Source of the DNA: a virus
Lineage: Duplodnaviria > Caudoviricetes
DNA length: 64,000 nt
IMG/VR virus record: IMGVR_UViG_3300010885_031309
Strand: one strand, 5' to 3'
Each line of letters starts with the position of its first letter. Within the stretch, counting starts at the first letter, position 1. The notes under the pieces are model-generated. The model was not told the DNA's origin, did no database searches, and worked only from the letters and a program-made list of their open reading frames with translations. Positions 1 through 64,000 of the stretch are shown in pieces. Both the position numbers and the translations under genes were made by a program.

Positions 1-2010
1 TTATACAATGTTAATTACATTTCCCATTCCACTATGGAAAGAGCATTGATAATATAAAGTACTAGGAGCATTCATTGGTACTGTAAAAGTTTGCGTTCCT
101 GTTTGTGATCCAGAAACTCCAGATGTGTAGGCAGCACCACCGTTACTAACTCTAATTACAAGAGGATGACTACCTCCGGTTGTATTAATAAATTTATAAG
201 TAAATCCTCTATATAGATATAGTATAGGATTTTCAGTATTGTCTGTTTCTATGCCTGGTCCAGAAAACACATATGAACTGAAGCCGCTTGCAGAAATTGA
301 CCAAGATAAATATCCCGGGTAAGCAGTAGTTTGAGTAGTTCCGTCAGCAAATTCTACGCCAGTAATGCCGTATACATAACTTGTAGCACTGCTGTCAAAT
401 GTAATATCGCCGCCTGCGGGCAATGTTATATTGCCATCCGTGCCAAATTTGTATTGTTTAGTATCTGCTTCAATTACTAAATTAGTAGCTGTTGTAGATA
501 TAGTTGTATTGCTGTTTTCAGCACCATACTCAACTGTAAACACAGTGCCAGAATTTGGTCTAGCTATATTCAAACCAAACCAACTGTTAAAGTTCCAATA
601 TGTTGCATCTTCGCTGACTAAACTACTAGCACCTTGACCGCCCGGTGCTTGTGTGCCTGCTGCCACAGAACCCGCATCACTGCCAGTCCATTTCAATACG
701 AAATTAGGATCCGCAAATGGAATTACCAACTGTGGGTTATCCGCTTTTAAAATTCTAAATGTAAATGGATTAGCAGTAGAGTCTGCCACGGTTCCTGTAA
801 CTGTTTCTGTTGTAGTAGTAACTGGATTGTTTAATATAATATTTCCTGGAGCAGTTAAGTCACCATCTGTGCCAAAACGCCATACCTGTTGATCGCCGCC
901 ATTGTTATCATTGGCACCAATCTCAACACCATATGCCGGAGCTCCGCCGTATGCGGTTGGGCGTTGAAGAACATAGTTGTAGTCGTCACCAAAGTACAAG
1001 TCTGTGCCATTATCACCAGCAGATCGCATGATATGTAAGTGAGTTGGGCCACCAGGTTCTGGTAGAGCGCCAAACTCTAATCCGCCACGAGCAGTGTTCA
1101 TAGTAACAACACCATCAGTGCCTACGCTAACTGAATATGTCGGTCCTTCTGAACTTGTGTTTGTTATTTCGTTTGTTGGTACTCCTTGACTATAACCTTG
1201 ACTTTGTACCCAGCTTTCTGTAGCATAACCTGTTAGAACTGGAATAGCTGGTTTGTTAGACAAATCATTGTAACTACCACTTGTTGCCACTGTGGCAAAA
1301 CTTGGCTTGTCAGTTACTGCGGTCCAACCAACAGTTGTTAAGAATCCACTGTCGTTGGATAATTGACTGGTCTGTGTTGGTATAGTTGGCTTGTTTATTA
1401 AATCATTATAATCGCCACTTACGCCTGCGGTTGACACTGTGGGAATAGTTGGCTTATTTGTTAAGTCAGTATAATTGCCACTGAATAATGCTGGCTTATC
1501 AGTTAAATCTGCATAAGCACCTGAAAATAATGCTGGTCTATCTATTAAGTCGTTATAACTACCACTTGTACCCGCTGTTGATACAGTTGGTATACTTGGC
1601 TTGTCAGTTAAATCATTATAAGAAGTAACTCCGGGCGGGGATTCCCAACTTAAAGTTGTGCCGCTATAGTATAAGTATCCAGGTAAATTTACTGATACTT
1701 CCGGAACATCTAAATCAAAGATACTAGTTGGTATACTTGGCTTGTCAGTTAAATCATTATAAGAAGTAACACCGCCGCCGAGTTCGCCAGTAGAACTTAT
1801 TACACCCTGACCATTGATAACAATAGTTGTTCCATCTACTTTTACTCCACCTAATATTGTAGTACTAGCAGTAGGTAATCTATATTGATTAGAGTCGCTT
1901 AGTGTGTATAATTCACTGAAATTGTTGTTGATCTTTTGAAAAGCAGTGCGTAACGGGTCACCCTGTCTGTCATTAGCCTGTGTTCCAATGTTTATCGTCT
2001 GCTGTGCCAT
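1..2010 (-). CDS. Tail fibre / virion structural protein with SYNDLTDKP-type repeats and C-terminal cupredoxin-like domain
   Basis: 669-aa ORF ending with TAA at 1-3. N-terminus MAQQTINIG...GDPLRTAFQKINNNFSELY is typical of T4-like phage fibres. Has ~8 (S)Y(N/A/T)DL(T/I)(D/N)KP repeats and a C-terminal HP...YYQCSFHSGM motif. Confidence 0.8.
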   Translation of the reverse strand: MAQQTINIGTQANDRQGDPLRTAFQKINNNFSELYTLSDSNQYRLPTASTTILGGVKVDGTTIVINGQGVISSTGELGGGVTSYNDLTDKPSIPTSIFDLDVPEVSVNLPGYLYYSGTTLSWESPPGVTSYNDLTDKPSIPTVSTAGTSGSYNDLIDRPALFSGAYADLTDKPALFSGNYTDLTNKPTIPTVSTAGVSGDYNDLINKPTIPTQTSQLSNDSGFLTTVGWTAVTDKPSFATVATSGSYNDLSNKPAIPVLTGYATESWVQSQGYSQGVPTNEITNTSSEGPTYSVSVGTDGVVTMNTARGGLEFGALPEPGGPTHLHIMRSAGDNGTDLYFGDDYNYVLQRPTAYGGAPAYGVEIGANDNNGGDQQVWRFGTDGDLTAPGNIILNNPVTTTTETVTGTVADSTANPFTFRILKADNPQLVIPFADPNFVLKWTGSDAGSVAAGTQAPGGQGASSLVSEDATYWNFNSWFGLNIARPNSGTVFTVEYGAENSNTTISTTATNLVIEADTKQYKFGTDGNITLPAGGDITFDSSATSYVYGITGVEFADGTTQTTAYPGYLSWSISASGFSSYVFSGPGIETDNTENPILYLYRGFTYKFINTTGGSHPLVIRVSNGGAAYTSGVSGSQTGTQTFTVPMNAPSTLYYQCSFHSGMGNVINIV
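1370..1775 (-). repeat. Intragenic coding repeats (YNDLTDKP family), including a ~44-nt exact duplicate
   Basis: gttggtatacttggcttgtcagttaaatcattataagaagtaac occurs at ~1586 and ~1727; degenerate copies lie between 1370 and 1560. Confidence 0.85.
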
Positions 2011-2028
2011 AAATTATCCAATACATAC

Positions 2029-2036
2029 TATTTATC
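2029..2036 (-). promoter_or_regulatory. gp55-type late promoter (GATAAATA)
   Basis: TATTTATC on the plus strand, 18 nt upstream of the fibre ATG; matches the T4 late consensus TATAAATA. Confidence 0.65.
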
Positions 2037-2044
2037 ACGCACAT

Positions 2045-2081
2045 AAAAAATAGGCTACTATATTTCTATAGCAACCTATTA
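2045..2081 (-). terminator. Probable intrinsic terminator (imperfect hairpin with U-tract on the minus strand)
   Basis: aaaaaataggctactata-tttc-tatagcaacctatt. Confidence 0.45.
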
Positions 2082-2127
2082 GTCTTCCCATCCCGATTGT
2101 GAAGATATTGTATTTAGTCCAAATTGC

Positions 2128-2156
2128 TTGATTTAGACGCTTACGCCCTATATATT
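2128..2156 (+). promoter_or_regulatory. Sigma70-like promoter for the nuclease gene
   Basis: TTGATT-17 nt-TATATT upstream of ATG 2176. Confidence 0.5.
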
Positions 2157-2175
2157 ATAGAAGGGCGATACATCA

Positions 2176-3645
2176 ATGCGAAACAAAATACTAGAATTAA
2201 TACAAGCTAATCCAAAACACTACAGTGTTTTAATTAAAAAAAATGTTGAAATGCACGACTGGGTTAACAAAAATAGCCGTGTAATTTCGGAGCATTTTCC
2301 TACCATGATTTACAGTGCTGTATATGATGTTAGCCCAATATGTGAACACGGACAAATCAAAAAACTATCTCGCTGGTCTTCTGGACTTTCTAATTGCGGG
2401 CCAGCCAAGAATTGTCAGTGTACCAAATCAAGTATTGCAACTAATGTAAGTATTTCCAAAAAAGAATATACAGCAGAAAAACGAGAAGAAATAGAAAAAA
2501 GAAGAACAGCAACTATGCTTGAACTATATGGTGTTCAATATAACAGTCAGCGAACAGAAGTTAAAACAGTATTAAGCAAATCAAAACTAAAGTTAGAACA
2601 AATTAATTTATTGGGTGATAGAGAGTGGGTTGAAAAACAATATGTAGAATTAAAAAGAAGTTCAGTTGACATAGCAAAAGAACTTGGATGCCATGACAGT
2701 TCTGTAAGACGATATGTATCTTTACATAATTTTGATGTAAGAAACTATAGTCAAAGAAGTCAATGGGAATTAAAGATATGTAAATGGTTAGATGAACAGA
2801 ACATATATTATATCCACTGTGATCGTTCAGTGCTTGATGGACAAGAAATAGACATTTATATACCAGATCATAAATTGGCAATAGAAGTAAATGGCTTACT
2901 ATATCATAGTTATAATCCATTTTCTTTTCACATAACTAGAATTCAAAGTGACGACAAGAAAAAAGAACAATCTTCGCGACACTTGAACAAAACAGTACTA
3001 GCAGAAAAAAAGAATGTTCAACTACTACAATTTACCGATAATCAATTAAGTGAGCAATCTGATATAGTGTTCAATATTATTGCCAGTAAATTAAGGCTGC
3101 ATAAAAAAATTGGCGCAAGAAAATGCGAATTGCGAGTAGTTAGCTCAGACGAACAAAAACAATTTTTCAATAGAACGCATGTTCAAGGATATATACCCGG
3201 TAGCATTGCCTACGGTTTATACTACGAAAATAATCTAATACAGTGCGTAAGTGTTGGGAAAAATAGATATAGAAAAAATGAATTGGAAATATTAAGATTT
3301 TCATCTGAGTTAAGCTTAACAGTAGTCGGCGGGTTGAGCAAAATAATGAATCGTATATCAAACGATTTTCCCAACGAAATTATCACATCCTATTGTGACA
3401 GAAATATAAGCGTTGGCTCTGGTTATGTATCTGCTGGATTTGAAATCGTAGGATACACTAAACCAGGTTACTTTTGGACTGACGGGCGAACTCCAATTAG
3501 CAGATATAAAACACAAAAAAATAAACTAAAACAGTGGCTCAATGGATTTAATCCATCAGATAGCGAGACAGTAAATATGTTTCGTGCAGGATATCTTAGA
3601 TACTGGAATACTGGGAATATAATTCTAAAATATAAAAAGAAATAA
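2176..3645 (+). CDS. Free-standing putative homing endonuclease (Hef-like, PD-(D/E)xK/Vsr-type) with GNAT/Mom-like C-terminal domain
   Basis: Cys-rich N-terminus, an HTH (SSVDIAKELGCHDSSVRRY) and nuclease motif EIDIYIPDHKLAIEVNGLLYHS. C-terminal ARKC...HVQG...LRFSS...GGLSK...SYCDRN. Opposite orientation to its neighbours; paralogue of 22379-24127. Confidence 0.75.
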   Translation: MRNKILELIQANPKHYSVLIKKNVEMHDWVNKNSRVISEHFPTMIYSAVYDVSPICEHGQIKKLSRWSSGLSNCGPAKNCQCTKSSIATNVSISKKEYTAEKREEIEKRRTATMLELYGVQYNSQRTEVKTVLSKSKLKLEQINLLGDREWVEKQYVELKRSSVDIAKELGCHDSSVRRYVSLHNFDVRNYSQRSQWELKICKWLDEQNIYYIHCDRSVLDGQEIDIYIPDHKLAIEVNGLLYHSYNPFSFHITRIQSDDKKKEQSSRHLNKTVLAEKKNVQLLQFTDNQLSEQSDIVFNIIASKLRLHKKIGARKCELRVVSSDEQKQFFNRTHVQGYIPGSIAYGLYYENNLIQCVSVGKNRYRKNELEILRFSSELSLTVVGGLSKIMNRISNDFPNEIITSYCDRNISVGSGYVSAGFEIVGYTKPGYFWTDGRTPISRYKTQKNKLKQWLNGFNPSDSETVNMFRAGYLRYWNTGNIILKYKKK

Positions 3646-3668
3646 AAAAGGACACCGAAGTGTCCTTT
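3644..3668. terminator. Bidirectional intrinsic terminator between the nuclease and major capsid genes
   Basis: aaaaaaggacac-cgaa-gtgtccttt. Confidence 0.8.
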
Positions 3669-3689
3669 GTGTGTGACGGTCCAAAAAAT

Positions 3690-4886
3690 TTATTGGAAAG
3701 TTACATTCTGGATGTTTATTTCCCCAACGTAGTCCGCGGCATTGCCGAAACTACTTGCAGTATTTGTCAATTCGACGTAGCCGTAACGAGTCATGAAGCT
3801 GACTACTGGCTCAAATGTTGCTGGATCTAGAACAACACCACTGCTCATCAATGGGATGTATGGGCAGTAGAACGCGGCGGCATCAGTTTCGCTAGAACCC
3901 TTATAGCCAACTAGAACTGGAGTTCCTGTTGGAGCGTAGGAGTCAACGAATACACGCATAGCGTTGTTTAGTGTACCAACTAGCTTGGTGTTTGTTGGAG
4001 CTTCAAATGTTCCTTCTGTTGTACGAGCGAATGCTGAAGTTGTAGCACTCTGTAGAACAGTTAGAGCCTCGGAAGAAACAACAGTCCAGTTACCTGCGCC
4101 ACGGCGTGTACGCTGAGCGATTAGGTTAGCAACACGATTGATTAGAACAGCTAGAGCAGCGTGTTCGTCACCAACGAATGTGGCTGTACCGGAAACAGTA
4201 GCCTGGTTGTATGTGAACTCAGTAGCGGCAAGACTGCGTAGTGATAGGAGGATTTCCTGATCAATTTCAGCAGTGATTTCTTGTGCTAGAGCGGCCATGA
4301 TTTCAGCCTCAACGTCAATGCCGTGCTGGCTTTGAGCGTCTTGAGCGGCTTCAAATGTCCAACGAGCCTGGAGCTTGCGACTCTTGGCTTCTACGGCCTG
4401 ACGTAGAATTTGAACACTGATTTGCTTACCACCATTGCCTTCGAGACTTGCTGTATCAGCAGCAGTGTAGGCATTTGTAGATGATGCACCACTGGCTGTA
4501 CGAGAGTAAGCCTGAGCAATCTTAAATGGTGATAGTGCTTCTTCACCGGCTGTTACACTAGTAGCAGCACCACTGTTGTCTGTTAGACTGTTAGCATAAC
4601 GGACACGTAGTGTGTGAATTTGACCAACTGGACCGGTCATTGGCTGAACGCCTACCAATTCGTTAGCGATAACGGTTGGCATAACACGACGAATAACTGG
4701 TAGAATAACGCGATTTAGGGTAGCGATATTACCAGCTACAGTTGTACCAGCAGAACTTTCTGCTAGTAGCTGCTTGCGAGTGTTTTCAAGAATAACACCC
4801 ATCATTGAACGACGAGTCCCTTGGAGACCTTCTAGGAGGGCTTCCTTTGTTTCGCCCCAACGGCTCTCTAATAGTACTTTTGACAT
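3690..4886 (-). CDS. gp23: Major capsid protein (T4 gp23 family)
   Basis: Motifs LPVIRRVMPTVIANELVGVQPMTGPVGQIHTLR, AKSRKLQARWTFEAAQD, EITAEIDQE and AFYCPYIPL. Confidence 0.97.
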   Translation of the reverse strand: MSKVLLESRWGETKEALLEGLQGTRRSMMGVILENTRKQLLAESSAGTTVAGNIATLNRVILPVIRRVMPTVIANELVGVQPMTGPVGQIHTLRVRYANSLTDNSGAATSVTAGEEALSPFKIAQAYSRTASGASSTNAYTAADTASLEGNGGKQISVQILRQAVEAKSRKLQARWTFEAAQDAQSQHGIDVEAEIMAALAQEITAEIDQEILLSLRSLAATEFTYNQATVSGTATFVGDEHAALAVLINRVANLIAQRTRRGAGNWTVVSSEALTVLQSATTSAFARTTEGTFEAPTNTKLVGTLNNAMRVFVDSYAPTGTPVLVGYKGSSETDAAAFYCPYIPLMSSGVVLDPATFEPVVSFMTRYGYVELTNTASSFGNAADYVGEINIQNVTFQ

Positions 4887-4914
4887 TTATTTTATCTCCT
4901 TTTTAATGTCTAAA

Positions 4915-6018
4915 TTAAAGCCCTGCCAGACGTTTAATCGCGATAACGTTATCACGTTCCTCGGCGTCAACCTCAATTTTCTTGGCAGTTTTATCACCAG
5001 TCACAACGCTTTCGGCAATAACTTGTTTCTTTTCAGATACAGTTAACTTGCTTGTTCCGTTGTTTAATACGGCTGGTAGATACTTATCGAAAGCGACTTT
5101 TAGCTTTGGTGTTTGTACGCTTTCTAGTAAATTACGCATTACTTCAGCCTTTTCTTCGTTTAATGTACCCAACAATTCTGTTAGAGTCTTTTCACGGAGA
5201 TTGGATTCCTTGATAATACGAACTTCACGTTCTTTGCTCTCAACCAATAACTTGGCTGATTTAACTTGCTTGGCAGATTCGGCCAATTGTTGTTCTTTGT
5301 TTGTCAATTGTGCTTGTAATTTTCGTACTTCAACCTTCTCATTGAGATGAGTAGCACTAAACTCAGCAGCAAATGCTTCAAATAGACGACGACCAAATGC
5401 ACTCTCACGAGCTACCTTGATGTCTTCCTTCAACTGTCCGATTTCACCCTTTAACTGTTTGGTGACACTTGCGTTTAACTTTTTAGCACTTTCAGCTATG
5501 AATTTCTGCTTTAGTGCTTCAAGTTGTGTCTTGGCTTCGGCAACTAATTTTACCTTTGCTTCAACAACAGCGCGTTTGTCCTGATCAAACTCTTTGATTT
5601 CACGAGCTAGAGCATTTACTACGAATTGTTCTAGCTTTCCACGGCCTTCCATTTGTACCTTGCGATCAGCACGCAATTCACGAATTTCTTCCGCGAGTTT
5701 TGTAACCATGAATTCATTGAATTTTTTAGCAGCTTCCTGAAGACGATTTTGTGCGCGAACACGATCTTCATTCATTGCCTTGCGTTCTTCACGGAACTCG
5801 GCAATTTCTGCTTCTAGACCTGATGTTACCATCTTGTCAAGGGCCTCTACCATAACATTCTTATCGTGCTCGTACTTGTTGGCGAATTCTTCACGCAACT
5901 CAGCACGAACATGTTCGCGAGCTTCGTTCAACTTAACTTCCCAAGCTTCATTGATGGCCTGAGCAGTTTCAGTGTTGACGATTCCGCTTTCTAACAATGG
6001 TTTGATGGCATCTAGCAT
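4915..6018 (-). CDS. gp22: Prohead core scaffolding protein (gp22-like)
   Basis: 367-aa Glu/Lys/Ala-rich coiled coil directly upstream of gp23, which has an AGGAG RBS. Confidence 0.85.
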   Translation of the reverse strand: MLDAIKPLLESGIVNTETAQAINEAWEVKLNEAREHVRAELREEFANKYEHDKNVMVEALDKMVTSGLEAEIAEFREERKAMNEDRVRAQNRLQEAAKKFNEFMVTKLAEEIRELRADRKVQMEGRGKLEQFVVNALAREIKEFDQDKRAVVEAKVKLVAEAKTQLEALKQKFIAESAKKLNASVTKQLKGEIGQLKEDIKVARESAFGRRLFEAFAAEFSATHLNEKVEVRKLQAQLTNKEQQLAESAKQVKSAKLLVESKEREVRIIKESNLREKTLTELLGTLNEEKAEVMRNLLESVQTPKLKVAFDKYLPAVLNNGTSKLTVSEKKQVIAESVVTGDKTAKKIEVDAEERDNVIAIKRLAGL

Positions 6019-6019
6019 T

Positions 6020-6202
6020 TTATGCTTTCCCTTCTTGTACTTGCACGTTTAACTCCGTGGCTACGAGTTTTCTTTTAGTAATAATCCTGCCTGAAACGAA
6101 TCCATCTGGTTCAGTTCCTGGTATAAATTTTTTACTAATTGATCCGTTATACCATTTCATGGTGGGTAAATGTGTCCACTTGTAAACATAAGCCGTTGTC
6201 AT
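6020..6202 (-). pseudogene. Truncated GIY-YIG homing endonuclease remnant
   Basis: 60 aa starting MTTAYVYKWTHLPTMKWYNGS (degenerate GIY-YIG N-terminus); the rest of the domain is missing. ATG overlaps the gp21 stop (ATGA) and its TAA sits 1 nt before the gp22 ATG. Confidence 0.65.
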
Positions 6203-6846
6203 TTCAGTTTTAAATCCTTGATGAGTTTAAGAACTGATTCCTGAAGATATTTTTGAACTGCGATATCTTTAGATAAGTTAGTACCTTTAAGATTATCAAG
6301 TACGCGATGACCATGCTTCATTCCAATTAGCCCTTCGTATATGGCTTTTGGATATGCGTTTGGTGCGCTAGGTTGAGCTACGATGTCCACTGTAACGATC
6401 TCAAAATCACTGACTTTGCCCGTAGTATCATCTACATTACCGCTTCCTCTACTACTAACGCCTAGTTTAACTCCACTTTCCAACATGGTACTGACTAACT
6501 GTCCCATTGGAGTTGGAAGTATCTTCAATTTACCGAAACCATTTGGTCCGTCCATCCCGATATCGACAATGGTGTGACTTACGCGATCGAGGTTGATCTT
6601 TAAATCGTCAGGATGATCAACTTCACCGAGTATTCCCCCGTGTTCTTGAATCATCTGACTCATTGTTTTTACTGCGTTTCTAATTTCATTCACTGGATAC
6701 ACACGCTCATTAGCATTTCGAACGTCTCCTTGGATGAATATCCCACGCATATATAGATTCTTTTTACCGTGACCGTCATCAGTAGATTCAACTATAGTTT
6801 TTGCCATAGTTGGTGCTAAGTATTCCTGCAGTACGCGCTTGTTCAT
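6199..6846 (-). CDS. gp21: Prohead core protease (T4 gp21 family)
   Basis: GIFIQGDVRNANERVYP, GEVDHP (catalytic His), GVSSRGSG (catalytic Ser) and VDIVAQPSAPNA. Confidence 0.95.
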   Translation of the reverse strand: MNKRVLQEYLAPTMAKTIVESTDDGHGKKNLYMRGIFIQGDVRNANERVYPVNEIRNAVKTMSQMIQEHGGILGEVDHPDDLKINLDRVSHTIVDIGMDGPNGFGKLKILPTPMGQLVSTMLESGVKLGVSSRGSGNVDDTTGKVSDFEIVTVDIVAQPSAPNAYPKAIYEGLIGMKHGHRVLDNLKGTNLSKDIAVQKYLQESVLKLIKDLKLK

Positions 6847-6885
6847 AGTTTTGACTTTGAGTAAGAAGCCATTTTATCTAAATTC

Positions 6886-7749
6886 TTACTTAACTATTTT
6901 CTTTACTGGCTTTTTAGACTCAGCAACTGGACTCTTGGCTTTGTGGTCTTCGTGCTTTGCTTTTGGAGCAGCATCGCCCTTACCAGCACCAAGTTTACCA
7001 GCGCCGTCTACTGTGTTCTTAAATTGACCAGCGTGCTTTACTTGACCCATGCCCTTTGTGTAAGGATTGCTTGGTGTCTTTGGACCAGTTGGAACAGATT
7101 CTGCTCCACTTGATAGTGCTGGCTTAGCTACGCCGCCAGTTGGACCTTTTTTGCCACTGTCAGCAGCAACTGGGCTCTTGGCTTTGTGATCCTCATGCTT
7201 AGCTTTTGGTGCTGGAATTAAGCTTTCCATTACTTCTTCACCTTCTGGCTCTTCAGATGGCTCTTCATTCTTACCACCGTGCATCATGGCTTCAAATTCG
7301 GCCATCAATTCGTCTAGCTTGTCTTCTAGATTCATAATGTCGTCTTTTGTAGCAGCTTCGCCTTCTTCGGCGTCCATGTCGGCGTCCATTTCATCGCCTT
7401 CTTCGTCGCCCATATCAGCGTCCATTTCGTCGCTTTCTTCGTCGCTCATGTCGGCGTCCATATCAGCGTCCATGTCATCCATGTCAGCGTCCATGTCAGC
7501 GTCCATGTCGGCATCCATATCAGCGTCCATGTCAGCGTCCATGTCATCGTCGGCTTCCATCATATCGCCACCACCGATGCTCTCGTCTGTGAGTTCATCG
7601 TGAAGTGTTCCAATATCATCTTCTTCCATTAAACTTTCATAAATTGCACGACTTTGTTCAACTACAATCTCGTGAAATAATTGTTCTGCTCGTTCTTGAT
7701 CTTCGTTAAGAATTAGATCAATTAACTTTTCATATTTTGCTGTAGACAT
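6886..7749 (-). CDS. Acidic prohead core / internal head protein with DMDA repeats
   Basis: 287 aa, very acidic N-half and basic Pro/Gly-rich C-half; lies between portal and protease like T4 gp67/68; AAGGAG RBS. Confidence 0.65.
   Translation of the reverse strand: MSTAKYEKLIDLILNEDQERAEQLFHEIVVEQSRAIYESLMEEDDIGTLHDELTDESIGGGDMMEADDDMDADMDADMDADMDADMDADMDDMDADMDADMSDEESDEMDADMGDEEGDEMDADMDAEEGEAATKDDIMNLEDKLDELMAEFEAMMHGGKNEEPSEEPEGEEVMESLIPAPKAKHEDHKAKSPVAADSGKKGPTGGVAKPALSSGAESVPTGPKTPSNPYTKGMGQVKHAGQFKNTVDGAGKLGAGKGDAAPKAKHEDHKAKSPVAESKKPVKKIVK
7370..7562 (-). repeat. 12-nt coding tandem repeat (DMDA)n
   Basis: Repeated gtccatgtcagc/gtccatatcagc units encoding DMDADMDADMDA... Confidence 0.9.
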
Positions 7750-7798
7750 TTTTTCTCCTTTAGGTAAATGGCTTTGCTTAGAGTATTTAACACATACG

Positions 7799-7830
7799 AA
7801 AAAAAACAGCGTAAAATGTGCTGTTTTTTT
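7799..7830. terminator. Bidirectional intrinsic terminator
   Basis: aaaaaaaacagc-gtaaaatgt-gctgttttttt. Confidence 0.7.
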
Positions 7831-7864
7831 GCATTTTCAAACTTAATAACTGCTAATCTAAAGT

Positions 7865-8086
7865 TTAGAGGCCGGGACCAGCTACCGGGGGACTATATTG
7901 CTGTCTAATCTTTTTTAAATTTTTTGCTCTCTCGTATGCTTGAACCTCGTTCATGCGACGAATTTTATTTATTGCGGCTAATGTTAATCTGGTTTTACGA
8001 GTTTCCAACCAACGAGGCTGACTATTGTCATTCTCAATATCTTGAAAATTCGTCGGCACTGAGTTATAAAATTCCATTAACAGCAT
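7865..8086 (-). CDS. Small hypothetical head-module protein (RKTRLTL motif)
   Basis: 73-aa ORF between portal and core gene; late promoter GATAAATA 5 nt upstream of the ATG. Confidence 0.7.
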   Translation of the reverse strand: MLLMEFYNSVPTNFQDIENDNSQPRWLETRKTRLTLAAINKIRRMNEVQAYERAKNLKKIRQQYSPPVAGPGL

Positions 8087-8100
8087 ATTACTATTTATCT

Positions 8101-11100
8101 TTATATTGCGGGAGGAGCAGTCTCTGGGCCAACTGCTGGCGGTGCACCCACTGGAGCAGTAACTTCTGGAGAGATACCTGGCATCTGCTCTTGACCCTCT
8201 GGAGGAATATTTTCTGCCGTTTCGGTGTCACTTTCAATGTCACTAGTGCTTAGTCCAATACTACGCAAATCTGTGCCCTTTGCTGTTTTTTCTTCGTCTT
8301 CTGGTTTACTATGCTCTTCATGCCATAACTTCTCGTTCTTCTTTATTTCTTCTTGACTTAGGCCCAAAAATCTTTCCATTGCAAATCTAGTAGATATGTA
8401 TGGTAGCTGTGCCACTGAATTAAACACATTTACTCTGACTTGATCAATTTCACTTTGACGATACGCTGCGAAATTTTGAGGGGGGTTAAATTTTAAATCA
8501 AATAAACCAGCGTCTATATTGAATCCACGCCAGCGTAAGAATAACTTGAACTCTTCATTCAATTTGCGAGCAATGTAACCCTGCAAACGCTCACAATATT
8601 GATTGAAACGATACTCTTGTATTAGTGCAGTTCCTACTTTTCCGTCTACTAATGGTCGCTCACTATCTTCTGGACCAGTTGGTAGATAACTACTTGGTAC
8701 ACGCAATCCTCGTGCAAGTCTGTTGTTGAAGTATCTAAGATCATCTATTTCCCCTAGATTGCTATTTTTCGTAAATACGCCAACGCTCAGGGCAAAAGTA
8801 TGATAATCATGATATATTTCATCGCCGTCAATTGTCAACGTGCCAACTGAGATCTCTTCTTCTAACCACTCAAGGGCAGCTACTCGGTGATTGTGCACGC
8901 TTTCTTTCACACGAAAGTCTTTCCATGACTTATATCCAAATTGTTGCACTAGTGAACGTCTGATGTTTCCTGGAGTGAACCCTTCTTCAACCTTCCAGTT
9001 ACGAACTTGTTTATCTTTGTTCAGTTCAACTAACTTATCTCGTAGAGATGACTTGTTCAATTCAGCAGCGATATTGTCAGCAGTTACTTCATGCGTAGTT
9101 TTTCCCTTGACCATATCAATAACAAACTTCAGCATGTCATGTGTATACTCAACTCGCTGTCTATCACTGTGCTTCTTCTTGCGCTCTTTGCCGCGCTCGT
9201 CGCTCCAATTGATGTAGTTCCATTCTCTGGTTTGATATGCACGTTGTTCACGAAGTTTCTCGGTCCACCCTGCACTCTGCTGCTGACAAACCCATGCATG
9301 GTATTCTTCATCAGTGCGCATTTTTTCTAGTTTTCGTGATGAGGCAATTTTGAATGCATCACGCGAATTTTGTGCTCTAGATTCACGATCATCTTCAGAT
9401 AGAGATTCAATATATTTTTTTATCGAGGCGCTCATCTTGTCCGTTATGAGCTGGCGTTCTTCATCAGTAAGATTGCTCCAGAACTGTCTAAGACCATCGA
9501 CAAAGTTTTCTTTTTGTTCAGGTGTTGTGTTTTCCCATCGTTTTTTTTGCGCTATTGAATTATTCTTGCAAATTTTCCTATATTCATTTATATTATTTTC
9601 TTTGATAATTTGAATTCGCTGTGTGTTGTGGTCAGCGTGATACTTGATATGGTCACTGAATGACATCCAGCATAGATTTTGCGGATCATTGTTGAATCTA
9701 TTGAAGTCTTTATGATGTCTGACTTCATACAATCCATTACTGGTGGACGAATCATGAACATGATAACACACGAGGGTATCTTTTAGATAGTCAGCGACTG
9801 TTCGGTGAGTAAACTTCCACTCTTTTGCCTCATTGTCGTAATACTGTTCATATTCATTTTTGCTTTTTCCAAGATATTCTTTCTTTCTATATAGAGGAAT
9901 CATACTGTCGCCCACAACAAATTCGTCGGCGCGCTTGAATTCTTGTTCATATACTGGAAATTTATGTTCCGGTGTACAGATAATATGCTCACCGTTATCA
10001 AGAGTAATCTTTAGCACTTTCGCACGAGGCTTAGTTACGCCGGCCCATGTAATTAGTCCAGGGACTACTTTTCCAGTAAGTGGCTCACAACTGTATGTCC
10101 ATAGCTGTTTGCCAGTTTTCATTTCACTTTCAATTTCAGCAATAGATAGTTCTCTGCCATCCAATAACGAAACTCTAGTATCCATGCTAAAACATCCGCC
10201 CGGCAGTGTAGTAACATCACTACCACGACCGTCTGCTGTTACTGGAAAGAAGTAGTCCTCATTGATTGAGTTTTTAATGAAGATTCCAGAATCAATCGCA
10301 AAAGTATGATAGTTGTGCCATCTTTCGGTTCCATCAATAGTTATAGTGCCGGTATCACGATTGCTAACTCGCTCAATACTTACTACGCGATGGTTAAACT
10401 GTTCAATTGAGCTAACGAAATGTTTCCAATTTTTATATCCGAATTGTGTAATTAGACGATTAATTTTCTTTTCGCCAAATTGATTCAAATTAATTTTATT
10501 TTGCGTAGCACTATCACTCATCTCAGAGTTGTGCTGTCTTACAAGTTCAAGTAGCTTTTCATCGCTTGAACACAAATCAATAATTTTCTTTTTGTTTTTA
10601 CCGTGAGCTTTGACTTTTTCTACTACTAACTGAAGCATGTCAAATGTCATCGTGAGCTTTTGGTTATTAAACTTTACTCTGTTTTCTAAATTTTTATTAA
10701 GTTGCTGGGCAAAAGCTGGATTATTTTTAATATATTCTTTTCTGGACTTACTTGCATTTATTGAATATTTTGCTGCATGTTCTGAGTCATTATTGCGAAG
10801 CCACACTGCTTTAGTCTGCGCTGCACGAATGCGGTACAGAGCAATATGACGCTCATGCTCGGTCATTATATTCCAGTTCTGTTTTACAGTTTCTGAAATT
10901 TTACCAGTAAGCTCAGCACGATATTCTTCTGTCATGGTTTTCCAAAAATCAGATTCCTGTGCAGCGTGATACAGTATATGATCCTTCTTGTTCATGTATG
11001 TTAGATTGCGCGGATCATTATTGAATCTGTTATAATCACGGTGATGTATTACTGTTTTTTCTGCGCCAATATTTTCTGAAAGATATGTATACTCTTGATG

Positions 11101-12555
11101 TTTTTCAATCTTTCTAAAAAACTCGCCTACCATGCGATGAGTCCACACCCACTCGCGAGTTTCATGATCCCATACTTGTTGATATTCGCTTGATTTTTCA
11201 CCACTGATTTTTTCGTTTCTCACATTGAACGCTATCAGACTATCTTCTGCTGTCAAATTTTGTGCTTCAACAAATCCTTTGCCGAATACTGGAATTTTGT
11301 GATCAGGTGTGCATGTTAAAGTTTTTCCATTATCTAGTGTTACTTTGATAACTTCGGTGTTCTTGCGTGTAATACCTGCCCAGTTAATTACACCTGGTAC
11401 TACTTTACCAGTGACTGGATCACAACTATAGGTCCAGTTTTCTTTACCAGATTCAAACTCACGAATTAACTCCTGTAATTCCAGAGTTCGTCCATCCAAT
11501 AGTGGAATTCGTGTACTTAAATCCAAGCAAAGTGGATTATATGTAGCATCCATTACACTCTGTCCGCCATGAACACTTGGTATTCTTCGCTGATGAATTT
11601 CGTCTTTAATTCTATTAACGAATGCCATAGCCAAGTGACTTGGCATATTTCCAACATCTATTTTGAATATTCTGCGCTCTGGTGCCCGTTGAACACGATA
11701 TATTAGAATAGCGTCTTCTAATAATTCTTTCTGCTTATAAACTTTGAATATATTTTCAAGTATACTTTGTCCAAATGGCCAATAACGGTCAAGTCCTTCA
11801 GTCAAGCTAAGATGCACTACATGCTTAGCATCTATAGCAGCTTCGTTAATACCCAAGCTAAATCTACTGCCCGTGGTTCCATAAGGTTCGTTTGGAACAG
11901 TATAGCTGTATGGAGCACTGTACCCAGCGGTAGGTGGCTGTGCTTGAAAGTCAGTAGTAGTCTTTTCAGCAATACTTAAATTTTGTAAATTTGGATTAAT
12001 ATCTTTGATTACATACTGCTCAGGCTTCTTGCCCTCACTCTCGTTGACAATAACTTTGACGACCTTTGTCATGTCAGTCCAATACAGTTTGAAATTTTCT
12101 GGGTCACGAACAAAAACCTGATCACCGTACTTTACTGTGTTGCGAAATATCTTAAATATTCTGGTGTCCAACTCATTCAATTTACACCACTGCTGTAATT
12201 GCTTTACTACTAGTTCAACTTCAGTAGTAGTGGGATCATCATTAAACTGTATCTCAAACGGCGTATTGTTGTGTTCATTCATCTGTGTACTAAATTCAGA
12301 AAGAATGTCCAAACATGCGTTTATTTCAGGATCCACATCCATCATTTCATACTGATTGTATCGCTCTATGCGATTTGGATGTCCTGTATAGACTTCTGGC
12401 AGTCTGCTTTGATAGTTTCTAAAAGCAAAATCATTGTTCCAGCCGCCAGTTGGTTCTTTATTCATACCAGCGTTCCATGAGCCGGTATTACTGTTCATAC
12501 CGCTTATTGGACTTAGTGAACCGTGTTGATTTGTGAATTTTCGTTTATATGACAT
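8101..12555 (-). CDS. gp20: Portal protein (T4 gp20 family) precursor with two inteins; spliced product ~587 aa
   Basis: Exteins carry EDAILIYRVQRAPERRIFKIDVGNMP, EDYFFP...LPGG and NLGEIDDLRYFNNRLARGLRVPSSYL. 1484 - 420 - 477 = 587 aa. Confidence 0.95.
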   Translation of the reverse strand: MSYKRKFTNQHGSLSPISGMNSNTGSWNAGMNKEPTGGWNNDFAFRNYQSRLPEVYTGHPNRIERYNQYEMMDVDPEINACLDILSEFSTQMNEHNNTPFEIQFNDDPTTTEVELVVKQLQQWCKLNELDTRIFKIFRNTVKYGDQVFVRDPENFKLYWTDMTKVVKVIVNESEGKKPEQYVIKDINPNLQNLSIAEKTTTDFQAQPPTAGYSAPYSYTVPNEPYGTTGSRFSLGINEAAIDAKHVVHLSLTEGLDRYWPFGQSILENIFKVYKQKELLEDAILIYRVQRAPERRIFKIDVGNMPSHLAMAFVNRIKDEIHQRRIPSVHGGQSVMDATYNPLCLDLSTRIPLLDGRTLELQELIREFESGKENWTYSCDPVTGKVVPGVINWAGITRKNTEVIKVTLDNGKTLTCTPDHKIPVFGKGFVEAQNLTAEDSLIAFNVRNEKISGEKSSEYQQVWDHETREWVWTHRMVGEFFRKIEKHQEYTYLSENIGAEKTVIHHRDYNRFNNDPRNLTYMNKKDHILYHAAQESDFWKTMTEEYRAELTGKISETVKQNWNIMTEHERHIALYRIRAAQTKAVWLRNNDSEHAAKYSINASKSRKEYIKNNPAFAQQLNKNLENRVKFNNQKLTMTFDMLQLVVEKVKAHGKNKKKIIDLCSSDEKLLELVRQHNSEMSDSATQNKINLNQFGEKKINRLITQFGYKNWKHFVSSIEQFNHRVVSIERVSNRDTGTITIDGTERWHNYHTFAIDSGIFIKNSINEDYFFPVTADGRGSDVTTLPGGCFSMDTRVSLLDGRELSIAEIESEMKTGKQLWTYSCEPLTGKVVPGLITWAGVTKPRAKVLKITLDNGEHIICTPEHKFPVYEQEFKRADEFVVGDSMIPLYRKKEYLGKSKNEYEQYYDNEAKEWKFTHRTVADYLKDTLVCYHVHDSSTSNGLYEVRHHKDFNRFNNDPQNLCWMSFSDHIKYHADHNTQRIQIIKENNINEYRKICKNNSIAQKKRWENTTPEQKENFVDGLRQFWSNLTDEERQLITDKMSASIKKYIESLSEDDRESRAQNSRDAFKIASSRKLEKMRTDEEYHAWVCQQQSAGWTEKLREQRAYQTREWNYINWSDERGKERKKKHSDRQRVEYTHDMLKFVIDMVKGKTTHEVTADNIAAELNKSSLRDKLVELNKDKQVRNWKVEEGFTPGNIRRSLVQQFGYKSWKDFRVKESVHNHRVAALEWLEEEISVGTLTIDGDEIYHDYHTFALSVGVFTKNSNLGEIDDLRYFNNRLARGLRVPSSYLPTGPEDSERPLVDGKVGTALIQEYRFNQYCERLQGYIARKLNEEFKLFLRWRGFNIDAGLFDLKFNPPQNFAAYRQSEIDQVRVNVFNSVAQLPYISTRFAMERFLGLSQEEIKKNEKLWHEEHSKPEDEEKTAKGTDLRSIGLSTSDIESDTETAENIPPEGQEQMPGISPEVTAPVGAPPAVGPETAPPAI
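8764..10194 (-). mobile_element. Portal intein 2 (477 aa, HNH endonuclease)
   Basis: Junctions LPGG|CFSMDTRV and GVFTKN|SNLGE; block B ICTPEHK; HNH motif RHHKDFNRFNNDPQNL...DHIKYH; +1 residue Ser. Confidence 0.92.
10270..11529 (-). mobile_element. Portal intein 1 (420 aa, HNH endonuclease)
   Basis: Junctions YNPL|CLDLSTRI and GIFIKN|SINED; block B TCTPDHK; HNH motif IHHRDYNRFNNDPRNL...DHILYH; +1 residue Ser. Confidence 0.92.
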
Positions 12556-12573
12556 GAGAGAACTGCTTTTAGT

Positions 12574-12581
12574 TATTTATC
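12574..12581 (-). promoter_or_regulatory. Late promoter (GATAAATA) for the portal gene
   Basis: TATTTATC 18 nt upstream of the portal ATG. Confidence 0.65.
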
Positions 12582-12625
12582 AAATTTTTTAATGAGTAAA
12601 TTTGTTAGTAACCAATACACGGTGT

Positions 12626-15499
12626 TTAAGCCATGTTACTTAACATATTTCGCTGAATGTTTTTAGTAGAATTTAATATATCACTCATAGCTCTTGCATG
12701 ATCATTGTTTATTTTTGATTGAGCAATCAGTTCCAACAATTTGTTGTTAGCAGCTTCTTGTGATTGTTTGAGTTCAGATATAGAATTTTTAAATATCTCA
12801 GCTAGATTTGCTATTTCAAAATTGTCTAAATTTTTTACTGAAGACATGTACTGTTGATTACGAATCTCAACTGGCATAGAGTCGGCGAATGCTGGAAGAT
12901 AATTATTTTTAATTTCAACTGGAATTGTTTTGTCATCCAATGTCACTCGTTGCTGCTGTGATTGATTGCGTATTTCAACTGGAATTGTTTTGTCATCCAA
13001 TGTCACTCGTTGCTGCTGTGATTGATTGCGTATTTCAACTGGAATAACTTCTGTTGAAAATTTCTGAATTAATTCGCTAATGTCAGATGATATTGACTTA
13101 ATATCAGCAAAATTGTTGTAATCATTGATTACATTAACTCTCATAGGATCAGAGAATTGTGGTAACGATTTATTCTGTATTTCAACTGGAATTGTTTTTC
13201 CATCCAATGTTAAAGTTCTAGCTTGATTACGAATTTCAACTGGTATTGTTCTACCATCTGGTAGCGGAACAACTGCTTCTGGTCCTGCTTCGCCGGCTAT
13301 TGATATACCGCGTGTAACTCCGCCGGCGGCCATTAACTCAGCGTGAAAATGCGGGCCGGTACCATGTTTCTGTCTATGATAAGCATCTTTTACGTCATTA
13401 AATCCAATACTTTTTAAGTATGCAACTATTCTATCGGAGTCCTCTGCCGTTGCTGGTCCTGGGTCCATAGTAAAGTCAACTGCTTTTCCAAGTTTGTGTT
13501 TACTAGTTTCAGTCTTGTTTTCTGGGTCCCAATGATATAGATCATTAAAAGCAGCAATAGTAGTACCAGGGAACTCCTTGGAGAATTTTTTCATCAATTC
13601 AATAACTTTGTCTTCGTTTGCAATTGCTTCTTTTTGTTGTTCTGCTGGGACTTTCTTAATTCCACCAACAGATTCCGCACTTTTAATTCTTAATCCACTG
13701 TATTTTTTGTCTAGTCCGGTTGTCCCAGATCCTAAATTCTGGTTTTGTCCAACTCCTGTTTTTTTCGTGTCTTCAAGTCTTATTTTTGCTGTTTCCTCGT
13801 CTGCTGTTTTTCTAGCTTCTGCGACTTTATCTTTTTTTCCTTCATGTTGTTTTCGCAATTCTACTAAAGATTTTTCACTTGAAATTATTTGATTTTGAAG
13901 ATCTTGAATTCTTCTTTCTCGTATATTTTTATCTGTTTTTGTCTCATCTGCTGGGGGGACATAAGTGTCCAGTTTGTGTTTTTCTTTTTTAAGTTTGTCT
14001 ACTTCTTTTTCTTGATCTATCAACGTTGACCTTGCCTTACGCTCATCATCAAGTACTTCATTTAATTTCAATCTTGCTTTAACATCAGCCGGAATTTCTT
14101 TGCCAGCGAGTTCATATAATTTTTCGGTAAGAAAATCAACTCCACTTGCCATCTTACTAATAGCCCAAGTAGCAGTATCGCTAGCTGTCCATAATTTTTC
14201 TAAAGTCACTCCAGTATTGTATAGTGACTGTTTTGCTTTTGCCAACTCTGCATTTTGGCCCTCAGTTTCCTTTAAGTTTTTTCGTTGCTCATCAGATAAT
14301 TTTTTAACTTCTTCTGGAGTTAATTCAGCACGATTAGCATAATTTCTGTTTTGTGCGAATGATTTAGTGTAAAGTGCTGCATCACCGATATATTGACCCA
14401 ATTGTCCCATTGGTCCAATAGTTTGTTTTAACGAAGCTCGTAATCGTCTATCAGCTTCAAATTGATCTATCGCTCCCGCTCTAAATTGAGCGATAATATC
14501 ACCAGCTACTCCCCCTGTTTGTTGAACTAATTGTTTGGCGGCATCAGTAGTAACCGATCCACTCATCATGTCTCTAAAACCCTGAGCTAAGTCTGGAGCA
14601 CTCTTTTGAATAATGATATTCAAATCATTAGCTGATTTTTGAACTGATTCTGGTAATTGTGCTAGCGCAGCAGCAAATCGCGTCTCACTCATAGCAGCAT
14701 CACGCTGAGCTTGAATATCTTTTCTATTCAAACCTGTTATCTTACTTAATTGATCCAACTCTTGGATATAAATTTTTGTACCATCTGCCAAGTCTTTTGT
14801 TTGTTTACCCTGTCTTAATCCCCAATTAGTTTGTTGAGAGATATAAGTCAACTGCATATCATTAAAATCTGCAACACCGATTCCCAATTTCTGGAAATCT
14901 TGTCTCATTAATCTACTCTCTGACGAGATTTGTTCAAATTCTTTTCTACCGGCTACGGCAGATCCGCCAAAATTACTTAATTCTTTACTGAATTTTGTTA
15001 GTGTCTTGGCACTATCACCATAATTCATTCCAGTTCGTTCTAAGATTTCATTTAAATCTAAAAACGACTGTACTGTTCCAACTTCAGATAGTTGCTCAAA
15101 AATCGTGTAAGCGCGGTCAAAATTCTTGGTTAATTCTTTTGCAACTTCCCCGCCAGCTTCTAGAAATCCCTTGGCAATGCCAGAAAAAGGCCCAAGTATT
15201 CCGGCAAGCGATGATAATCCCTTTACAGTAAGATCTATGACACCGTTTAGTGCAGTAAATGATCCTCCTCCCTGCTGAAACTGATTACTCAGTGACAGTA
15301 AATTATTCGCAACACGTTGAATAGCTGCGGCTTGTTTTTCGTATGACTCTTTTCTCTTCTTATCTAGCTTCTCTGATTCACCAACAGAAGACTCAACTGC
15401 ATTTTGAACCAAACCGCCAGTAGTGCGAGCAGCCGCACCTAGAGCTTGTAAACCGCGTATCGCTTCTTCAATAGAGTCTGGATCAAAATTAGTAGTCAT
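12626..15499 (-). CDS. Probable tape-measure protein with LAS/M15-type peptidoglycan peptidase domain
   Basis: 957 aa with a long helical Ala/Gly/Gln-rich N-terminal region. Zinc motif H-x6-D (HKLGKAVD) plus HxH (GPHFH), followed by IAGEAGPEAVVPL. Adjacent to the chaperone-like pair. Confidence 0.7.
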   Translation of the reverse strand: MTTNFDPDSIEEAIRGLQALGAAARTTGGLVQNAVESSVGESEKLDKKRKESYEKQAAAIQRVANNLLSLSNQFQQGGGSFTALNGVIDLTVKGLSSLAGILGPFSGIAKGFLEAGGEVAKELTKNFDRAYTIFEQLSEVGTVQSFLDLNEILERTGMNYGDSAKTLTKFSKELSNFGGSAVAGRKEFEQISSESRLMRQDFQKLGIGVADFNDMQLTYISQQTNWGLRQGKQTKDLADGTKIYIQELDQLSKITGLNRKDIQAQRDAAMSETRFAAALAQLPESVQKSANDLNIIIQKSAPDLAQGFRDMMSGSVTTDAAKQLVQQTGGVAGDIIAQFRAGAIDQFEADRRLRASLKQTIGPMGQLGQYIGDAALYTKSFAQNRNYANRAELTPEEVKKLSDEQRKNLKETEGQNAELAKAKQSLYNTGVTLEKLWTASDTATWAISKMASGVDFLTEKLYELAGKEIPADVKARLKLNEVLDDERKARSTLIDQEKEVDKLKKEKHKLDTYVPPADETKTDKNIRERRIQDLQNQIISSEKSLVELRKQHEGKKDKVAEARKTADEETAKIRLEDTKKTGVGQNQNLGSGTTGLDKKYSGLRIKSAESVGGIKKVPAEQQKEAIANEDKVIELMKKFSKEFPGTTIAAFNDLYHWDPENKTETSKHKLGKAVDFTMDPGPATAEDSDRIVAYLKSIGFNDVKDAYHRQKHGTGPHFHAELMAAGGVTRGISIAGEAGPEAVVPLPDGRTIPVEIRNQARTLTLDGKTIPVEIQNKSLPQFSDPMRVNVINDYNNFADIKSISSDISELIQKFSTEVIPVEIRNQSQQQRVTLDDKTIPVEIRNQSQQQRVTLDDKTIPVEIKNNYLPAFADSMPVEIRNQQYMSSVKNLDNFEIANLAEIFKNSISELKQSQEAANNKLLELIAQSKINNDHARAMSDILNSTKNIQRNMLSNMA
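12912..13045 (-). repeat. Perfect 60-nt tandem repeat (~2.2 copies) encoding IPVEIRNQSQQQRVTLDDKT
   Basis: atttcaactggaattgttttgtcatccaatgtcactcgttgctgctgtgattgattgcgt repeated; degenerate PVEI motifs near 12870, 13180 and 13235. Confidence 0.9.
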
Positions 15500-15508
15500 A
15501 TTTTACCA

Positions 15509-15531
15509 AATAAATAATATAAGTATTTATC
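15509..15531. promoter_or_regulatory. Overlapping divergent late promoters (AATAAATA plus; GATAAATA minus)
   Basis: AATAAATA at 15509-15516 and TATTTATC at 15524-15531 in the short gap between the tape-measure and gp26-like genes. Confidence 0.6.
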
Positions 15532-15560
15532 AATATTAAAATTAGCAAACAGGACACAAC

Positions 15561-16385
15561 ATGACCAACAATCCACTACAGCAATATTTTCGCAGACCAG
15601 CAATTTATATTAAGCTTCCGAGTCAAAACAAATATTATGATCAAAGCGTCATTGAACCAACTCAAACAGGAGAATTACCAGTCTATCCAATGACTGCACT
15701 GGATGAAATAACCAGTAAGACTCCAGACGCAGTGTTTAACGGACACGCAGTAGTAGATATTATTCATAGCTGCATGCCAAATATTAAAAACGCATGGGAG
15801 ATCAACAGTGTTGATCTGGACGCTATTCTTATTGCAATCAAAGTAGCCAGCACTGGTGAAAAAATGGAGATTGGAACGGTCTGTCCAAATTGCAGCACTG
15901 ATGCAACATACGATATCAGTCTAATTCAAGTGTTAAGTCAACAGCAGAATGTTGACTATGAAAAAACATTAAAAATCAGAGAATTGGAAATTAAGTTCAA
16001 ACCACTTTCATTTGCAGAAGCAAACAAAAACAATCTGGCACAGTTTGAATTACAAAAATTCCTACGAGACAGTCAATCTTATGAAGATAGTCCTGAAAAG
16101 GAACAAACAATACGCGATACTATCACCAAGTTGAATTCTCTTTTTTCAGAGATTATTAGTGGAACTGTAGAGTACATTAAAACTCCAGAATCTACTGTAC
16201 ACGAGAGAGAATTTATTAATGAGTTTATGAATAACTGTGATAGAAATACCAACTTAGCGATTCGCGAATTCAGTGTTCAATTGCGAAACGAAAATCAATT
16301 GAAACCACTGAATATAAAATGCATGCATTGCTCACATGAGTACACACAGCAATTAATATTGAATATCACTGATTTTTTCGCTTAA
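15561..16385 (+). CDS. gp26: Baseplate hub assembly / tail chaperone protein (T4 gp26-like)
   Basis: NPLQQYFRRPAIYIKLPS, ELPVYPMTALDEI, DLDAILIAIKVAS, two CxxC pairs (CPNC, CMHC) and terminal DFF. Confidence 0.8.
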   Translation: MTNNPLQQYFRRPAIYIKLPSQNKYYDQSVIEPTQTGELPVYPMTALDEITSKTPDAVFNGHAVVDIIHSCMPNIKNAWEINSVDLDAILIAIKVASTGEKMEIGTVCPNCSTDATYDISLIQVLSQQQNVDYEKTLKIRELEIKFKPLSFAEANKNNLAQFELQKFLRDSQSYEDSPEKEQTIRDTITKLNSLFSEIISGTVEYIKTPESTVHEREFINEFMNNCDRNTNLAIREFSVQLRNENQLKPLNIKCMHCSHEYTQQLILNITDFFA

Positions 16386-16422
16386 AGCTTCTATCATTGG
16401 ATCATGCCGAAATGAAGAAGCT
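16373..16422 (+). promoter_or_regulatory. Candidate -1 ribosomal frameshift signal (T TTT TTC, 6-nt spacer, hairpin)
   Basis: GAT TTT TTC gives an in-frame X XXY YYZ heptamer. Hairpin agcttc(16386-91)/gaagct(16417-22) with inner tcatt/aatga and gg/cc. Confidence 0.65.
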
Positions 16423-16609
16423 GGGCGAAGTCATGTGGCATGAAGCACTTGGCATCAAGGCTCAAGCAATTAAAATGGCTTGGTATACCCGAGGTAGCAT
16501 GCAATATGTAGATGTACTTAATTTGAGCAAAGACGAATTGGATCAGCTAAGTAAATTAGTTGATTCCAATATGGAAACTACTAAGAAGACCAAATTACCA
16601 TTCTTCTAA
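16379..16609 (+). CDS. gp51: gp51-like chaperone C-terminal module; probably made as a -1 frameshift extension of the gp26-like ORF
   Basis: The -1 frame is open from 16373 (after TGA at 16370) to TAA at 16607-16609; no RBS before TTG 16397 or ATG 16412. Encodes WYTRGSMQYVDVLNLSKDELDQL. Confidence 0.65.
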   Translation, partial: RLKLLSLDHAEMKKLGEVMWHEALGIKAQAIKMAWYTRGSMQYVDVLNLSKDELDQLSKLVDSNMETTKKTKLPFF

Positions 16610-16633
16610 TTTAGAATGGGCTGCAGCCCATTC

Positions 16634-16670
16634 GCCAGCAGCCTATCGGCGTGCTGGCTTTTTTCTTTTT
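16634..16670 (+). terminator. Intrinsic terminator after the gp26/gp51 unit
   Basis: gccagca-gcctatcggcg-tgctggc-ttttttcttttt. Confidence 0.75.
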
Positions 16671-16694
16671 GTAATCTCTCTCTGTTATATATTA

Positions 16695-16990
16695 ATTAGA
16701 TGTATTTCCGTGATTTATGACAGCCATATATGTGATGCGTATTTCAGTGAGATATCTTAGTGACATATTAGTGATGTCTTAGTTATATCTCTCAATAATG
16801 CGTGTGTGATGTATTTCAGTTATGTCTTAGTGATTCATATGAATTAGTAGTCTGATATCTGTACAGATGTATTTCAGTGATATCAGTAAAAACTAAATTA
16901 GTTGAAAAGAAGTCTGTTTGTGTCAGTCGGAGAGCGCAGCGAGAAGAACTGACACAAACATGGCTGTTGAGCAAAGCGAGACAGCCAACT
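16695..16990. repeat. Direct-repeat and palindrome cluster (candidate replication origin)
   Basis: Four copies of gatgtatttc(a/c)gt(g/t)a near 16699, 16734, 16808 and 16866. Palindromes attcatatgaat, atctgtacagat and aactaaattagtt. 13-bp perfect inverted repeat tgtttgtgtcagt (16915-27) / actgacacaaaca (16948-60). Confidence 0.6.
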
Positions 16991-17004
16991 GACTGTAATT
17001 ATTT

Positions 17005-17345
17005 GATAAAATATCAGGGTCCTCCCCCTTGTTCTTTGAAGACAGCTATTTTTCGCTGTGGGAAGAACGTTCGTTGAACCACCAAAACCCTTTAATTTTT
17101 TGCCCGTTGATCTGTCAGGCGCAGTAGAGCCTTGCCTAAGGGCGGGAGCATCGGTTCCGAATCTATTGAGTACATCCATACTCTATTCGGCACTCCCCAC
17201 TAGTTTACCCACTGTGATCTTAGTATTGTCCGATCTTCAACAGTGCTTCGCCGTGAGCAGTAAAGGCTGTACTCACAATGTTACTAGTTATTTTAGACAG
17301 GTCTGTTGTTTGACCTGTGTTAGTCTATCTTTTTCATAGACCCAT
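17005..17345 (-). ncRNA. Candidate large structured non-coding RNA, family unknown
   Basis: GC-richer than its flanks, no convincing ORF, at least 7 nested or adjacent helices. The closing helix GGGAGUG/UGCUCCC needs G-U pairs that form only on the minus strand. Confidence 0.5.
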
Positions 17346-17363
17346 TATTTCACAGTAACAATC

Positions 17364-17609
17364 TTACAGTGAAAGTTTTTTTTCTATTATTATTACTGTT
17401 CCGTCCTTTTTTATAACTCTGATAAATGATTTGTCTTGTGGGCTAATTTTTTTAGCTTTAATCTTACTCTTTGGTTTTCCAGAGTAGGCATTTTCTGATT
17501 GCTTTTTTAGTTTTTTTGCTCGTCTCCAACGCAGAATATCTCTTCTATCACAGTGCATATCATTCTTTCTTTTCTGAAATGTATTTAAGTCTGTTTTTAT
17601 TGCTGGCAA
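17364..17609 (-). CDS. Small basic hypothetical protein
   Basis: 81-aa Lys/Arg-rich ORF overlapping the end of the resolvase gene; the true start may be the internal ATG (MHCDRR...). Confidence 0.45.
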   Translation of the reverse strand: MPAIKTDLNTFQKRKNDMHCDRRDILRWRRAKKLKKQSENAYSGKPKSKIKAKKISPQDKSFIRVIKKDGTVIIIEKKLSL

Positions 17610-18075
17610 AAAAAATATCCATGTCGCTTATTATCCATGCGTTGTAGTTTGGGCTAGTATAAACAGTATGATTTTTTAGATCCCAATCGTATTTTTTTTC
17701 TACTGCAATGAATTTTCCAACACGAGTTATTTTCATAAACAAACAATTGACACTGTTATCATCACCACTAGTTACTAGTTGATTTAGCCAGATCTCAAGT
17801 TGTTTGCACTCATTACTTAAAAGTAAATTAAAAGGAAACTTGGAATAAGACTTGCATTCACAATTAAGAAGATTGAAGCTTTCTGGTACAATAATGTCGC
17901 CTCTTGTATGACGAATTTGTTCCGCTGTCAGTGAAGATTTGCGACTAATATTTTTACCTCCAACATAAGAGCCACTACCACTTAAATTTCTTATAAATGA
18001 TTCATTGTATGTATTGGAAAGATACTTTGCTACTTCTCTTTCCCAACTTGACCCTTTTGTTTTTTGCTTGCTCAT
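17560..18075 (-). CDS. Holliday junction resolvase (Hjc-like PD-(D/E)xK)
   Basis: KTKGSSWEREVAKYL...SGS...GDIIVP...CECKSY; directly downstream of gp46. Confidence 0.75.
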   Translation of the reverse strand: MSKQKTKGSSWEREVAKYLSNTYNESFIRNLSGSGSYVGGKNISRKSSLTAEQIRHTRGDIIVPESFNLLNCECKSYSKFPFNLLLSNECKQLEIWLNQLVTSGDDNSVNCLFMKITRVGKFIAVEKKYDWDLKNHTVYTSPNYNAWIISDMDIFFASNKNRLKYISEKKE

Positions 18076-18114
18076 TGTGTTTACTTATTCCAGTAATGTG
18101 TGCTGGAAAAAAAA

Positions 18115-21100
18115 CTATTCTTCCAATTCCTTCAAACTTGTAAACCCATTTTCCTTTACTACTTTTACTGTGTTATTAACTCTGTTGGTCAACTCATCGC
18201 GATGACTTACTAGCCATACCGATTTGTTTCTATTTCTGCTAAAGTCTTTCAGTAGTGCAAGACCGTTCTCAATGCCCACGGTGTCCATGCCCGAGTCCAT
18301 TAGTTCATCAATAAACATTACATTAACTGATTGATAAAGATTTTCCCACACATCGCGAAATGCAAATGACAGTCCTAAAATAACTCTAGTGCGTTCACCT
18401 CTGCTAAGTGAGTCAAAATCTAGCTCTCGTCCAAGTTCTGTAATTTCAACACTTAAATCATTTTGAAATACCACGCGATGTGGTAATCCTATGCGATCCA
18501 AGTAATGCGACAGTCTGTTATTCAAATATGACAAATTCTGTTCAATGATTTTTTTGCGAACAAATGACTTTTTGTTAGTTAATAGATCCAACAAATAGTC
18601 TTGGTGTTGTAGTAATCGGGTCAGTCTGTTGATCTCACTAAAGTCAACTGTTTGTATAGCATTAGTTTGCATTTCTGCGATTTGTTCAGCATACGGATCT
18701 TCTTCACTGTGTTTCTTTTGTATTTGATCCAATAGTGTTTGTACGCGACTGCTGTGCTTAAATGCCGCCTCTTCAGTGTCATAGTGTGTTTTTGGCTGCG
18801 GACCCAATACTAGAGTGCTGTTCTCTAACAGTTGCTCAGCATATGGGTCAGTTTCGCTTAGCTTGTCTTCTATTTGCTTGCTGATACGATCTACTTCACT
18901 ACTGTGCTTAATAGCTTCAGCGTGTGTGTTGTAGTGTGTAGTGGGCTTATTGCCAACAATCACTTCGCTATTTACTAGCTTGTTCCATAATTCATGTGCT
19001 GCGGCATAGCCTTCATTTGTCTCTACTAGAAGTTTTCGTTTCTTCTCTAATACCTCGGTGTGCTTACTATCGTGAAACTCTTGTCCACACGCATAGCAAC
19101 GATGCTGTTCTAGCTCATGTACTTCTTCTTGTAGCTTTTGTGCTGACTTAGCTAGCTTTTCGCCGTCGCTCTTTGCTCGTTGTAATTCTTTAGCCCAGAT
19201 TTCACGCTCAGATACTTTTGTATTGTGAATTGCTAGTTCAGAGTGTGCTGATAATTCGGCAGCAATATCAATTTTGGTAAGCTTAGTCAAGCTACTCTGT
19301 AGAGCGGCCACTTCTTTGTCTAGCTTTTGTCTCCATGCAGTCTGTCTAGCCAAAACGGCATCATAGCGATCAAGCTTTTCTTTGTTAGAGTTCCATACGG
19401 CCAAATCTTTGTGTGCCGCTAATTCGGCGCCAATATCCACAAGTTGCAATTGGTCGTATTCTGTTACTAACTTAAGCAAGTCTTCGTCTCGCTTGGCAAT
19501 CCATAGACGCTGACGCTTCTTTAGACTGTCAATCTGTTCAGTAATACGCTTGTTTGCCGCCTCAACTCCATTTACACGAAACTCTTCTCGCTGAATGTCT
19601 TCTTTTGTAGTCTTGTTTAGTTCTTTGATAGCATCTGCTTTTTCGCTTAGCAGAGTGATTCCAAGTAGTTGTTCAATGATCGTGCGTTGATCACTGACAC
19701 GCATACTTAGAAACGGTGTAGTGTAGCTATTGAGACCAACAATATGTTGAAACATATCACTGGACATACCCAGAATACGCTCAATTGCTTGTTGAGTTTC
19801 TTTGTTTTCACCCTGTGCGTCATTGTCATCACTTGATTGTTGTTTGTTATTGACATAGAACTTTAGCACATTTGGTTTACGACCACGAACAATCTGATAA
19901 TCATTATCATTAACAGTGAATTCAACAACGGCATGCATTTGTTTGCCATTTGTTCTATTAATCAAATTGTCTTTCTTAATTTGATTAATAGGGCTACCGA
20001 ATAGTGCATAGCTTAGACCCTGCAATATAGTGGTATTGTGAGTTACTACATAATTATCAGTGACATATAAATGATCTTTGTGATCTATAGCAATACATTG
20101 ACATTCGGAGTTGTCAATTTTTTGAATATCAGATATTTGTAGACGAAGTTGATCAGCATATTGATAATCTGCGCTTATCCTGTCAAGTTTTCTTGACAAC
20201 GAAAATAATTTTTTTGGATTATGATAGCGAATTAAAACTATATATGCTTTTTTACCTTCTTTTTTCTCATTCAAATAAGTAAAGCGTGGTATTTTTTCTC
20301 TTATTCTGGCAATTCCACCGATACTACGAATTAAGTCGGTTACATCCATGGCAAGTTGCTTGCTACTAGAAGAAAAAGATATAGATCCGGTTCTGTCAAC
20401 GGTGCCGTCTGTATCTAATAATCCACGAAGCAATTCTAATTTTTGAGAAACGCTAATATTTTTGTAAATTTCTGGTATAAATTTTTCTTCGCTGTTTACA
20501 TTTAATTTTAAATCAATAAGACGCGACCTTAATGGGTGAGTAATTTTTTTGGGATTATTTTTTCTGTGATTCATCACAACTCTATATGAAATTTTAGGAC
20601 GAGTTGTTGACTGTGATTGTCTCAATGAGCAATCAATTAATTGTAGTTCATCGTTTACTCGTGTGAGTATTTCTTGATCCACAGATGTTATACCAACAGA
20701 TGATTTTAAATGTCCGTCTCCGAGTAACGCTCCCAAAGTATAACAAGAAATAGGAACAGATACATTCTCTGTATCTCTAGGAGTATACAGAGGGACATAC
20801 AAAAAGTTAAACGCCTTTTTCTTTTGAGAATTTACATTTAGTAGTTCAATCAGTTCAAGTGTTGTCAGAATTCTTGTATGATTGATATCTGTTTTATTGC
20901 GAAACAGATGACTGTATACATTCCATAAATGATCTTCGCTTGCCTCACATGTACGACCGTCTCTGAATGTAAATTTGTAAACGGATTTAATTCCTTGTGG
21001 ATATACTCCAATCACTTTGGCTAATGAGCCATCATGAGCAATAACGCTATCTCCAACACTGATATCTCGCATAAGAGTCCATCCGTGAGGAGTTAATATA

Positions 21101-21273
21101 TTACTAGTTAGTGGTTGTGCTTTGCCAGTACCATTCCTTGAGCCATCACCGCCCAAATCTAAGTTTTCGCCTAGAATCAGTGTAAGATCCTTGCGATCAA
21201 AATTTATTTCCTGTTCTACATTTCCAATGCTTAGAAAATTTTTAAGTCGCAGTGTTTTTAGTTTTATACTCAT
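18115..21273 (-). CDS. gp46: Recombination ATPase gp46/SbcC/Rad50 precursor with intein; spliced product ~690 aa
   Basis: LKNFLSIGN, Walker A NGTGK|T, Q-loop region, zinc hook CYAC, signature LSRGE, Walker B MFIDE, H-loop VSH. Confidence 0.95.
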   Translation of the reverse strand: MSIKLKTLRLKNFLSIGNVEQEINFDRKDLTLILGENLDLGGDGSRNGTGKAQPLTSNILTPHGWTLMRDISVGDSVIAHDGSLAKVIGVYPQGIKSVYKFTFRDGRTCEASEDHLWNVYSHLFRNKTDINHTRILTTLELIELLNVNSQKKKAFNFLYVPLYTPRDTENVSVPISCYTLGALLGDGHLKSSVGITSVDQEILTRVNDELQLIDCSLRQSQSTTRPKISYRVVMNHRKNNPKKITHPLRSRLIDLKLNVNSEEKFIPEIYKNISVSQKLELLRGLLDTDGTVDRTGSISFSSSSKQLAMDVTDLIRSIGGIARIREKIPRFTYLNEKKEGKKAYIVLIRYHNPKKLFSLSRKLDRISADYQYADQLRLQISDIQKIDNSECQCIAIDHKDHLYVTDNYVVTHNTTILQGLSYALFGSPINQIKKDNLINRTNGKQMHAVVEFTVNDNDYQIVRGRKPNVLKFYVNNKQQSSDDNDAQGENKETQQAIERILGMSSDMFQHIVGLNSYTTPFLSMRVSDQRTIIEQLLGITLLSEKADAIKELNKTTKEDIQREEFRVNGVEAANKRITEQIDSLKKRQRLWIAKRDEDLLKLVTEYDQLQLVDIGAELAAHKDLAVWNSNKEKLDRYDAVLARQTAWRQKLDKEVAALQSSLTKLTKIDIAAELSAHSELAIHNTKVSEREIWAKELQRAKSDGEKLAKSAQKLQEEVHELEQHRCYACGQEFHDSKHTEVLEKKRKLLVETNEGYAAAHELWNKLVNSEVIVGNKPTTHYNTHAEAIKHSSEVDRISKQIEDKLSETDPYAEQLLENSTLVLGPQPKTHYDTEEAAFKHSSRVQTLLDQIQKKHSEEDPYAEQIAEMQTNAIQTVDFSEINRLTRLLQHQDYLLDLLTNKKSFVRKKIIEQNLSYLNNRLSHYLDRIGLPHRVVFQNDLSVEITELGRELDFDSLSRGERTRVILGLSFAFRDVWENLYQSVNVMFIDELMDSGMDTVGIENGLALLKDFSRNRNKSVWLVSHRDELTNRVNNTVKVVKENGFTSLKELEE
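20035..21120 (-). mobile_element. Class-3 (Ala1, W-C-T) intein with LAGLIDADG endonuclease in the gp46 Walker A motif (362 aa)
   Basis: Junctions GTGK|AQPLTS and VVTHN|TTIL. Trp in block B (EDHLW), Cys in block F (ECQCIAI), Thr in block G. LAGLIDADG motifs LGALLGDG and LRGLLDTDG. Confidence 0.9.
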
Positions 21274-22295
21274 AAATTTTTATAGATTTCTAGGAGAAGT
21301 CGTTTGTCAAATGCACCTTCAGATAATTGTTGTATTTGCTCTTGAATTATACTATCTACGGACTCAAACTTCATGTTTGAGTAGTCCGTATCATCTTGCT
21401 CAAGATCCACTTTAGACGGAATTAGTGACATTTCTCGTAGTTGATATTTTGGAAGTAATTGTTCGCGAATGAAATTACTTTCCTCATAGGTAATATCAAC
21501 ATCTAAATTAATTCGCACATGCATGTCTTTTTGTAGTAGAGTTTCATCAGTAAGAATTTCACTTAGCTTGTAGATGCGAAATCTTGGTTGATCGGGCCAA
21601 CTTAGAAATACGGGTTCAGACCCCCACTTTAATATCATCATACCGCGATCATCGTCATTTACATCGCTGTAGTTATGTGGAAATGTGTTTCCAATATAAG
21701 TTATATTTTTCCGAAACTGTCGCTTGTGAAAATGCCCACTAAAAACTTTCTCAAAGCCGGAAAGATGTTCCGATTGTAGTTCACCGTGATCTGGCATTTC
21801 AACCTGTGCGTTCATGTAAAAATGTGGAAGTTCAAAATGACCGAAAAGATACTTGCCTTCATATTTGCTGATCTGTTTCCAATCATCTTGTACTAACCAC
21901 GGAGCAATTACTACATCATCATAGTGTGCAAAATCATTAATGATTTTAACTCTAGACAGGTGTTTTGCCCATTCTACACTATGAACATCTCTGCGATCAC
22001 GATAGTAGAGATCGTGGTTTCCTGGTATAAAGTATACCTGAGAGAATGACTCGTTCAATCGTTCCAATGCTCTTAATCCAAACTGTAGAGTTTGTATATT
22101 AATGCTGGCACGATGATGATTCCAATCTCCCAAAAAGAAACAAACATCACAGTCGTGTTTTTTGGCCGTATCTATAAACCAATTAATATAATTGGTACAA
22201 TCCAAATTGTGTACTACACTGTTGCTCTTGAGGCCCCAGTGAATGTCCGTGCATACGGCCGCTTTATTAAATAATTTGCTCATCGCGTCAATCAT
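21270..22295 (-). CDS. gp47: Recombination nuclease gp47/SbcD/Mre11
   Basis: Metallophosphoesterase motifs TDIHWG, LGDWNH, PGNHD, GHFE and SGHFH. Start is likely ATG 22295 or 22283 rather than 22310. Confidence 0.93.
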   Translation of the reverse strand: MIDAMSKLFNKAAVCTDIHWGLKSNSVVHNLDCTNYINWFIDTAKKHDCDVCFFLGDWNHHRASINIQTLQFGLRALERLNESFSQVYFIPGNHDLYYRDRRDVHSVEWAKHLSRVKIINDFAHYDDVVIAPWLVQDDWKQISKYEGKYLFGHFELPHFYMNAQVEMPDHGELQSEHLSGFEKVFSGHFHKRQFRKNITYIGNTFPHNYSDVNDDDRGMMILKWGSEPVFLSWPDQPRFRIYKLSEILTDETLLQKDMHVRINLDVDITYEESNFIREQLLPKYQLREMSLIPSKVDLEQDDTDYSNMKFESVDSIIQEQIQQLSEGAFDKRLLLEIYKNL

Positions 22296-22343
22296 ACACG
22301 ATTGTAACATCTGAACACAATTTTTTTGGTTAGATACAATTAT

Positions 22344-22372
22344 TTGCAGCGCCGCTACCGCTAATATATACT
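22344..22372 (+). promoter_or_regulatory. Sigma70-like promoter giving a leaderless transcript of the nuclease gene
   Basis: TTGCAG-17 nt-TATACT, with ATG 22379 six nt after the -10 box. Confidence 0.55.
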
Positions 22373-22378
22373 ATTAGT

Positions 22379-24127
22379 ATGAAAGGGCTTTGCATGAATT
22401 TACTTGAGCTAAAAATTGCATATCTTGCTGGTGAGATATCTGCGGCAAAGATCACGCGAACAGTAGACAAATACGAGAGTGAACTAACTGCGTTGTATCC
22501 ACAGAATATTCCATTAGCTGGAAAGATGCATCTGTACTTGCATGATCTGGATATCAATCATGGCTGGTGCTCACTGTCACAGTCAGCTAAATCATTTAAG
22601 AGTCTAAATTTGGGATTTAGACAATTTTGCGGCAATGCAAATGTATGCAAGTGTAATGCAAATCAGATCAATGATTTTTGGAACACGCTCAGTAGCGAAA
22701 AAAAGGATAGCATAAACAGCACTAGAAAGCACACTGTATTGGCCAAGTATGGCGTTGATTCGGTCAGTCAACTGCAGGAGTCAAAGGACAAGGCAGAAAA
22801 AACATGTCTTCAGCGATATGGAGCAAAATCGCCAACTCAAAATAAAAATATTCTGAAAAAATCATCTTTGACCTGTCATAAAAATCATGGTGTAAACTGG
22901 CCTCAGCAAAACAAACAGATAGCAGAAAAAACAACAACAGCTTTCAACACAAAATACGGAATTGACAGACCAGCACAACATCCGCTGTTTAGAGAACGGA
23001 TGAATGTAACGACTATGCAGCGATTTGGTGTAGATAATATAATGAAATTGCCAGAATACACTCAGATGCACACTGAGCGCTTCAAACATTCTCATTTTGA
23101 TCAACTAGCAAGTTATCGTGGAAAAATACTGCCAGTGTTCAGTGTGTCTGAGTATGTTAGTAGCAATCCAGAAGATTTGTTACTGTGGCGCTGTACTACA
23201 TGTGAAACACAATTTTATGACACAGTGAAAAATACATGGCACGAAAAATGCCCACACTGTGATCCCAAACATCTAACTTGGGGTGAAGTAGTAATAAGTG
23301 ATTGGCTAACTCAGTCTGGTGTTTCTTTTGAAACTCATTGTAATAGTGTGATACGACCACTGCAACTTGATTTCTATATACCATCACATAATTTGGCCAT
23401 AGAGTTCAACGGTACCTACTGGCACAGTGAACTGGCCGGCAGAGATAAGCAATATCATATTAGCAAGCATAAAAAATGCCTAGAAGCAGGAGTAAAACTA
23501 ATACAAATTTTTGAACACGAATTGTTGGCCAATGAGCAAATAATTAAAAATAGACTAATGAATGCACTGGGAAAATTGTCAATCAAAATGCATGCTAGAA
23601 AGTTTAAAGTTGCTTCTATAACATTTTCTCAGGCTAAAGAATTTCTTGCTGCTAATCACATTCAAGGCAGCGTTGCTTCAAAATACAACTATGCTCTAGT
23701 TCAAAATGATGAAATATATAGTGTAATGACTTTCGGTAAATCCAGATTTAGTAAAAATGTAGCCGAGTGGGAATTATTGCGTTTTGCCACGCGACAACAT
23801 CACTCTATCGCAGGTGCAGCAAGTAAGCTGTTCAATCATTTTGTCAAAGAAAACTCACCACTAAGCGTAGTGTCCTATGCTGATCTCAAGTGGGGACAGG
23901 GACAAGTGTATGAAAATATGGGTTTTAGCTGGTCTCACAATAGTCAGCCAAATTACTGGTATTTTAAAAATATACACGAAATACATCATAGAACTAAATT
24001 TCAAAAACATAAATTACCCGCTGATTTGCATCATTTAGGTAGTGAATGGGACATTATGAAAAGTCAAGGATGGAACAGATTCTGGGACTGCGGCAATGCA
24101 GTGTGGATATGGAAAAAGGAAGCATAA
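22379..24127 (+). CDS. Second Hef-like putative homing endonuclease with GNAT/Mom-like C-terminal domain
   Basis: KYGVD repeats, zinc finger (CTTC...CPHC), nuclease motif LDFYIPSHNLAIEFNGTYWHS, then HIQG...WELLRFA...GAASKLF...VSYADLKWGQGQVY. Lies antisense between gp55 and gp47. Confidence 0.78.
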   Translation: MKGLCMNLLELKIAYLAGEISAAKITRTVDKYESELTALYPQNIPLAGKMHLYLHDLDINHGWCSLSQSAKSFKSLNLGFRQFCGNANVCKCNANQINDFWNTLSSEKKDSINSTRKHTVLAKYGVDSVSQLQESKDKAEKTCLQRYGAKSPTQNKNILKKSSLTCHKNHGVNWPQQNKQIAEKTTTAFNTKYGIDRPAQHPLFRERMNVTTMQRFGVDNIMKLPEYTQMHTERFKHSHFDQLASYRGKILPVFSVSEYVSSNPEDLLLWRCTTCETQFYDTVKNTWHEKCPHCDPKHLTWGEVVISDWLTQSGVSFETHCNSVIRPLQLDFYIPSHNLAIEFNGTYWHSELAGRDKQYHISKHKKCLEAGVKLIQIFEHELLANEQIIKNRLMNALGKLSIKMHARKFKVASITFSQAKEFLAANHIQGSVASKYNYALVQNDEIYSVMTFGKSRFSKNVAEWELLRFATRQHHSIAGAASKLFNHFVKENSPLSVVSYADLKWGQGQVYENMGFSWSHNSQPNYWYFKNIHEIHHRTKFQKHKLPADLHHLGSEWDIMKSQGWNRFWDCGNAVWIWKKEA

Positions 24128-24138
24128 GCTTCCTTTTT
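24113..24138. terminator. Bidirectional intrinsic terminator overlapping the nuclease stop codon
   Basis: aaaaaggaagc-ataa-gcttccttttt. Confidence 0.8.
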
Positions 24139-24169
24139 GATGGGTGATAGAGTACAAAAATTTATCGGA

Positions 24170-25051
24170 TTATTCTTCTGATGATCCGCTGTCACCAGAG
24201 AACTGTCTGCTCCAGCTAGGATTCAGTCCGTTCATTTCCAATATATCATCGCGAATATTTTGATTTCGTTTTTCTGAATTTAATACTCGTCTAAAACTGT
24301 TATTTATTGCGGCTGTATAATAAGCAAAGGGATTACTACTTTTTGATTCGTTGAACCGTAGCCCAACATATGTCAATTGTAGTATTGCACTGCCGCGCAT
24401 TTCGTCTACATAGGTGTACCCTCGCCAATTAAAACGCATAGCGTATTTTTCGCACAGCATTAGATACATCTTGGCTAACTTGTTGGTGATTTGTCCATGA
24501 TCTTTAGAGAATGATCCACTGACAAGATCTCCAGACCAATGTGATTTGCCAACGCAAATTAAATTGTCATTGTCGTCAAATTTGAAATGTTGAAATGGAG
24601 GGAAATTAACGCGAATATGAACCATGTCATTCATGCCCATTTCTTTTGCTAGATCTGGGTCTTCGAGATCGTCAAATATAACCGACTCGTCTTCTTCAAA
24701 TTCAAAAATCTCTTTGGCGCTTTTTGGTTTGACTGTTTTTCGTGGTTGTTTTGGAGCCACTGGAATATGGTCCCATGTCATAACTCTGAATATCAGATCG
24801 GTCTTTTTAATACTATTGATGTCTATTTTTTCTTTGTCTGCTCTTGCTTCAAGTGCTTGTTGAACAGTACTTGGGCGTGAAGTGTACTCAAGATTTTTTT
24901 TTAGACTGCTATTGTCTTCGTAATCAATGATGAAATCATAACGATCATAGTCAGACTCTTCGTATACACAAAAGGTATTTTTACTCAAGTGTATCTCTTT
25001 CAGAATATCTTTATTGTTTAAGTAATTTACTGGTTTTTTTATTGTGCTCAT
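24170..25051 (-). CDS. gp55: Late-transcription sigma factor (T4 gp55 family)
   Basis: NYLNNKDIL...YTYVDEM...FNESKSSNPFAYYTAAINNSFRRVLNSEK; lies next to gp47/gp46 as in T4. Confidence 0.82.
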   Translation of the reverse strand: MSTIKKPVNYLNNKDILKEIHLSKNTFCVYEESDYDRYDFIIDYEDNSSLKKNLEYTSRPSTVQQALEARADKEKIDINSIKKTDLIFRVMTWDHIPVAPKQPRKTVKPKSAKEIFEFEEDESVIFDDLEDPDLAKEMGMNDMVHIRVNFPPFQHFKFDDNDNLICVGKSHWSGDLVSGSFSKDHGQITNKLAKMYLMLCEKYAMRFNWRGYTYVDEMRGSAILQLTYVGLRFNESKSSNPFAYYTAAINNSFRRVLNSEKRNQNIRDDILEMNGLNPSWSRQFSGDSGSSEE

Positions 25052-25073
25052 TTTTTAAGTTATTAGTAGAGAT

Positions 25074-25101
25074 AGTGTATCACAAAAATAACGCTTGTCA
25101 A
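25074..25101 (-). promoter_or_regulatory. Sigma70 promoter for gp55
   Basis: TTGACA-16 nt-TACACT on the minus strand. Confidence 0.7.
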
Positions 25102-25129
25102 TATGCACTTATCTGAAAAAGTATCATAT

Positions 25130-25146
25130 TATTTATCGCATAAATA
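25130..25146. promoter_or_regulatory. Back-to-back late promoters (GATAAATA minus / CATAAATA plus)
   Basis: TATTTATC-G-CATAAATA. Confidence 0.65.
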
Positions 25147-25168
25147 TATGCAAGGGTAAATCAATATC

Positions 25169-27175
25169 ATGGCCGATAAAAAAACAGCGGAACAATGGAA
25201 GCAGACTGCTACAGAATTGAAGAAAAAGTTAGATACACTAACCAAAGAGTTTTCTGACATAAATTCAAACATACAAGAATCTTCCGATATAGTAGCTGAC
25301 GCTGAAAATTCATATCAGCGTGCTAGTAATAATTTGGTTAATTTATTAGCTAGCGGTGCAAACACAGAAGATTTACAAAAGGCAAGAGCACAGGTAGCAG
25401 AAACTAGGTCATATCTTAATAGTAGTAAAGATAATCTAGCTGCGTATAACAACTTAAAATCTCAATACAATCAACAAGTAAATCAGTTAAATTCAAACAT
25501 TCTAGCGGCAGAGCAACAGATACAAAAAGCCGAGTCTAGTCCAACAGGTACAACATCAAACACTTCACCAGCTAATTCTAATCCTGGTAATAATACAGAT
25601 GCCTCTACTACAGATACTAGTCAATTGCCAACACAATCTGCAACTCCCGTAACAGATACTGGTGTTGCACAAACTTTTGCCGTAGATCCCAGACCAGTTC
25701 CGCAATCGCGAGCTAATGAGGATCAGAATACTACAGACGCAGACACAACAACTAGATCTATTTCCACTGCGACTCCCGTAACAGATACTGGTGTTGCACA
25801 AACTTTTGCCGTAGATCCCAGACCAGTTCCGCAATCGCGAGCTATTGATGATCAGAATACAACAGACACAGACGCACCAACTAGATCCTTAAGTACTCCT
25901 CCCGTAACAGATACTGGTGTTGCACAAACTTTTGCCGTAGATCCCAGACCAGTTCCGCAATCGCGAGCTATTGATGATCAGAATACTACAGCCGCAGGCG
26001 CAACAACTAGATCCTTAAGTACTCCTCCCGTAACAGACACTGGTGTTGCACAAACTCTTGCTGTAGAACCCAGACCAGCTCCGCAATCGCGAGCTAATGA
26101 GGATCAGAATACTACAGCCGCAGGCGCAACAACTAGATCCTTAAGTGCTCCGCCAGCGACAGTCACAGACACTGAGTTTGGTGATTTAGAGGGTGCAATA
26201 AAATTACAGCAGACTATAAATCAAAACACCAGCGGCCTACCAATAATATCAAGTGATGGAAGTCAATTACCTAATTTACTAAGAAATCCAGAAACTGGTG
26301 AAGCATATACTCCTGTAAGCTCACTTGACGCTCTCAAGGTAAACTCAAACGCTTCCTCAAATAAGTCTCAGACATCTACAACTGTTGCTACTCCAAAAGA
26401 ATCAGTTGATGATTGGAGATTCAGAATTAGTTTAGCAGACAGTGCAAATTACTTCTACAAGATTGCAGAGGATGCCGATCTGCTACATCCACTAAAGGCT
26501 ACCAATGGAGTTATATATCCATACACGCCAACAATTCAAGTTTCATATGTTGCAAACTATGACAGTGTTGATTTAACTCATTCAAATTATAGATCTTATA
26601 ACTATAAAAACAGTGCTGTAGACAACATCAGTATTACTGGTGACTTTACTGCACAGGATTCAACTGAAGCTGCATATTTACTTGCAGTAATGCATTTCTT
26701 CAAATGTGCTACAAAAATGTTTTATGGAAAAGACACAAACCCAAAAGCTGGAACTCCACCGCCACTGTGTTATCTTACTGGACATGGAGCCTACACATTT
26801 GACAAACATCCAGTTGTGATTACTGGGTTTACAATTAATTATCCTAATGATGTAGATTACATAAGTACAAGGAACGATGTCAATTATTCTTTGCCAACAT
26901 ATAACAAACCAGTAATATCAAAGCCATCTAGGTTAGATAGACTCTTAAAATCAGGGCTAGACAAGGGCGGAACTGCTGCGCCGGAAGAAGTAGCTAGCAA
27001 TAAAACACAAACTAGCAACAGGCCACTGACTAGAGTTCCGTCTAAAATTCAATTATCAATAACTGCGCTTCCAATTGTGACAAGAAATAATATCAGTAAC
27101 AATTTCAGTCTTAAAGATTATGCCACTGGTTCTCTGCTAAGAGGATCTATCAACAAGATAGGAGGAATTTGGTAA
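25169..27175 (+). CDS. Baseplate tail-tube initiator-like protein (gp48/gp54-like C-domain) with N-terminal coiled coil and repeat linker
   Basis: C-terminal YPYTPTIQVSY...THSNY...ISITGDFTAQD...FFKCATKMFYG...PPPLCYL...HPVVIT; first gene of the baseplate operon. Confidence 0.6.
   Translation: MADKKTAEQWKQTATELKKKLDTLTKEFSDINSNIQESSDIVADAENSYQRASNNLVNLLASGANTEDLQKARAQVAETRSYLNSSKDNLAAYNNLKSQYNQQVNQLNSNILAAEQQIQKAESSPTGTTSNTSPANSNPGNNTDASTTDTSQLPTQSATPVTDTGVAQTFAVDPRPVPQSRANEDQNTTDADTTTRSISTATPVTDTGVAQTFAVDPRPVPQSRAIDDQNTTDTDAPTRSLSTPPVTDTGVAQTFAVDPRPVPQSRAIDDQNTTAAGATTRSLSTPPVTDTGVAQTLAVEPRPAPQSRANEDQNTTAAGATTRSLSAPPATVTDTEFGDLEGAIKLQQTINQNTSGLPIISSDGSQLPNLLRNPETGEAYTPVSSLDALKVNSNASSNKSQTSTTVATPKESVDDWRFRISLADSANYFYKIAEDADLLHPLKATNGVIYPYTPTIQVSYVANYDSVDLTHSNYRSYNYKNSAVDNISITGDFTAQDSTEAAYLLAVMHFFKCATKMFYGKDTNPKAGTPPPLCYLTGHGAYTFDKHPVVITGFTINYPNDVDYISTRNDVNYSLPTYNKPVISKPSRLDRLLKSGLDKGGTAAPEEVASNKTQTSNRPLTRVPSKIQLSITALPIVTRNNISNNFSLKDYATGSLLRGSINKIGGIW
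25643..26175 (+). repeat. Coding tandem repeat, 4 x 126-129 nt (42-43 aa)
   Basis: Units start cccgtaacaga at 25646, 25775, 25901 and 26027; they encode PVTDTGVAQTFAVDPRPVPQSRA... Confidence 0.92.
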
Positions 27176-27474
27176 TGTCTTATCCTTTGAATAGTCCTTA
27201 TTACGATAGTTACATTATTAATAATCAATACTTGGATGTAATGATTAATCGGCCAATAATTGGAGATCCATCTGATGTATATTGGACTATAACACCGACA
27301 TATCATTTGCGACCTGATTTGTTAGCATATGATTTATATAATGACAGTAGGCTGTGGTGGGTATTTTCTCAGAGAAATCCCAACACATTAAAAGATCCGC
27401 TGTTTGACTTTGTGCATGGTATTAATATTTACATACCAAAACAAACACAACTTTCCAGATTATTGGGAACTTAA
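27175..27474 (+). CDS. gp53: Baseplate wedge LysM-like protein (gp53-like)
   Basis: YHLRPDLLAYDLYNDSRLWWVF...N...DPLFDF...IYIP; TAATG coupling with the upstream gene. Confidence 0.8.
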   Translation: MSYPLNSPYYDSYIINNQYLDVMINRPIIGDPSDVYWTITPTYHLRPDLLAYDLYNDSRLWWVFSQRNPNTLKDPLFDFVHGINIYIPKQTQLSRLLGT

Positions 27475-30030
27475 ATGGCTACTGTAGTAGATGACGAAAA
27501 CAAAAACAAAGCTGAAACAGCTAACCCGTCTTCATCTGAAGATGTAATTACTACCAATTTGCGTAGAAGAAATCCTCTTAGTAATTACAGTAGTTACACA
27601 TACAATATAACATTGTACATGGTTACTCCTGAGGCAATCTCTGAATTTATAAGTTCTGGCAAATTTAAGCGAGGTAGCTCAGGATACTATATACTTGCTC
27701 AAAGCGGTGGTATACATCCATCTGAGCCTAGATTACTTACTAAAAACGACAAGCTTGGACCAGGAGCTGGATTAGATTATTATATAGAAGATTTGGATTT
27801 TGAAATACTCATGCCAGGTGGAGATAAAACTCCATCGGTGGGTACCACTATGAATTTCAAAATAGTTGAGCCTACTGGATTTACACTGTTTACTAAATGG
27901 GCCAAAGCATGTAACGCTATAAACTTAGAGAGTGAAATATTAAAACAGGGAGTAAAGCCTAATTTATTTCAACAGCATTATGTTGTTGGAATAAGATTTT
28001 ATGGATATGATGAAGCTGGAAACATTATCAGTGGGAAAGAATTTAGTCAGAAAGAAAAATCGGGATATGTAGACGCTGAAACCGCACTGACTGATGATTT
28101 TGCGTCATTTGAAAGATTTTTCCCAATTTTAATTGGAAAAGCAACATACAAGCTTGATGGAAGAGCAGTTACTTATAATATTGAAGCATTATCGCTTAAT
28201 TTACAGGCTGCATTTGGCGCTAAGCGTGGATTGATTAGAAAACAAACTAATATAGTTGCCAACACTGTTGGAGAAGCACTGCAAGCAGACGAAAAATCTA
28301 CAAACTCTAGTCGTGGTCTTATGCAAATATTAAATGAGCAAGAGCTTGAAGAACGAGATGGTAAATTAATTTCAGAGCCTACAAAGTACAGTATTGAATG
28401 GAATTTAAAAGAAACAATAAAAACTGAAAAATTAAACAATGATAAAGAATTTTTAAATCAATTGGCAGCTATGCCGGGTGTTAACCGCACTGGCGACTCA
28501 AATGCAAAAACATCAGAGAATGCACAAACAATTCCGACTGGAAAACAAGTTATTCCTATAGCGGCTGGAACTTCTATACTCAGCGTAATTGATAATATCA
28601 TTACAAAAAGTGAATACATCAGCAAAGCCATGATTGCTGAAAATGATGCAGCGATTGAAACTGCTACTAAGAAAAATCAATCTGTTCTGGAATTAAATTG
28701 GTTCACTGTTAATCCAATAGTAACGCCGATAAAGTTTGACTCAAAAACCAATGACTGGGCGTATGACATTAAGTATCAAATACAAGAGTATAAAATTCCA
28801 TATCTTAGATTTTTATATAAAGCAAGTAGTCCCAGATACTATGGACCGCATAAAGAATATAATTTCTTTTTAACTGGACAGAACACAGAAGTAATTAGTT
28901 ACGAACAAAACTACGATAATCAGTTTTATATCATTGCAGCAATGAGTACATCAAATGAAATTGATGTTACAAAAAGCGTTGGAACTGTGCCAATAAAACC
29001 TCAAGCTACTAGCGGCAAATCTCCAACACTTGGCAAACAAAACAAGGGCAGTGAAATCAACAATAATTATAGGGCAACTGTAGCAAGCGTTGCTGATCAG
29101 GCTATTGCAACAGTTAAAATTATTGGAGACCCAGACTATCTAATGCAAAATGTCAGTGCTGCTCCAAAATTTACTAGCTCTAATTTTCAAAAAATGTACG
29201 GCGGAGATGGATACAGTATAAATCCATATGGCGGTCAAATATTCTTTGAGATAATATTTAGATTAGCAGAAGATTATGCTGATGATGGACTGTTGGATGT
29301 CAACGATCAGATAAAGTTTTATTCTACATTTGATGCATCTCAGAGTAAGATAAAGGGAGTAGTGTATAGACTTATTAAGGTAAAAAATACATTTAGCAAG
29401 GGCACATTTACACAAGAGATTGAGGGTATCTTAGTACAAGAAAATCAGCTTAACTTGGATAATAAGGAATCTACTGCACAGGCTCAACGATCAGAAACCG
29501 CAGTTGAACAGGCATCTCGTCCTGAAAAACCAATAAGTAATACAACACCTACTAGAGTTACTAAAGCGCAAAGTGATAGTGTTCCAAACTCATCGGCTTC
29601 TAACTCACCGGCAGCCGAAATAAGACCAGATTTGAGAAAACCACAGAGTTCATTGGCTAAGGGAGTTCAACAGCGATTGAACAGACAATTTGGACCCGAC
29701 TCATCTGCATCAGTGCTAGCAGAAAGTCCAGCGTATATAGAGTCAAAAAATCGTGACCGGTCCTCAAGAAATGCTTTATATCGGGCAGAAGTAACTTATG
29801 GAAATCAAAAAACAATAGATACGCTTATTGGTCCAGTTGTTGATGATGAGAGTAGTACCGCTAGAACAACTAGAGCGTTAAAACAAATAAATGAAAACAT
29901 CGCAGAGAATAAAAAATTAGAAAGTAGATACAACACACAATTGATAGAAAAAATGACAAAACGGCCAGTTATTTCAATTGAAGGACTGGATCCAAAAAGT
30001 TTAATACCAAAAACTAGAGATGGTGGTTAA
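27475..30030 (+). CDS. Baseplate hub protein (gp27/gpD-like, probable)
   Basis: 851 aa between gp53 and gp5; NPLSNYSSYTYNITL, ATVKIIGDPDYL and VKNTFSKGTFTQEI motifs. Confidence 0.6.
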   Translation: MATVVDDENKNKAETANPSSSEDVITTNLRRRNPLSNYSSYTYNITLYMVTPEAISEFISSGKFKRGSSGYYILAQSGGIHPSEPRLLTKNDKLGPGAGLDYYIEDLDFEILMPGGDKTPSVGTTMNFKIVEPTGFTLFTKWAKACNAINLESEILKQGVKPNLFQQHYVVGIRFYGYDEAGNIISGKEFSQKEKSGYVDAETALTDDFASFERFFPILIGKATYKLDGRAVTYNIEALSLNLQAAFGAKRGLIRKQTNIVANTVGEALQADEKSTNSSRGLMQILNEQELEERDGKLISEPTKYSIEWNLKETIKTEKLNNDKEFLNQLAAMPGVNRTGDSNAKTSENAQTIPTGKQVIPIAAGTSILSVIDNIITKSEYISKAMIAENDAAIETATKKNQSVLELNWFTVNPIVTPIKFDSKTNDWAYDIKYQIQEYKIPYLRFLYKASSPRYYGPHKEYNFFLTGQNTEVISYEQNYDNQFYIIAAMSTSNEIDVTKSVGTVPIKPQATSGKSPTLGKQNKGSEINNNYRATVASVADQAIATVKIIGDPDYLMQNVSAAPKFTSSNFQKMYGGDGYSINPYGGQIFFEIIFRLAEDYADDGLLDVNDQIKFYSTFDASQSKIKGVVYRLIKVKNTFSKGTFTQEIEGILVQENQLNLDNKESTAQAQRSETAVEQASRPEKPISNTTPTRVTKAQSDSVPNSSASNSPAAEIRPDLRKPQSSLAKGVQQRLNRQFGPDSSASVLAESPAYIESKNRDRSSRNALYRAEVTYGNQKTIDTLIGPVVDDESSTARTTRALKQINENIAENKKLESRYNTQLIEKMTKRPVISIEGLDPKSLIPKTRDGG

Positions 30031-30032
30031 TT

Positions 30033-32723
30033 ATGGCAATTGACAGTCAGAAAAAATTAGGAACTATTGCATCGTATAAAGATGACAGAGACGGCGCTGT
30101 ACTTATTTCGCATCCAGTAATTGCAATTGTGAAAAGCAATGTAGACCCAACTCGTAATGGACAGGTATGGGTCTATATAGAAAATTATGGCGGAATTGAT
30201 CCGAACGACGCTAAGAATTGGCTTCCTGTTCGCTATATGAGTCCATATTATGGTACATCATCGGACATGGATTCCAAGAAAAACATTGACAGAACAGGCG
30301 AGGGATCATTCACTAACAATCCTCACAGTTACGGTATGTGGACTGGATCACCAAGTGTTGGCTCGCGTGTCATCTGTATATTCATTAATGGTCGCTCAGA
30401 CATGGGATACTACATTGGATATGCTCCGTCAATTGGATCTCACTCTATGGTTCCAGCGATTGCTTCTTCTAGTAATGTAGTTCCAAACGACACAGAAGCT
30501 GAAAATTATGCTGGAGCGACCAGATTACCAACAGCAGAGGTAAATCTAGGAAATCCTGGCAAGCGAAACAGCAGAACTATAAACAGCGATCCCAAGCCAA
30601 TTCACAGCTATCAAGCATCTATATTGAGTAATCAGGGCTTGGTTCGCGACAATATCAGAGGTACGATAGGTAGTAGTAGTTCTCGCGAAACACCCAGTAA
30701 TGTTGTTGGAATCAGCACGCCCGGTCGCCCGATATACGAGGGTGGATATAACAGTAAAACTATACAAGACGCGATCAAAACGGGCGACACGAGCAAATTA
30801 AAGCAAATAGGTAGTCTTGGTGGTCACTCAATAGTTATGGATGACGGTCAATTGACTGGTGAAGATCAGCTTGTGCGAATTAGAACTGGTGCGGGTCATC
30901 AAATCATGCTGAGTGATAGTGGACAGAGCGTATTTATTATACACAGTAACGGACACAGTTGGATAGAACTCGGAAAAGAGGGAACAGTTGATATATATGC
31001 CGCTAATAGTTTTAATGTAAGAACAGTTGGAGATATTAACTTTCATGCAGACAGAGACATCAATATGCATGCTAAAAGAAATCTCAATTTATTTGGAGAT
31101 TCTGTAAAAATAGATAGCGATCAAAGTATTGGAGTATATGCAGAGAAAGATATTCTCTCTCAATCAGGCGGAAAATACAGTGTAAAGTCTGGCTCTACAC
31201 TTAGTATTGAAAGTCAGGGTAATAGTAACTATAAAAGTGGGGGTATTAATTATATTCGCGGCAAAAAGATACATCTTAACACTGGAGATGGTCCTGCCGC
31301 GGACACTGTTCCAAAAGCATCTTTTAAAAATCACAAGGATACTAGCTACAGTGAAAAAGTAGGCTGGATACAACCTAGCCCAAATCCACTGTTAAGTATT
31401 GTTACACGGGCTCCAACACATCAGCCCTGGGATGGAGCAAACAAGGGCGTTGATGTAGAAATAAAAACAGTGGCTGCACCCGGGCAAGAACCTAGTGAAG
31501 ATGTAAAAGCAACAAACAATACTGCGCCAGAAGCTCCAAGCACACCTACTACTCCAGAAGCGGTTCAAACTGTTCCTGCCGCAGCAGCAGTAAAGGCAGG
31601 CTCAGAAACTCTAATTGATGGTTCAACTATGAAGGCTGCCGTATCACAGCAGGCTGCTATTAATACAACTTTAAGTGAAGCAGACAAAGCAGCACAAGGA
31701 ATCGCGCCCGGACCTGGTGGAGTCAGCATAAGACAACTAGAAGGAAATATTACTAAAGTTGGTACATCGGAATTTATTGCAGACAAAATGAAAGCAGGTA
31801 TGTCTTTTGCCGAGTCTGCTGGTAAAACATTAATGATTGGCGCAGAAGGGGCAAAAACAGCAGAACAATTTGCAACAAATGCAAAATCACAAGTTACCAC
31901 AATTGCGTCTAGTATGCAAAAATCAGCTACTGAATTAATCACCAAAGGTGTAATTTCTGGAAAAGAAGCGACAACTCAAGTAACAGGAATAGTCATGGCT
32001 GCTGCTAATTTTGGCGTCAGCACAGTTGCAAACCTTATAAAAAATCCAGCTAAAGCTATATCCGATGTAGTTACTGGTACTATTACTGGTTTAGCAGATA
32101 AAACAATTGCAGTTAAAAATATGATATCTGGTGGAAATTTTGCTGCTGGAATTGGTGATAAGCTTATGTCTGGACTAAAGGGCGTTGCCAGTAGTATATC
32201 TGAACTTGGAACTGCTGCGGCGGCAGGAGTAGCGGGTCTTACAGAAAAACTTCAAGGTGTGGCCAAAAAAGCATTTGCCGCAGTAGAGAGTTCATTTGGC
32301 AAGTTAAAAGCTGGAATTCCTAATCCTCTTGGCGGATTAAAACAAGCAAAAGAATTAAGTCAAGCGGAGTCCAATATTGCAAAATTAAATGCGGCCAGTG
32401 AAGAAGTTACTCAAGCTGAAGAAAATCTCAGAGAAGCAAAAAAACTCGCAAGACTCGCTGGTGAACAGACTGATAATTCATCAATACAACAAGCAGAAAG
32501 TTTGTTGGCTCAGGCAAAACAAAAATCAGCCAAGTTGTCAGCGGAAATCGTAGTTGGAACTAGTGATGCTTCAACAGAAACAGCAATACCAAAGACTGGA
32601 ATCAATTCATTGCCAGGTGGACTAGGAGCATTTGCTGCTCAAATCAGTAATGTAAAAAATAATGCACTTAGTACTCTTAAGAGTGCTGCTGCTAAAATAA
32701 CAGATTTAACAGGAAAAAGATAA
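30033..32723 (+). CDS. gp5: Baseplate spike protein (gp5/VgrG-like) with long helical C-terminal extension
   Basis: N-terminal OB fold (VKSNVDPTRNGQVWV...GMW...P.VGSRVICIF..G...GYYIG), GHSIVMDDG...RIRTGAGHQI, then a beta-helix region. Confidence 0.75.
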   Translation: MAIDSQKKLGTIASYKDDRDGAVLISHPVIAIVKSNVDPTRNGQVWVYIENYGGIDPNDAKNWLPVRYMSPYYGTSSDMDSKKNIDRTGEGSFTNNPHSYGMWTGSPSVGSRVICIFINGRSDMGYYIGYAPSIGSHSMVPAIASSSNVVPNDTEAENYAGATRLPTAEVNLGNPGKRNSRTINSDPKPIHSYQASILSNQGLVRDNIRGTIGSSSSRETPSNVVGISTPGRPIYEGGYNSKTIQDAIKTGDTSKLKQIGSLGGHSIVMDDGQLTGEDQLVRIRTGAGHQIMLSDSGQSVFIIHSNGHSWIELGKEGTVDIYAANSFNVRTVGDINFHADRDINMHAKRNLNLFGDSVKIDSDQSIGVYAEKDILSQSGGKYSVKSGSTLSIESQGNSNYKSGGINYIRGKKIHLNTGDGPAADTVPKASFKNHKDTSYSEKVGWIQPSPNPLLSIVTRAPTHQPWDGANKGVDVEIKTVAAPGQEPSEDVKATNNTAPEAPSTPTTPEAVQTVPAAAAVKAGSETLIDGSTMKAAVSQQAAINTTLSEADKAAQGIAPGPGGVSIRQLEGNITKVGTSEFIADKMKAGMSFAESAGKTLMIGAEGAKTAEQFATNAKSQVTTIASSMQKSATELITKGVISGKEATTQVTGIVMAAANFGVSTVANLIKNPAKAISDVVTGTITGLADKTIAVKNMISGGNFAAGIGDKLMSGLKGVASSISELGTAAAAGVAGLTEKLQGVAKKAFAAVESSFGKLKAGIPNPLGGLKQAKELSQAESNIAKLNAASEEVTQAEENLREAKKLARLAGEQTDNSSIQQAESLLAQAKQKSAKLSAEIVVGTSDASTETAIPKTGINSLPGGLGAFAAQISNVKNNALSTLKSAAAKITDLTGKR

Positions 32724-33406
32724 TGAACTCATTAGAAAAACTAATAGATCCAACAAAATTAACTGGAAACTTAGTTGGTAATTTTCAAGCTGCTGTTAAT
32801 GATTTATCAAAGTCGGTAAATTCTGAATTAACCACTCAAGCTACTAGTTTGACTGGGGAAATTTCTCAAAAATTAACATCTGGACTTTCCAGTTTAACTG
32901 GAGGACTGACTGACAAAATCTCTTCAGCGTCCAAATTAGTCGGAGCAGTCACAAATCCAGCCGGCTTACTGGGAAAATTAGCAGGAAATGCAACAGGGGC
33001 ATTCTCTCAAGTTCAAAGTCTACTAGACAGTGTTGGAAATATGCCAGGTCAGATAAAAGCCCCGGTACTAGCATCTAATACTATAGATACAAGCGCGATA
33101 ACTGCAAAAATTGGAAAATTATTAGGCGACTCTAGAATTCCGCCTCCTGTTTTTGAAGAATTTGCATCTGATATCAAGTCAAACTCATATCAGAAGGCAC
33201 AGAGCGAGGCTCTTAGTAAAGTAGGTGAAATTGAAAGCAAGATAGAACTTCTGAAGATTAAACTTTCTGACATTCTTTCAAATGACGCGCAGTCCATGTT
33301 AAAGATCAAGGACTTTAATAAACAGATAGCTGCTCTGAATTCAGAGTTAGTGACATCACAACAGACATATGAGCGTGTCATAACAGGCAAAAACAATTCA
33401 GCATAA
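32723..33406 (+). CDS. Hypothetical tail-associated helical protein
   Basis: 227 aa, TAATG-coupled to gp5, same low-complexity Ser/Leu/Gly/Lys composition as the gp5 tail. Confidence 0.6.
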   Translation: MNSLEKLIDPTKLTGNLVGNFQAAVNDLSKSVNSELTTQATSLTGEISQKLTSGLSSLTGGLTDKISSASKLVGAVTNPAGLLGKLAGNATGAFSQVQSLLDSVGNMPGQIKAPVLASNTIDTSAITAKIGKLLGDSRIPPPVFEEFASDIKSNSYQKAQSEALSKVGEIESKIELLKIKLSDILSNDAQSMLKIKDFNKQIAALNSELVTSQQTYERVITGKNNSA

Positions 33407-33415
33407 ATATTTAAT

Positions 33416-33868
33416 ATGACAATATTTGCCGGGTTCAGCACACAAAGCGTTAACAAGCGTTTACAAATTAATCAACAGACTGTTGGTGGTGGAGTGGGTA
33501 CTATAACTCAACCGTCACAACTTGGCAAAAAATTTCGTTTAACAGACGAGCAATTGGTAATTCAGGATTTAGTAAACGCACTCAGTATAAAGCAGGGCGA
33601 TAAAGTTGGGAATCCTGGATATGGAACCACACTGTGGGAATTTTTATTTGATCCCAATACATCAGATGTTGTCAAACAACTTGAAACAGAAATTCGTAGA
33701 GTTGCTGGAACTGATCCTAGGATTCAACTAGATAATGTCAATGCATACTCGTATGAAAACGGTATATTGATAGAAGTGCAAGCTACTATTCAACCATTAA
33801 ACAGTTATGTGGAGTTTGGGTTATTAATAGACAAGCAAACTGGCACAATTCAGAACATGACAACTTAA
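33416..33868 (+). CDS. gp25: Baseplate wedge subunit gp25
   Basis: FRLTDEQLVIQDLVNALSIKQGDKVGNPGYGTTLWEFLFDP...DPRI; late promoter CATAAATA at 33402-33409. Confidence 0.9.
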   Translation: MTIFAGFSTQSVNKRLQINQQTVGGGVGTITQPSQLGKKFRLTDEQLVIQDLVNALSIKQGDKVGNPGYGTTLWEFLFDPNTSDVVKQLETEIRRVAGTDPRIQLDNVNAYSYENGILIEVQATIQPLNSYVEFGLLIDKQTGTIQNMTT

Positions 33869-33918
33869 AAGTTTAGTTTTTGAAACGGATAAATACTCTA
33901 TCATAGGATAATTATAAA

Positions 33919-36900
33919 ATGGCGACCAGCAGCAGACAGAGTGCGTTATTTGGCATACAAGATTGGAAAAGATTTTATCAGACCTATCGTGAGGCTGACT
34001 TTCAGAGTTATGATTATGAAACTCTTCGTAAAAGCTTTATAGACTATCTTACTCAGTACTATCCAGAAACATTTAATGACTACATTGAAAGTAGTGAATA
34101 TGTTGCATTATTAGATGTTATAGCCTTTATGGGCCAGTCACTGGCATTTCGTAACGATCTCAACGCACGAGAAAACTTTATTGATACCGCTGAGCGCCGA
34201 GATAGCGTTGTAAAATTAGCTAATCTTGTAAGTTATACTCCAAAAAGAAATATTACTGGACAGGGCCTACTAAAGCTAACTGCCGTAAGCACGACGGAAA
34301 ATGTGATTGATATTAATGGCGTAAATTTAAGCAATACAGTAGTGTTATGGAATGATAGCGCCAATAAAAATTGGCAAGAACAATTTAATATGATACTTAA
34401 TGCCAGTTTAATTAATAGTCAAAGAATTGGCCGCCCTGGAAATTCAAATTTAATAAACGGAATAAAAAGCGACGAGTATACCATAAACATTAATACAGAC
34501 GAAAATCCAATACTACCATTTAAGAGTCAAATTGATGGTACCGTAATGAATTTTGAATTAGTTAGTGTCAGCAGTATTAACAGTGAAAGTTATTATGAAT
34601 TACCTCCGGCTCCAAACGGACAATTTATTATGCTATACCGTAACGATAAATTGGGATATGGTAGTTCCGACACTGGATTCTTTTTTTATTTTAAGCAGGG
34701 TACACTGTTGAGTCGTGACTTTGGTTTTTCAGAGAGAATAGAAAACAATAGTCATTCTATAGATATCATGGGTATCAATGACACTGACACCTGGCTATAT
34801 GAACTAGACGATGCTGAAACTCCACTATATAGATGGAGAAAAGTTGATAGTTTATATGCCTACACTGATTCGGTCAATAACACTATCAGCAGAAAAATAT
34901 TTGCTGTAACAAGTAGATACAATGACCAAGTAAATTATGTATTTGGTGATGGTACATTTGGAGAAATTCCAGTTGGAAAATTTCGTGCATATGTGCGTAG
35001 TGGCAACGCTGCTACATACACAATCAATCCAAGTGAGATGCAGGGTATAGTAGTTAATTTAGACTATATTAGTAGAAATAATAAAACTGAAACTTTAACA
35101 CTTACACTAAACTTACAGACAACTGTAAATACGGCACTGGAAAGAGAGTCCCTGCTTTCAATAAAAGAACGAGCACCAGCACGATACTACACACAAAATC
35201 GCATGGTAAACGGAGAAGATTACAGTAATTTTCCGTTTACGCAATACAATAGTATTGCCAAGAGCAAAGCTCTAAATCGCAGTAGCATTGGCATCAGTCG
35301 CAACCTAGATTTGTTAGATCCAACTGCAAAATACAGTAGCGTTAATGTGTTTGCCGATGACGGAGCACTATACACTGACAGTATGGACTCAGTTAGTACA
35401 TTTAGTACCAGCAGCATTAATATTGCACTTGAATTTGTCAACAGTACACTTAGTGTACTTTTAAGTGATAGCGCAGCACAACAATACTATCAAGCAAATT
35501 ATACTAGATATGTTCCAAGTATTGATTCCTCTGGATCTAAGATTTATTGGAACAAATCATCGGTGAGTAATAATGCGGTAACTGGATATTTTTATAACAA
35601 GATTGGTAACAGTATTGTTCCTATAAGTGCCGGTATTTCTGCTAGTAATAATATCAGATATGCTACCAAAGGCGCGCACTTAAAATTTGTTGCTCCAGCG
35701 GGAAAATATTTTACCAGTGACAATCGTTTAATGGACATCAACTCTTCAAATAGGTCTGAGAGTAAATCATATATATGGGTAGGTATTATTGATGTTATTG
35801 GAGACGGTAAAAATTTTGGAAATGGGAACTTCCTGGATAATTCTGGTCCAATTAAATTAAGCTCATATGTGCCAACAGGAGCAGAGTTAAGCGTAATAAT
35901 TCCAGCTTTTGATAACACAGTTGGTAGTACTATTATTAATCAAATGACTGAGTTGATTAAACAAGAACAAAACTTTTCATTGATATTTGATAACAGTGTT
36001 CCTATAAATTTACTCAGATGGTCAGTAACTACAAAAGCAAATAATAATTGGTTTGTTAAGTTTGAATATAACAGCATAAATTCCAACTATGAAGTAAGAA
36101 CTCGAAACATAAATTATTATTTCGGAAGCGTATACAATGTGAGATTTTCATTTGAAAACAATAAAAAAATATATGATCAAAAAACTGGACAAACACTGAG
36201 TGATTTTGTCAATATTATTAAAACAAATGATAATGCTACCAGTACACGCACACTTGGAATGGATTATGTATTAAATGTCACTGATCAGGTAACACTGAGT
36301 GATGGTTATCCAGACGACTATCAAGTAAAAGTAAGTAGTATAAATTCAACTACTGGTTTTAGTTATGATCCTGATTTTTTTAGTAATATATCCGATACTC
36401 AGAACAGTTTAGTATTTTTCAAAAAATACTTGGACTCTGATGCACTCTATCGTTCGCAACTGTTGTCTACTGGTGCTGTAATTTATAATTACAGTACTAA
36501 AAATGACATACTTGAAATTATGTACGACTATCCAGCAAACACAGTGTTTTATGCAACTTCGGAAAAAATATTCTGGCAAACTCAGCCGATTAAAAATGTT
36601 ACACCAACAGTGTACAACTTAGTTGAAGTAACTGATAATTATTTTGCAAGATCTGGTAGAGGAAACATTAACTTTCAGTACAGACACAACAGTGATAACT
36701 CTACTAGAGTTGATGTCGCAACTACAAATATCATTGATTTATATCTTGTCACTCAGTCATATTATACTCAGTATCAGAATTGGTTGAATGATACAACTGG
36801 AACAGTTACAGAGCCAGTTAAACCATCTACTAACGAATTACAGCAGGCATATGGAAATTTAGACAAATATAAAATGCTGTCAGATACAATAATATTGAAC

Positions 36901-37281
36901 AGTGTTATTTTTAAACCACTGTTTGGAAAAAAGGCCGCTCCTGCACTTCGCGGACAAATTAAAGTCATTAAGAGTTCAAATATTACTGTAAGCGACAGTC
37001 AGATTCGTAGTAGTGTATTGAGTGCATTAAATAATTATTTTACACTTGACAAGTGGGATTTTGGAGATACTTTTTACTTTAGTGAATTATCGGCGTATTT
37101 GCATTTTCAATTGGGTGGGCTCATTAGTTCTGTTGTTTTAGTTCCTAATGACCCGACACAAACATTTGGAGATTTGTATGAAATACGCAGTGCTCCTAAT
37201 GAAATATTTGTAAATGGAGCAACAACATCTGATATTATCGTAATCAGTTCTTTAACTGCACAGACTTTGCAGCAATCTTAA
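33919..37281 (+). CDS. gp6: Baseplate wedge subunit gp6
   Basis: DFQSYDYETLRKSFIDYL...DYIESSEYVALLDVIAF, ARENFIDTAERRDSV...A..VSY.PKR, and ESLLSIKERAP..YYTQNRMVNGEDY. Late promoter GATAAATA at 33888-33895. Confidence 0.9.
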   Translation: MATSSRQSALFGIQDWKRFYQTYREADFQSYDYETLRKSFIDYLTQYYPETFNDYIESSEYVALLDVIAFMGQSLAFRNDLNARENFIDTAERRDSVVKLANLVSYTPKRNITGQGLLKLTAVSTTENVIDINGVNLSNTVVLWNDSANKNWQEQFNMILNASLINSQRIGRPGNSNLINGIKSDEYTININTDENPILPFKSQIDGTVMNFELVSVSSINSESYYELPPAPNGQFIMLYRNDKLGYGSSDTGFFFYFKQGTLLSRDFGFSERIENNSHSIDIMGINDTDTWLYELDDAETPLYRWRKVDSLYAYTDSVNNTISRKIFAVTSRYNDQVNYVFGDGTFGEIPVGKFRAYVRSGNAATYTINPSEMQGIVVNLDYISRNNKTETLTLTLNLQTTVNTALERESLLSIKERAPARYYTQNRMVNGEDYSNFPFTQYNSIAKSKALNRSSIGISRNLDLLDPTAKYSSVNVFADDGALYTDSMDSVSTFSTSSINIALEFVNSTLSVLLSDSAAQQYYQANYTRYVPSIDSSGSKIYWNKSSVSNNAVTGYFYNKIGNSIVPISAGISASNNIRYATKGAHLKFVAPAGKYFTSDNRLMDINSSNRSESKSYIWVGIIDVIGDGKNFGNGNFLDNSGPIKLSSYVPTGAELSVIIPAFDNTVGSTIINQMTELIKQEQNFSLIFDNSVPINLLRWSVTTKANNNWFVKFEYNSINSNYEVRTRNINYYFGSVYNVRFSFENNKKIYDQKTGQTLSDFVNIIKTNDNATSTRTLGMDYVLNVTDQVTLSDGYPDDYQVKVSSINSTTGFSYDPDFFSNISDTQNSLVFFKKYLDSDALYRSQLLSTGAVIYNYSTKNDILEIMYDYPANTVFYATSEKIFWQTQPIKNVTPTVYNLVEVTDNYFARSGRGNINFQYRHNSDNSTRVDVATTNIIDLYLVTQSYYTQYQNWLNDTTGTVTEPVKPSTNELQQAYGNLDKYKMLSDTIILNSVIFKPLFGKKAAPALRGQIKVIKSSNITVSDSQIRSSVLSALNNYFTLDKWDFGDTFYFSELSAYLHFQLGGLISSVVLVPNDPTQTFGDLYEIRSAPNEIFVNGATTSDIIVISSLTAQTLQQS

Positions 37282-37333
37282 AAATGCTAATATATTAATA
37301 AGATAAGTAATAGTATACAGATAGTAACATAAT

Positions 37334-40300
37334 ATGGTCAATAAAGTAAGGACATTGGATTTTCTACCAGAGATATTCAGAACTGAAAGTAATCGTCAGT
37401 TTCTAAATGCTACTCTGGATGTGTTAACAGCACAACCCAACTTAAATAGAGTTCAGGGTTATATAGGAACCAAGTATGGCTACGGCGTCAATGCAGATGA
37501 TAAGTATGTGATAGAACCCACTGTCGGCAGATCAAATTATCAATTTGACCCCAGCGTTGTTTTCTTAAAACCAGATACACAACAGGCAACTGATTTTATT
37601 GATTATTCAGGAATTGTCAAAGCAATTAATAATTTTGGCGGTCAGACATACAACCATGACAGACTATTCAATAATGAATTTTACAGTTGGGACCCATTTA
37701 TTGACTATGACAAGATAGTAAATTTTTCGCAGTATTACTGGATTCCCTACGGACCCGATGCAGTTTTAATAACAAACAGAACTATTTTCCTAGAAGACAA
37801 GTATCTTCTTTCTAGTTCAAAAAATGAATTTAAGTTAACTGATAATGCGGGATCAAACCCAATTATTAATTTACTTCGCGGTGGAACATATACCTTTGAA
37901 TTGGAAACATCTCTAGCTGATGAGCAATTGTGGATTCAAGGAGTTCCTGGATTATCCGGATATGAAACTACAACAAATACTCGCGAGATACTTGGTGTCA
38001 CTGAAAATGGTACACGCACTATTACTTTTACTGTACCAGAGTCTGATGCACAGAGCGCGTTTAATATACCTGGAAACTTATCAGTTGATCTGGTAACTAC
38101 TAAACTCTACAGTGAAATTAATAATTCATCTATTACTACTATTGATGGAATCAGTGAGATAAACGGAAAAACACTGCTATTCTATAATAGTGAAAATAGA
38201 AAAGAATTCTATACTATACAAGTAAATAACAACACAGTTAGTTTAACTGCTGGTTCTACTATACCAGCAACACAAAAAATAATAGTTAATAGCGGTGTAA
38301 AATACGCTGGTCAAATATTTTACAGAACACAGACGGACACTATTGCACAGATCCCGTATCTTAGTGCAGTATTAAACAAATTATATTATCAGAGCAGTGT
38401 TGATGAAAAACGGGTTGGTCAAATCAACATATTTGAAACAAATGCCGCGGCATACATTGACGTTAATGACATTATTGGAAAGAAAACTTATACATCTTCC
38501 AATGGAGTAACATTTACCAATGGATTAAAAATCAAGTTTGACAATTCTGTTGTACCTGCTAGTTACGCTGATAAAGAATATTATGTTGACGGTGTTGGAA
38601 CATCAATTAAGCTGTTGGAAGTTTCAAAGTATGCTGTTACAGAACTAAGTTCTGAATTGGTATACAATTTATGGGATGATGTTACATATGACTTAAATCG
38701 TTGGGACAGTGACTTATATGCACCAATGACACCCGATTATATTACTATTAACAGAAACAGCAGAGATTTGAACGCATGGACTCGTAGCAACCGCTGGTTT
38801 CATCAGAGTGTTATAGATACTACAGTAGCAGCACTGGGTTATGTATCTGCCAAGGGTACAAATAAAGTTATCAGAGCGCAAAGACCAATCATTGAATTTC
38901 GTGGTAATTTACAACTGTTTGGGGGTGGAAATAACAGTGCGGGCGCAGTAACCTACTTTGATAATTCTGGATCATCACTAATCAATATTGTAGGTAAAAC
39001 ATCATATCAAATTGATGGTATTGAATTGTTGGATGGAGATCGCATAGTACTTGCTACTGATGATAATACTGAAGTAAGAAAAAATGTCTATGTAGTTGAA
39101 ATGATATCTACAAATCAGAACCAGTCTGCGGCGATTACTCTCAATCCAGTATTAGATTTAACAATAGCGGATCAAACTGAAATTAATGTACTGTTTGGAA
39201 GCGCACATCGCGGCACAACTTGGAAGTGGGATCTAATAACCAATTCTTGGGTTCAAACACAGAAAAAAATAAAAGTAAATCAACCTCCGCTATTTGATAT
39301 AGTAGATGACAATCTTAATAGTTTGAGTAATACAACATACTATGGTAGCACAAACTTTAAGGGATCCATGTTATTCAGCTATACTACTGGAGTCGGGATC
39401 AATGATTCCGTTCTTGGATTTCCAATATCATACAGTAGCTTAAATAATATCGGCGATATTAACTTTACAGTTAATTTTAATGACGACACATTCACATACT
39501 ATGAGGGTAATGTTGAAATAAACTTCAGTGTTAACATTGGATATGTAAAGCATAATATTACATCTGACACTAGTGAAAAATTAACTGGTTGGGTGCCAGC
39601 AACTGACACTAGTTTTCAATATCAAGTTTTGCAGTATGCTCTTAAATCAGGAGATACTACTATAGTATGTGACATTCCAGCAAAACTTACAACAAGTTGG
39701 AATCCAATACAAATATACTTAGAAGATACTGTATTAGATAGTGCTGATTATGCGGTAACAGTAGAAAATAATAAAACTATAATAAAGTTGTCCGCTGCTA
39801 TACAGACTACTAGTACAGCAACAGTGTTAATATATAGCGACTCGGTTTCAGAAAATGCATATTACACTGTGCCCAGTAATTTGCTAAGTAATCCATTTAA
39901 TACTAATATTACTAGCGTAGATGTTGGTGATATTAGAAATCAGTACAGAACTATATTCTCTAATGCACCTGAGGTAACTGGAGCGGTATTTGGCACAAAC
40001 AACATACATGACTTGGGTCAAGTATATCAATACGGTACCAGTATTATTCAAAGTAGTTCTAGTTTAGTATTACCTGGTATATTCTTACGCAAGAGTGATG
40101 CGTCATTATTTGATGCACTGCAATATTGCAATAATGAGTATTATAATTACAAGACGCTGTTAGTAGATATTGCTTATAAAAATGATTATAGTGTGTATCA
40201 AACACCCTATCAGATATTGGACAATATCATACATGAAATAGTAACTATCAAAAATAAGTCAACATCGTTTTTCTGGACTGACATGCTATACAGTGGAAGT

Positions 40301-43300
40301 CCATATGTCACTAACACATATAAGTTTGAAGTAGCTCCAACATCCAATGTTTTTTCTTTGTCCAGAATATATGATTTTTCATCAGCAAATTATAATGCAA
40401 TTGGAATTTATTTAACTAGAAAAGTCAGTGGACAGTCACGCACAACTCAATTAATAAGAAACATAGATTACATAGTTAGTTCTACTGGACCCACGATAGA
40501 AATTATTACATCATTGACTGATGGAGATGAGATTACTATCAATGAGTACAATCAGACATATGGAAGCTACTGTCCAAGTACTCCGTCTGCACTTGGACTA
40601 TACCCTTCGTTTGCACCAGAAATAATTGAAGATAAAACATATGGTGAGAATGCATATTTTATAGTCGGACATGATGGTAGTTATAATAAATTATATGGAA
40701 ATTATGTTAACGGCGCACTTGATGATTTTCGCGATATAGCATTATTTGAGTTTGAAAAAAGAATATACAATAATATAAAATCATCTGGAACTATACCACT
40801 TAGTGATGACACTGTTATTCCCGGGCAGTTTAGAAACACTGAGTACTCTCGCGATGAAATACTGAATATATACAGTACTAATTTTCTAAATTGGGTAGGA
40901 ACTAATAGACTTGATTTTAGAAAACAATACTACAATGTAGGTTCTTCATTTAGTTATAATTATAATCAATCATCTAATAGATTAACAAACACGGCTCTAG
41001 TAGAGGGATACTGGAGAGGAATATATCGTTGGTTATACGACACTGATCATCCACACGACAGACCATGGGAAATGTTAGGTTTAACATCAAAGCCAACTTG
41101 GTGGGATACTAGATACGGTCAAGCTCCGTATACTAGTGATAACTTGTACATGTGGAAGGATATTGCTGCTGGATATATATGGAATAGTGGCGATGCTTAT
41201 ACTAACAAGTCAAAAATTCGTCCAGAACTATTAAAAATACTGCCAGTAGACAGTCTAGGACAATTAAAATCTCCACTACATGTAGTAGTTGGTAATCATA
41301 ACAAATTAACTTTCAATAGAGATTGGATTGTTGGAGATCAGGCACCTACAGAAAACGCATACTTAAAATCAAGCTCTTGGCCATTTGATCTAGTAAGAAT
41401 TTTAGCATTAACCAAGCCAGCGCAATTCTTTAATTTATTTGCTGACTTGGATTCATATAAGTGGAACTCTGAGTTCAAACAATATCTGTATAATAATAGA
41501 TATCACTTGGATTGTCGCGAATTGAATATACATGGTTCTGGAACAGCCAAGCGTAGTTATATTAACTGGATTGTAGACTATATTAATGTTCGCGGTGTAA
41601 GCGGACACGAAGTTGTTACCAACTACTTGCGTAATATTGATGTAAGACTGACTTACAAAGCTGCTGGCTTTAGTTCTAAAAATTATCTGAAGTTTTATGT
41701 AGAGCGAGCTACGCCAGACAGCAAAAATACTGGATTTTTAATACCAGACGAAAGTTATTCTATACTGTTATACAACAGTGTTTGGGAAAGTAAAATAGAC
41801 TATAGTTCTATTATATTTCAACGAGTTAAAAATGGCTGGACAGTCTGGGGAAACAATCAGTCACAGCAGTACTTTAAGACAGCGGTGTCAAAAACAAATT
41901 CCAAGTACACTACTATTAATTTTGATTCAACGCAAGTAAAAATCGGCAATTCATGGTATGAAGACAGAGAACAAATAATATCGTATGGAACACTGTTTCA
42001 TAGTCAGCAAGCAATCAGTGAATTTATTAATAATTACGGACACTATTTAATCACACAGGGTGTTGAGTTTGATAACATTTCAAATGGAGTTTCATTAAAT
42101 TGGAACAGAATGATCCAAGAATTTCTTGCTTGGTCACAGCAAGAATGGGAATATGGTAGTACCATAGCTATAAATCCCAACGCAAGAAAGTTTACAGTTA
42201 ATAAACCTGGACTAGTAGTTCAGCCGATAACTATTCAGGACAAGAATTTTGTATTAAATCAGAACTTAATTCCAATACAAGCACAAAATTCTGCTGTGTA
42301 TCGCAATAATGAACAGTTTACAATAGAAATTCTGAATGAAGGCGACACTGTTGCTAATACTAATTTGCACTTGAATAGTATTGAACATGCTGTAGTTTTT
42401 GACAATAGCACTGTATTCGGTGATTTGATTTACAACTTAGTTACTGGTTTGCGACAGCAACGACTTCTATTGCGTGGATATAAAACTGCTGAATGGAGCG
42501 GTTATGTAGATGCTGCTGGATTTATTATTAATGAAGATAATATCAAAGAATGGGCGTCAAACATAAAGTATCCCAAAGGTTCAATTGTTACGCACAAAGG
42601 CTTATACTGGTCAGCTAATAAATTACTAGAGCCAACACTGACTTTTGTTCAATCAGATTGGAAGCAAATAGATTATGAAAATGTAAAAACTGGTTTGCTA
42701 AGTAACCCAAGTACTAATGCGTATCAAAGCTTGTATTACTATGACAGTTACAATGCAAACTTGAAACAAGATGAAGATCTATTGGCTTTTAGTTTGATAG
42801 GATATAGACCAAGAAACTATCTAGCATCTGCTGACTTAAGTGATATCACTCAAATAAATGTATTCAAAAATATTATAGCTGAAAAGGGAACAATAGCTCT
42901 AGCGGAATCTTTCAAAAATACAGTGTTTGATCAGGGTCCAATAGACTATGATATAAAAGAAATATGGGCTGTTAACACTAATACTTTTGGCAGCGTATTG
43001 AATAGTAATTTTGTTGAATTTAAGTTAAATCAATCTTTTCTTACTGGTAATCCTACATTGATTGAAATCAGTGATGAAACTGCAAGTTCGGAAGTACAAC
43101 AAACAGTACTACTCAATGAATTGACAAACTGGGGTCGTCCACCTACTAGTAAGAATTTCTTGCCAAAGCAAACCAAATATTCCGAGTACTTGCCCAGTGC
43201 TGGATATGTTGATGTCAGAGACACAGATTATCAAGTTTATGAATTTGAAGATTTGAATGATGAACCTTCAATCATTGACTCACTGAGTGTTAATAAGATA

Positions 43301-46300
43301 TTGTGGATAGCAAAATATAAATCTAGCTGGAATATTTATAGTGCAAGCCCATTAGGTGCAAATTGCATACAAGTTGACAACAATCAAAATGGAACACTAA
43401 CAATAACATTTGATAGACCGCATAACTTAAATGAAAATGAACATTTTGCAATTAATAATTTTGATCCGTTAGTCAACAAATTTTATACAGTTGATACTGT
43501 AAAGTCACTGACTTCTGTTGTAGTCAGCTATGATCTAGACAACACTGTTGTTAGATTATCTGGTTTTGGAATTGGATTTAAGTTAGTATCTAGGCGCTTT
43601 AATCAGGCAAGTGATGCAGTAGATGTAACAGCCCCATACTCAGAATATTCTACTAGAAAAATATGGGTAGATACTGATTCCGACGATAGATGGGCCGTTT
43701 ATGCATCAAGTATGGTATTCAATGAAACACAGTTGGAAATCCCGCAATCAACAGATGTTGGTTCTGCGGTCTCTTACAGTGAAGAAATAGGATATTTGTA
43801 TGCCGATGCAACGGAGTCTAGAGTATATTGTTACAACAACGATAATTTAAGTACTTTAACTGGTAATTCAAACTTTGGAAAAGTAGTTAAAACAGCCGCA
43901 GATAAACTTTTTATAGCATCAAACAGTAATGTTTATTACTATGACAGTAGATTAACACTAAATCAGATATTGCCAGAAGCTGATATCGCTGATATTGCAT
44001 GCGGAACAAACTCCAGATGGCTGTATTTGTTAAAAAAATCCACTAGTGAACTAGTAATTTATCACTTGGATAACAATAATAATTATGTTCTAGTAAGCAA
44101 TACTGGAAACTCAGTTGCTTACGGAAATGCCACGTCTATTGCATCAAGCATTGACGGACGCCGACTAATAGTTGGTGCTGCAACTGAGACTGTAAATGAA
44201 TTATCCAATGCAGGCGCAGTATATGTATACAGTCGTGAATTGCAAAGATTTATTTCAGATGGCATATCAACAGAATATAGATTACAATCTAGTGTACCAA
44301 ATAATATTGCTGATGTGTATCTAAATGGAATACTGACAACACAGTTTGTTGTTAGTAACAATTTAATCGTACTAAATTCTGCAGCCCCAACGGGTACTAT
44401 AGTAACTGTAGAACACGCAGATCTAACGCTACTACAAGTAATTCAAGCAGATGAGCCAAGAACAGGAGCCCAATTTGGAGCATCTGTTGACACAAATCGC
44501 TATGGGTCAAATTTTGTTGTTGGATGTCCATTTGATTTAACTACGATAAACACTGTTTCAAATATAGAAGGTTCAGTGTATGCATATGCAAACGAGGCTC
44601 AAAGATATGGTACAGTGACGCTCAAATCACCACTGGTCGTTGCAGATGATGTGATATTTTTTGACGGCTATCTAGTGAAATTTGAGTCGGATACAGACAA
44701 TATTAATAATATTACAGAACAGATTAATACTCAGACCCCAGTAAACATTGTTGCCACAGCAAATTCAAGTACTAATAGTATTACTATTACTGTGCGAGAC
44801 CGCACTGCTGAGACTCCATATGACATTATTGATGTTGTTGCTAATATAAATGTGGCCACTCGTCTGAAATTGAATCAATATACAAACACACAAAAAATAA
44901 CTGCCGTTAATATGCCGCAGAGAGCGCAGTTTGGTAGTGTTGTTCGCATGAATGAGAGAGATAGTTTAATAGTTTCTGCTCCCGTGACTGCCAGATTAAG
45001 CCCAACTGTGTTTGATAAGCCAAATAGCTGCGATGTACATGTGACAGCTTTTGATAACGGTGTTACTACTTTTATAGATAACTTCAATGAAGTTGGCATG
45101 ATATATCAATATGACTATTTGCCAGCAGAAAACGAAACGATTAGTAATTCTGGAAAATATGTTTTTGGACAATACATTACTAGTAGTAATACTAATTATG
45201 GTGCACAGTCTAAATTTGGACACTCAGTGGACTATCGCAATAATACTATAATAGTAGGTGCCCCAAATTACAGCAGTAATGGAAATGGATTTGTTTCTGT
45301 ATTCAGAAATCAGCAAACTAGTGATCCATGTCAAGTAATTAATCCAACTAGTTGGTATGTTTATAAAAAACCAATAGACAGTGTTGACATACATAAAATT
45401 AATAACATTAGCATATACGAAGAATTCAGTGAAAAAACTTTAGAATATTTGGATTATATAGATCCGCTACAGGGCAAACTATTAGGTGCAGTGTCTGTAA
45501 ATATTGATGTTATTAGTGAGTATGATCCCGCTGGATATGAAAGTAATGAATTACAGTGGGGACAAGAGCATGTAGGTAAAATATGGTTGAATACCAGAAA
45601 TTTGCGGATACTGAATTATAATCAGCAGGATGTAAATTATAATGCAAAAAATTGGGGAGCGGCATTTCCTGGAAGTTCTGCTGATGTATTTACTTGGATA
45701 GAAAGCAATGTGTCTCCGCTGAACTATAATGACAGTGGTTTCCCAATTACATATGATAAATTCGTAGTCAGAACTGTATTGAACAATGCTACGAATAGTC
45801 TAGCTGTAAAATACTATTTCTGGGTTAAAAATTACAGTAAGATACCCAACGGAAAAACTCTAAGCCCACTAGCACTTGCACAGTACATATTAAATCCTCA
45901 GAGTAGTGGAATTGCTTATCTGGCACCAATAACAACCAACACAGTTGCTTTGTATAATAGCTCTGAGTACATTAATGCGGCCAGTGGAATTTTACATATA
46001 GGATATGGAAATTCAGTTTATGTTGATAATAAGCACGATGTTTGGAGATTGATTCGTACTAATAGTGATGATTTCTTGTCTGGTTTCCCAACAGCTAAGA
46101 AACCAACTCCAACCGATTTATACTTAAAGTATTTGGATAGTTTTAGTGGAGCTGATGTTAATTATAATTTTGTTCCAGACACAAGACTTCCTCTAGCAGT
46201 CAGAAGCGGTGTCTCTTTCTCTCCAAGACAAACAATGTTTGTGGATAGACTAGTTGCATTGGAAAATTATATTACATATGTTAATAACATACTGACACAG

Positions 46301-49300
46301 TATCCAGTAACAGAAACTCGCTCGGATTTAACATTACTAAAATCTGTTGAACAATCATTCTGGAAAACAGTTAACTGGTGGGCATCTGGCTGGAGTGATC
46401 AAACAAAAGCGTCAATTGAAGTTGAAAGATATGCTGACTTGAATCGCATAGGCGAGTCAGAGCTTATTACTGGCACAACTGGATTAGTGTTGACAAGAGA
46501 CGAAGGTCTTGTAGTAAAGATAAAAGCAAATAGTCTTGGACTAAGTGAGTACTACACATACAGCAATTCACAGTGGAAAAGAATTGGATTAGAGCGTGGA
46601 ACAATTCAATTTTTATCTACACTGTGGACTACTAAGTATGGATGGGACTCTAGTAACTGGGATATAGATCTGTATGACAGAACAAATGCAGACGATATAA
46701 GAAAAGTAATACGGTGGATCAATGAAGTTTTATTCACAGGAGATTTAGTAGATGAACGAAACACTAGTTTAATGTTGATGTTTAACTATTCTCATGGAGA
46801 AATAGTAAATCAAAAGAATTACAATCAGTGGCTAACAAAAACAAGCTTGATTGATGTAAATCATAAGATACGTGGCTTATTGCCCTATAAAAAATATCAG
46901 CGTGATAACCAAGATTTCTTAAGTGGATACTTAAATGAAATTAAACCCTACCATGTGTATATCAAAAACTTTGTTTACACATATGATGGAATTGACAACT
47001 ATTCCGCGGAAGTAACTGACTTTGATTTACCAGCAGTTTATGATGATAAAACTAACACATTTAACAGTCCCAGAATAGTTTACACAGATATAAAAACAGA
47101 AAAAAATCAGTACGCGCCAACATCTGATATTTGGAAAAATAATAATTATAGTCAGTGGTATAAAAATTATGGACTATCATTGAAATCTGTAAAAAAGGAA
47201 AATGTACAGATTGCTACTTTGACTGCGCCGATAATGGTAAATTCACAGAGTATAAAATTGTCCAGTGTATATGGTCTACGAATCGGCGACAGTATTATCG
47301 TTAATAATGAAAAAATTCAATTCAACACTGTTGATAAAATAAATCGGACACTATCAAGTTTAGTGCGAGGCTTTGCAAGCACTGCTATTGATGAACACGA
47401 TGTTGGTGACAAAGTTTATGTTCCCTATACTCAATCATTAATCCTGGATGCGGGTCGCGGATATACTGAGATACCAAAAATAGATGTTATTTTAGATCCC
47501 GAACTTTATCCAAAACCAAGAAATGAAATATCAATGACTTCGGCTATTAGTGGCGGAAGTTTATCTTCAATATCAGTGTTAAATCCAGGAAATGGATATG
47601 CGATCTACCCCGATATTATTATATCTAGTAGCGACATATACCATGAATTTAATGGTCAAAATATTAATTCAACAGTCAACACTATACGAATAGAAAATCA
47701 TAAGTTTGAAACTGGAGACAGTGTAATATTCACCGTGACGGGCGATGAGGAAAATTATCGTCTAAAACGCAACGGTTTATATTATGTTCGTTCAATTGAC
47801 AACAATACTGTAGCATTGTATGACAACTATGTTTATGCATGTCAAGTTGACACTGCCATGGAAAAAGTAGAAACACTTGATACTCACCGAGTCAAGCTGA
47901 GTTCTACTTCTTCAACTATATTTGGAAAATTAACAGTCACTGCAAGAGCACAATTCTTGTTTGAGAGTTATCCAATAAGAACAATTAAAACTACTATTGC
48001 ATTTGACAGAGTAAGTTATACATCAAATAATGGTTGGGACGGATGGGCTTGGGAATTTAATTCTTGGGACAGTGAAGAAAGAGAAACTGCTGCATATAGA
48101 ATAGACAAATACTATAAGCCAACTGTCAATATGCCTGGTAAAGATTTGAAGCAATTAATGAATGGAGTTTCTTATCCAAACTTAATACTTCAAAGCAGCA
48201 CTTTTGCTGATAATTCTTCGGTTGATGTAAAAGTAGTTGCTCCGACGTTTGCTATGACGACCAATGGTGGTTCGGTTGATGGCGGAGATTTCTTAGACGG
48301 ATATGGTCCAGAAGAATTAGTAGCTGGTTACATCACGGACTCAATAAAAATTGTAGTAAAAAGTAATGACGGCTGTTTAATGCCAACTGCAACTGTTAGC
48401 TCTACCCGATTTATCACCAATGTATTATACACAGGAACGATTACTGTTTCTAATGCAACAGCCGCTTCAATTAGCGGTAAACCTAGTTGGCTATCAATTA
48501 CAGATGAAAAATACATCTCTGGAAAATACATCTTTACTTTAAGTGGAATTCCATCAACTACTGGTGAAATCATTGATGTGAATGTTGATGCCGAAAATGT
48601 ATGTAAATATAGTTCAACCTCTACTGTAGAAGATCTGGCTGTAATATCTACAACCGTAATATTACTACCATGCGTAGCTCCAACTGTTGGCAAGATAACT
48701 CCAAACTCATTCAGAGCCATGATTCCGTATGAAGGCACTCTAACAATTGAGAACGCAACTGATGCCGATATACTGTATGGATTGCCAACTGGAGTTTCAA
48801 TATTCAGTGAAGGTGCTGAAGGTACTGGATACAAGTTTGTATTAAAGGGAACACCAACTATCAGTAACGAGGAATATGAAATAAAAGTTAAAGCACAAAA
48901 CAGTACTGGATCATGCAGTGTTGCATATACTCCCGCGCCGTCAGTTTCTGCTGGAATTGGAACCGTAGCAGAAGCTCCTTCCTGTGATATGCCCGAGATT
49001 GGAGAACTATCAACTACTACAATTCAAGCATATGTTGTATACAATGCTACATTGACAATTACAAATGCCAAGACTCCTGTGATTATTGCTGGATTGCCAA
49101 GTACTATAATCGCAACACAGACACAATCTGGTTCAAATGTAGAGATTAGCTTCAGGGGTACTCCGTTAGTCAGTGAACAGATTAATTTGTCAGTCAAGGC
49201 ATCCAATACTGGAGAACAGTGTACTACATCAACAGCTACCAAACCATTTGAACTGTCAGTTAATCCAGCTATAGATTGTGCTGCACCCGTGGTTGGTCTA

Positions 49301-51451
49301 GTTACACCAAATGTATTCAAGGCAACTATTCAATACAATGGAACTATTACTGTTGCAAATGCAACCAGTGCTCAGATAATATCTGGATTGCCGTCTGGAA
49401 TTTCCATAGCTAGTCAGGGCGCTGAAGGCACTGGATACAAGTTTACACTAAGTGGAAAACCAACACTAAGCGATCAGGCATATGATATAAGAGTAACAGC
49501 ACAAAATAACTCAGTTGGTTGTAAACCAACGACTACGCTAGCACCATCAGTTTCTGCTGGTTCTGGAACTGTAGAAAAAACATTCTGTCCTACTCCCGAA
49601 CTACCAAGTTTAGCTTCCGACTCGTTCCAAGCATTTGTCAACTACGGACCAACAACATTAACAGTAACAAACGCAACTACTGCTCCGATTAGTGGTCTTC
49701 CAAAGGGAATAACTGCCACATATTCAACTAGTAATGGAAATGTAAATATTACATTGAGTGGTAAACCAACAGAAGTAGGAAAAACATGGAACGCAACTAT
49801 CACGGCTGTAAATGCCTGTGGTGGTGGTAGAACAACTTCTAGTTTAGCCCAAACTCAAATTGGAACAGGAACTACCGGAGCTTCGCCATCGTGCGTTACT
49901 CCTGTGATTGGAAATCTGTCAACTACTACAATTCAAGCGTATGTTCAGTATTCTGCATCGCTCACTATTACTAATGCCACTTCAGCTTCTGTTACTGTAG
50001 AGCCAGGCTCTTTAACTGTTACACAGAATAGAAGCGGAACAAACATAATTGTTAGTTTGCTTGGTACTCCTACTGTGAGTGGAAAGTTAACAATCTCAAT
50101 CAGTGCCTCTAATACTGGTGCAGAATGCACAACATCAACTGCTGTTAAAGCTATTGAATTAACTGTTGCTCCGCCTCCAGCTTGTGTAATTCCAACAGTT
50201 GGACAGGTAACATCTCTAACTTTTAGAGAGGGTAGAGGTTATACAGGAACAATTACTGTTTCTAATGCAACTTCCGCTAATATAGTATCTGGTCTTCCTG
50301 CGGGAATATCAGCAACTTCCTCGCGGCCTTCAGGATCAAGTTACTTGTTTACACTAAGCGGCCAGCCTCCAGCGAACTCAGGAGGAACTCCTTTCAATAT
50401 TCTAGTTACTGCCTCAAACAGCAATTCTAATTGTACTACTGCGGCTGTGACAAATATATCTGCTGGCACTGGAACAATTGGAATGCCAATAGTCTGCGCG
50501 ACATCATACTCGGATGTAACAGTAACTGGCGCAACATCAGGAGGAACTGTTTATGCCAGTCAAGGATATGCTAATACCATGCATTACAGAGATGATTCTA
50601 ATATTGCTATGGCAGCAGTTCACGCTGGACTAATATCTGTTGGTGAAACAGCCACTTTCCGAAGAAGTTCAGTGGGTTATGTGCAAGATTACCCTATTAT
50701 AACGAGAAACGGAGTTACGTCTACTGCTAATTCTACTACTGGAGGTTGTGCAATAGAATTAGGATATATTTGTCCAACACCAACAGTTGGACCTATTAGT
50801 AATACTAATTTTTACAAAGGATCCTCTTACAGCGGCACTATTACAGTGACTAATGCGACTTCTGCTTCTGTTACTGGACTACCAGCGGGAATTGGCGCGG
50901 GTTCTAGCGTAAGCGGATCAAATATCATTATTAGTCTTAGTGGAACTCCAACCGGTAATGTAGGCACAAGTTTTACATTACAGGTTAATTCAACAAATGC
51001 TGCAACAAAATGCGTCGCACCCGTAAGCGGAGGAACTCAAACAGCGGGTACATTTACTATTCAACCACCACCCCCATGTCCAGCGCCCGACACGCCCGGT
51101 GATCTTGAATTATGGGGGGGGAATACATTTGTTCAGTCATACGCTGATAGTATGCCAGTGCGTAGAAGTGTGTTTTACACTAACACTGGCTTACATGTTA
51201 GAATTAGAATAAAAAATGCAAGTACGCGCAGCAATGTGACGTTTTCAGGAGGAAATCTGTTTTCTTCAGGTGGCATTATTGAGGGATCGGACTACATAGT
51301 TACTTTATACACCTATTATAGTTCATTCTCAACTTCAACCAACTTGCCAGTTGGCACTGATATTAAAATGACTTTAAGTGGGGTACAGTCTCAGGGATGT
51401 TCTCCATCTACAACTGGACCAACAAGAACTTATACTTTCACAATTTATTAA
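37334..51451 (+). CDS. Giant (4705 aa) baseplate wedge/fibre protein with FG-GAP propeller, Ig-like array and LCCL domain
   Basis: Follows gp6. N-terminus RTLDFLPEIFRT..NRQFLNATLD; FG-GAP-like repeats at ~44140-45300; Cys-bracketed Ig-like modules at ~48370-51100; LCCL motif DDSNIAMAAVHAG at ~50590. Confidence 0.75.
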   Translation: MVNKVRTLDFLPEIFRTESNRQFLNATLDVLTAQPNLNRVQGYIGTKYGYGVNADDKYVIEPTVGRSNYQFDPSVVFLKPDTQQATDFIDYSGIVKAINNFGGQTYNHDRLFNNEFYSWDPFIDYDKIVNFSQYYWIPYGPDAVLITNRTIFLEDKYLLSSSKNEFKLTDNAGSNPIINLLRGGTYTFELETSLADEQLWIQGVPGLSGYETTTNTREILGVTENGTRTITFTVPESDAQSAFNIPGNLSVDLVTTKLYSEINNSSITTIDGISEINGKTLLFYNSENRKEFYTIQVNNNTVSLTAGSTIPATQKIIVNSGVKYAGQIFYRTQTDTIAQIPYLSAVLNKLYYQSSVDEKRVGQINIFETNAAAYIDVNDIIGKKTYTSSNGVTFTNGLKIKFDNSVVPASYADKEYYVDGVGTSIKLLEVSKYAVTELSSELVYNLWDDVTYDLNRWDSDLYAPMTPDYITINRNSRDLNAWTRSNRWFHQSVIDTTVAALGYVSAKGTNKVIRAQRPIIEFRGNLQLFGGGNNSAGAVTYFDNSGSSLINIVGKTSYQIDGIELLDGDRIVLATDDNTEVRKNVYVVEMISTNQNQSAAITLNPVLDLTIADQTEINVLFGSAHRGTTWKWDLITNSWVQTQKKIKVNQPPLFDIVDDNLNSLSNTTYYGSTNFKGSMLFSYTTGVGINDSVLGFPISYSSLNNIGDINFTVNFNDDTFTYYEGNVEINFSVNIGYVKHNITSDTSEKLTGWVPATDTSFQYQVLQYALKSGDTTIVCDIPAKLTTSWNPIQIYLEDTVLDSADYAVTVENNKTIIKLSAAIQTTSTATVLIYSDSVSENAYYTVPSNLLSNPFNTNITSVDVGDIRNQYRTIFSNAPEVTGAVFGTNNIHDLGQVYQYGTSIIQSSSSLVLPGIFLRKSDASLFDALQYCNNEYYNYKTLLVDIAYKNDYSVYQTPYQILDNIIHEIVTIKNKSTSFFWTDMLYSGSPYVTNTYKFEVAPTSNVFSLSRIYDFSSANYNAIGIYLTRKVSGQSRTTQLIRNIDYIVSSTGPTIEIITSLTDGDEITINEYNQTYGSYCPSTPSALGLYPSFAPEIIEDKTYGENAYFIVGHDGSYNKLYGNYVNGALDDFRDIALFEFEKRIYNNIKSSGTIPLSDDTVIPGQFRNTEYSRDEILNIYSTNFLNWVGTNRLDFRKQYYNVGSSFSYNYNQSSNRLTNTALVEGYWRGIYRWLYDTDHPHDRPWEMLGLTSKPTWWDTRYGQAPYTSDNLYMWKDIAAGYIWNSGDAYTNKSKIRPELLKILPVDSLGQLKSPLHVVVGNHNKLTFNRDWIVGDQAPTENAYLKSSSWPFDLVRILALTKPAQFFNLFADLDSYKWNSEFKQYLYNNRYHLDCRELNIHGSGTAKRSYINWIVDYINVRGVSGHEVVTNYLRNIDVRLTYKAAGFSSKNYLKFYVERATPDSKNTGFLIPDESYSILLYNSVWESKIDYSSIIFQRVKNGWTVWGNNQSQQYFKTAVSKTNSKYTTINFDSTQVKIGNSWYEDREQIISYGTLFHSQQAISEFINNYGHYLITQGVEFDNISNGVSLNWNRMIQEFLAWSQQEWEYGSTIAINPNARKFTVNKPGLVVQPITIQDKNFVLNQNLIPIQAQNSAVYRNNEQFTIEILNEGDTVANTNLHLNSIEHAVVFDNSTVFGDLIYNLVTGLRQQRLLLRGYKTAEWSGYVDAAGFIINEDNIKEWASNIKYPKGSIVTHKGLYWSANKLLEPTLTFVQSDWKQIDYENVKTGLLSNPSTNAYQSLYYYDSYNANLKQDEDLLAFSLIGYRPRNYLASADLSDITQINVFKNIIAEKGTIALAESFKNTVFDQGPIDYDIKEIWAVNTNTFGSVLNSNFVEFKLNQSFLTGNPTLIEISDETASSEVQQTVLLNELTNWGRPPTSKNFLPKQTKYSEYLPSAGYVDVRDTDYQVYEFEDLNDEPSIIDSLSVNKILWIAKYKSSWNIYSASPLGANCIQVDNNQNGTLTITFDRPHNLNENEHFAINNFDPLVNKFYTVDTVKSLTSVVVSYDLDNTVVRLSGFGIGFKLVSRRFNQASDAVDVTAPYSEYSTRKIWVDTDSDDRWAVYASSMVFNETQLEIPQSTDVGSAVSYSEEIGYLYADATESRVYCYNNDNLSTLTGNSNFGKVVKTAADKLFIASNSNVYYYDSRLTLNQILPEADIADIACGTNSRWLYLLKKSTSELVIYHLDNNNNYVLVSNTGNSVAYGNATSIASSIDGRRLIVGAATETVNELSNAGAVYVYSRELQRFISDGISTEYRLQSSVPNNIADVYLNGILTTQFVVSNNLIVLNSAAPTGTIVTVEHADLTLLQVIQADEPRTGAQFGASVDTNRYGSNFVVGCPFDLTTINTVSNIEGSVYAYANEAQRYGTVTLKSPLVVADDVIFFDGYLVKFESDTDNINNITEQINTQTPVNIVATANSSTNSITITVRDRTAETPYDIIDVVANINVATRLKLNQYTNTQKITAVNMPQRAQFGSVVRMNERDSLIVSAPVTARLSPTVFDKPNSCDVHVTAFDNGVTTFIDNFNEVGMIYQYDYLPAENETISNSGKYVFGQYITSSNTNYGAQSKFGHSVDYRNNTIIVGAPNYSSNGNGFVSVFRNQQTSDPCQVINPTSWYVYKKPIDSVDIHKINNISIYEEFSEKTLEYLDYIDPLQGKLLGAVSVNIDVISEYDPAGYESNELQWGQEHVGKIWLNTRNLRILNYNQQDVNYNAKNWGAAFPGSSADVFTWIESNVSPLNYNDSGFPITYDKFVVRTVLNNATNSLAVKYYFWVKNYSKIPNGKTLSPLALAQYILNPQSSGIAYLAPITTNTVALYNSSEYINAASGILHIGYGNSVYVDNKHDVWRLIRTNSDDFLSGFPTAKKPTPTDLYLKYLDSFSGADVNYNFVPDTRLPLAVRSGVSFSPRQTMFVDRLVALENYITYVNNILTQYPVTETRSDLTLLKSVEQSFWKTVNWWASGWSDQTKASIEVERYADLNRIGESELITGTTGLVLTRDEGLVVKIKANSLGLSEYYTYSNSQWKRIGLERGTIQFLSTLWTTKYGWDSSNWDIDLYDRTNADDIRKVIRWINEVLFTGDLVDERNTSLMLMFNYSHGEIVNQKNYNQWLTKTSLIDVNHKIRGLLPYKKYQRDNQDFLSGYLNEIKPYHVYIKNFVYTYDGIDNYSAEVTDFDLPAVYDDKTNTFNSPRIVYTDIKTEKNQYAPTSDIWKNNNYSQWYKNYGLSLKSVKKENVQIATLTAPIMVNSQSIKLSSVYGLRIGDSIIVNNEKIQFNTVDKINRTLSSLVRGFASTAIDEHDVGDKVYVPYTQSLILDAGRGYTEIPKIDVILDPELYPKPRNEISMTSAISGGSLSSISVLNPGNGYAIYPDIIISSSDIYHEFNGQNINSTVNTIRIENHKFETGDSVIFTVTGDEENYRLKRNGLYYVRSIDNNTVALYDNYVYACQVDTAMEKVETLDTHRVKLSSTSSTIFGKLTVTARAQFLFESYPIRTIKTTIAFDRVSYTSNNGWDGWAWEFNSWDSEERETAAYRIDKYYKPTVNMPGKDLKQLMNGVSYPNLILQSSTFADNSSVDVKVVAPTFAMTTNGGSVDGGDFLDGYGPEELVAGYITDSIKIVVKSNDGCLMPTATVSSTRFITNVLYTGTITVSNATAASISGKPSWLSITDEKYISGKYIFTLSGIPSTTGEIIDVNVDAENVCKYSSTSTVEDLAVISTTVILLPCVAPTVGKITPNSFRAMIPYEGTLTIENATDADILYGLPTGVSIFSEGAEGTGYKFVLKGTPTISNEEYEIKVKAQNSTGSCSVAYTPAPSVSAGIGTVAEAPSCDMPEIGELSTTTIQAYVVYNATLTITNAKTPVIIAGLPSTIIATQTQSGSNVEISFRGTPLVSEQINLSVKASNTGEQCTTSTATKPFELSVNPAIDCAAPVVGLVTPNVFKATIQYNGTITVANATSAQIISGLPSGISIASQGAEGTGYKFTLSGKPTLSDQAYDIRVTAQNNSVGCKPTTTLAPSVSAGSGTVEKTFCPTPELPSLASDSFQAFVNYGPTTLTVTNATTAPISGLPKGITATYSTSNGNVNITLSGKPTEVGKTWNATITAVNACGGGRTTSSLAQTQIGTGTTGASPSCVTPVIGNLSTTTIQAYVQYSASLTITNATSASVTVEPGSLTVTQNRSGTNIIVSLLGTPTVSGKLTISISASNTGAECTTSTAVKAIELTVAPPPACVIPTVGQVTSLTFREGRGYTGTITVSNATSANIVSGLPAGISATSSRPSGSSYLFTLSGQPPANSGGTPFNILVTASNSNSNCTTAAVTNISAGTGTIGMPIVCATSYSDVTVTGATSGGTVYASQGYANTMHYRDDSNIAMAAVHAGLISVGETATFRRSSVGYVQDYPIITRNGVTSTANSTTGGCAIELGYICPTPTVGPISNTNFYKGSSYSGTITVTNATSASVTGLPAGIGAGSSVSGSNIIISLSGTPTGNVGTSFTLQVNSTNAATKCVAPVSGGTQTAGTFTIQPPPPCPAPDTPGDLELWGGNTFVQSYADSMPVRRSVFYTNTGLHVRIRIKNASTRSNVTFSGGNLFSSGGIIEGSDYIVTLYTYYSSFSTSTNLPVGTDIKMTLSGVQSQGCSPSTTGPTRTYTFTIY

Positions 51452-51476
51452 TTGATGCTAAAAGGAGACACATACT

Positions 51477-51698
51477 ATGTCAGAAACAAATAATCAGAAT
51501 AAGCCCTGGATTCATACCATAATTATAGACAACAAGGGTGAAACTACTGTGCTGTCTAATAGTGGCAATGAACTACCGTCTCAATATTATAGAAGATGGT
51601 GGTATGGTGATTTGACAACTGATCCACGCACACACCCAAGTGCAGATACCAGAATGATAGATAATAATAATCCAGCGGCAATATTCTTGCGAAGCTAG
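51477..51698 (+). CDS. Small hypothetical protein
   Basis: 73 aa with a strong AAGGAGA RBS. Confidence 0.65.
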   Translation: MSETNNQNKPWIHTIIIDNKGETTVLSNSGNELPSQYYRRWWYGDLTTDPRTHPSADTRMIDNNNPAAIFLRS

Positions 51699-51722
51699 TT
51701 TTTACTAATGATAAATAATTGT

Positions 51723-51893
51723 ATGAATATTGCTCAATCTATCAATTCAGAAAATACAGACGAAAATCAGATACCTACTGATTCTACGCTGTCAGAAACA
51801 AATGATCAAACTGCACTCTATTTTTCTGGATTTATAAAAATATTTGACCCTAACACTGGACAAATATTATTAAAAAAGCGTAACGACGAGTAA
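51723..51893 (+). CDS. Small hypothetical virion-module protein
   Basis: C-terminal SGFIKIFDPNTGQILLKKR resembles the start of the next gene (GFLKIYNPQTGEVFLNKK). Start is likely ATG 51723, 5 nt after late promoter GATAAATA (51710-17). Confidence 0.6.
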   Translation: MNIAQSINSENTDENQIPTDSTLSETNDQTALYFSGFIKIFDPNTGQILLKKRNDE

Positions 51894-51906
51894 TAATGGA
51901 ATTAAA

Positions 51907-52524
51907 ATGAAAAATACAATTGGCTTAGATGTTATTGGATTCTTAAAGATATACAACCCACAAACTGGAGAGGTATTCTTAAACAAGAAAAATGCCATTC
52001 ATTATGAAAACATGTCAGATGCGTTAGCTCTTACTCTGAGTAATCGCGGTACTGGAACTATCTATCAAATGGCATTTGGTAATGGTGCAGCAAGTGTGGA
52101 CGCAACTGGCATAATCACCTATTTACCTCCAAATGTCACTGGACAAAATGCAAATCTTTATAATCAAACTTACGCAAAAATAGTAGACGATACACTTATA
52201 TCAAATAATAGTCCCAGTACCAATAAGATGATAGTAAGTCATGAAGCTGGAAAAATTTACACGGATGTGTTGATACAGTGTCTACTGGATTATGGTGAAC
52301 CAGGTGGTCAGGATGCATTTGATAATGGAACTAATTTGGAAAGTTCTTTTGTATTTGATGAAATTGGAATTCTAGCAAATTATGGCACAGATACCGAGGG
52401 CAATGTAATTACAAAGTTGTTAACACATGTTATCTTTCACCCAATACAAAAATCATTAAATAGACAAATTCAAATTGATTACACAATTAGAATTCAAACA
52501 TTAACCAACATGTTAACTATATGA
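51907..52524 (+). CDS. Phage structural protein, tail/baseplate region
   Basis: 205 aa; KNAIHYENMS...MAFGNG...LDYGEP...FVFDEIG...LLTHVIFHPIQKSLNRQIQIDYTIRIQ. Confidence 0.7.
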   Translation: MKNTIGLDVIGFLKIYNPQTGEVFLNKKNAIHYENMSDALALTLSNRGTGTIYQMAFGNGAASVDATGIITYLPPNVTGQNANLYNQTYAKIVDDTLISNNSPSTNKMIVSHEAGKIYTDVLIQCLLDYGEPGGQDAFDNGTNLESSFVFDEIGILANYGTDTEGNVITKLLTHVIFHPIQKSLNRQIQIDYTIRIQTLTNMLTI

Positions 52525-52557
52525 TAAATATATAGAAATATACGGAGTAATCTTAAA

Positions 52558-53394
52558 ATGGCATATACACTTCAGTATTCTGATGGCACTATTGTAGTAA
52601 ATGACGGTACAATAAACGGCACCACCAGTATACAACTTCCAGGAAGAAATTTTGCTGGCTACGGCCAATACATGGATCAAAATCTAATAGATTTGATGCA
52701 AAATTTTGCACGAGTATCAAGTTCGTCTGGTCCAGCAAACGCTATGAAAGGACAACTTTGGTATAACTCTACAGAACAATCATTGAATGTAAAAGTTAAC
52801 GCATCAACTACACAGCCGCAGTGGAAAAAATTATTAGTAGCGGGTGAAGCTGTTACTGAGCTATCAGCTACCTCAGTTACTGCAGATAATTTAACTGTTA
52901 ATAACACACTGACTACTAAGAAGTTAACAACAGGTGGTGCAGGAATTGAAGGGACTATAACTGGACAGTGGAAGCTAGCGCCAGGAAGTACACTACAGTC
53001 AACTTATGCTGACTTGGCTGAAAGATTTGAAGCAGATAGTGTATACGAGCCAGGTACAGTAGTAGAAATTGGCGGAGAAAAAGAAATTACTGCTGTTAAA
53101 GATGATTGTAGTGAAAATGTATTCGGAGTCATCAGTGCAAATGCTGCCTACTTGATGAATGCTGCTGCTGGAAACAGTGCGACACATCCTGCAATTGCTA
53201 TAGCTGGTAGAGTTCCGGTAAAAGTTCGCGGCAAGATCAGAAAGGGAGACAGATTAGTTAGTGCTGGATTAGGATTTGCTCGTGCTGCTCGTTCTGGTGA
53301 GGCCACATCTTTCAACACTGTTGGCCGCGCTCTGGAAAACAAAGAAACTGACAGTGATGGCAGTATATTAGCGACAGTAACAGTCAAACTTTAA
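52558..53394 (+). CDS. Short tail-fibre-type protein with C-terminal YADLAE domain
   Basis: GRNFAGYGQYMDQNL...GQLWYN N-terminus; YADLAERFEADSVYEPGTVV...GRVPVKV.G...KGDRLVS C-terminus. Late promoter at 52523-30; GGAG RBS. Confidence 0.7.
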   Translation: MAYTLQYSDGTIVVNDGTINGTTSIQLPGRNFAGYGQYMDQNLIDLMQNFARVSSSSGPANAMKGQLWYNSTEQSLNVKVNASTTQPQWKKLLVAGEAVTELSATSVTADNLTVNNTLTTKKLTTGGAGIEGTITGQWKLAPGSTLQSTYADLAERFEADSVYEPGTVVEIGGEKEITAVKDDCSENVFGVISANAAYLMNAAAGNSATHPAIAIAGRVPVKVRGKIRKGDRLVSAGLGFARAARSGEATSFNTVGRALENKETDSDGSILATVTVKL

Positions 53395-53408
53395 TCTGAG
53401 AATAAATT

Positions 53409-56400
53409 ATGACCTATGCAGTTGGCCAAATAGTACAGGCTAGTGATTATAATCAATTTGTATCTACAATAAACACTGCATGGAGCACAGGATCTGGTAG
53501 TGCTGGATATGGACAACCACAGTTTACTAATGTAGCAGTTGGCGATCTAATACAAGCTAGACCAGCAACTCCAGTTCAGGGAAATCCAAACTCAAATATA
53601 CCACCAACTTGGAGCACTGCGCCAACTGCACCAGAATGGAGAACATTTGTCAATACTATTAATGCAATGTCTAAGCATCAGACTGGTTCTGATGCAGTTC
53701 TTGCTAATAGTTTTGCAGCAAGCGTTGATTATCCGGTATCAACAACGGCAACTGCTGGATTAATAGCACATTCAAGCACATTAAACAGCGCTCTTACTGC
53801 AATAACTGGTAATCAACGATTAAATGCCGCGGCACAGGGAACAACTACCACTACAGTAGTAACTAATAGCAGTGGAAATTGGAGTGATAGTGCTACATTT
53901 ACAATTACTGTAGATTTCAAAACAGTTAACAGAATAAGATATTATTTTAATGCTGGTGGACAAATACGATTTGGCATGAGTCACAGTGGATCAGCTTCAC
54001 TGGATAACTTGTTTGCAAACATAGCCAATGAAGCTGGACAAATATACTTAAGCAGTACCAATACAACTCCGCTGACACTTGCTGGTCAAAGTTATGGTGG
54101 AGTAACAAAAGTAGGTGGAGTCGTCAGCGGTAGAACAACAATTAATAATCTAGGATTTTATGAGTTAACTAGTACCAGCACTCAAATATTCAAGCAAACT
54201 GGTAGTTCACCAGCAACAAATCAAACTGCTAACAGTTTTATTTCTATAAGTGCAGCACATGACGGTGCCGGAAAGTTAACTTTTGTTGTAAAGTGGGACG
54301 AAGTTCCCAATGGTCTTAAAATTAGCAGTGGATCAATTGTTAACATGAGTTTGTTGCCACCAAGCACAGCAAATATCGTCAATACCTGGGGCACTCCAGA
54401 AATTGCATCTACAGTAACATTAGTTCAAGCTCCAGCATGTGCTACCCCAACTGTTGGTGTGGTGACTCCAAATGTATTTCAGGGATTTGTTGAATATAGT
54501 GGATCTATCACTGTAGCAAATGCAACTGGCGCCGCGATAATATCTGGATTACCGTCAGGAGTTTCTATAGCTAGTCAGGGCGCTGAAGGCACTGGATACA
54601 AGTTTACACTAAGTGGAAAACCGACACAGACACTTCAGATATATGACATAAGAGTGACCGCGCAGAATGAAGTGGTTGATTGTGAGCCTGCATATACTCC
54701 AACTCCATCAGTTTCTGCTGGCACAGGAACTGTGGCAGCCCCGCCATTATGTGCGACTCCAACAATCGGAGATCTATCAAATACTACTCTTCAAGTGGGC
54801 GTGGAATATTCTGCATCACTTACTATTACAAATGCTGTCATACCAGTTACTATTAGTGGAGTTCCAAGTGGAGTAGTTGCGACTCAAACTAGAAACGGAA
54901 CAACTGTAACAATTAATCTAAGTGGAACACCAGTTACCGCTGGAGCGATAACAATGTCAGTTACTGCATCTAATACTGGCGCAGAATGTACCACTTCAAC
55001 TGCCAGTAAAGATTTCTCACTATCAGTAACTGCTGCCGTTAGTGTCACTATTATTCCAGATATCTATACAGTAAACGAGGGTGGAAGTGTAGTCTTTACT
55101 TATACAATTAATAATCTTCCAAATAAAACCATATTTTATAGAGTTGAAGCCAACGACAATCAACCAGAAGTCACACCGGCGGATTTTACTGGAACTACTA
55201 ACGGAACTATTATTACAGAACCGACTGCGACTATGACTGGAACTATACCCATAAACATAGCGGCTGATCTCGCAACTGAGCCAATAACTGAACGGTTTAG
55301 ATTAAAATTCTACACTAATAGCGGATATACAGAATTTTTACAAACCAGTGCATTTGTAACAATCACTGATTCATCAAAGGCAGGATGTGTCGCTCCAAGT
55401 ATTAGTGACACCGTGTTATCTCCCGGTACTGCTCAAGCTGGAGTACAATATAATGGAGAACTTATAATTAAGAATGCAACTTCTGCTAGTATTATATCAA
55501 TTCTTCCCGCTGGGTTAACTGCAGGTAGTTCTGTATTGTCTGGAAGCTCAGATCGCAAAATTGCAATTAGTGGAATTCCAACAAGTAGTGGAACTTTTGA
55601 AATAAGAGTTTTTGCTTCTAACAGCGGTGCAGACTGTGGAACAACATCAACACCTCAGGTGGGTTTGATAGGTGGGTCATTAACTATATCAGCACAGTCT
55701 ACACCAACTATCACACCAAACAAAACATCTGTTACTGAAGGAGAGACTGTAGTATTTTCTATTTCTACCGCCAATACTAGTGTTACTAATGGAACCACTG
55801 TGTGGTGGGCCGCGCATGGTATTGGTGGTGCAACTCCGGAAGATGCAAGTATGCCCTATCCTCCAATGGGATCTGTAATAATTAATAACAATGCCGCAAG
55901 TATATCTTTAACAATTGCCACGGATACTATTACTCCCGAAACTGGAGAAGCTGTAAGCATAAGATTATATTTGACAGAAGCTGATAGAAATCAATTTGTT
56001 AACCATATAGTAGAGTCTCCACAAGTAACAATAATTGATGTACCTCCTACAAACCCTTGCGCAACACCTGAATTTGCCGCTACTAATTTGCCAGCCGGTC
56101 AAGTAAATAGTGTGTACCGTGGAACTATTGCTTACTTAAATGTAACTAACGCACTGACTGTTAGATTCTCTCCAGATAATAGCGGACTTAGTGCTGTAAT
56201 AGGAGGTGCTGGTTCTGGAACTATAACTATCGGTGGAACACCCACGACTACTGGAATCGTTACTGTCAATGTGTCTGCAAATAATTCTGGATCAGGTATA
56301 CCTTGCACTACGTCTTCTGCTAATGCGTCATATAACATTTCAATTAATGCTCAGGGTTCATGTGTCGCTCCAACATTCAGCACACTATCCTCTACATCGT

Positions 56401-56705
56401 TTAAGCCTGGAGTAGAATATTCTGGTACAATAACCGTTAGCAATGCTACTTCAGTAACGGTATCTGGACTTCCATCTGGATTAAGCTCATCTGCGTCTCC
56501 GACCGGTGCCTTCAATCAAATAATAACTATTAGTGGAAAACCAACAGTTAGCACAAGAGGACAATCATTTACTATAACAGTAAATGCAACAAATGCATGC
56601 GGCGGAGGATCTATTACCAGTACTTCAAGTAATACTTACGGCATTACTGTACAACAGGCAGACACTTGCCCATCTCCAACATTTGGAGCTTTAACTGATA
56701 ATTAA
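53409..56705 (+). CDS. Tail fibre/adhesin with Ig-like and Calx-beta-like repeats
   Basis: MTYAVGQIVQASDYN N-terminus; Ig modules related to those of the giant protein; two Calx-beta-like units (VNEGGSVVF...ADF...E.FRLKFY and VTEGETVVF...D...E). Confidence 0.75.
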   Translation: MTYAVGQIVQASDYNQFVSTINTAWSTGSGSAGYGQPQFTNVAVGDLIQARPATPVQGNPNSNIPPTWSTAPTAPEWRTFVNTINAMSKHQTGSDAVLANSFAASVDYPVSTTATAGLIAHSSTLNSALTAITGNQRLNAAAQGTTTTTVVTNSSGNWSDSATFTITVDFKTVNRIRYYFNAGGQIRFGMSHSGSASLDNLFANIANEAGQIYLSSTNTTPLTLAGQSYGGVTKVGGVVSGRTTINNLGFYELTSTSTQIFKQTGSSPATNQTANSFISISAAHDGAGKLTFVVKWDEVPNGLKISSGSIVNMSLLPPSTANIVNTWGTPEIASTVTLVQAPACATPTVGVVTPNVFQGFVEYSGSITVANATGAAIISGLPSGVSIASQGAEGTGYKFTLSGKPTQTLQIYDIRVTAQNEVVDCEPAYTPTPSVSAGTGTVAAPPLCATPTIGDLSNTTLQVGVEYSASLTITNAVIPVTISGVPSGVVATQTRNGTTVTINLSGTPVTAGAITMSVTASNTGAECTTSTASKDFSLSVTAAVSVTIIPDIYTVNEGGSVVFTYTINNLPNKTIFYRVEANDNQPEVTPADFTGTTNGTIITEPTATMTGTIPINIAADLATEPITERFRLKFYTNSGYTEFLQTSAFVTITDSSKAGCVAPSISDTVLSPGTAQAGVQYNGELIIKNATSASIISILPAGLTAGSSVLSGSSDRKIAISGIPTSSGTFEIRVFASNSGADCGTTSTPQVGLIGGSLTISAQSTPTITPNKTSVTEGETVVFSISTANTSVTNGTTVWWAAHGIGGATPEDASMPYPPMGSVIINNNAASISLTIATDTITPETGEAVSIRLYLTEADRNQFVNHIVESPQVTIIDVPPTNPCATPEFAATNLPAGQVNSVYRGTIAYLNVTNALTVRFSPDNSGLSAVIGGAGSGTITIGGTPTTTGIVTVNVSANNSGSGIPCTTSSANASYNISINAQGSCVAPTFSTLSSTSFKPGVEYSGTITVSNATSVTVSGLPSGLSSSASPTGAFNQIITISGKPTVSTRGQSFTITVNATNACGGGSITSTSSNTYGITVQQADTCPSPTFGALTDN

Positions 56706-56723
56706 ATGTTCAACAACTATGAA

Positions 56724-56731
56724 TATAAATA
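56724..56731 (+). promoter_or_regulatory. Late promoter TATAAATA (perfect T4 consensus)
   Basis: Lies within the 42-nt gap between two in-frame fibre ORFs. Confidence 0.6.
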
Positions 56732-56747
56732 ATACGGGAACTTAATT

Positions 56748-58118
56748 ATGCCGCTTACTGAAGGTCAATCATATTCTGGATATATACAGCTTGCAAATGT
56801 AACTAGTGCATCGCTATCATCAGGTTCATTGCCTGAGGGTATAACTGGTGGATTTGATCCAGCTACGCAAAAATTTAATTTGACAGGTACACCAGCCGCT
56901 GGTACTGGTGGTAATTCATATACTTTTGCTATTAGTGCAGAAAATAACTGCGATTCTTCATATAAGGTTCCAAATATTGCTATAAGTAATAATTACAATG
57001 TAACAGTACAGTCTGGAGCAGCAACTCCAGCACAAGCACTGAAGTTTTTCTACGACAATACTATCAAGTTAATGGCTCGTGATATTGATAATGTTCAATC
57101 CTGGGTTTCGGGTGGTCGTAATCGCAGAGATGGGTCATTTAATACAGCACAAATGATCAGCGAAAATAATACAAATTATGAGCTAGCTGTTGCCGGAAAT
57201 ACTGCATTCACTGATGGTCAATGGGGAGCAATTAAATCAACTAGAGCAACAACAGTGTTGGCAATTGGTCTTGGTATTGATGAATACTCAAACAGTCCCG
57301 TGGGCAGTGTAAAAGCGTGGAGCGATCTGACATGGAATAGTCCCACTGACTTATTAAGTATTATACCTCGTCAATACCCAGATCAAAATATTGGAACTAT
57401 AGTTCGTGAGTTTGGTTTTGGTGTAGGAGTGTTTAATGTTCCTAAACAACTATCTACGTTTAGAGATTTAACTATTAGTGTATCCAATGGATGTTCTCCA
57501 ACAAATGACAGATTGACCAATCTTCATTTGGCTTTTATTCCCGGAAATTGGAGGGCAACATCGTCTTTTGGCCCAGCAGATGCAGCAATTGTTGTTGGGT
57601 CTGGAGGTTACACTACAGTATATAACGGAATGTTTACTGTAACAAAGCATGTTACAGTGTCGGTTACTATTCCTCCAAACTCATTTGCTCTTCTGACTGG
57701 AGCTGCGGCTGGAACATTAATTAATGGATCTGATGAATTTTTTAATCCAAAATATAATATTATCGGCGGCAATGTAGTAGCATATGAAAGAATTTCTGAT
57801 GACGGTGGCAATCAGATGATAGTAGACTCAATAATTTGTAATACAAGTTCACTTTCATCACCCGTAATTTTTAGATTACCATATGCGGTTTCATATGAAG
57901 ACCCGGATAATGGCACTATAGAGAATCTGGGACAAATTGGAGAAAAATTTTCAATTAATATTTTTGAGCCCAACAGTAACTTTACTGGTCTTATCACAAG
58001 ACAGACCTCACATCCATACTTGTCAACATGCAGCAGTGGAGGTGGCGGCGGTGGAGGTGGCGGCGGTGGAGGTGGCGGCGGTGGCGGCCAAAATCCTCCT
58101 GAGCAGCAGGAACAATAA
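56748..58118 (+). CDS. Fibre-associated protein starting with a partial Ig module and ending in a poly-Gly tail
   Basis: 456 aa; N-terminal YSG.I..ANVTSA....LP.G....LTGTP...YTFAISAENNC; C-terminal run of ~17 Gly. Confidence 0.7.
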   Translation: MPLTEGQSYSGYIQLANVTSASLSSGSLPEGITGGFDPATQKFNLTGTPAAGTGGNSYTFAISAENNCDSSYKVPNIAISNNYNVTVQSGAATPAQALKFFYDNTIKLMARDIDNVQSWVSGGRNRRDGSFNTAQMISENNTNYELAVAGNTAFTDGQWGAIKSTRATTVLAIGLGIDEYSNSPVGSVKAWSDLTWNSPTDLLSIIPRQYPDQNIGTIVREFGFGVGVFNVPKQLSTFRDLTISVSNGCSPTNDRLTNLHLAFIPGNWRATSSFGPADAAIVVGSGGYTTVYNGMFTVTKHVTVSVTIPPNSFALLTGAAAGTLINGSDEFFNPKYNIIGGNVVAYERISDDGGNQMIVDSIICNTSSLSSPVIFRLPYAVSYEDPDNGTIENLGQIGEKFSINIFEPNSNFTGLITRQTSHPYLSTCSSGGGGGGGGGGGGGGGGGQNPPEQQEQ

Positions 58119-58148
58119 TTACTTTACTTACTAAATTAAAAATCTATT

Positions 58149-59576
58149 ATGAAATACATAATTTCTTTTACAAACAATACAACTCAGGAACATGTAGAAC
58201 AATATCTACAGACCAACAACATTACGGTCACAGAACATTTAATAAATTTGGGTCATGTGTATGTTGGTGATACGGACAGTGTTCCCCCACCTGATCAATT
58301 AATTGATTTCATTATGGAAAATGAATTAGCGCAGATCAGCTTAATGTCTGTATCTCCTACATCTTGTGCAGAAATTGACACCGCTAATGATGAAAATTGG
58401 TGGAAACTTTCTACTATAAACATCAGTGACTTTGAAGCACAGCGCATCAATCACTGCAAAAATATAACGCCAGTTGATGTTTATGTCATGGACAGTGGTA
58501 TCAACCATGAACATCCGGAGTTTGCAAATGTTGATATTCAGAATGTATATTCATATGACGGAACATTTAACGATTTAACTGGACACGGAACGGCAGTTGC
58601 ATCATTGATTGCAGGAAACACATTAAGTTTAGCAAATGTAAATCTAAAAATAGTAAAAGTTATTGGACAAAACAATCTCTACTTACTTGATTTATTGCGA
58701 GCACTTGATGCAATTATTGGAACAGCAAGCGCTAGCGAAAATATTGCAGTGGTCAATATGAGTTGGATATGTTCAAAGTTTAGTTTCTTTGACGCTCAAA
58801 TTGAAAAGCTTTTTGCTAAAAACATACTAGTAGTATGTGCTGCTGGAAACAATAATATGGATGTATCATTCTTTAGTCCAGCATCAATTGACGCGGCAAT
58901 TTGTGTTGGAGCATACGATCAGAATTTTAGACCATGCGATTATGCAAATTATACTGGAGCAATATCAACCTCTACGTCTTTATCTAATCACGGAAATATT
59001 GATGTATGGGCGCCAGGAGATGCTATTAAGGTAGCCACACTCACTGGTGAATATGCTGTTGCAGGAGGAACATCACTGGCGGCAGCAATACACACTTCTG
59101 CCGTTGCATATGCACTTGGAAGTTATTACAATTTAGGAACAGTTCCAATACATAAAAACTTTAATTTTTATACAGTTGTTGCAGGCATGTTAGCTTCTTA
59201 TAATTATGGATTAGTTGACTTTAGTCAGACACAGGGACAATATTCAAATATTATTAATTCAAGGACCACTACAGTTAAATCTCAGATTAATAAAGCAACT
59301 GATGTATTAATGTATGACACTGCAAATAAATTTATTGTAAAAAATAATGGTCTGACATTTGTCAAGTGCATGATTACTAACTCAGTTACTGATGTTACAG
59401 TAACAGGATTACCAAATGGACTGTCACTAACAGATGGTTGGATAGTTGGAAAAACAATCGTTGAATTCCCGCAAGATGAACAGATCACGCAATTGACATA
59501 TGAAGCAACGGTCCAGTACAGTGTACAAAACACTAGGTACACACTACCACTCACAATTGTTGTAAGGAAATCATAA
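58149..59576 (+). CDS. Subtilisin-family (S8) serine protease with probable propeptide and C-terminal Ig-like domain
   Basis: Catalytic triad VYVMDSG (Asp), HGTAVA (His), GGTSLAA (Ser); oxyanion AAGNN; no signal peptide. Confidence 0.88.
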   Translation: MKYIISFTNNTTQEHVEQYLQTNNITVTEHLINLGHVYVGDTDSVPPPDQLIDFIMENELAQISLMSVSPTSCAEIDTANDENWWKLSTINISDFEAQRINHCKNITPVDVYVMDSGINHEHPEFANVDIQNVYSYDGTFNDLTGHGTAVASLIAGNTLSLANVNLKIVKVIGQNNLYLLDLLRALDAIIGTASASENIAVVNMSWICSKFSFFDAQIEKLFAKNILVVCAAGNNNMDVSFFSPASIDAAICVGAYDQNFRPCDYANYTGAISTSTSLSNHGNIDVWAPGDAIKVATLTGEYAVAGGTSLAAAIHTSAVAYALGSYYNLGTVPIHKNFNFYTVVAGMLASYNYGLVDFSQTQGQYSNIINSRTTTVKSQINKATDVLMYDTANKFIVKNNGLTFVKCMITNSVTDVTVTGLPNGLSLTDGWIVGKTIVEFPQDEQITQLTYEATVQYSVQNTRYTLPLTIVVRKS

Positions 59577-59577
59577 T

Positions 59578-59877
59578 ATGAATTTCATTCAAAGATTGAA
59601 ACAAAGAAAAGAAGATGTTGCAAATGGAATTAATTCTGCAACTGATTACATCATAAAGAATGTCACAGAGGTTGCGTCTACTGTAGTAGAGACAGTAAAA
59701 GAGAATGTTATACAGCCAATAGTAGAGTTAGATGAAGCTGTGGTAAATCAACGCTTTGAAACATGTCTCAAGTGTGATAGATTTAACCATGAAACACAAC
59801 GATGCAACGAGTGTGGCTGTTTTATGAAGATTAAAACCAAATTCACTCAAGCAAGTTGTCCACTTAATAAGTGGTAA
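59578..59877 (+). CDS. Small Cys-rich metal-binding protein (DUF6171-like)
   Basis: CLKC...CNECGCFMKIKTK...ASCPLNKW. Confidence 0.7.
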   Translation: MNFIQRLKQRKEDVANGINSATDYIIKNVTEVASTVVETVKENVIQPIVELDEAVVNQRFETCLKCDRFNHETQRCNECGCFMKIKTKFTQASCPLNKW

Positions 59878-59891
59878 TTTACTCAAAACAC

Positions 59892-59920
59892 TTGAAAATC
59901 AATTCCAGATAGAGTAAGAT
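59892..59920 (+). promoter_or_regulatory. Sigma70-like promoter giving a leaderless transcript
   Basis: TTGAAA-17 nt-TAAGAT; ATG 59928 lies 7 nt after the -10 box. Confidence 0.6.
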
Positions 59921-59927
59921 ATCGTGC

Positions 59928-60110
59928 ATGAACGATGACACTTTATTTGATTTCAGTAATCTTCCTCCAAAAAAACGCAAGAATGTCGTAGACGATGTGC
60001 GAAACATTCTTATTGTGGAATTTTCAGGCGATAAAGCGGGAGAATTGGAAGCAAAACAACTATTTGAAGAACTGCGTCAGCGCGGTTACAAGATTAAGAT
60101 AATGACATGA
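59928..60110 (+). CDS. Hypothetical protein
   Basis: 60 aa; 4-nt overlap with the ABC/GNAT gene. Confidence 0.6.
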   Translation: MNDDTLFDFSNLPPKKRKNVVDDVRNILIVEFSGDKAGELEAKQLFEELRQRGYKIKIMT

Positions 60111-61228
60111 ATACCTCAAGAACTTACGAAGTTACACTAAAAACAGAAGCACCAAATGACTTCTATTGTTTGAAAGCCGCAAACAGTGTTGATTTGGATA
60201 TAGAGAAGAAGTTAACTCATCATCTAAAAGTCACTGCTGACATTGATACCAGCTACAACATTGGGCTGATCATAGGCAACAGTGGTAGTGGTAAGACAAC
60301 TCTAGCGAAACATATCTGGGGCGATGAGTGCTTTGACACTCTGTTAGACAAAGATCGCGCAGTCATTAGTCAATTTGACGAGTGTTATAGTTATGACGAG
60401 CGTGTTCAATTCTTGAGTGGAGTTGGATTAGCAAGTCCCACATGCTGGATCGCTCCAGCTAAAACACTGTCAAACGGTCAGCAAGCTAGAGCAGAAATAG
60501 CATTACAAATGGCTCGCACTGACGGTAAGTTTACTGTTATTGATGAATGGACCAGTGTTGTAGATAGAACTGTTGCCAAAGCAATGAGTCATGCCATTCA
60601 AAAACATGCTCGCAAAACAAACAAAACTCTTGTCCTACTAAGTTGTCATTATGATGTAGTAGAGTGGCTGAACCCTGATTGGATTATTGACTGTAATCTT
60701 CAGGAGTACACCGACCGGAGGTCACTTTGTCCGGGGTTTACCAGATCCGAAAAACTTGTTTTCGGGATTAGACAGCTTACGGACTCAAAAAGTTGGAGTG
60801 TCTTTAGCAAGTATCATTACCTAACTGATACACTGCCGCCCGGAAAAACACTGATGTTTGGGTTGTTTCACGAAGACACTCAAATAGGTTTTATAGCATA
60901 CAGCAATTATGTAATGTGGAAAAAAGAACACAAAGATCGGGGTTTGCCAATGGTCATGCATGCCAACAGAATAGTTGTACATCCAGATTATTGTGGATTT
61001 GGTCTTGGCGGTAAGTTGACAGACATTACTGCTGATTACATGCAGAACACACTAGGCTACGATGTGCAAATAAAACTAAGCAGTGCCAGTATGGCCAATC
61101 TACTAAAACGAAACACACGATGGGAACTGCGTGATGTTAGTAGAAATGTCAATAACATATGGGGCAATCACAAGGGTCGTGTTGGTCGCATAGATGTTAA
61201 GACATATAGTTTTAAATTTCATGGATGA
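60107..61228 (+). CDS. ABC-type ATPase fused to GNAT acetyltransferase
   Basis: Walker A GNSGSGKTT, signature LSNGQQ, Walker B TVIDEW, H-loop SCH; GNAT motif A RIVVHPDYCGFGLG. Confidence 0.85.
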   Translation: MNTSRTYEVTLKTEAPNDFYCLKAANSVDLDIEKKLTHHLKVTADIDTSYNIGLIIGNSGSGKTTLAKHIWGDECFDTLLDKDRAVISQFDECYSYDERVQFLSGVGLASPTCWIAPAKTLSNGQQARAEIALQMARTDGKFTVIDEWTSVVDRTVAKAMSHAIQKHARKTNKTLVLLSCHYDVVEWLNPDWIIDCNLQEYTDRRSLCPGFTRSEKLVFGIRQLTDSKSWSVFSKYHYLTDTLPPGKTLMFGLFHEDTQIGFIAYSNYVMWKKEHKDRGLPMVMHANRIVVHPDYCGFGLGGKLTDITADYMQNTLGYDVQIKLSSASMANLLKRNTRWELRDVSRNVNNIWGNHKGRVGRIDVKTYSFKFHG

Positions 61229-61231
61229 ATT

Positions 61232-61417
61232 GTGAACATTGTAATGAACCGCTTAACCACACTGTTAATATTGTTGATAATTAATCTGCTACTAACTGCA
61301 TTTATTTTTATTTTTGGTATACAGTTTAGCACAGACATTAGAGTTGAGTGTTCAAAATGGGTTGAAATACAAACAGGTCAACATACATACAGTGAACGAC
61401 TCTGTTCTACTCTTTAG
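61232..61417 (+). CDS. Small membrane protein (hypothetical)
   Basis: 61 aa with one long hydrophobic helix. Confidence 0.45.
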   Translation: MNIVMNRLTTLLILLIINLLLTAFIFIFGIQFSTDIRVECSKWVEIQTGQHTYSERLCSTL

Positions 61418-62255
61418 ATTGTTTACGATTCTTATATATCCAAATGATCAGTGGTATAAGAATGGTAGTTGAAATCCACTGCCAATATTTTAACAACCAC
61501 TGATATGCAATTTGAGTGGTGGTTATTTCAATATCTACTGTCTTCTTTAAAGTTTTGATATGATGCTCGGATTCTTCACCATTAAGCTTTATTAATGCGG
61601 TGATACCAATATCTATTTTATGTTTGCCAGCAGTGAGTGGTTTTAATGTCCATAGCCAACTGGTGTTTTGACTGCTACTTAATATCTGTCGTTCTGGTGT
61701 AATGTTCTTAACTTCAAATGCTGGCGCTGTTATATTAGCGATTAGTATTTTGCTGACTAATACTTGATTAGAGTAAATCTTACCACTTTCTGTCAAATCT
61801 TTTTCTAAGTTCTGTAATTCTTTCTGTAGATTGATTAATAATTCAATACGAACACTGTCATTGATGTTTGCTTTATCTGGTACAGAGAATGACATGTTTG
61901 CTGTACGCAATTGATTTGCTATATCGTCTTCGGATTGTGGTAATACGGTATCAAATTTTTTTGGAACTTTTAATAGTTTTGCAGTTGATGAATTTTTATT
62001 GGTGTTGCGAACAATTGCTGGTGATTTTTCTTCTACTGGTATTACAGCAACTGATGCTGGTCTAACGATTTGAGGTGCTGGAGCTGGCGATCTAAAAATT
62101 GCTGTTGGAGCAGAACGAGATTCCTTTTCATTAGAGTGACCGGAACTTGGCGGATCAGTGTTTATTGTTTCTATGCTTTGTTCAACAACTGTTGGTTTAG
62201 TAATTGTGGAGCATCCAGACAACAAAAACAGCAAGAATAATATTCTGAATAACAT
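61407..62255 (-). CDS. Lipoprotein with C-terminal transmembrane helix
   Basis: Signal MLFRILFLLFLLSG|C (lipobox LSGC), Pro-rich linker, beta-rich domain, C-terminal WQWISTTILIPLIIWIYKNRK. Late promoter CATAAATA at 62260-67. Confidence 0.75.
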   Translation of the reverse strand: MLFRILFLLFLLSGCSTITKPTVVEQSIETINTDPPSSGHSNEKESRSAPTAIFRSPAPAPQIVRPASVAVIPVEEKSPAIVRNTNKNSSTAKLLKVPKKFDTVLPQSEDDIANQLRTANMSFSVPDKANINDSVRIELLINLQKELQNLEKDLTESGKIYSNQVLVSKILIANITAPAFEVKNITPERQILSSSQNTSWLWTLKPLTAGKHKIDIGITALIKLNGEESEHHIKTLKKTVDIEITTTQIAYQWLLKYWQWISTTILIPLIIWIYKNRKQSKE

Positions 62256-62302
62256 ATACTATTTATGGCGCTACTGATACAAATAATTTGGCTTAAAAAT
62301 AC

Positions 62303-62332
62303 TTGACTTCTGAAGTCAGGTTGTATTAGAAT
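62303..62332 (+). promoter_or_regulatory. Sigma70-like promoter of the tmRNA gene
   Basis: TTGACT-18 nt-TAGAAT. Confidence 0.6.
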
Positions 62333-62339
62333 AAATACT

Positions 62340-62600
62340 TGATTGCTGTAGAGACCGAAAGGAAAGAAGCAAAGAGAAACGTGTTCCGGACCCGGGGGCA
62401 GTACCCGGCATCTCCACCTAAGTGTATTGGGTATATTTAGGTGGGGATGACACAGTTTCGACGGGGTAAAGAGTAACGGCGCGGACAGCACGGTAGATGA
62501 CGACCGTAAATCGCATAAAATTATAATTGCAAATAACGAGCAATTCCTGATGGCTGCCTAAACCGGCTATCGCGGTAGGACTTACCGGGCAACAGAAAAA
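62340..62600 (+). ncRNA. ssrA: Circularly permuted (two-piece) tmRNA, tag (A)ANNEQFLMAA
   Basis: The 3' acceptor piece (T-arm CCGGG-GGCAGTA-CCCGG, then CATCTCC-ACC, 62392-62418) precedes the 5' GGGGATG (62443), with a G3-U70 pair. Tag frame gca aat aac gag caa ttc ctg atg gct gcc taa at 62529-62561. Ends are approximate. Confidence 0.9.
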
Positions 62601-62603
62601 ACC

Positions 62604-62635
62604 TAAATAGCACCTTCGGGTGCTATTTATTTTTG
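62604..62635 (+). terminator. Intrinsic terminator of tmRNA
   Basis: taaatagcacc-ttcg-ggtgctattta followed by a T-run. Confidence 0.85.
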
Positions 62636-62694
62636 TGTCTTTCTTTACTAGTAATCTAAGATTATTCATAAATACTGTGAGGGAGATATATATT

Positions 62695-62853
62695 ATGAAA
62701 CAGAAAAAACTTGTCAGAGAAGTTTATCGTGCTTGCTTAGAACACGATGTAGAAAAACTTGCTGAACTTCGTAAAGAAGAATTTCGCAAAATATTCAAAC
62801 GCAAGGCTGAAGGGAAAGCGTTCAACACACGATGGACATTGGTCAAAATTTAA
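62695..62853 (+). CDS. Small basic hypothetical protein
   Basis: 52 aa from ATG 62695, with late promoter CATAAATA (62667-74) and GAGGGAG RBS; the ORF-track start at 62620 lies inside the terminator. Confidence 0.65.
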
Positions 62854-62906
62854 CCCACACTGAAACTTTCAGTGTAGGTTATTAGAGTCAAATAAGACAA
62901 TACTTT

Positions 62907-63785
62907 ATGACAAAATATCCAAAAAAATATAGAACAATTTGTATTTCGGATGTTCATCTTGGAACCAAAGATTGTAAAGCCGAGCAACTAAACAATTTTC
63001 TCAAACATAACAGTTGCGAAACACTATATCTAGTAGGCGATATTATAGATGCTTGGAAAATTCAGCAAAATCGTCTTAGATGGAAACAAAGTCACACTAA
63101 TGTAATTCGTCGCATACTAGGGCATGCCAAGAGAGATACTAGAGTTGTATATGTAGCTGGTAACCATGACGAATTTTTAAGACCAATGATGCCCTATGGA
63201 GTTAATTTTGGACAAATTGAATTGTGTAATCAAATAGTTCACTATGGAGTAGACGGTAAAAAATACTTTATTACTCACGGAGATTTATTTGATGGTATTA
63301 CTCGGTTGGCACCCTGGATTAGCTTTTTGGGTGATCGTGCTTATGATGTATTACTTAGATGGAATAGTAGATTTAATTGGATTAGACACAGATTAGGATT
63401 TGGTTATTGGAGTTTAAGTCAGTGGCTAAAACAAAGAGTAAAAAAGGCAGTAGACTTTATATTCAAATTTGAAGAAACTCTAACAGACTATGCTCGCAAG
63501 CGTGGATTTGATGGCGTGATTTGCGGTCACATACACAAAGCGGAAATAAAGTTGATTGATAATGTTTGGTACAGCAATACCGGGGATTGGGTCGAAAGTT
63601 GTACTGCTCTGTGTGAAACACACGATGGTGATTGGATGATTATTCAGTTAGTAGAAGATCAATTTCAGCCGGTGACAGTACGACCCGTCTATAGCGATCA
63701 AATACTAACAGGAGAACTGTGTGTCCTTTGGTTTGAGCAGAAAGGATTTTCTGTTTTACAATATCAAGATCGCGACTCAAAGTAA
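62907..63785 (+). CDS. Calcineurin-like metallophosphoesterase, LpxH/YbbF-like (UDP-2,3-diacylglucosamine hydrolase family)
   Basis: ISDVHLG, LVGDIID, GNHDE, THGDLFD, CGHIH and NTGDWVES. Confidence 0.82.
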   Translation: MTKYPKKYRTICISDVHLGTKDCKAEQLNNFLKHNSCETLYLVGDIIDAWKIQQNRLRWKQSHTNVIRRILGHAKRDTRVVYVAGNHDEFLRPMMPYGVNFGQIELCNQIVHYGVDGKKYFITHGDLFDGITRLAPWISFLGDRAYDVLLRWNSRFNWIRHRLGFGYWSLSQWLKQRVKKAVDFIFKFEETLTDYARKRGFDGVICGHIHKAEIKLIDNVWYSNTGDWVESCTALCETHDGDWMIIQLVEDQFQPVTVRPVYSDQILTGELCVLWFEQKGFSVLQYQDRDSK

Positions 63786-64000
63786 ATAGACTTTTAATCT
63801 CTACTACTAGGTTATCGTCTGCTACAAAGAAATCACAATAGTATCTACGAGTTTTTTCTTGCCAGTTGTACCATAGTTCTGGCATATCTTTTTTACGATA
63901 TTGTATTTGATTTTCTTGATATAGAGTTTTTAAATAGTCAAACCCAAACGGTTCGTATCCTTGTAGAGATATGACTTTGCCCGTTGATAGTGTATATTCT
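63640..64000 (-). CDS. Partial PD-(D/E)xK endonuclease, homing-endonuclease type; 5' end outside the window
   Basis: The frame stays open to the window edge: EYTLSTGKVISLQGYEPFGFDYL...RRYYCDFFVADDNLVVEIKSLFT. Confidence 0.65.
   Translation of the reverse strand, partial: EYTLSTGKVISLQGYEPFGFDYLKTLYQENQIQYRKKDMPELWYNWQEKTRRYYCDFFVADDNLVVEIKSLFTLSRDLDIVKQKILSAQTKGHTVLLLVFDRYRRVVLSPAEIDLLLTE

Follow-up and report, generated by a model that had tools for sequence, protein, structure and literature searches.

Large, intricately folded and conserved RNAs are rare, and those whose function has been found are mostly ribozymes, ribonucleoprotein cores or self-assembling machines. Other phage and plasmid RNAs act at origins of replication, with ColE1 RNA II and the R-loop RNAs of T4 oriF and oriG being origin-priming transcripts. 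GOLLD and ROOL, two large ornate RNAs that occur in phages and prophages, were seen by cryo-EM as homo-oligomers, and symmetric kissing contacts are seen in the assemblies of GOLLD, ROOL and OLE (10.1101/2024.12.08.627333). The Polynucleobacter-1 RNA motif (RF01718) has been described from Burkholderiales and from fresh water and estuary samples (Weinberg et al. 2010, PMC2864571).

The DNA analysed here is a stretch of 64 kb (the window) from an uncultured freshwater T4-like jumbo phage. An initial annotation, made from the sequence alone, had proposed a multi-domain non-coding RNA on the minus strand behind the genes gp47, gp46 and a resolvase-like nuclease, a proposal now borne out by conservation and covariation among 14 distinct homologues. 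The element, running from 17345 to 17017 on the minus strand, is very probably a genuine new family of structured RNA and a non-coding RNA gene, and will be referred to as the type-1 RNA. As judged from sequence comparisons, the family is restricted to one lineage of T4-like jumbo phages, uncultured and from fresh water. No description of it was found in a literature search, and the element was unmatched by the 4227 models of Rfam 15 (including GOLLD, ROOL, HEARO, OLE, raiA, group I and II introns, RNase P, 6S, tmRNA and Y RNA), so that the family remains as unrecognized as it had been at first reading. Permissive searches of positions 16300-17700 with Rfam at E values up to 10 returned three chance-level matches to snoRNA and frameshift models, all outside the element, and the homologous loci L012 and L018 had no Rfam match.

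Genomic context

The stretch is present in DNA runs of freshwater and aquaculture metagenomes. Encoded on the minus strand of the window are a portal gene in which domain calls identified intein-splicing and HNH domains (8101-12555), a 957-aa gene listed between the portal gene and gp47, gp47 itself (21270-22310) and gp46 (18115-21273). The gp46 gene contains a LAGLIDADG/Hint intein at approximately residues 56-410, a segment missing from the gp46 of relatives. The last conserved gene of the gp47-gp46 operon encodes a PDDEXK_15 resolvase-like nuclease (17560-18075, minus strand; Pfam PF24608, E 2e-21), which was found in synteny at all loci. Between this gene and a gp26/gp51-type hub gene that converges on the operon from the plus strand (15561-16385) lie an ORF for a basic protein of 64 aa (17364-17558, minus strand), the type-1 RNA element, two hairpins and an AT-rich iteron-like array. 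The 64-aa gene is directly upstream of the RNA, which starts approximately 20 nt past its stop codon on the same strand. All type-1 loci have in common the order gp47, gp46, nuclease, (64-aa gene), RNA, two hairpins, a converging small ORF and the hub gene, indicating that the RNA has a fixed genomic place.

The 64-aa protein is rich in Lys and Arg and belongs to no Pfam family. Only five relatives were present among 5.8 billion proteins, all of them at type-1 loci, and the gene is missing from many type-1 loci. RNA gene calling on the window gave a single gene, also the only match of the whole window to Rfam at gathering scores, a tmRNA (62325-62652, plus strand) of the betaproteobacterial two-piece/permuted type with the tag peptide ANNEQFLMAA, which is a hint of a betaproteobacterial host.

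Conservation, strand and coding potential

The RNA core in its long form occupies 17017-17345 on the minus strand (approximately 330 nt including a variable 5' hairpin, H1), where a conserved block with covariation is shared with loci L004-L025 and L029. Contigs from other metagenomes span 17020-17320 with scattered substitutions. Conservation starts just upstream of H1 and ends abruptly past GGGGGAGGA at 17020. As had been noted from the window sequence, the element is richer in G+C than its flanks (0.43-0.475 versus 0.31-0.36). Its single-sequence fold was more stable than those of shuffled sequences on both strands, with z = -3.4 for the minus strand and -2.9 for the plus strand. The RNA was also more conserved than the neighbouring nuclease gene, with 92 % nucleotide identity to L004 as compared to 59 % for the gene (48 % for the protein), and 77 % identity to L008 as compared to 60 % for the gene.

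Assignment to the minus strand follows from the G-U pairs. The stem GGGAGUG/UGCUCCC had been singled out in the initial annotation as having G-U pairs on this strand only, and these pairs turn into C-G and A-U in L004 (GGGAGCA/UGCUCCC). In addition, a hand tally of base pairs contained 50 G-U cells, positions at which the other strand would have A-C mismatches.

The element does not encode a protein, in agreement with the earlier view that it holds no credible one. For both 93-aa ORFs in this region, the frames are broken outside the closest relatives, substitutions fall about equally on the three codon positions without a third-position bias, and Pfam gave no match. A decayed protein gene would be in keeping with the plus-strand frame of the 93-aa ORF at 17058-17339, which is open in the closest relatives, but this frame is broken in all more distant homologues and the even spread of substitutions argues against such a history. 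A second way of doing without an RNA is a fold of single-stranded DNA, such as a priming or packaging signal. Covariation with tolerance of G-T pairs cannot on its own tell RNA from single-stranded DNA, and mini-hairpin DNA motifs adjoin the element, but we know of no precedent in dsDNA T4-like phages for a multi-junction fold of 300 nt in single-stranded DNA. Taken together, these readings without an RNA are highly improbable.

A riboswitch or 5' leader was rejected because at all loci the genes that come next are convergent and lie on the other strand, leaving no gene downstream on the RNA strand. The Shine-Dalgarno-like GGGGGAGGA is the 3' strand of the proposed helix P7 (see below), and the mini-ORFs and short ORFs behind it differ among relatives.

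Secondary structure and covariation

The fold derived from the alignments consists of about ten helices, invariant loops and junctions, and likely at least one pseudoknot. The helices listed in the initial annotation were all present where it had placed them and, with one exception, are kept in homologues by compensatory changes. The exception is the ACUAGU/ACUAGU pair (17199/17283), whose 6 bp are not kept; an invariant UAG/CUA core alone is kept, which with a shifting fourth pair could form a putative helix.

All of the following parts are on the minus strand and are given in 5' to 3' order. The variable hairpin H1 (17323-17341, GUCUAU/AUAGAC) has U-A to C-G and G-C to G-U changes in L004-L007, and its stem is wholly replaced in L008 (GCAUUGU/ACAAUGC) and L012 (ACAUGA/UCAUGU). 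Hairpin P1 (17297-17318, ACAGGUC/GACCUGU) has a G-C/A-U exchange and an invariant loop, AAACAA. Hairpin P2 (17253-17276) contains a 2-nt bulge, with changes on both sides in five of its eight pairs and conserved flanks (AACUAG.AACGUU and GGAG.AAG). The outer and inner stems of P3 (17210-17245), which enclose an invariant 12-nt loop, GGACAAUACUAA, were 100 % paired with five of seven pairs changed on both sides. The P4 domain starts with three stacked helices, P4a-b-c (17144-17197), which are found only in the long form and have compensatory changes at half of their pairs (9 of 18). Together these helices combine ccgaat/attcgg with an inner gagta/tactc, closed by GGGAGUG/UGCUCCC, and they contain a conserved loop, UAUGGAU. 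Hairpin P4d follows (17129-17143), its GCC/GGC stem becoming GUC/GAC in L004 and GCA/UGC in L009-11. The 9-nt loop of P4d, CUUAGGCAA, presents a quasi-palindrome, CUUAGG, which is CCUAGG in L006.

In the 3' half, hairpin P5 (17102-17120, GCCUG/CGGGC) is preceded by an invariant UACUGCG and has a conserved loop, ACAGAUYAA, and two of four pairs changed on both sides. A near-invariant block, GGUG-SUUC-NN-CGAACGUUCU, occupies 17064-17083, and within it is an 8-nt palindrome, GAACGUUC (17065-17072). All five pairs of hairpin P8 (17042-17059, ACAGC/GCUGU, loop GAAAAAUA) were changed on both sides. The 3' end of the core (17020-17035) comprises GAAC at 17031-17034, the putative 3' strand of a pseudoknot, and GGGAGGA at 17020-17026. 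The latter segment can pair with UCUUCCC at 17060-17066 to form P7, a plausible helix that was 90 % paired and had one-sided changes only. A putative junction helix, UACUG/YGGUG, likewise had one-sided changes only. For the pseudoknot, the candidate pairing is between SUUC at 17076-17079 and GAAS, in which G or C at 17079 covaries with C or G at 17031 (GC in five and CG in nine sequences). This covariation supports a proposed 4-bp pseudoknot across P7 and P8 and comes from one split between clades. P7, the junction helix and the pseudoknot are each assessed from few events, the alignment having 14 distinct and partly mosaic sequences. Long invariant stretches are unpaired in the fold, namely the P3 loop, UACUGCG, ACAGAUYAA, the block from GGUG to CGAACGUUCU with its palindrome, and the P8 loop.

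Covariance models were built for the two domains. For the 5' domain (P1, P2 and P3; model R1, from an alignment of 12 distinct sequences), 96.1 % of cells were paired as compared to 32-49 % when the 3' partners were slid by 1-3 columns, 11 of 19 pairs were changed on both sides as compared to 0-4 in the slid versions, and the covariation score was 0.549 as compared to a maximum of 0.195 in controls. None of 500 shuffles reached the observed paired percentage or covariation score. For the 3' domain, the pairs that RNAalifold predicted from MAFFT alignments were poor and in part contradicted each other, and the structure for the second model, R2 (junction helix UACUG/YGGUG, P5, P7 and P8), was therefore supplied by hand. 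With this structure, 92.3 % of cells were paired (37-66 % in slid versions) and the score was 0.388 (controls 0.132 or lower). Both domain models together had compensatory changes at 18 of the 40 pairs scored by the tool. For the long form, RNAalifold on eight sequences recovered 58 pairs, among them those of the whole P4 domain; 18 of the 58 are compensatory. The hand tally, which was fitted to the model, has 73 pairs with 33 compensatory and 728 of 743 cells canonical. A helix from the single-sequence fold, UUAGGC/GCCUGA, was rejected as it is displaced by the covarying hairpins P4d and P5.

Distribution and natural variants

Homologues were gathered through conserved DNA words, through contigs that encode relatives of the 64-aa protein and through a nuclease profile. 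The resulting set consists of 24 loci with 14 distinct sequences, all from uncultured freshwater T4-like jumbo phages. The 23-nt pattern derived from the near-invariant block was present at 16 IMG/VR loci. Among 185,579 representative prokaryotic genomes of GTDB, the same pattern had six matches, which extend for only about 30 nt and are at chance level. JGI metagenome contigs contained no match to an exact 20-mer and one locus matching the degenerate pattern. GenBank phages gave no nucleotide match to the type-1 region, and both RNA types described here are missing from PA5oct and SCTP-2, the phages with the nearest cultured nuclease homologues, in which the gene order also differs.

Two forms of the RNA were distinguished. 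The long form of approximately 310 nt, present in the window, L004-L008 and L009-L011, carries the three-helix P4a-c and hairpin P4d. In the compact form of approximately 260 nt (L012, L017, L018, L020 and L016/L023), a hairpin of 4-5 bp replaces the P4 domain. Where the RNA is of the compact form, it is preceded by a non-coding spacer of 100-170 nt that begins behind the nuclease gene and contains a TAAAATA-like word common to these loci. In L016 (RNA gene at 614-889, minus strand) and L023, the P5 loop carries a hairpin insertion of approximately 20 nt. Locus L013 (4876-5163, plus strand) combines a strongly divergent 5' half with a 3' domain that is nearly identical to those of L009-11, L016, L020 and L023, which indicates that the RNA gene is mosaic.

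Repeats were also observed at some loci. In L011 (2975-3075, minus strand), L016 and L023, the place of the 64-aa gene between nuclease and RNA is taken by two tandem units of 33 nt (GTTCGAAC..GAGATAAAG.GGTCGATCTAC), with CACTAAAATAAAAC preceding the units. Within the RNA, paired identical short boxes were not a feature of the type-1 family, since direct repeats of at least 7 nt were at no consistent position in the 14 sequences; CUCUACUGC is present twice in L005/L006 only.

Transcription and the downstream region

Two conserved hairpins follow the RNA on the same strand (16962-16986 and 16915-16960), with loops CUCGCUNNGCUC. At all type-1 loci their stems covary and their loops are conserved. 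The second hairpin has a 13-bp stem and is directly followed by a U-rich tail, GACUUCUUUUC (16904-16914, minus strand). A consensus scanner for intrinsic terminators did not call this hairpin because its loop is long. Since UCUUUU comes next to the hairpin in most type-1 loci, the transcript may terminate near 16904. Sigma-70-like matches in 16300-18200 were at chance frequency (5 as compared to a mean of 5.9), and the only one just upstream of the RNA, 17373-17344, was rejected as its promoter because it would place the transcription start within H1, a covarying hairpin. In the window's clade, the RNA thus had no convincing promoter of its own. From this arrangement, co-transcription with the gp47-gp46-nuclease operon is plausible, the type-1 RNA probably being transcribed as the last part of a gp47-gp46-nuclease(-64 aa) transcript that would end at the second hairpin and its U-rich tail.

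The same arrangement raises the question of whether the element is simply a cis-acting part of the 3' UTR, a tail that protects the mRNA of the recombination operon or directs its processing or termination with no function in trans. The start just behind the last gene's stop codon on the same strand, the terminator-like hairpins and the lack of a convincing promoter in the window's clade would all fit. However, some 300 nt with invariant loops, a probable pseudoknot and a modular periphery go well beyond what a protective hairpin requires, conservation is higher in the RNA than in the genes that it would protect, and in the compact form it is set apart from the nuclease gene by non-coding DNA. 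A purely cis-acting role is therefore judged unlikely.

On the opposite strand, the hairpin loops read GAGCGAAGCGAG and contain the mini-hairpin motif GCGNAGC, which was present within the 64-kb window at the RNA locus only. GCGNAGC is a very stable mini-hairpin DNA motif that has been reported from G4-type phage priming sites, RSF1010 ssiA and N4 promoters (PMC13037366). Beyond the hairpins is the AT-rich iteron-like array (16699-16890), composed of GATGTATTTCAGTGAT and TCTTAGTGA units. The array is missing from all relatives but one near-identical strain, in which the repeat number differs. The array of this strain (run X3) differs by a 13-nt insertion and several short indels, suggesting that the array is young and unstable.

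These features invite an explanation in which the transcript enters an origin-like region and primes or activates replication. Transcription would proceed towards the two hairpins and the iterons in this phage, the opposite strand of the hairpin loops carries a motif reported at priming sites (PMC13037366), such a hairpin follows the RNA both here and at the loci of the second RNA type described below, and an RNA-DNA hybrid would be more likely to persist with the G-rich 3' end, GGGGGAGGA. The priming idea is nevertheless weakened by the lack of conservation of the iterons in relatives. Moreover, relative to the RNA, the hairpin motif points in opposite directions at the loci of the two types, the second type has no G-rich 3' end, and local changes in GC skew just track the direction of genes. 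We also know of no need for elaborate folds in the T4 origin RNAs. By analogy with known priming systems an origin-associated role is conceivable, but on this evidence distinctly unlikely.

A second structured RNA at the same position

A different conserved structured element of approximately 365 nt, designated type 2, was found at 77 of 80 further nuclease loci (L026-L105), for example at 2360-2740 on the plus strand of L035. It follows the nuclease gene immediately and is encoded on the same strand, contains abundant covarying stems and has no Rfam match and no nucleotide match among GenBank phages. One of the 80 loci, L029 on the contig of L020, is type 1. Locus L040 (2295-3425), which falls inside a type-1 clade of the nuclease tree, lacks both RNAs; its nuclease gene adjoins a 376-aa ORF of the opposite strand, and the RNA has apparently been lost or the locus rearranged. 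Type-2 elements are often preceded by the word ATAAAAAT. This word resembles the T4 late promoter, TATAAATA.

The two types share a setting, each being placed after the PDDEXK nuclease gene and facing the converging gp26-like hub gene, and both are large multi-helix RNAs unmatched in Rfam with a GCGAAGC-type hairpin downstream. At type-2 loci this hairpin motif (for example L035, 2780-2830) has the inverted orientation relative to the RNA. They differ in the order of helices and conserved loops, and no similarity was detected by sequence or by the 5'-domain model. Type-1 sequence profiles (nhmmer) found no type-2 locus, and the type-2 profile matched 77 loci, none of them type 1. R1 found nothing at E values up to 1 in 67 sources, which were mostly type-2 loci and also included L001-L003, L030 and L040 without a type-2 element. 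A maximum-likelihood tree of the nuclease cleanly separated the two RNA types, with all 56 type-2 rows in one group (support 98/99) and the type-1 rows on the remaining deep branches.

Type 1 might still be a strongly diverged member of the type-2 class rather than a separate family. The identical genomic position and strand, the GCGAAGC-type hairpins behind both RNAs and the common short words GGAGUAAG, UAAAC, GCGAAC and ACAGAU are consistent with shared descent. These words are not colinear, however, and set beside the different helix and loop order and the failure of the type-1 profiles, the 5'-domain model R1 and the type-2 profile to detect the other type, they leave a common class doubtful.

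Proposed function

The best explanation of these data, to which we give about even chances, is that the type-1 element is an uncatalogued non-coding RNA, probably made at the end of an operon transcript, that would act in trans through its three-dimensional shape. The RNA would most likely bind a protein or small partner, or assemble with itself; base-pairing with mRNAs or control of a downstream gene is less likely than action through shape. Taken alone, the claim that it acts in trans by binding a partner or itself is somewhat short of even. This reading is favoured because the invariant unpaired segments, the likely pseudoknot and the exchangeable P4 domain point to a function of the 3D fold; invariant unpaired segments together with a swappable periphery are features of functional RNAs with a tertiary fold. 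In the 64-kb window, sites that resemble the P3 loop or CGAACGUUCUUCC, the two longest invariant segments, or that could pair with them were not in excess, and an antisense-type regulator within the window was rejected for want of extra complementary sites.

A fold of this kind might alternatively serve self-cleavage or other catalysis. In its size, its multi-helix core with a putative pseudoknot and its invariant unpaired nucleotides, the RNA is similar to large ribozymes, but no ribozyme or intron model of Rfam matched at E values up to 10, and a ribozyme is considered improbable. The element interrupts no gene and is therefore not an intron.

More speculatively, the place behind the Mre11/Rad50-like and resolvase-like genes may be a dedicated 'RNA slot' throughout a lineage of giant phages, occupied by at least two unrelated classes of large structured RNA with the same job, although we regard this as an outside chance. 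That job could be done on the phage machinery for recombination and replication, with the RNA as its cofactor or regulator. Another option, by analogy with the cages of GOLLD and ROOL, is that it could consist of an RNA-only assembly through GAACGUUC and the CUUAGG loop.

The type-1 RNA represents a new class of large RNA in abundant uncultured giant phages of lakes, with a fixed place beside genes of DNA recombination. The second, apparently unrelated large RNA at the same place in sister phages amounts to a natural swap experiment on phage RNA function, and the compact (260 nt) and long (310 nt) forms are natural variants for structural work.

Comparison with known RNAs

Similarity to the origin-priming transcripts ColE1 RNA II and T4 oriF/oriG consists of the presumed direction of type-1 transcription, towards an origin-like region, and a G-rich segment near the 3' end. 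In the type-1 phages, by contrast, the origin-like repeats lack conservation, and in sequence the RNAs are unrelated.

The Polynucleobacter-1 motif has in common with type 1 a freshwater origin, and the betaproteobacterial-type tmRNA of the phage hints at a similar host range. The RF01718 model (141 positions, gathering score 37 bits) had no match in 16300-17700 at E values up to 10, and none of five whole phage records (four type-1 and one type-2) had a match at E values up to 1.

GOLLD and ROOL are larger (approximately 580-800 nt, as compared to 260-330 nt for type 1), and their models do not match the element. Unlike them, type 1 is not located beside tRNA islands. Type 1 and these RNAs are alike in being phage-borne, in having elaborate folds with conserved loops and a variable peripheral domain, and in coming partly from lake metagenomes. 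The single-stranded palindromes of type 1, GAACGUUC and the CUUAGG loop, belong to the kind of word through which GOLLD and ROOL form kissing contacts between molecules. With CUUAGGCAA changing to CCUAGG in L006, they are reminiscent of such contacts and provide a lead, rather than a finding, as to how the type-1 RNA might assemble with itself.
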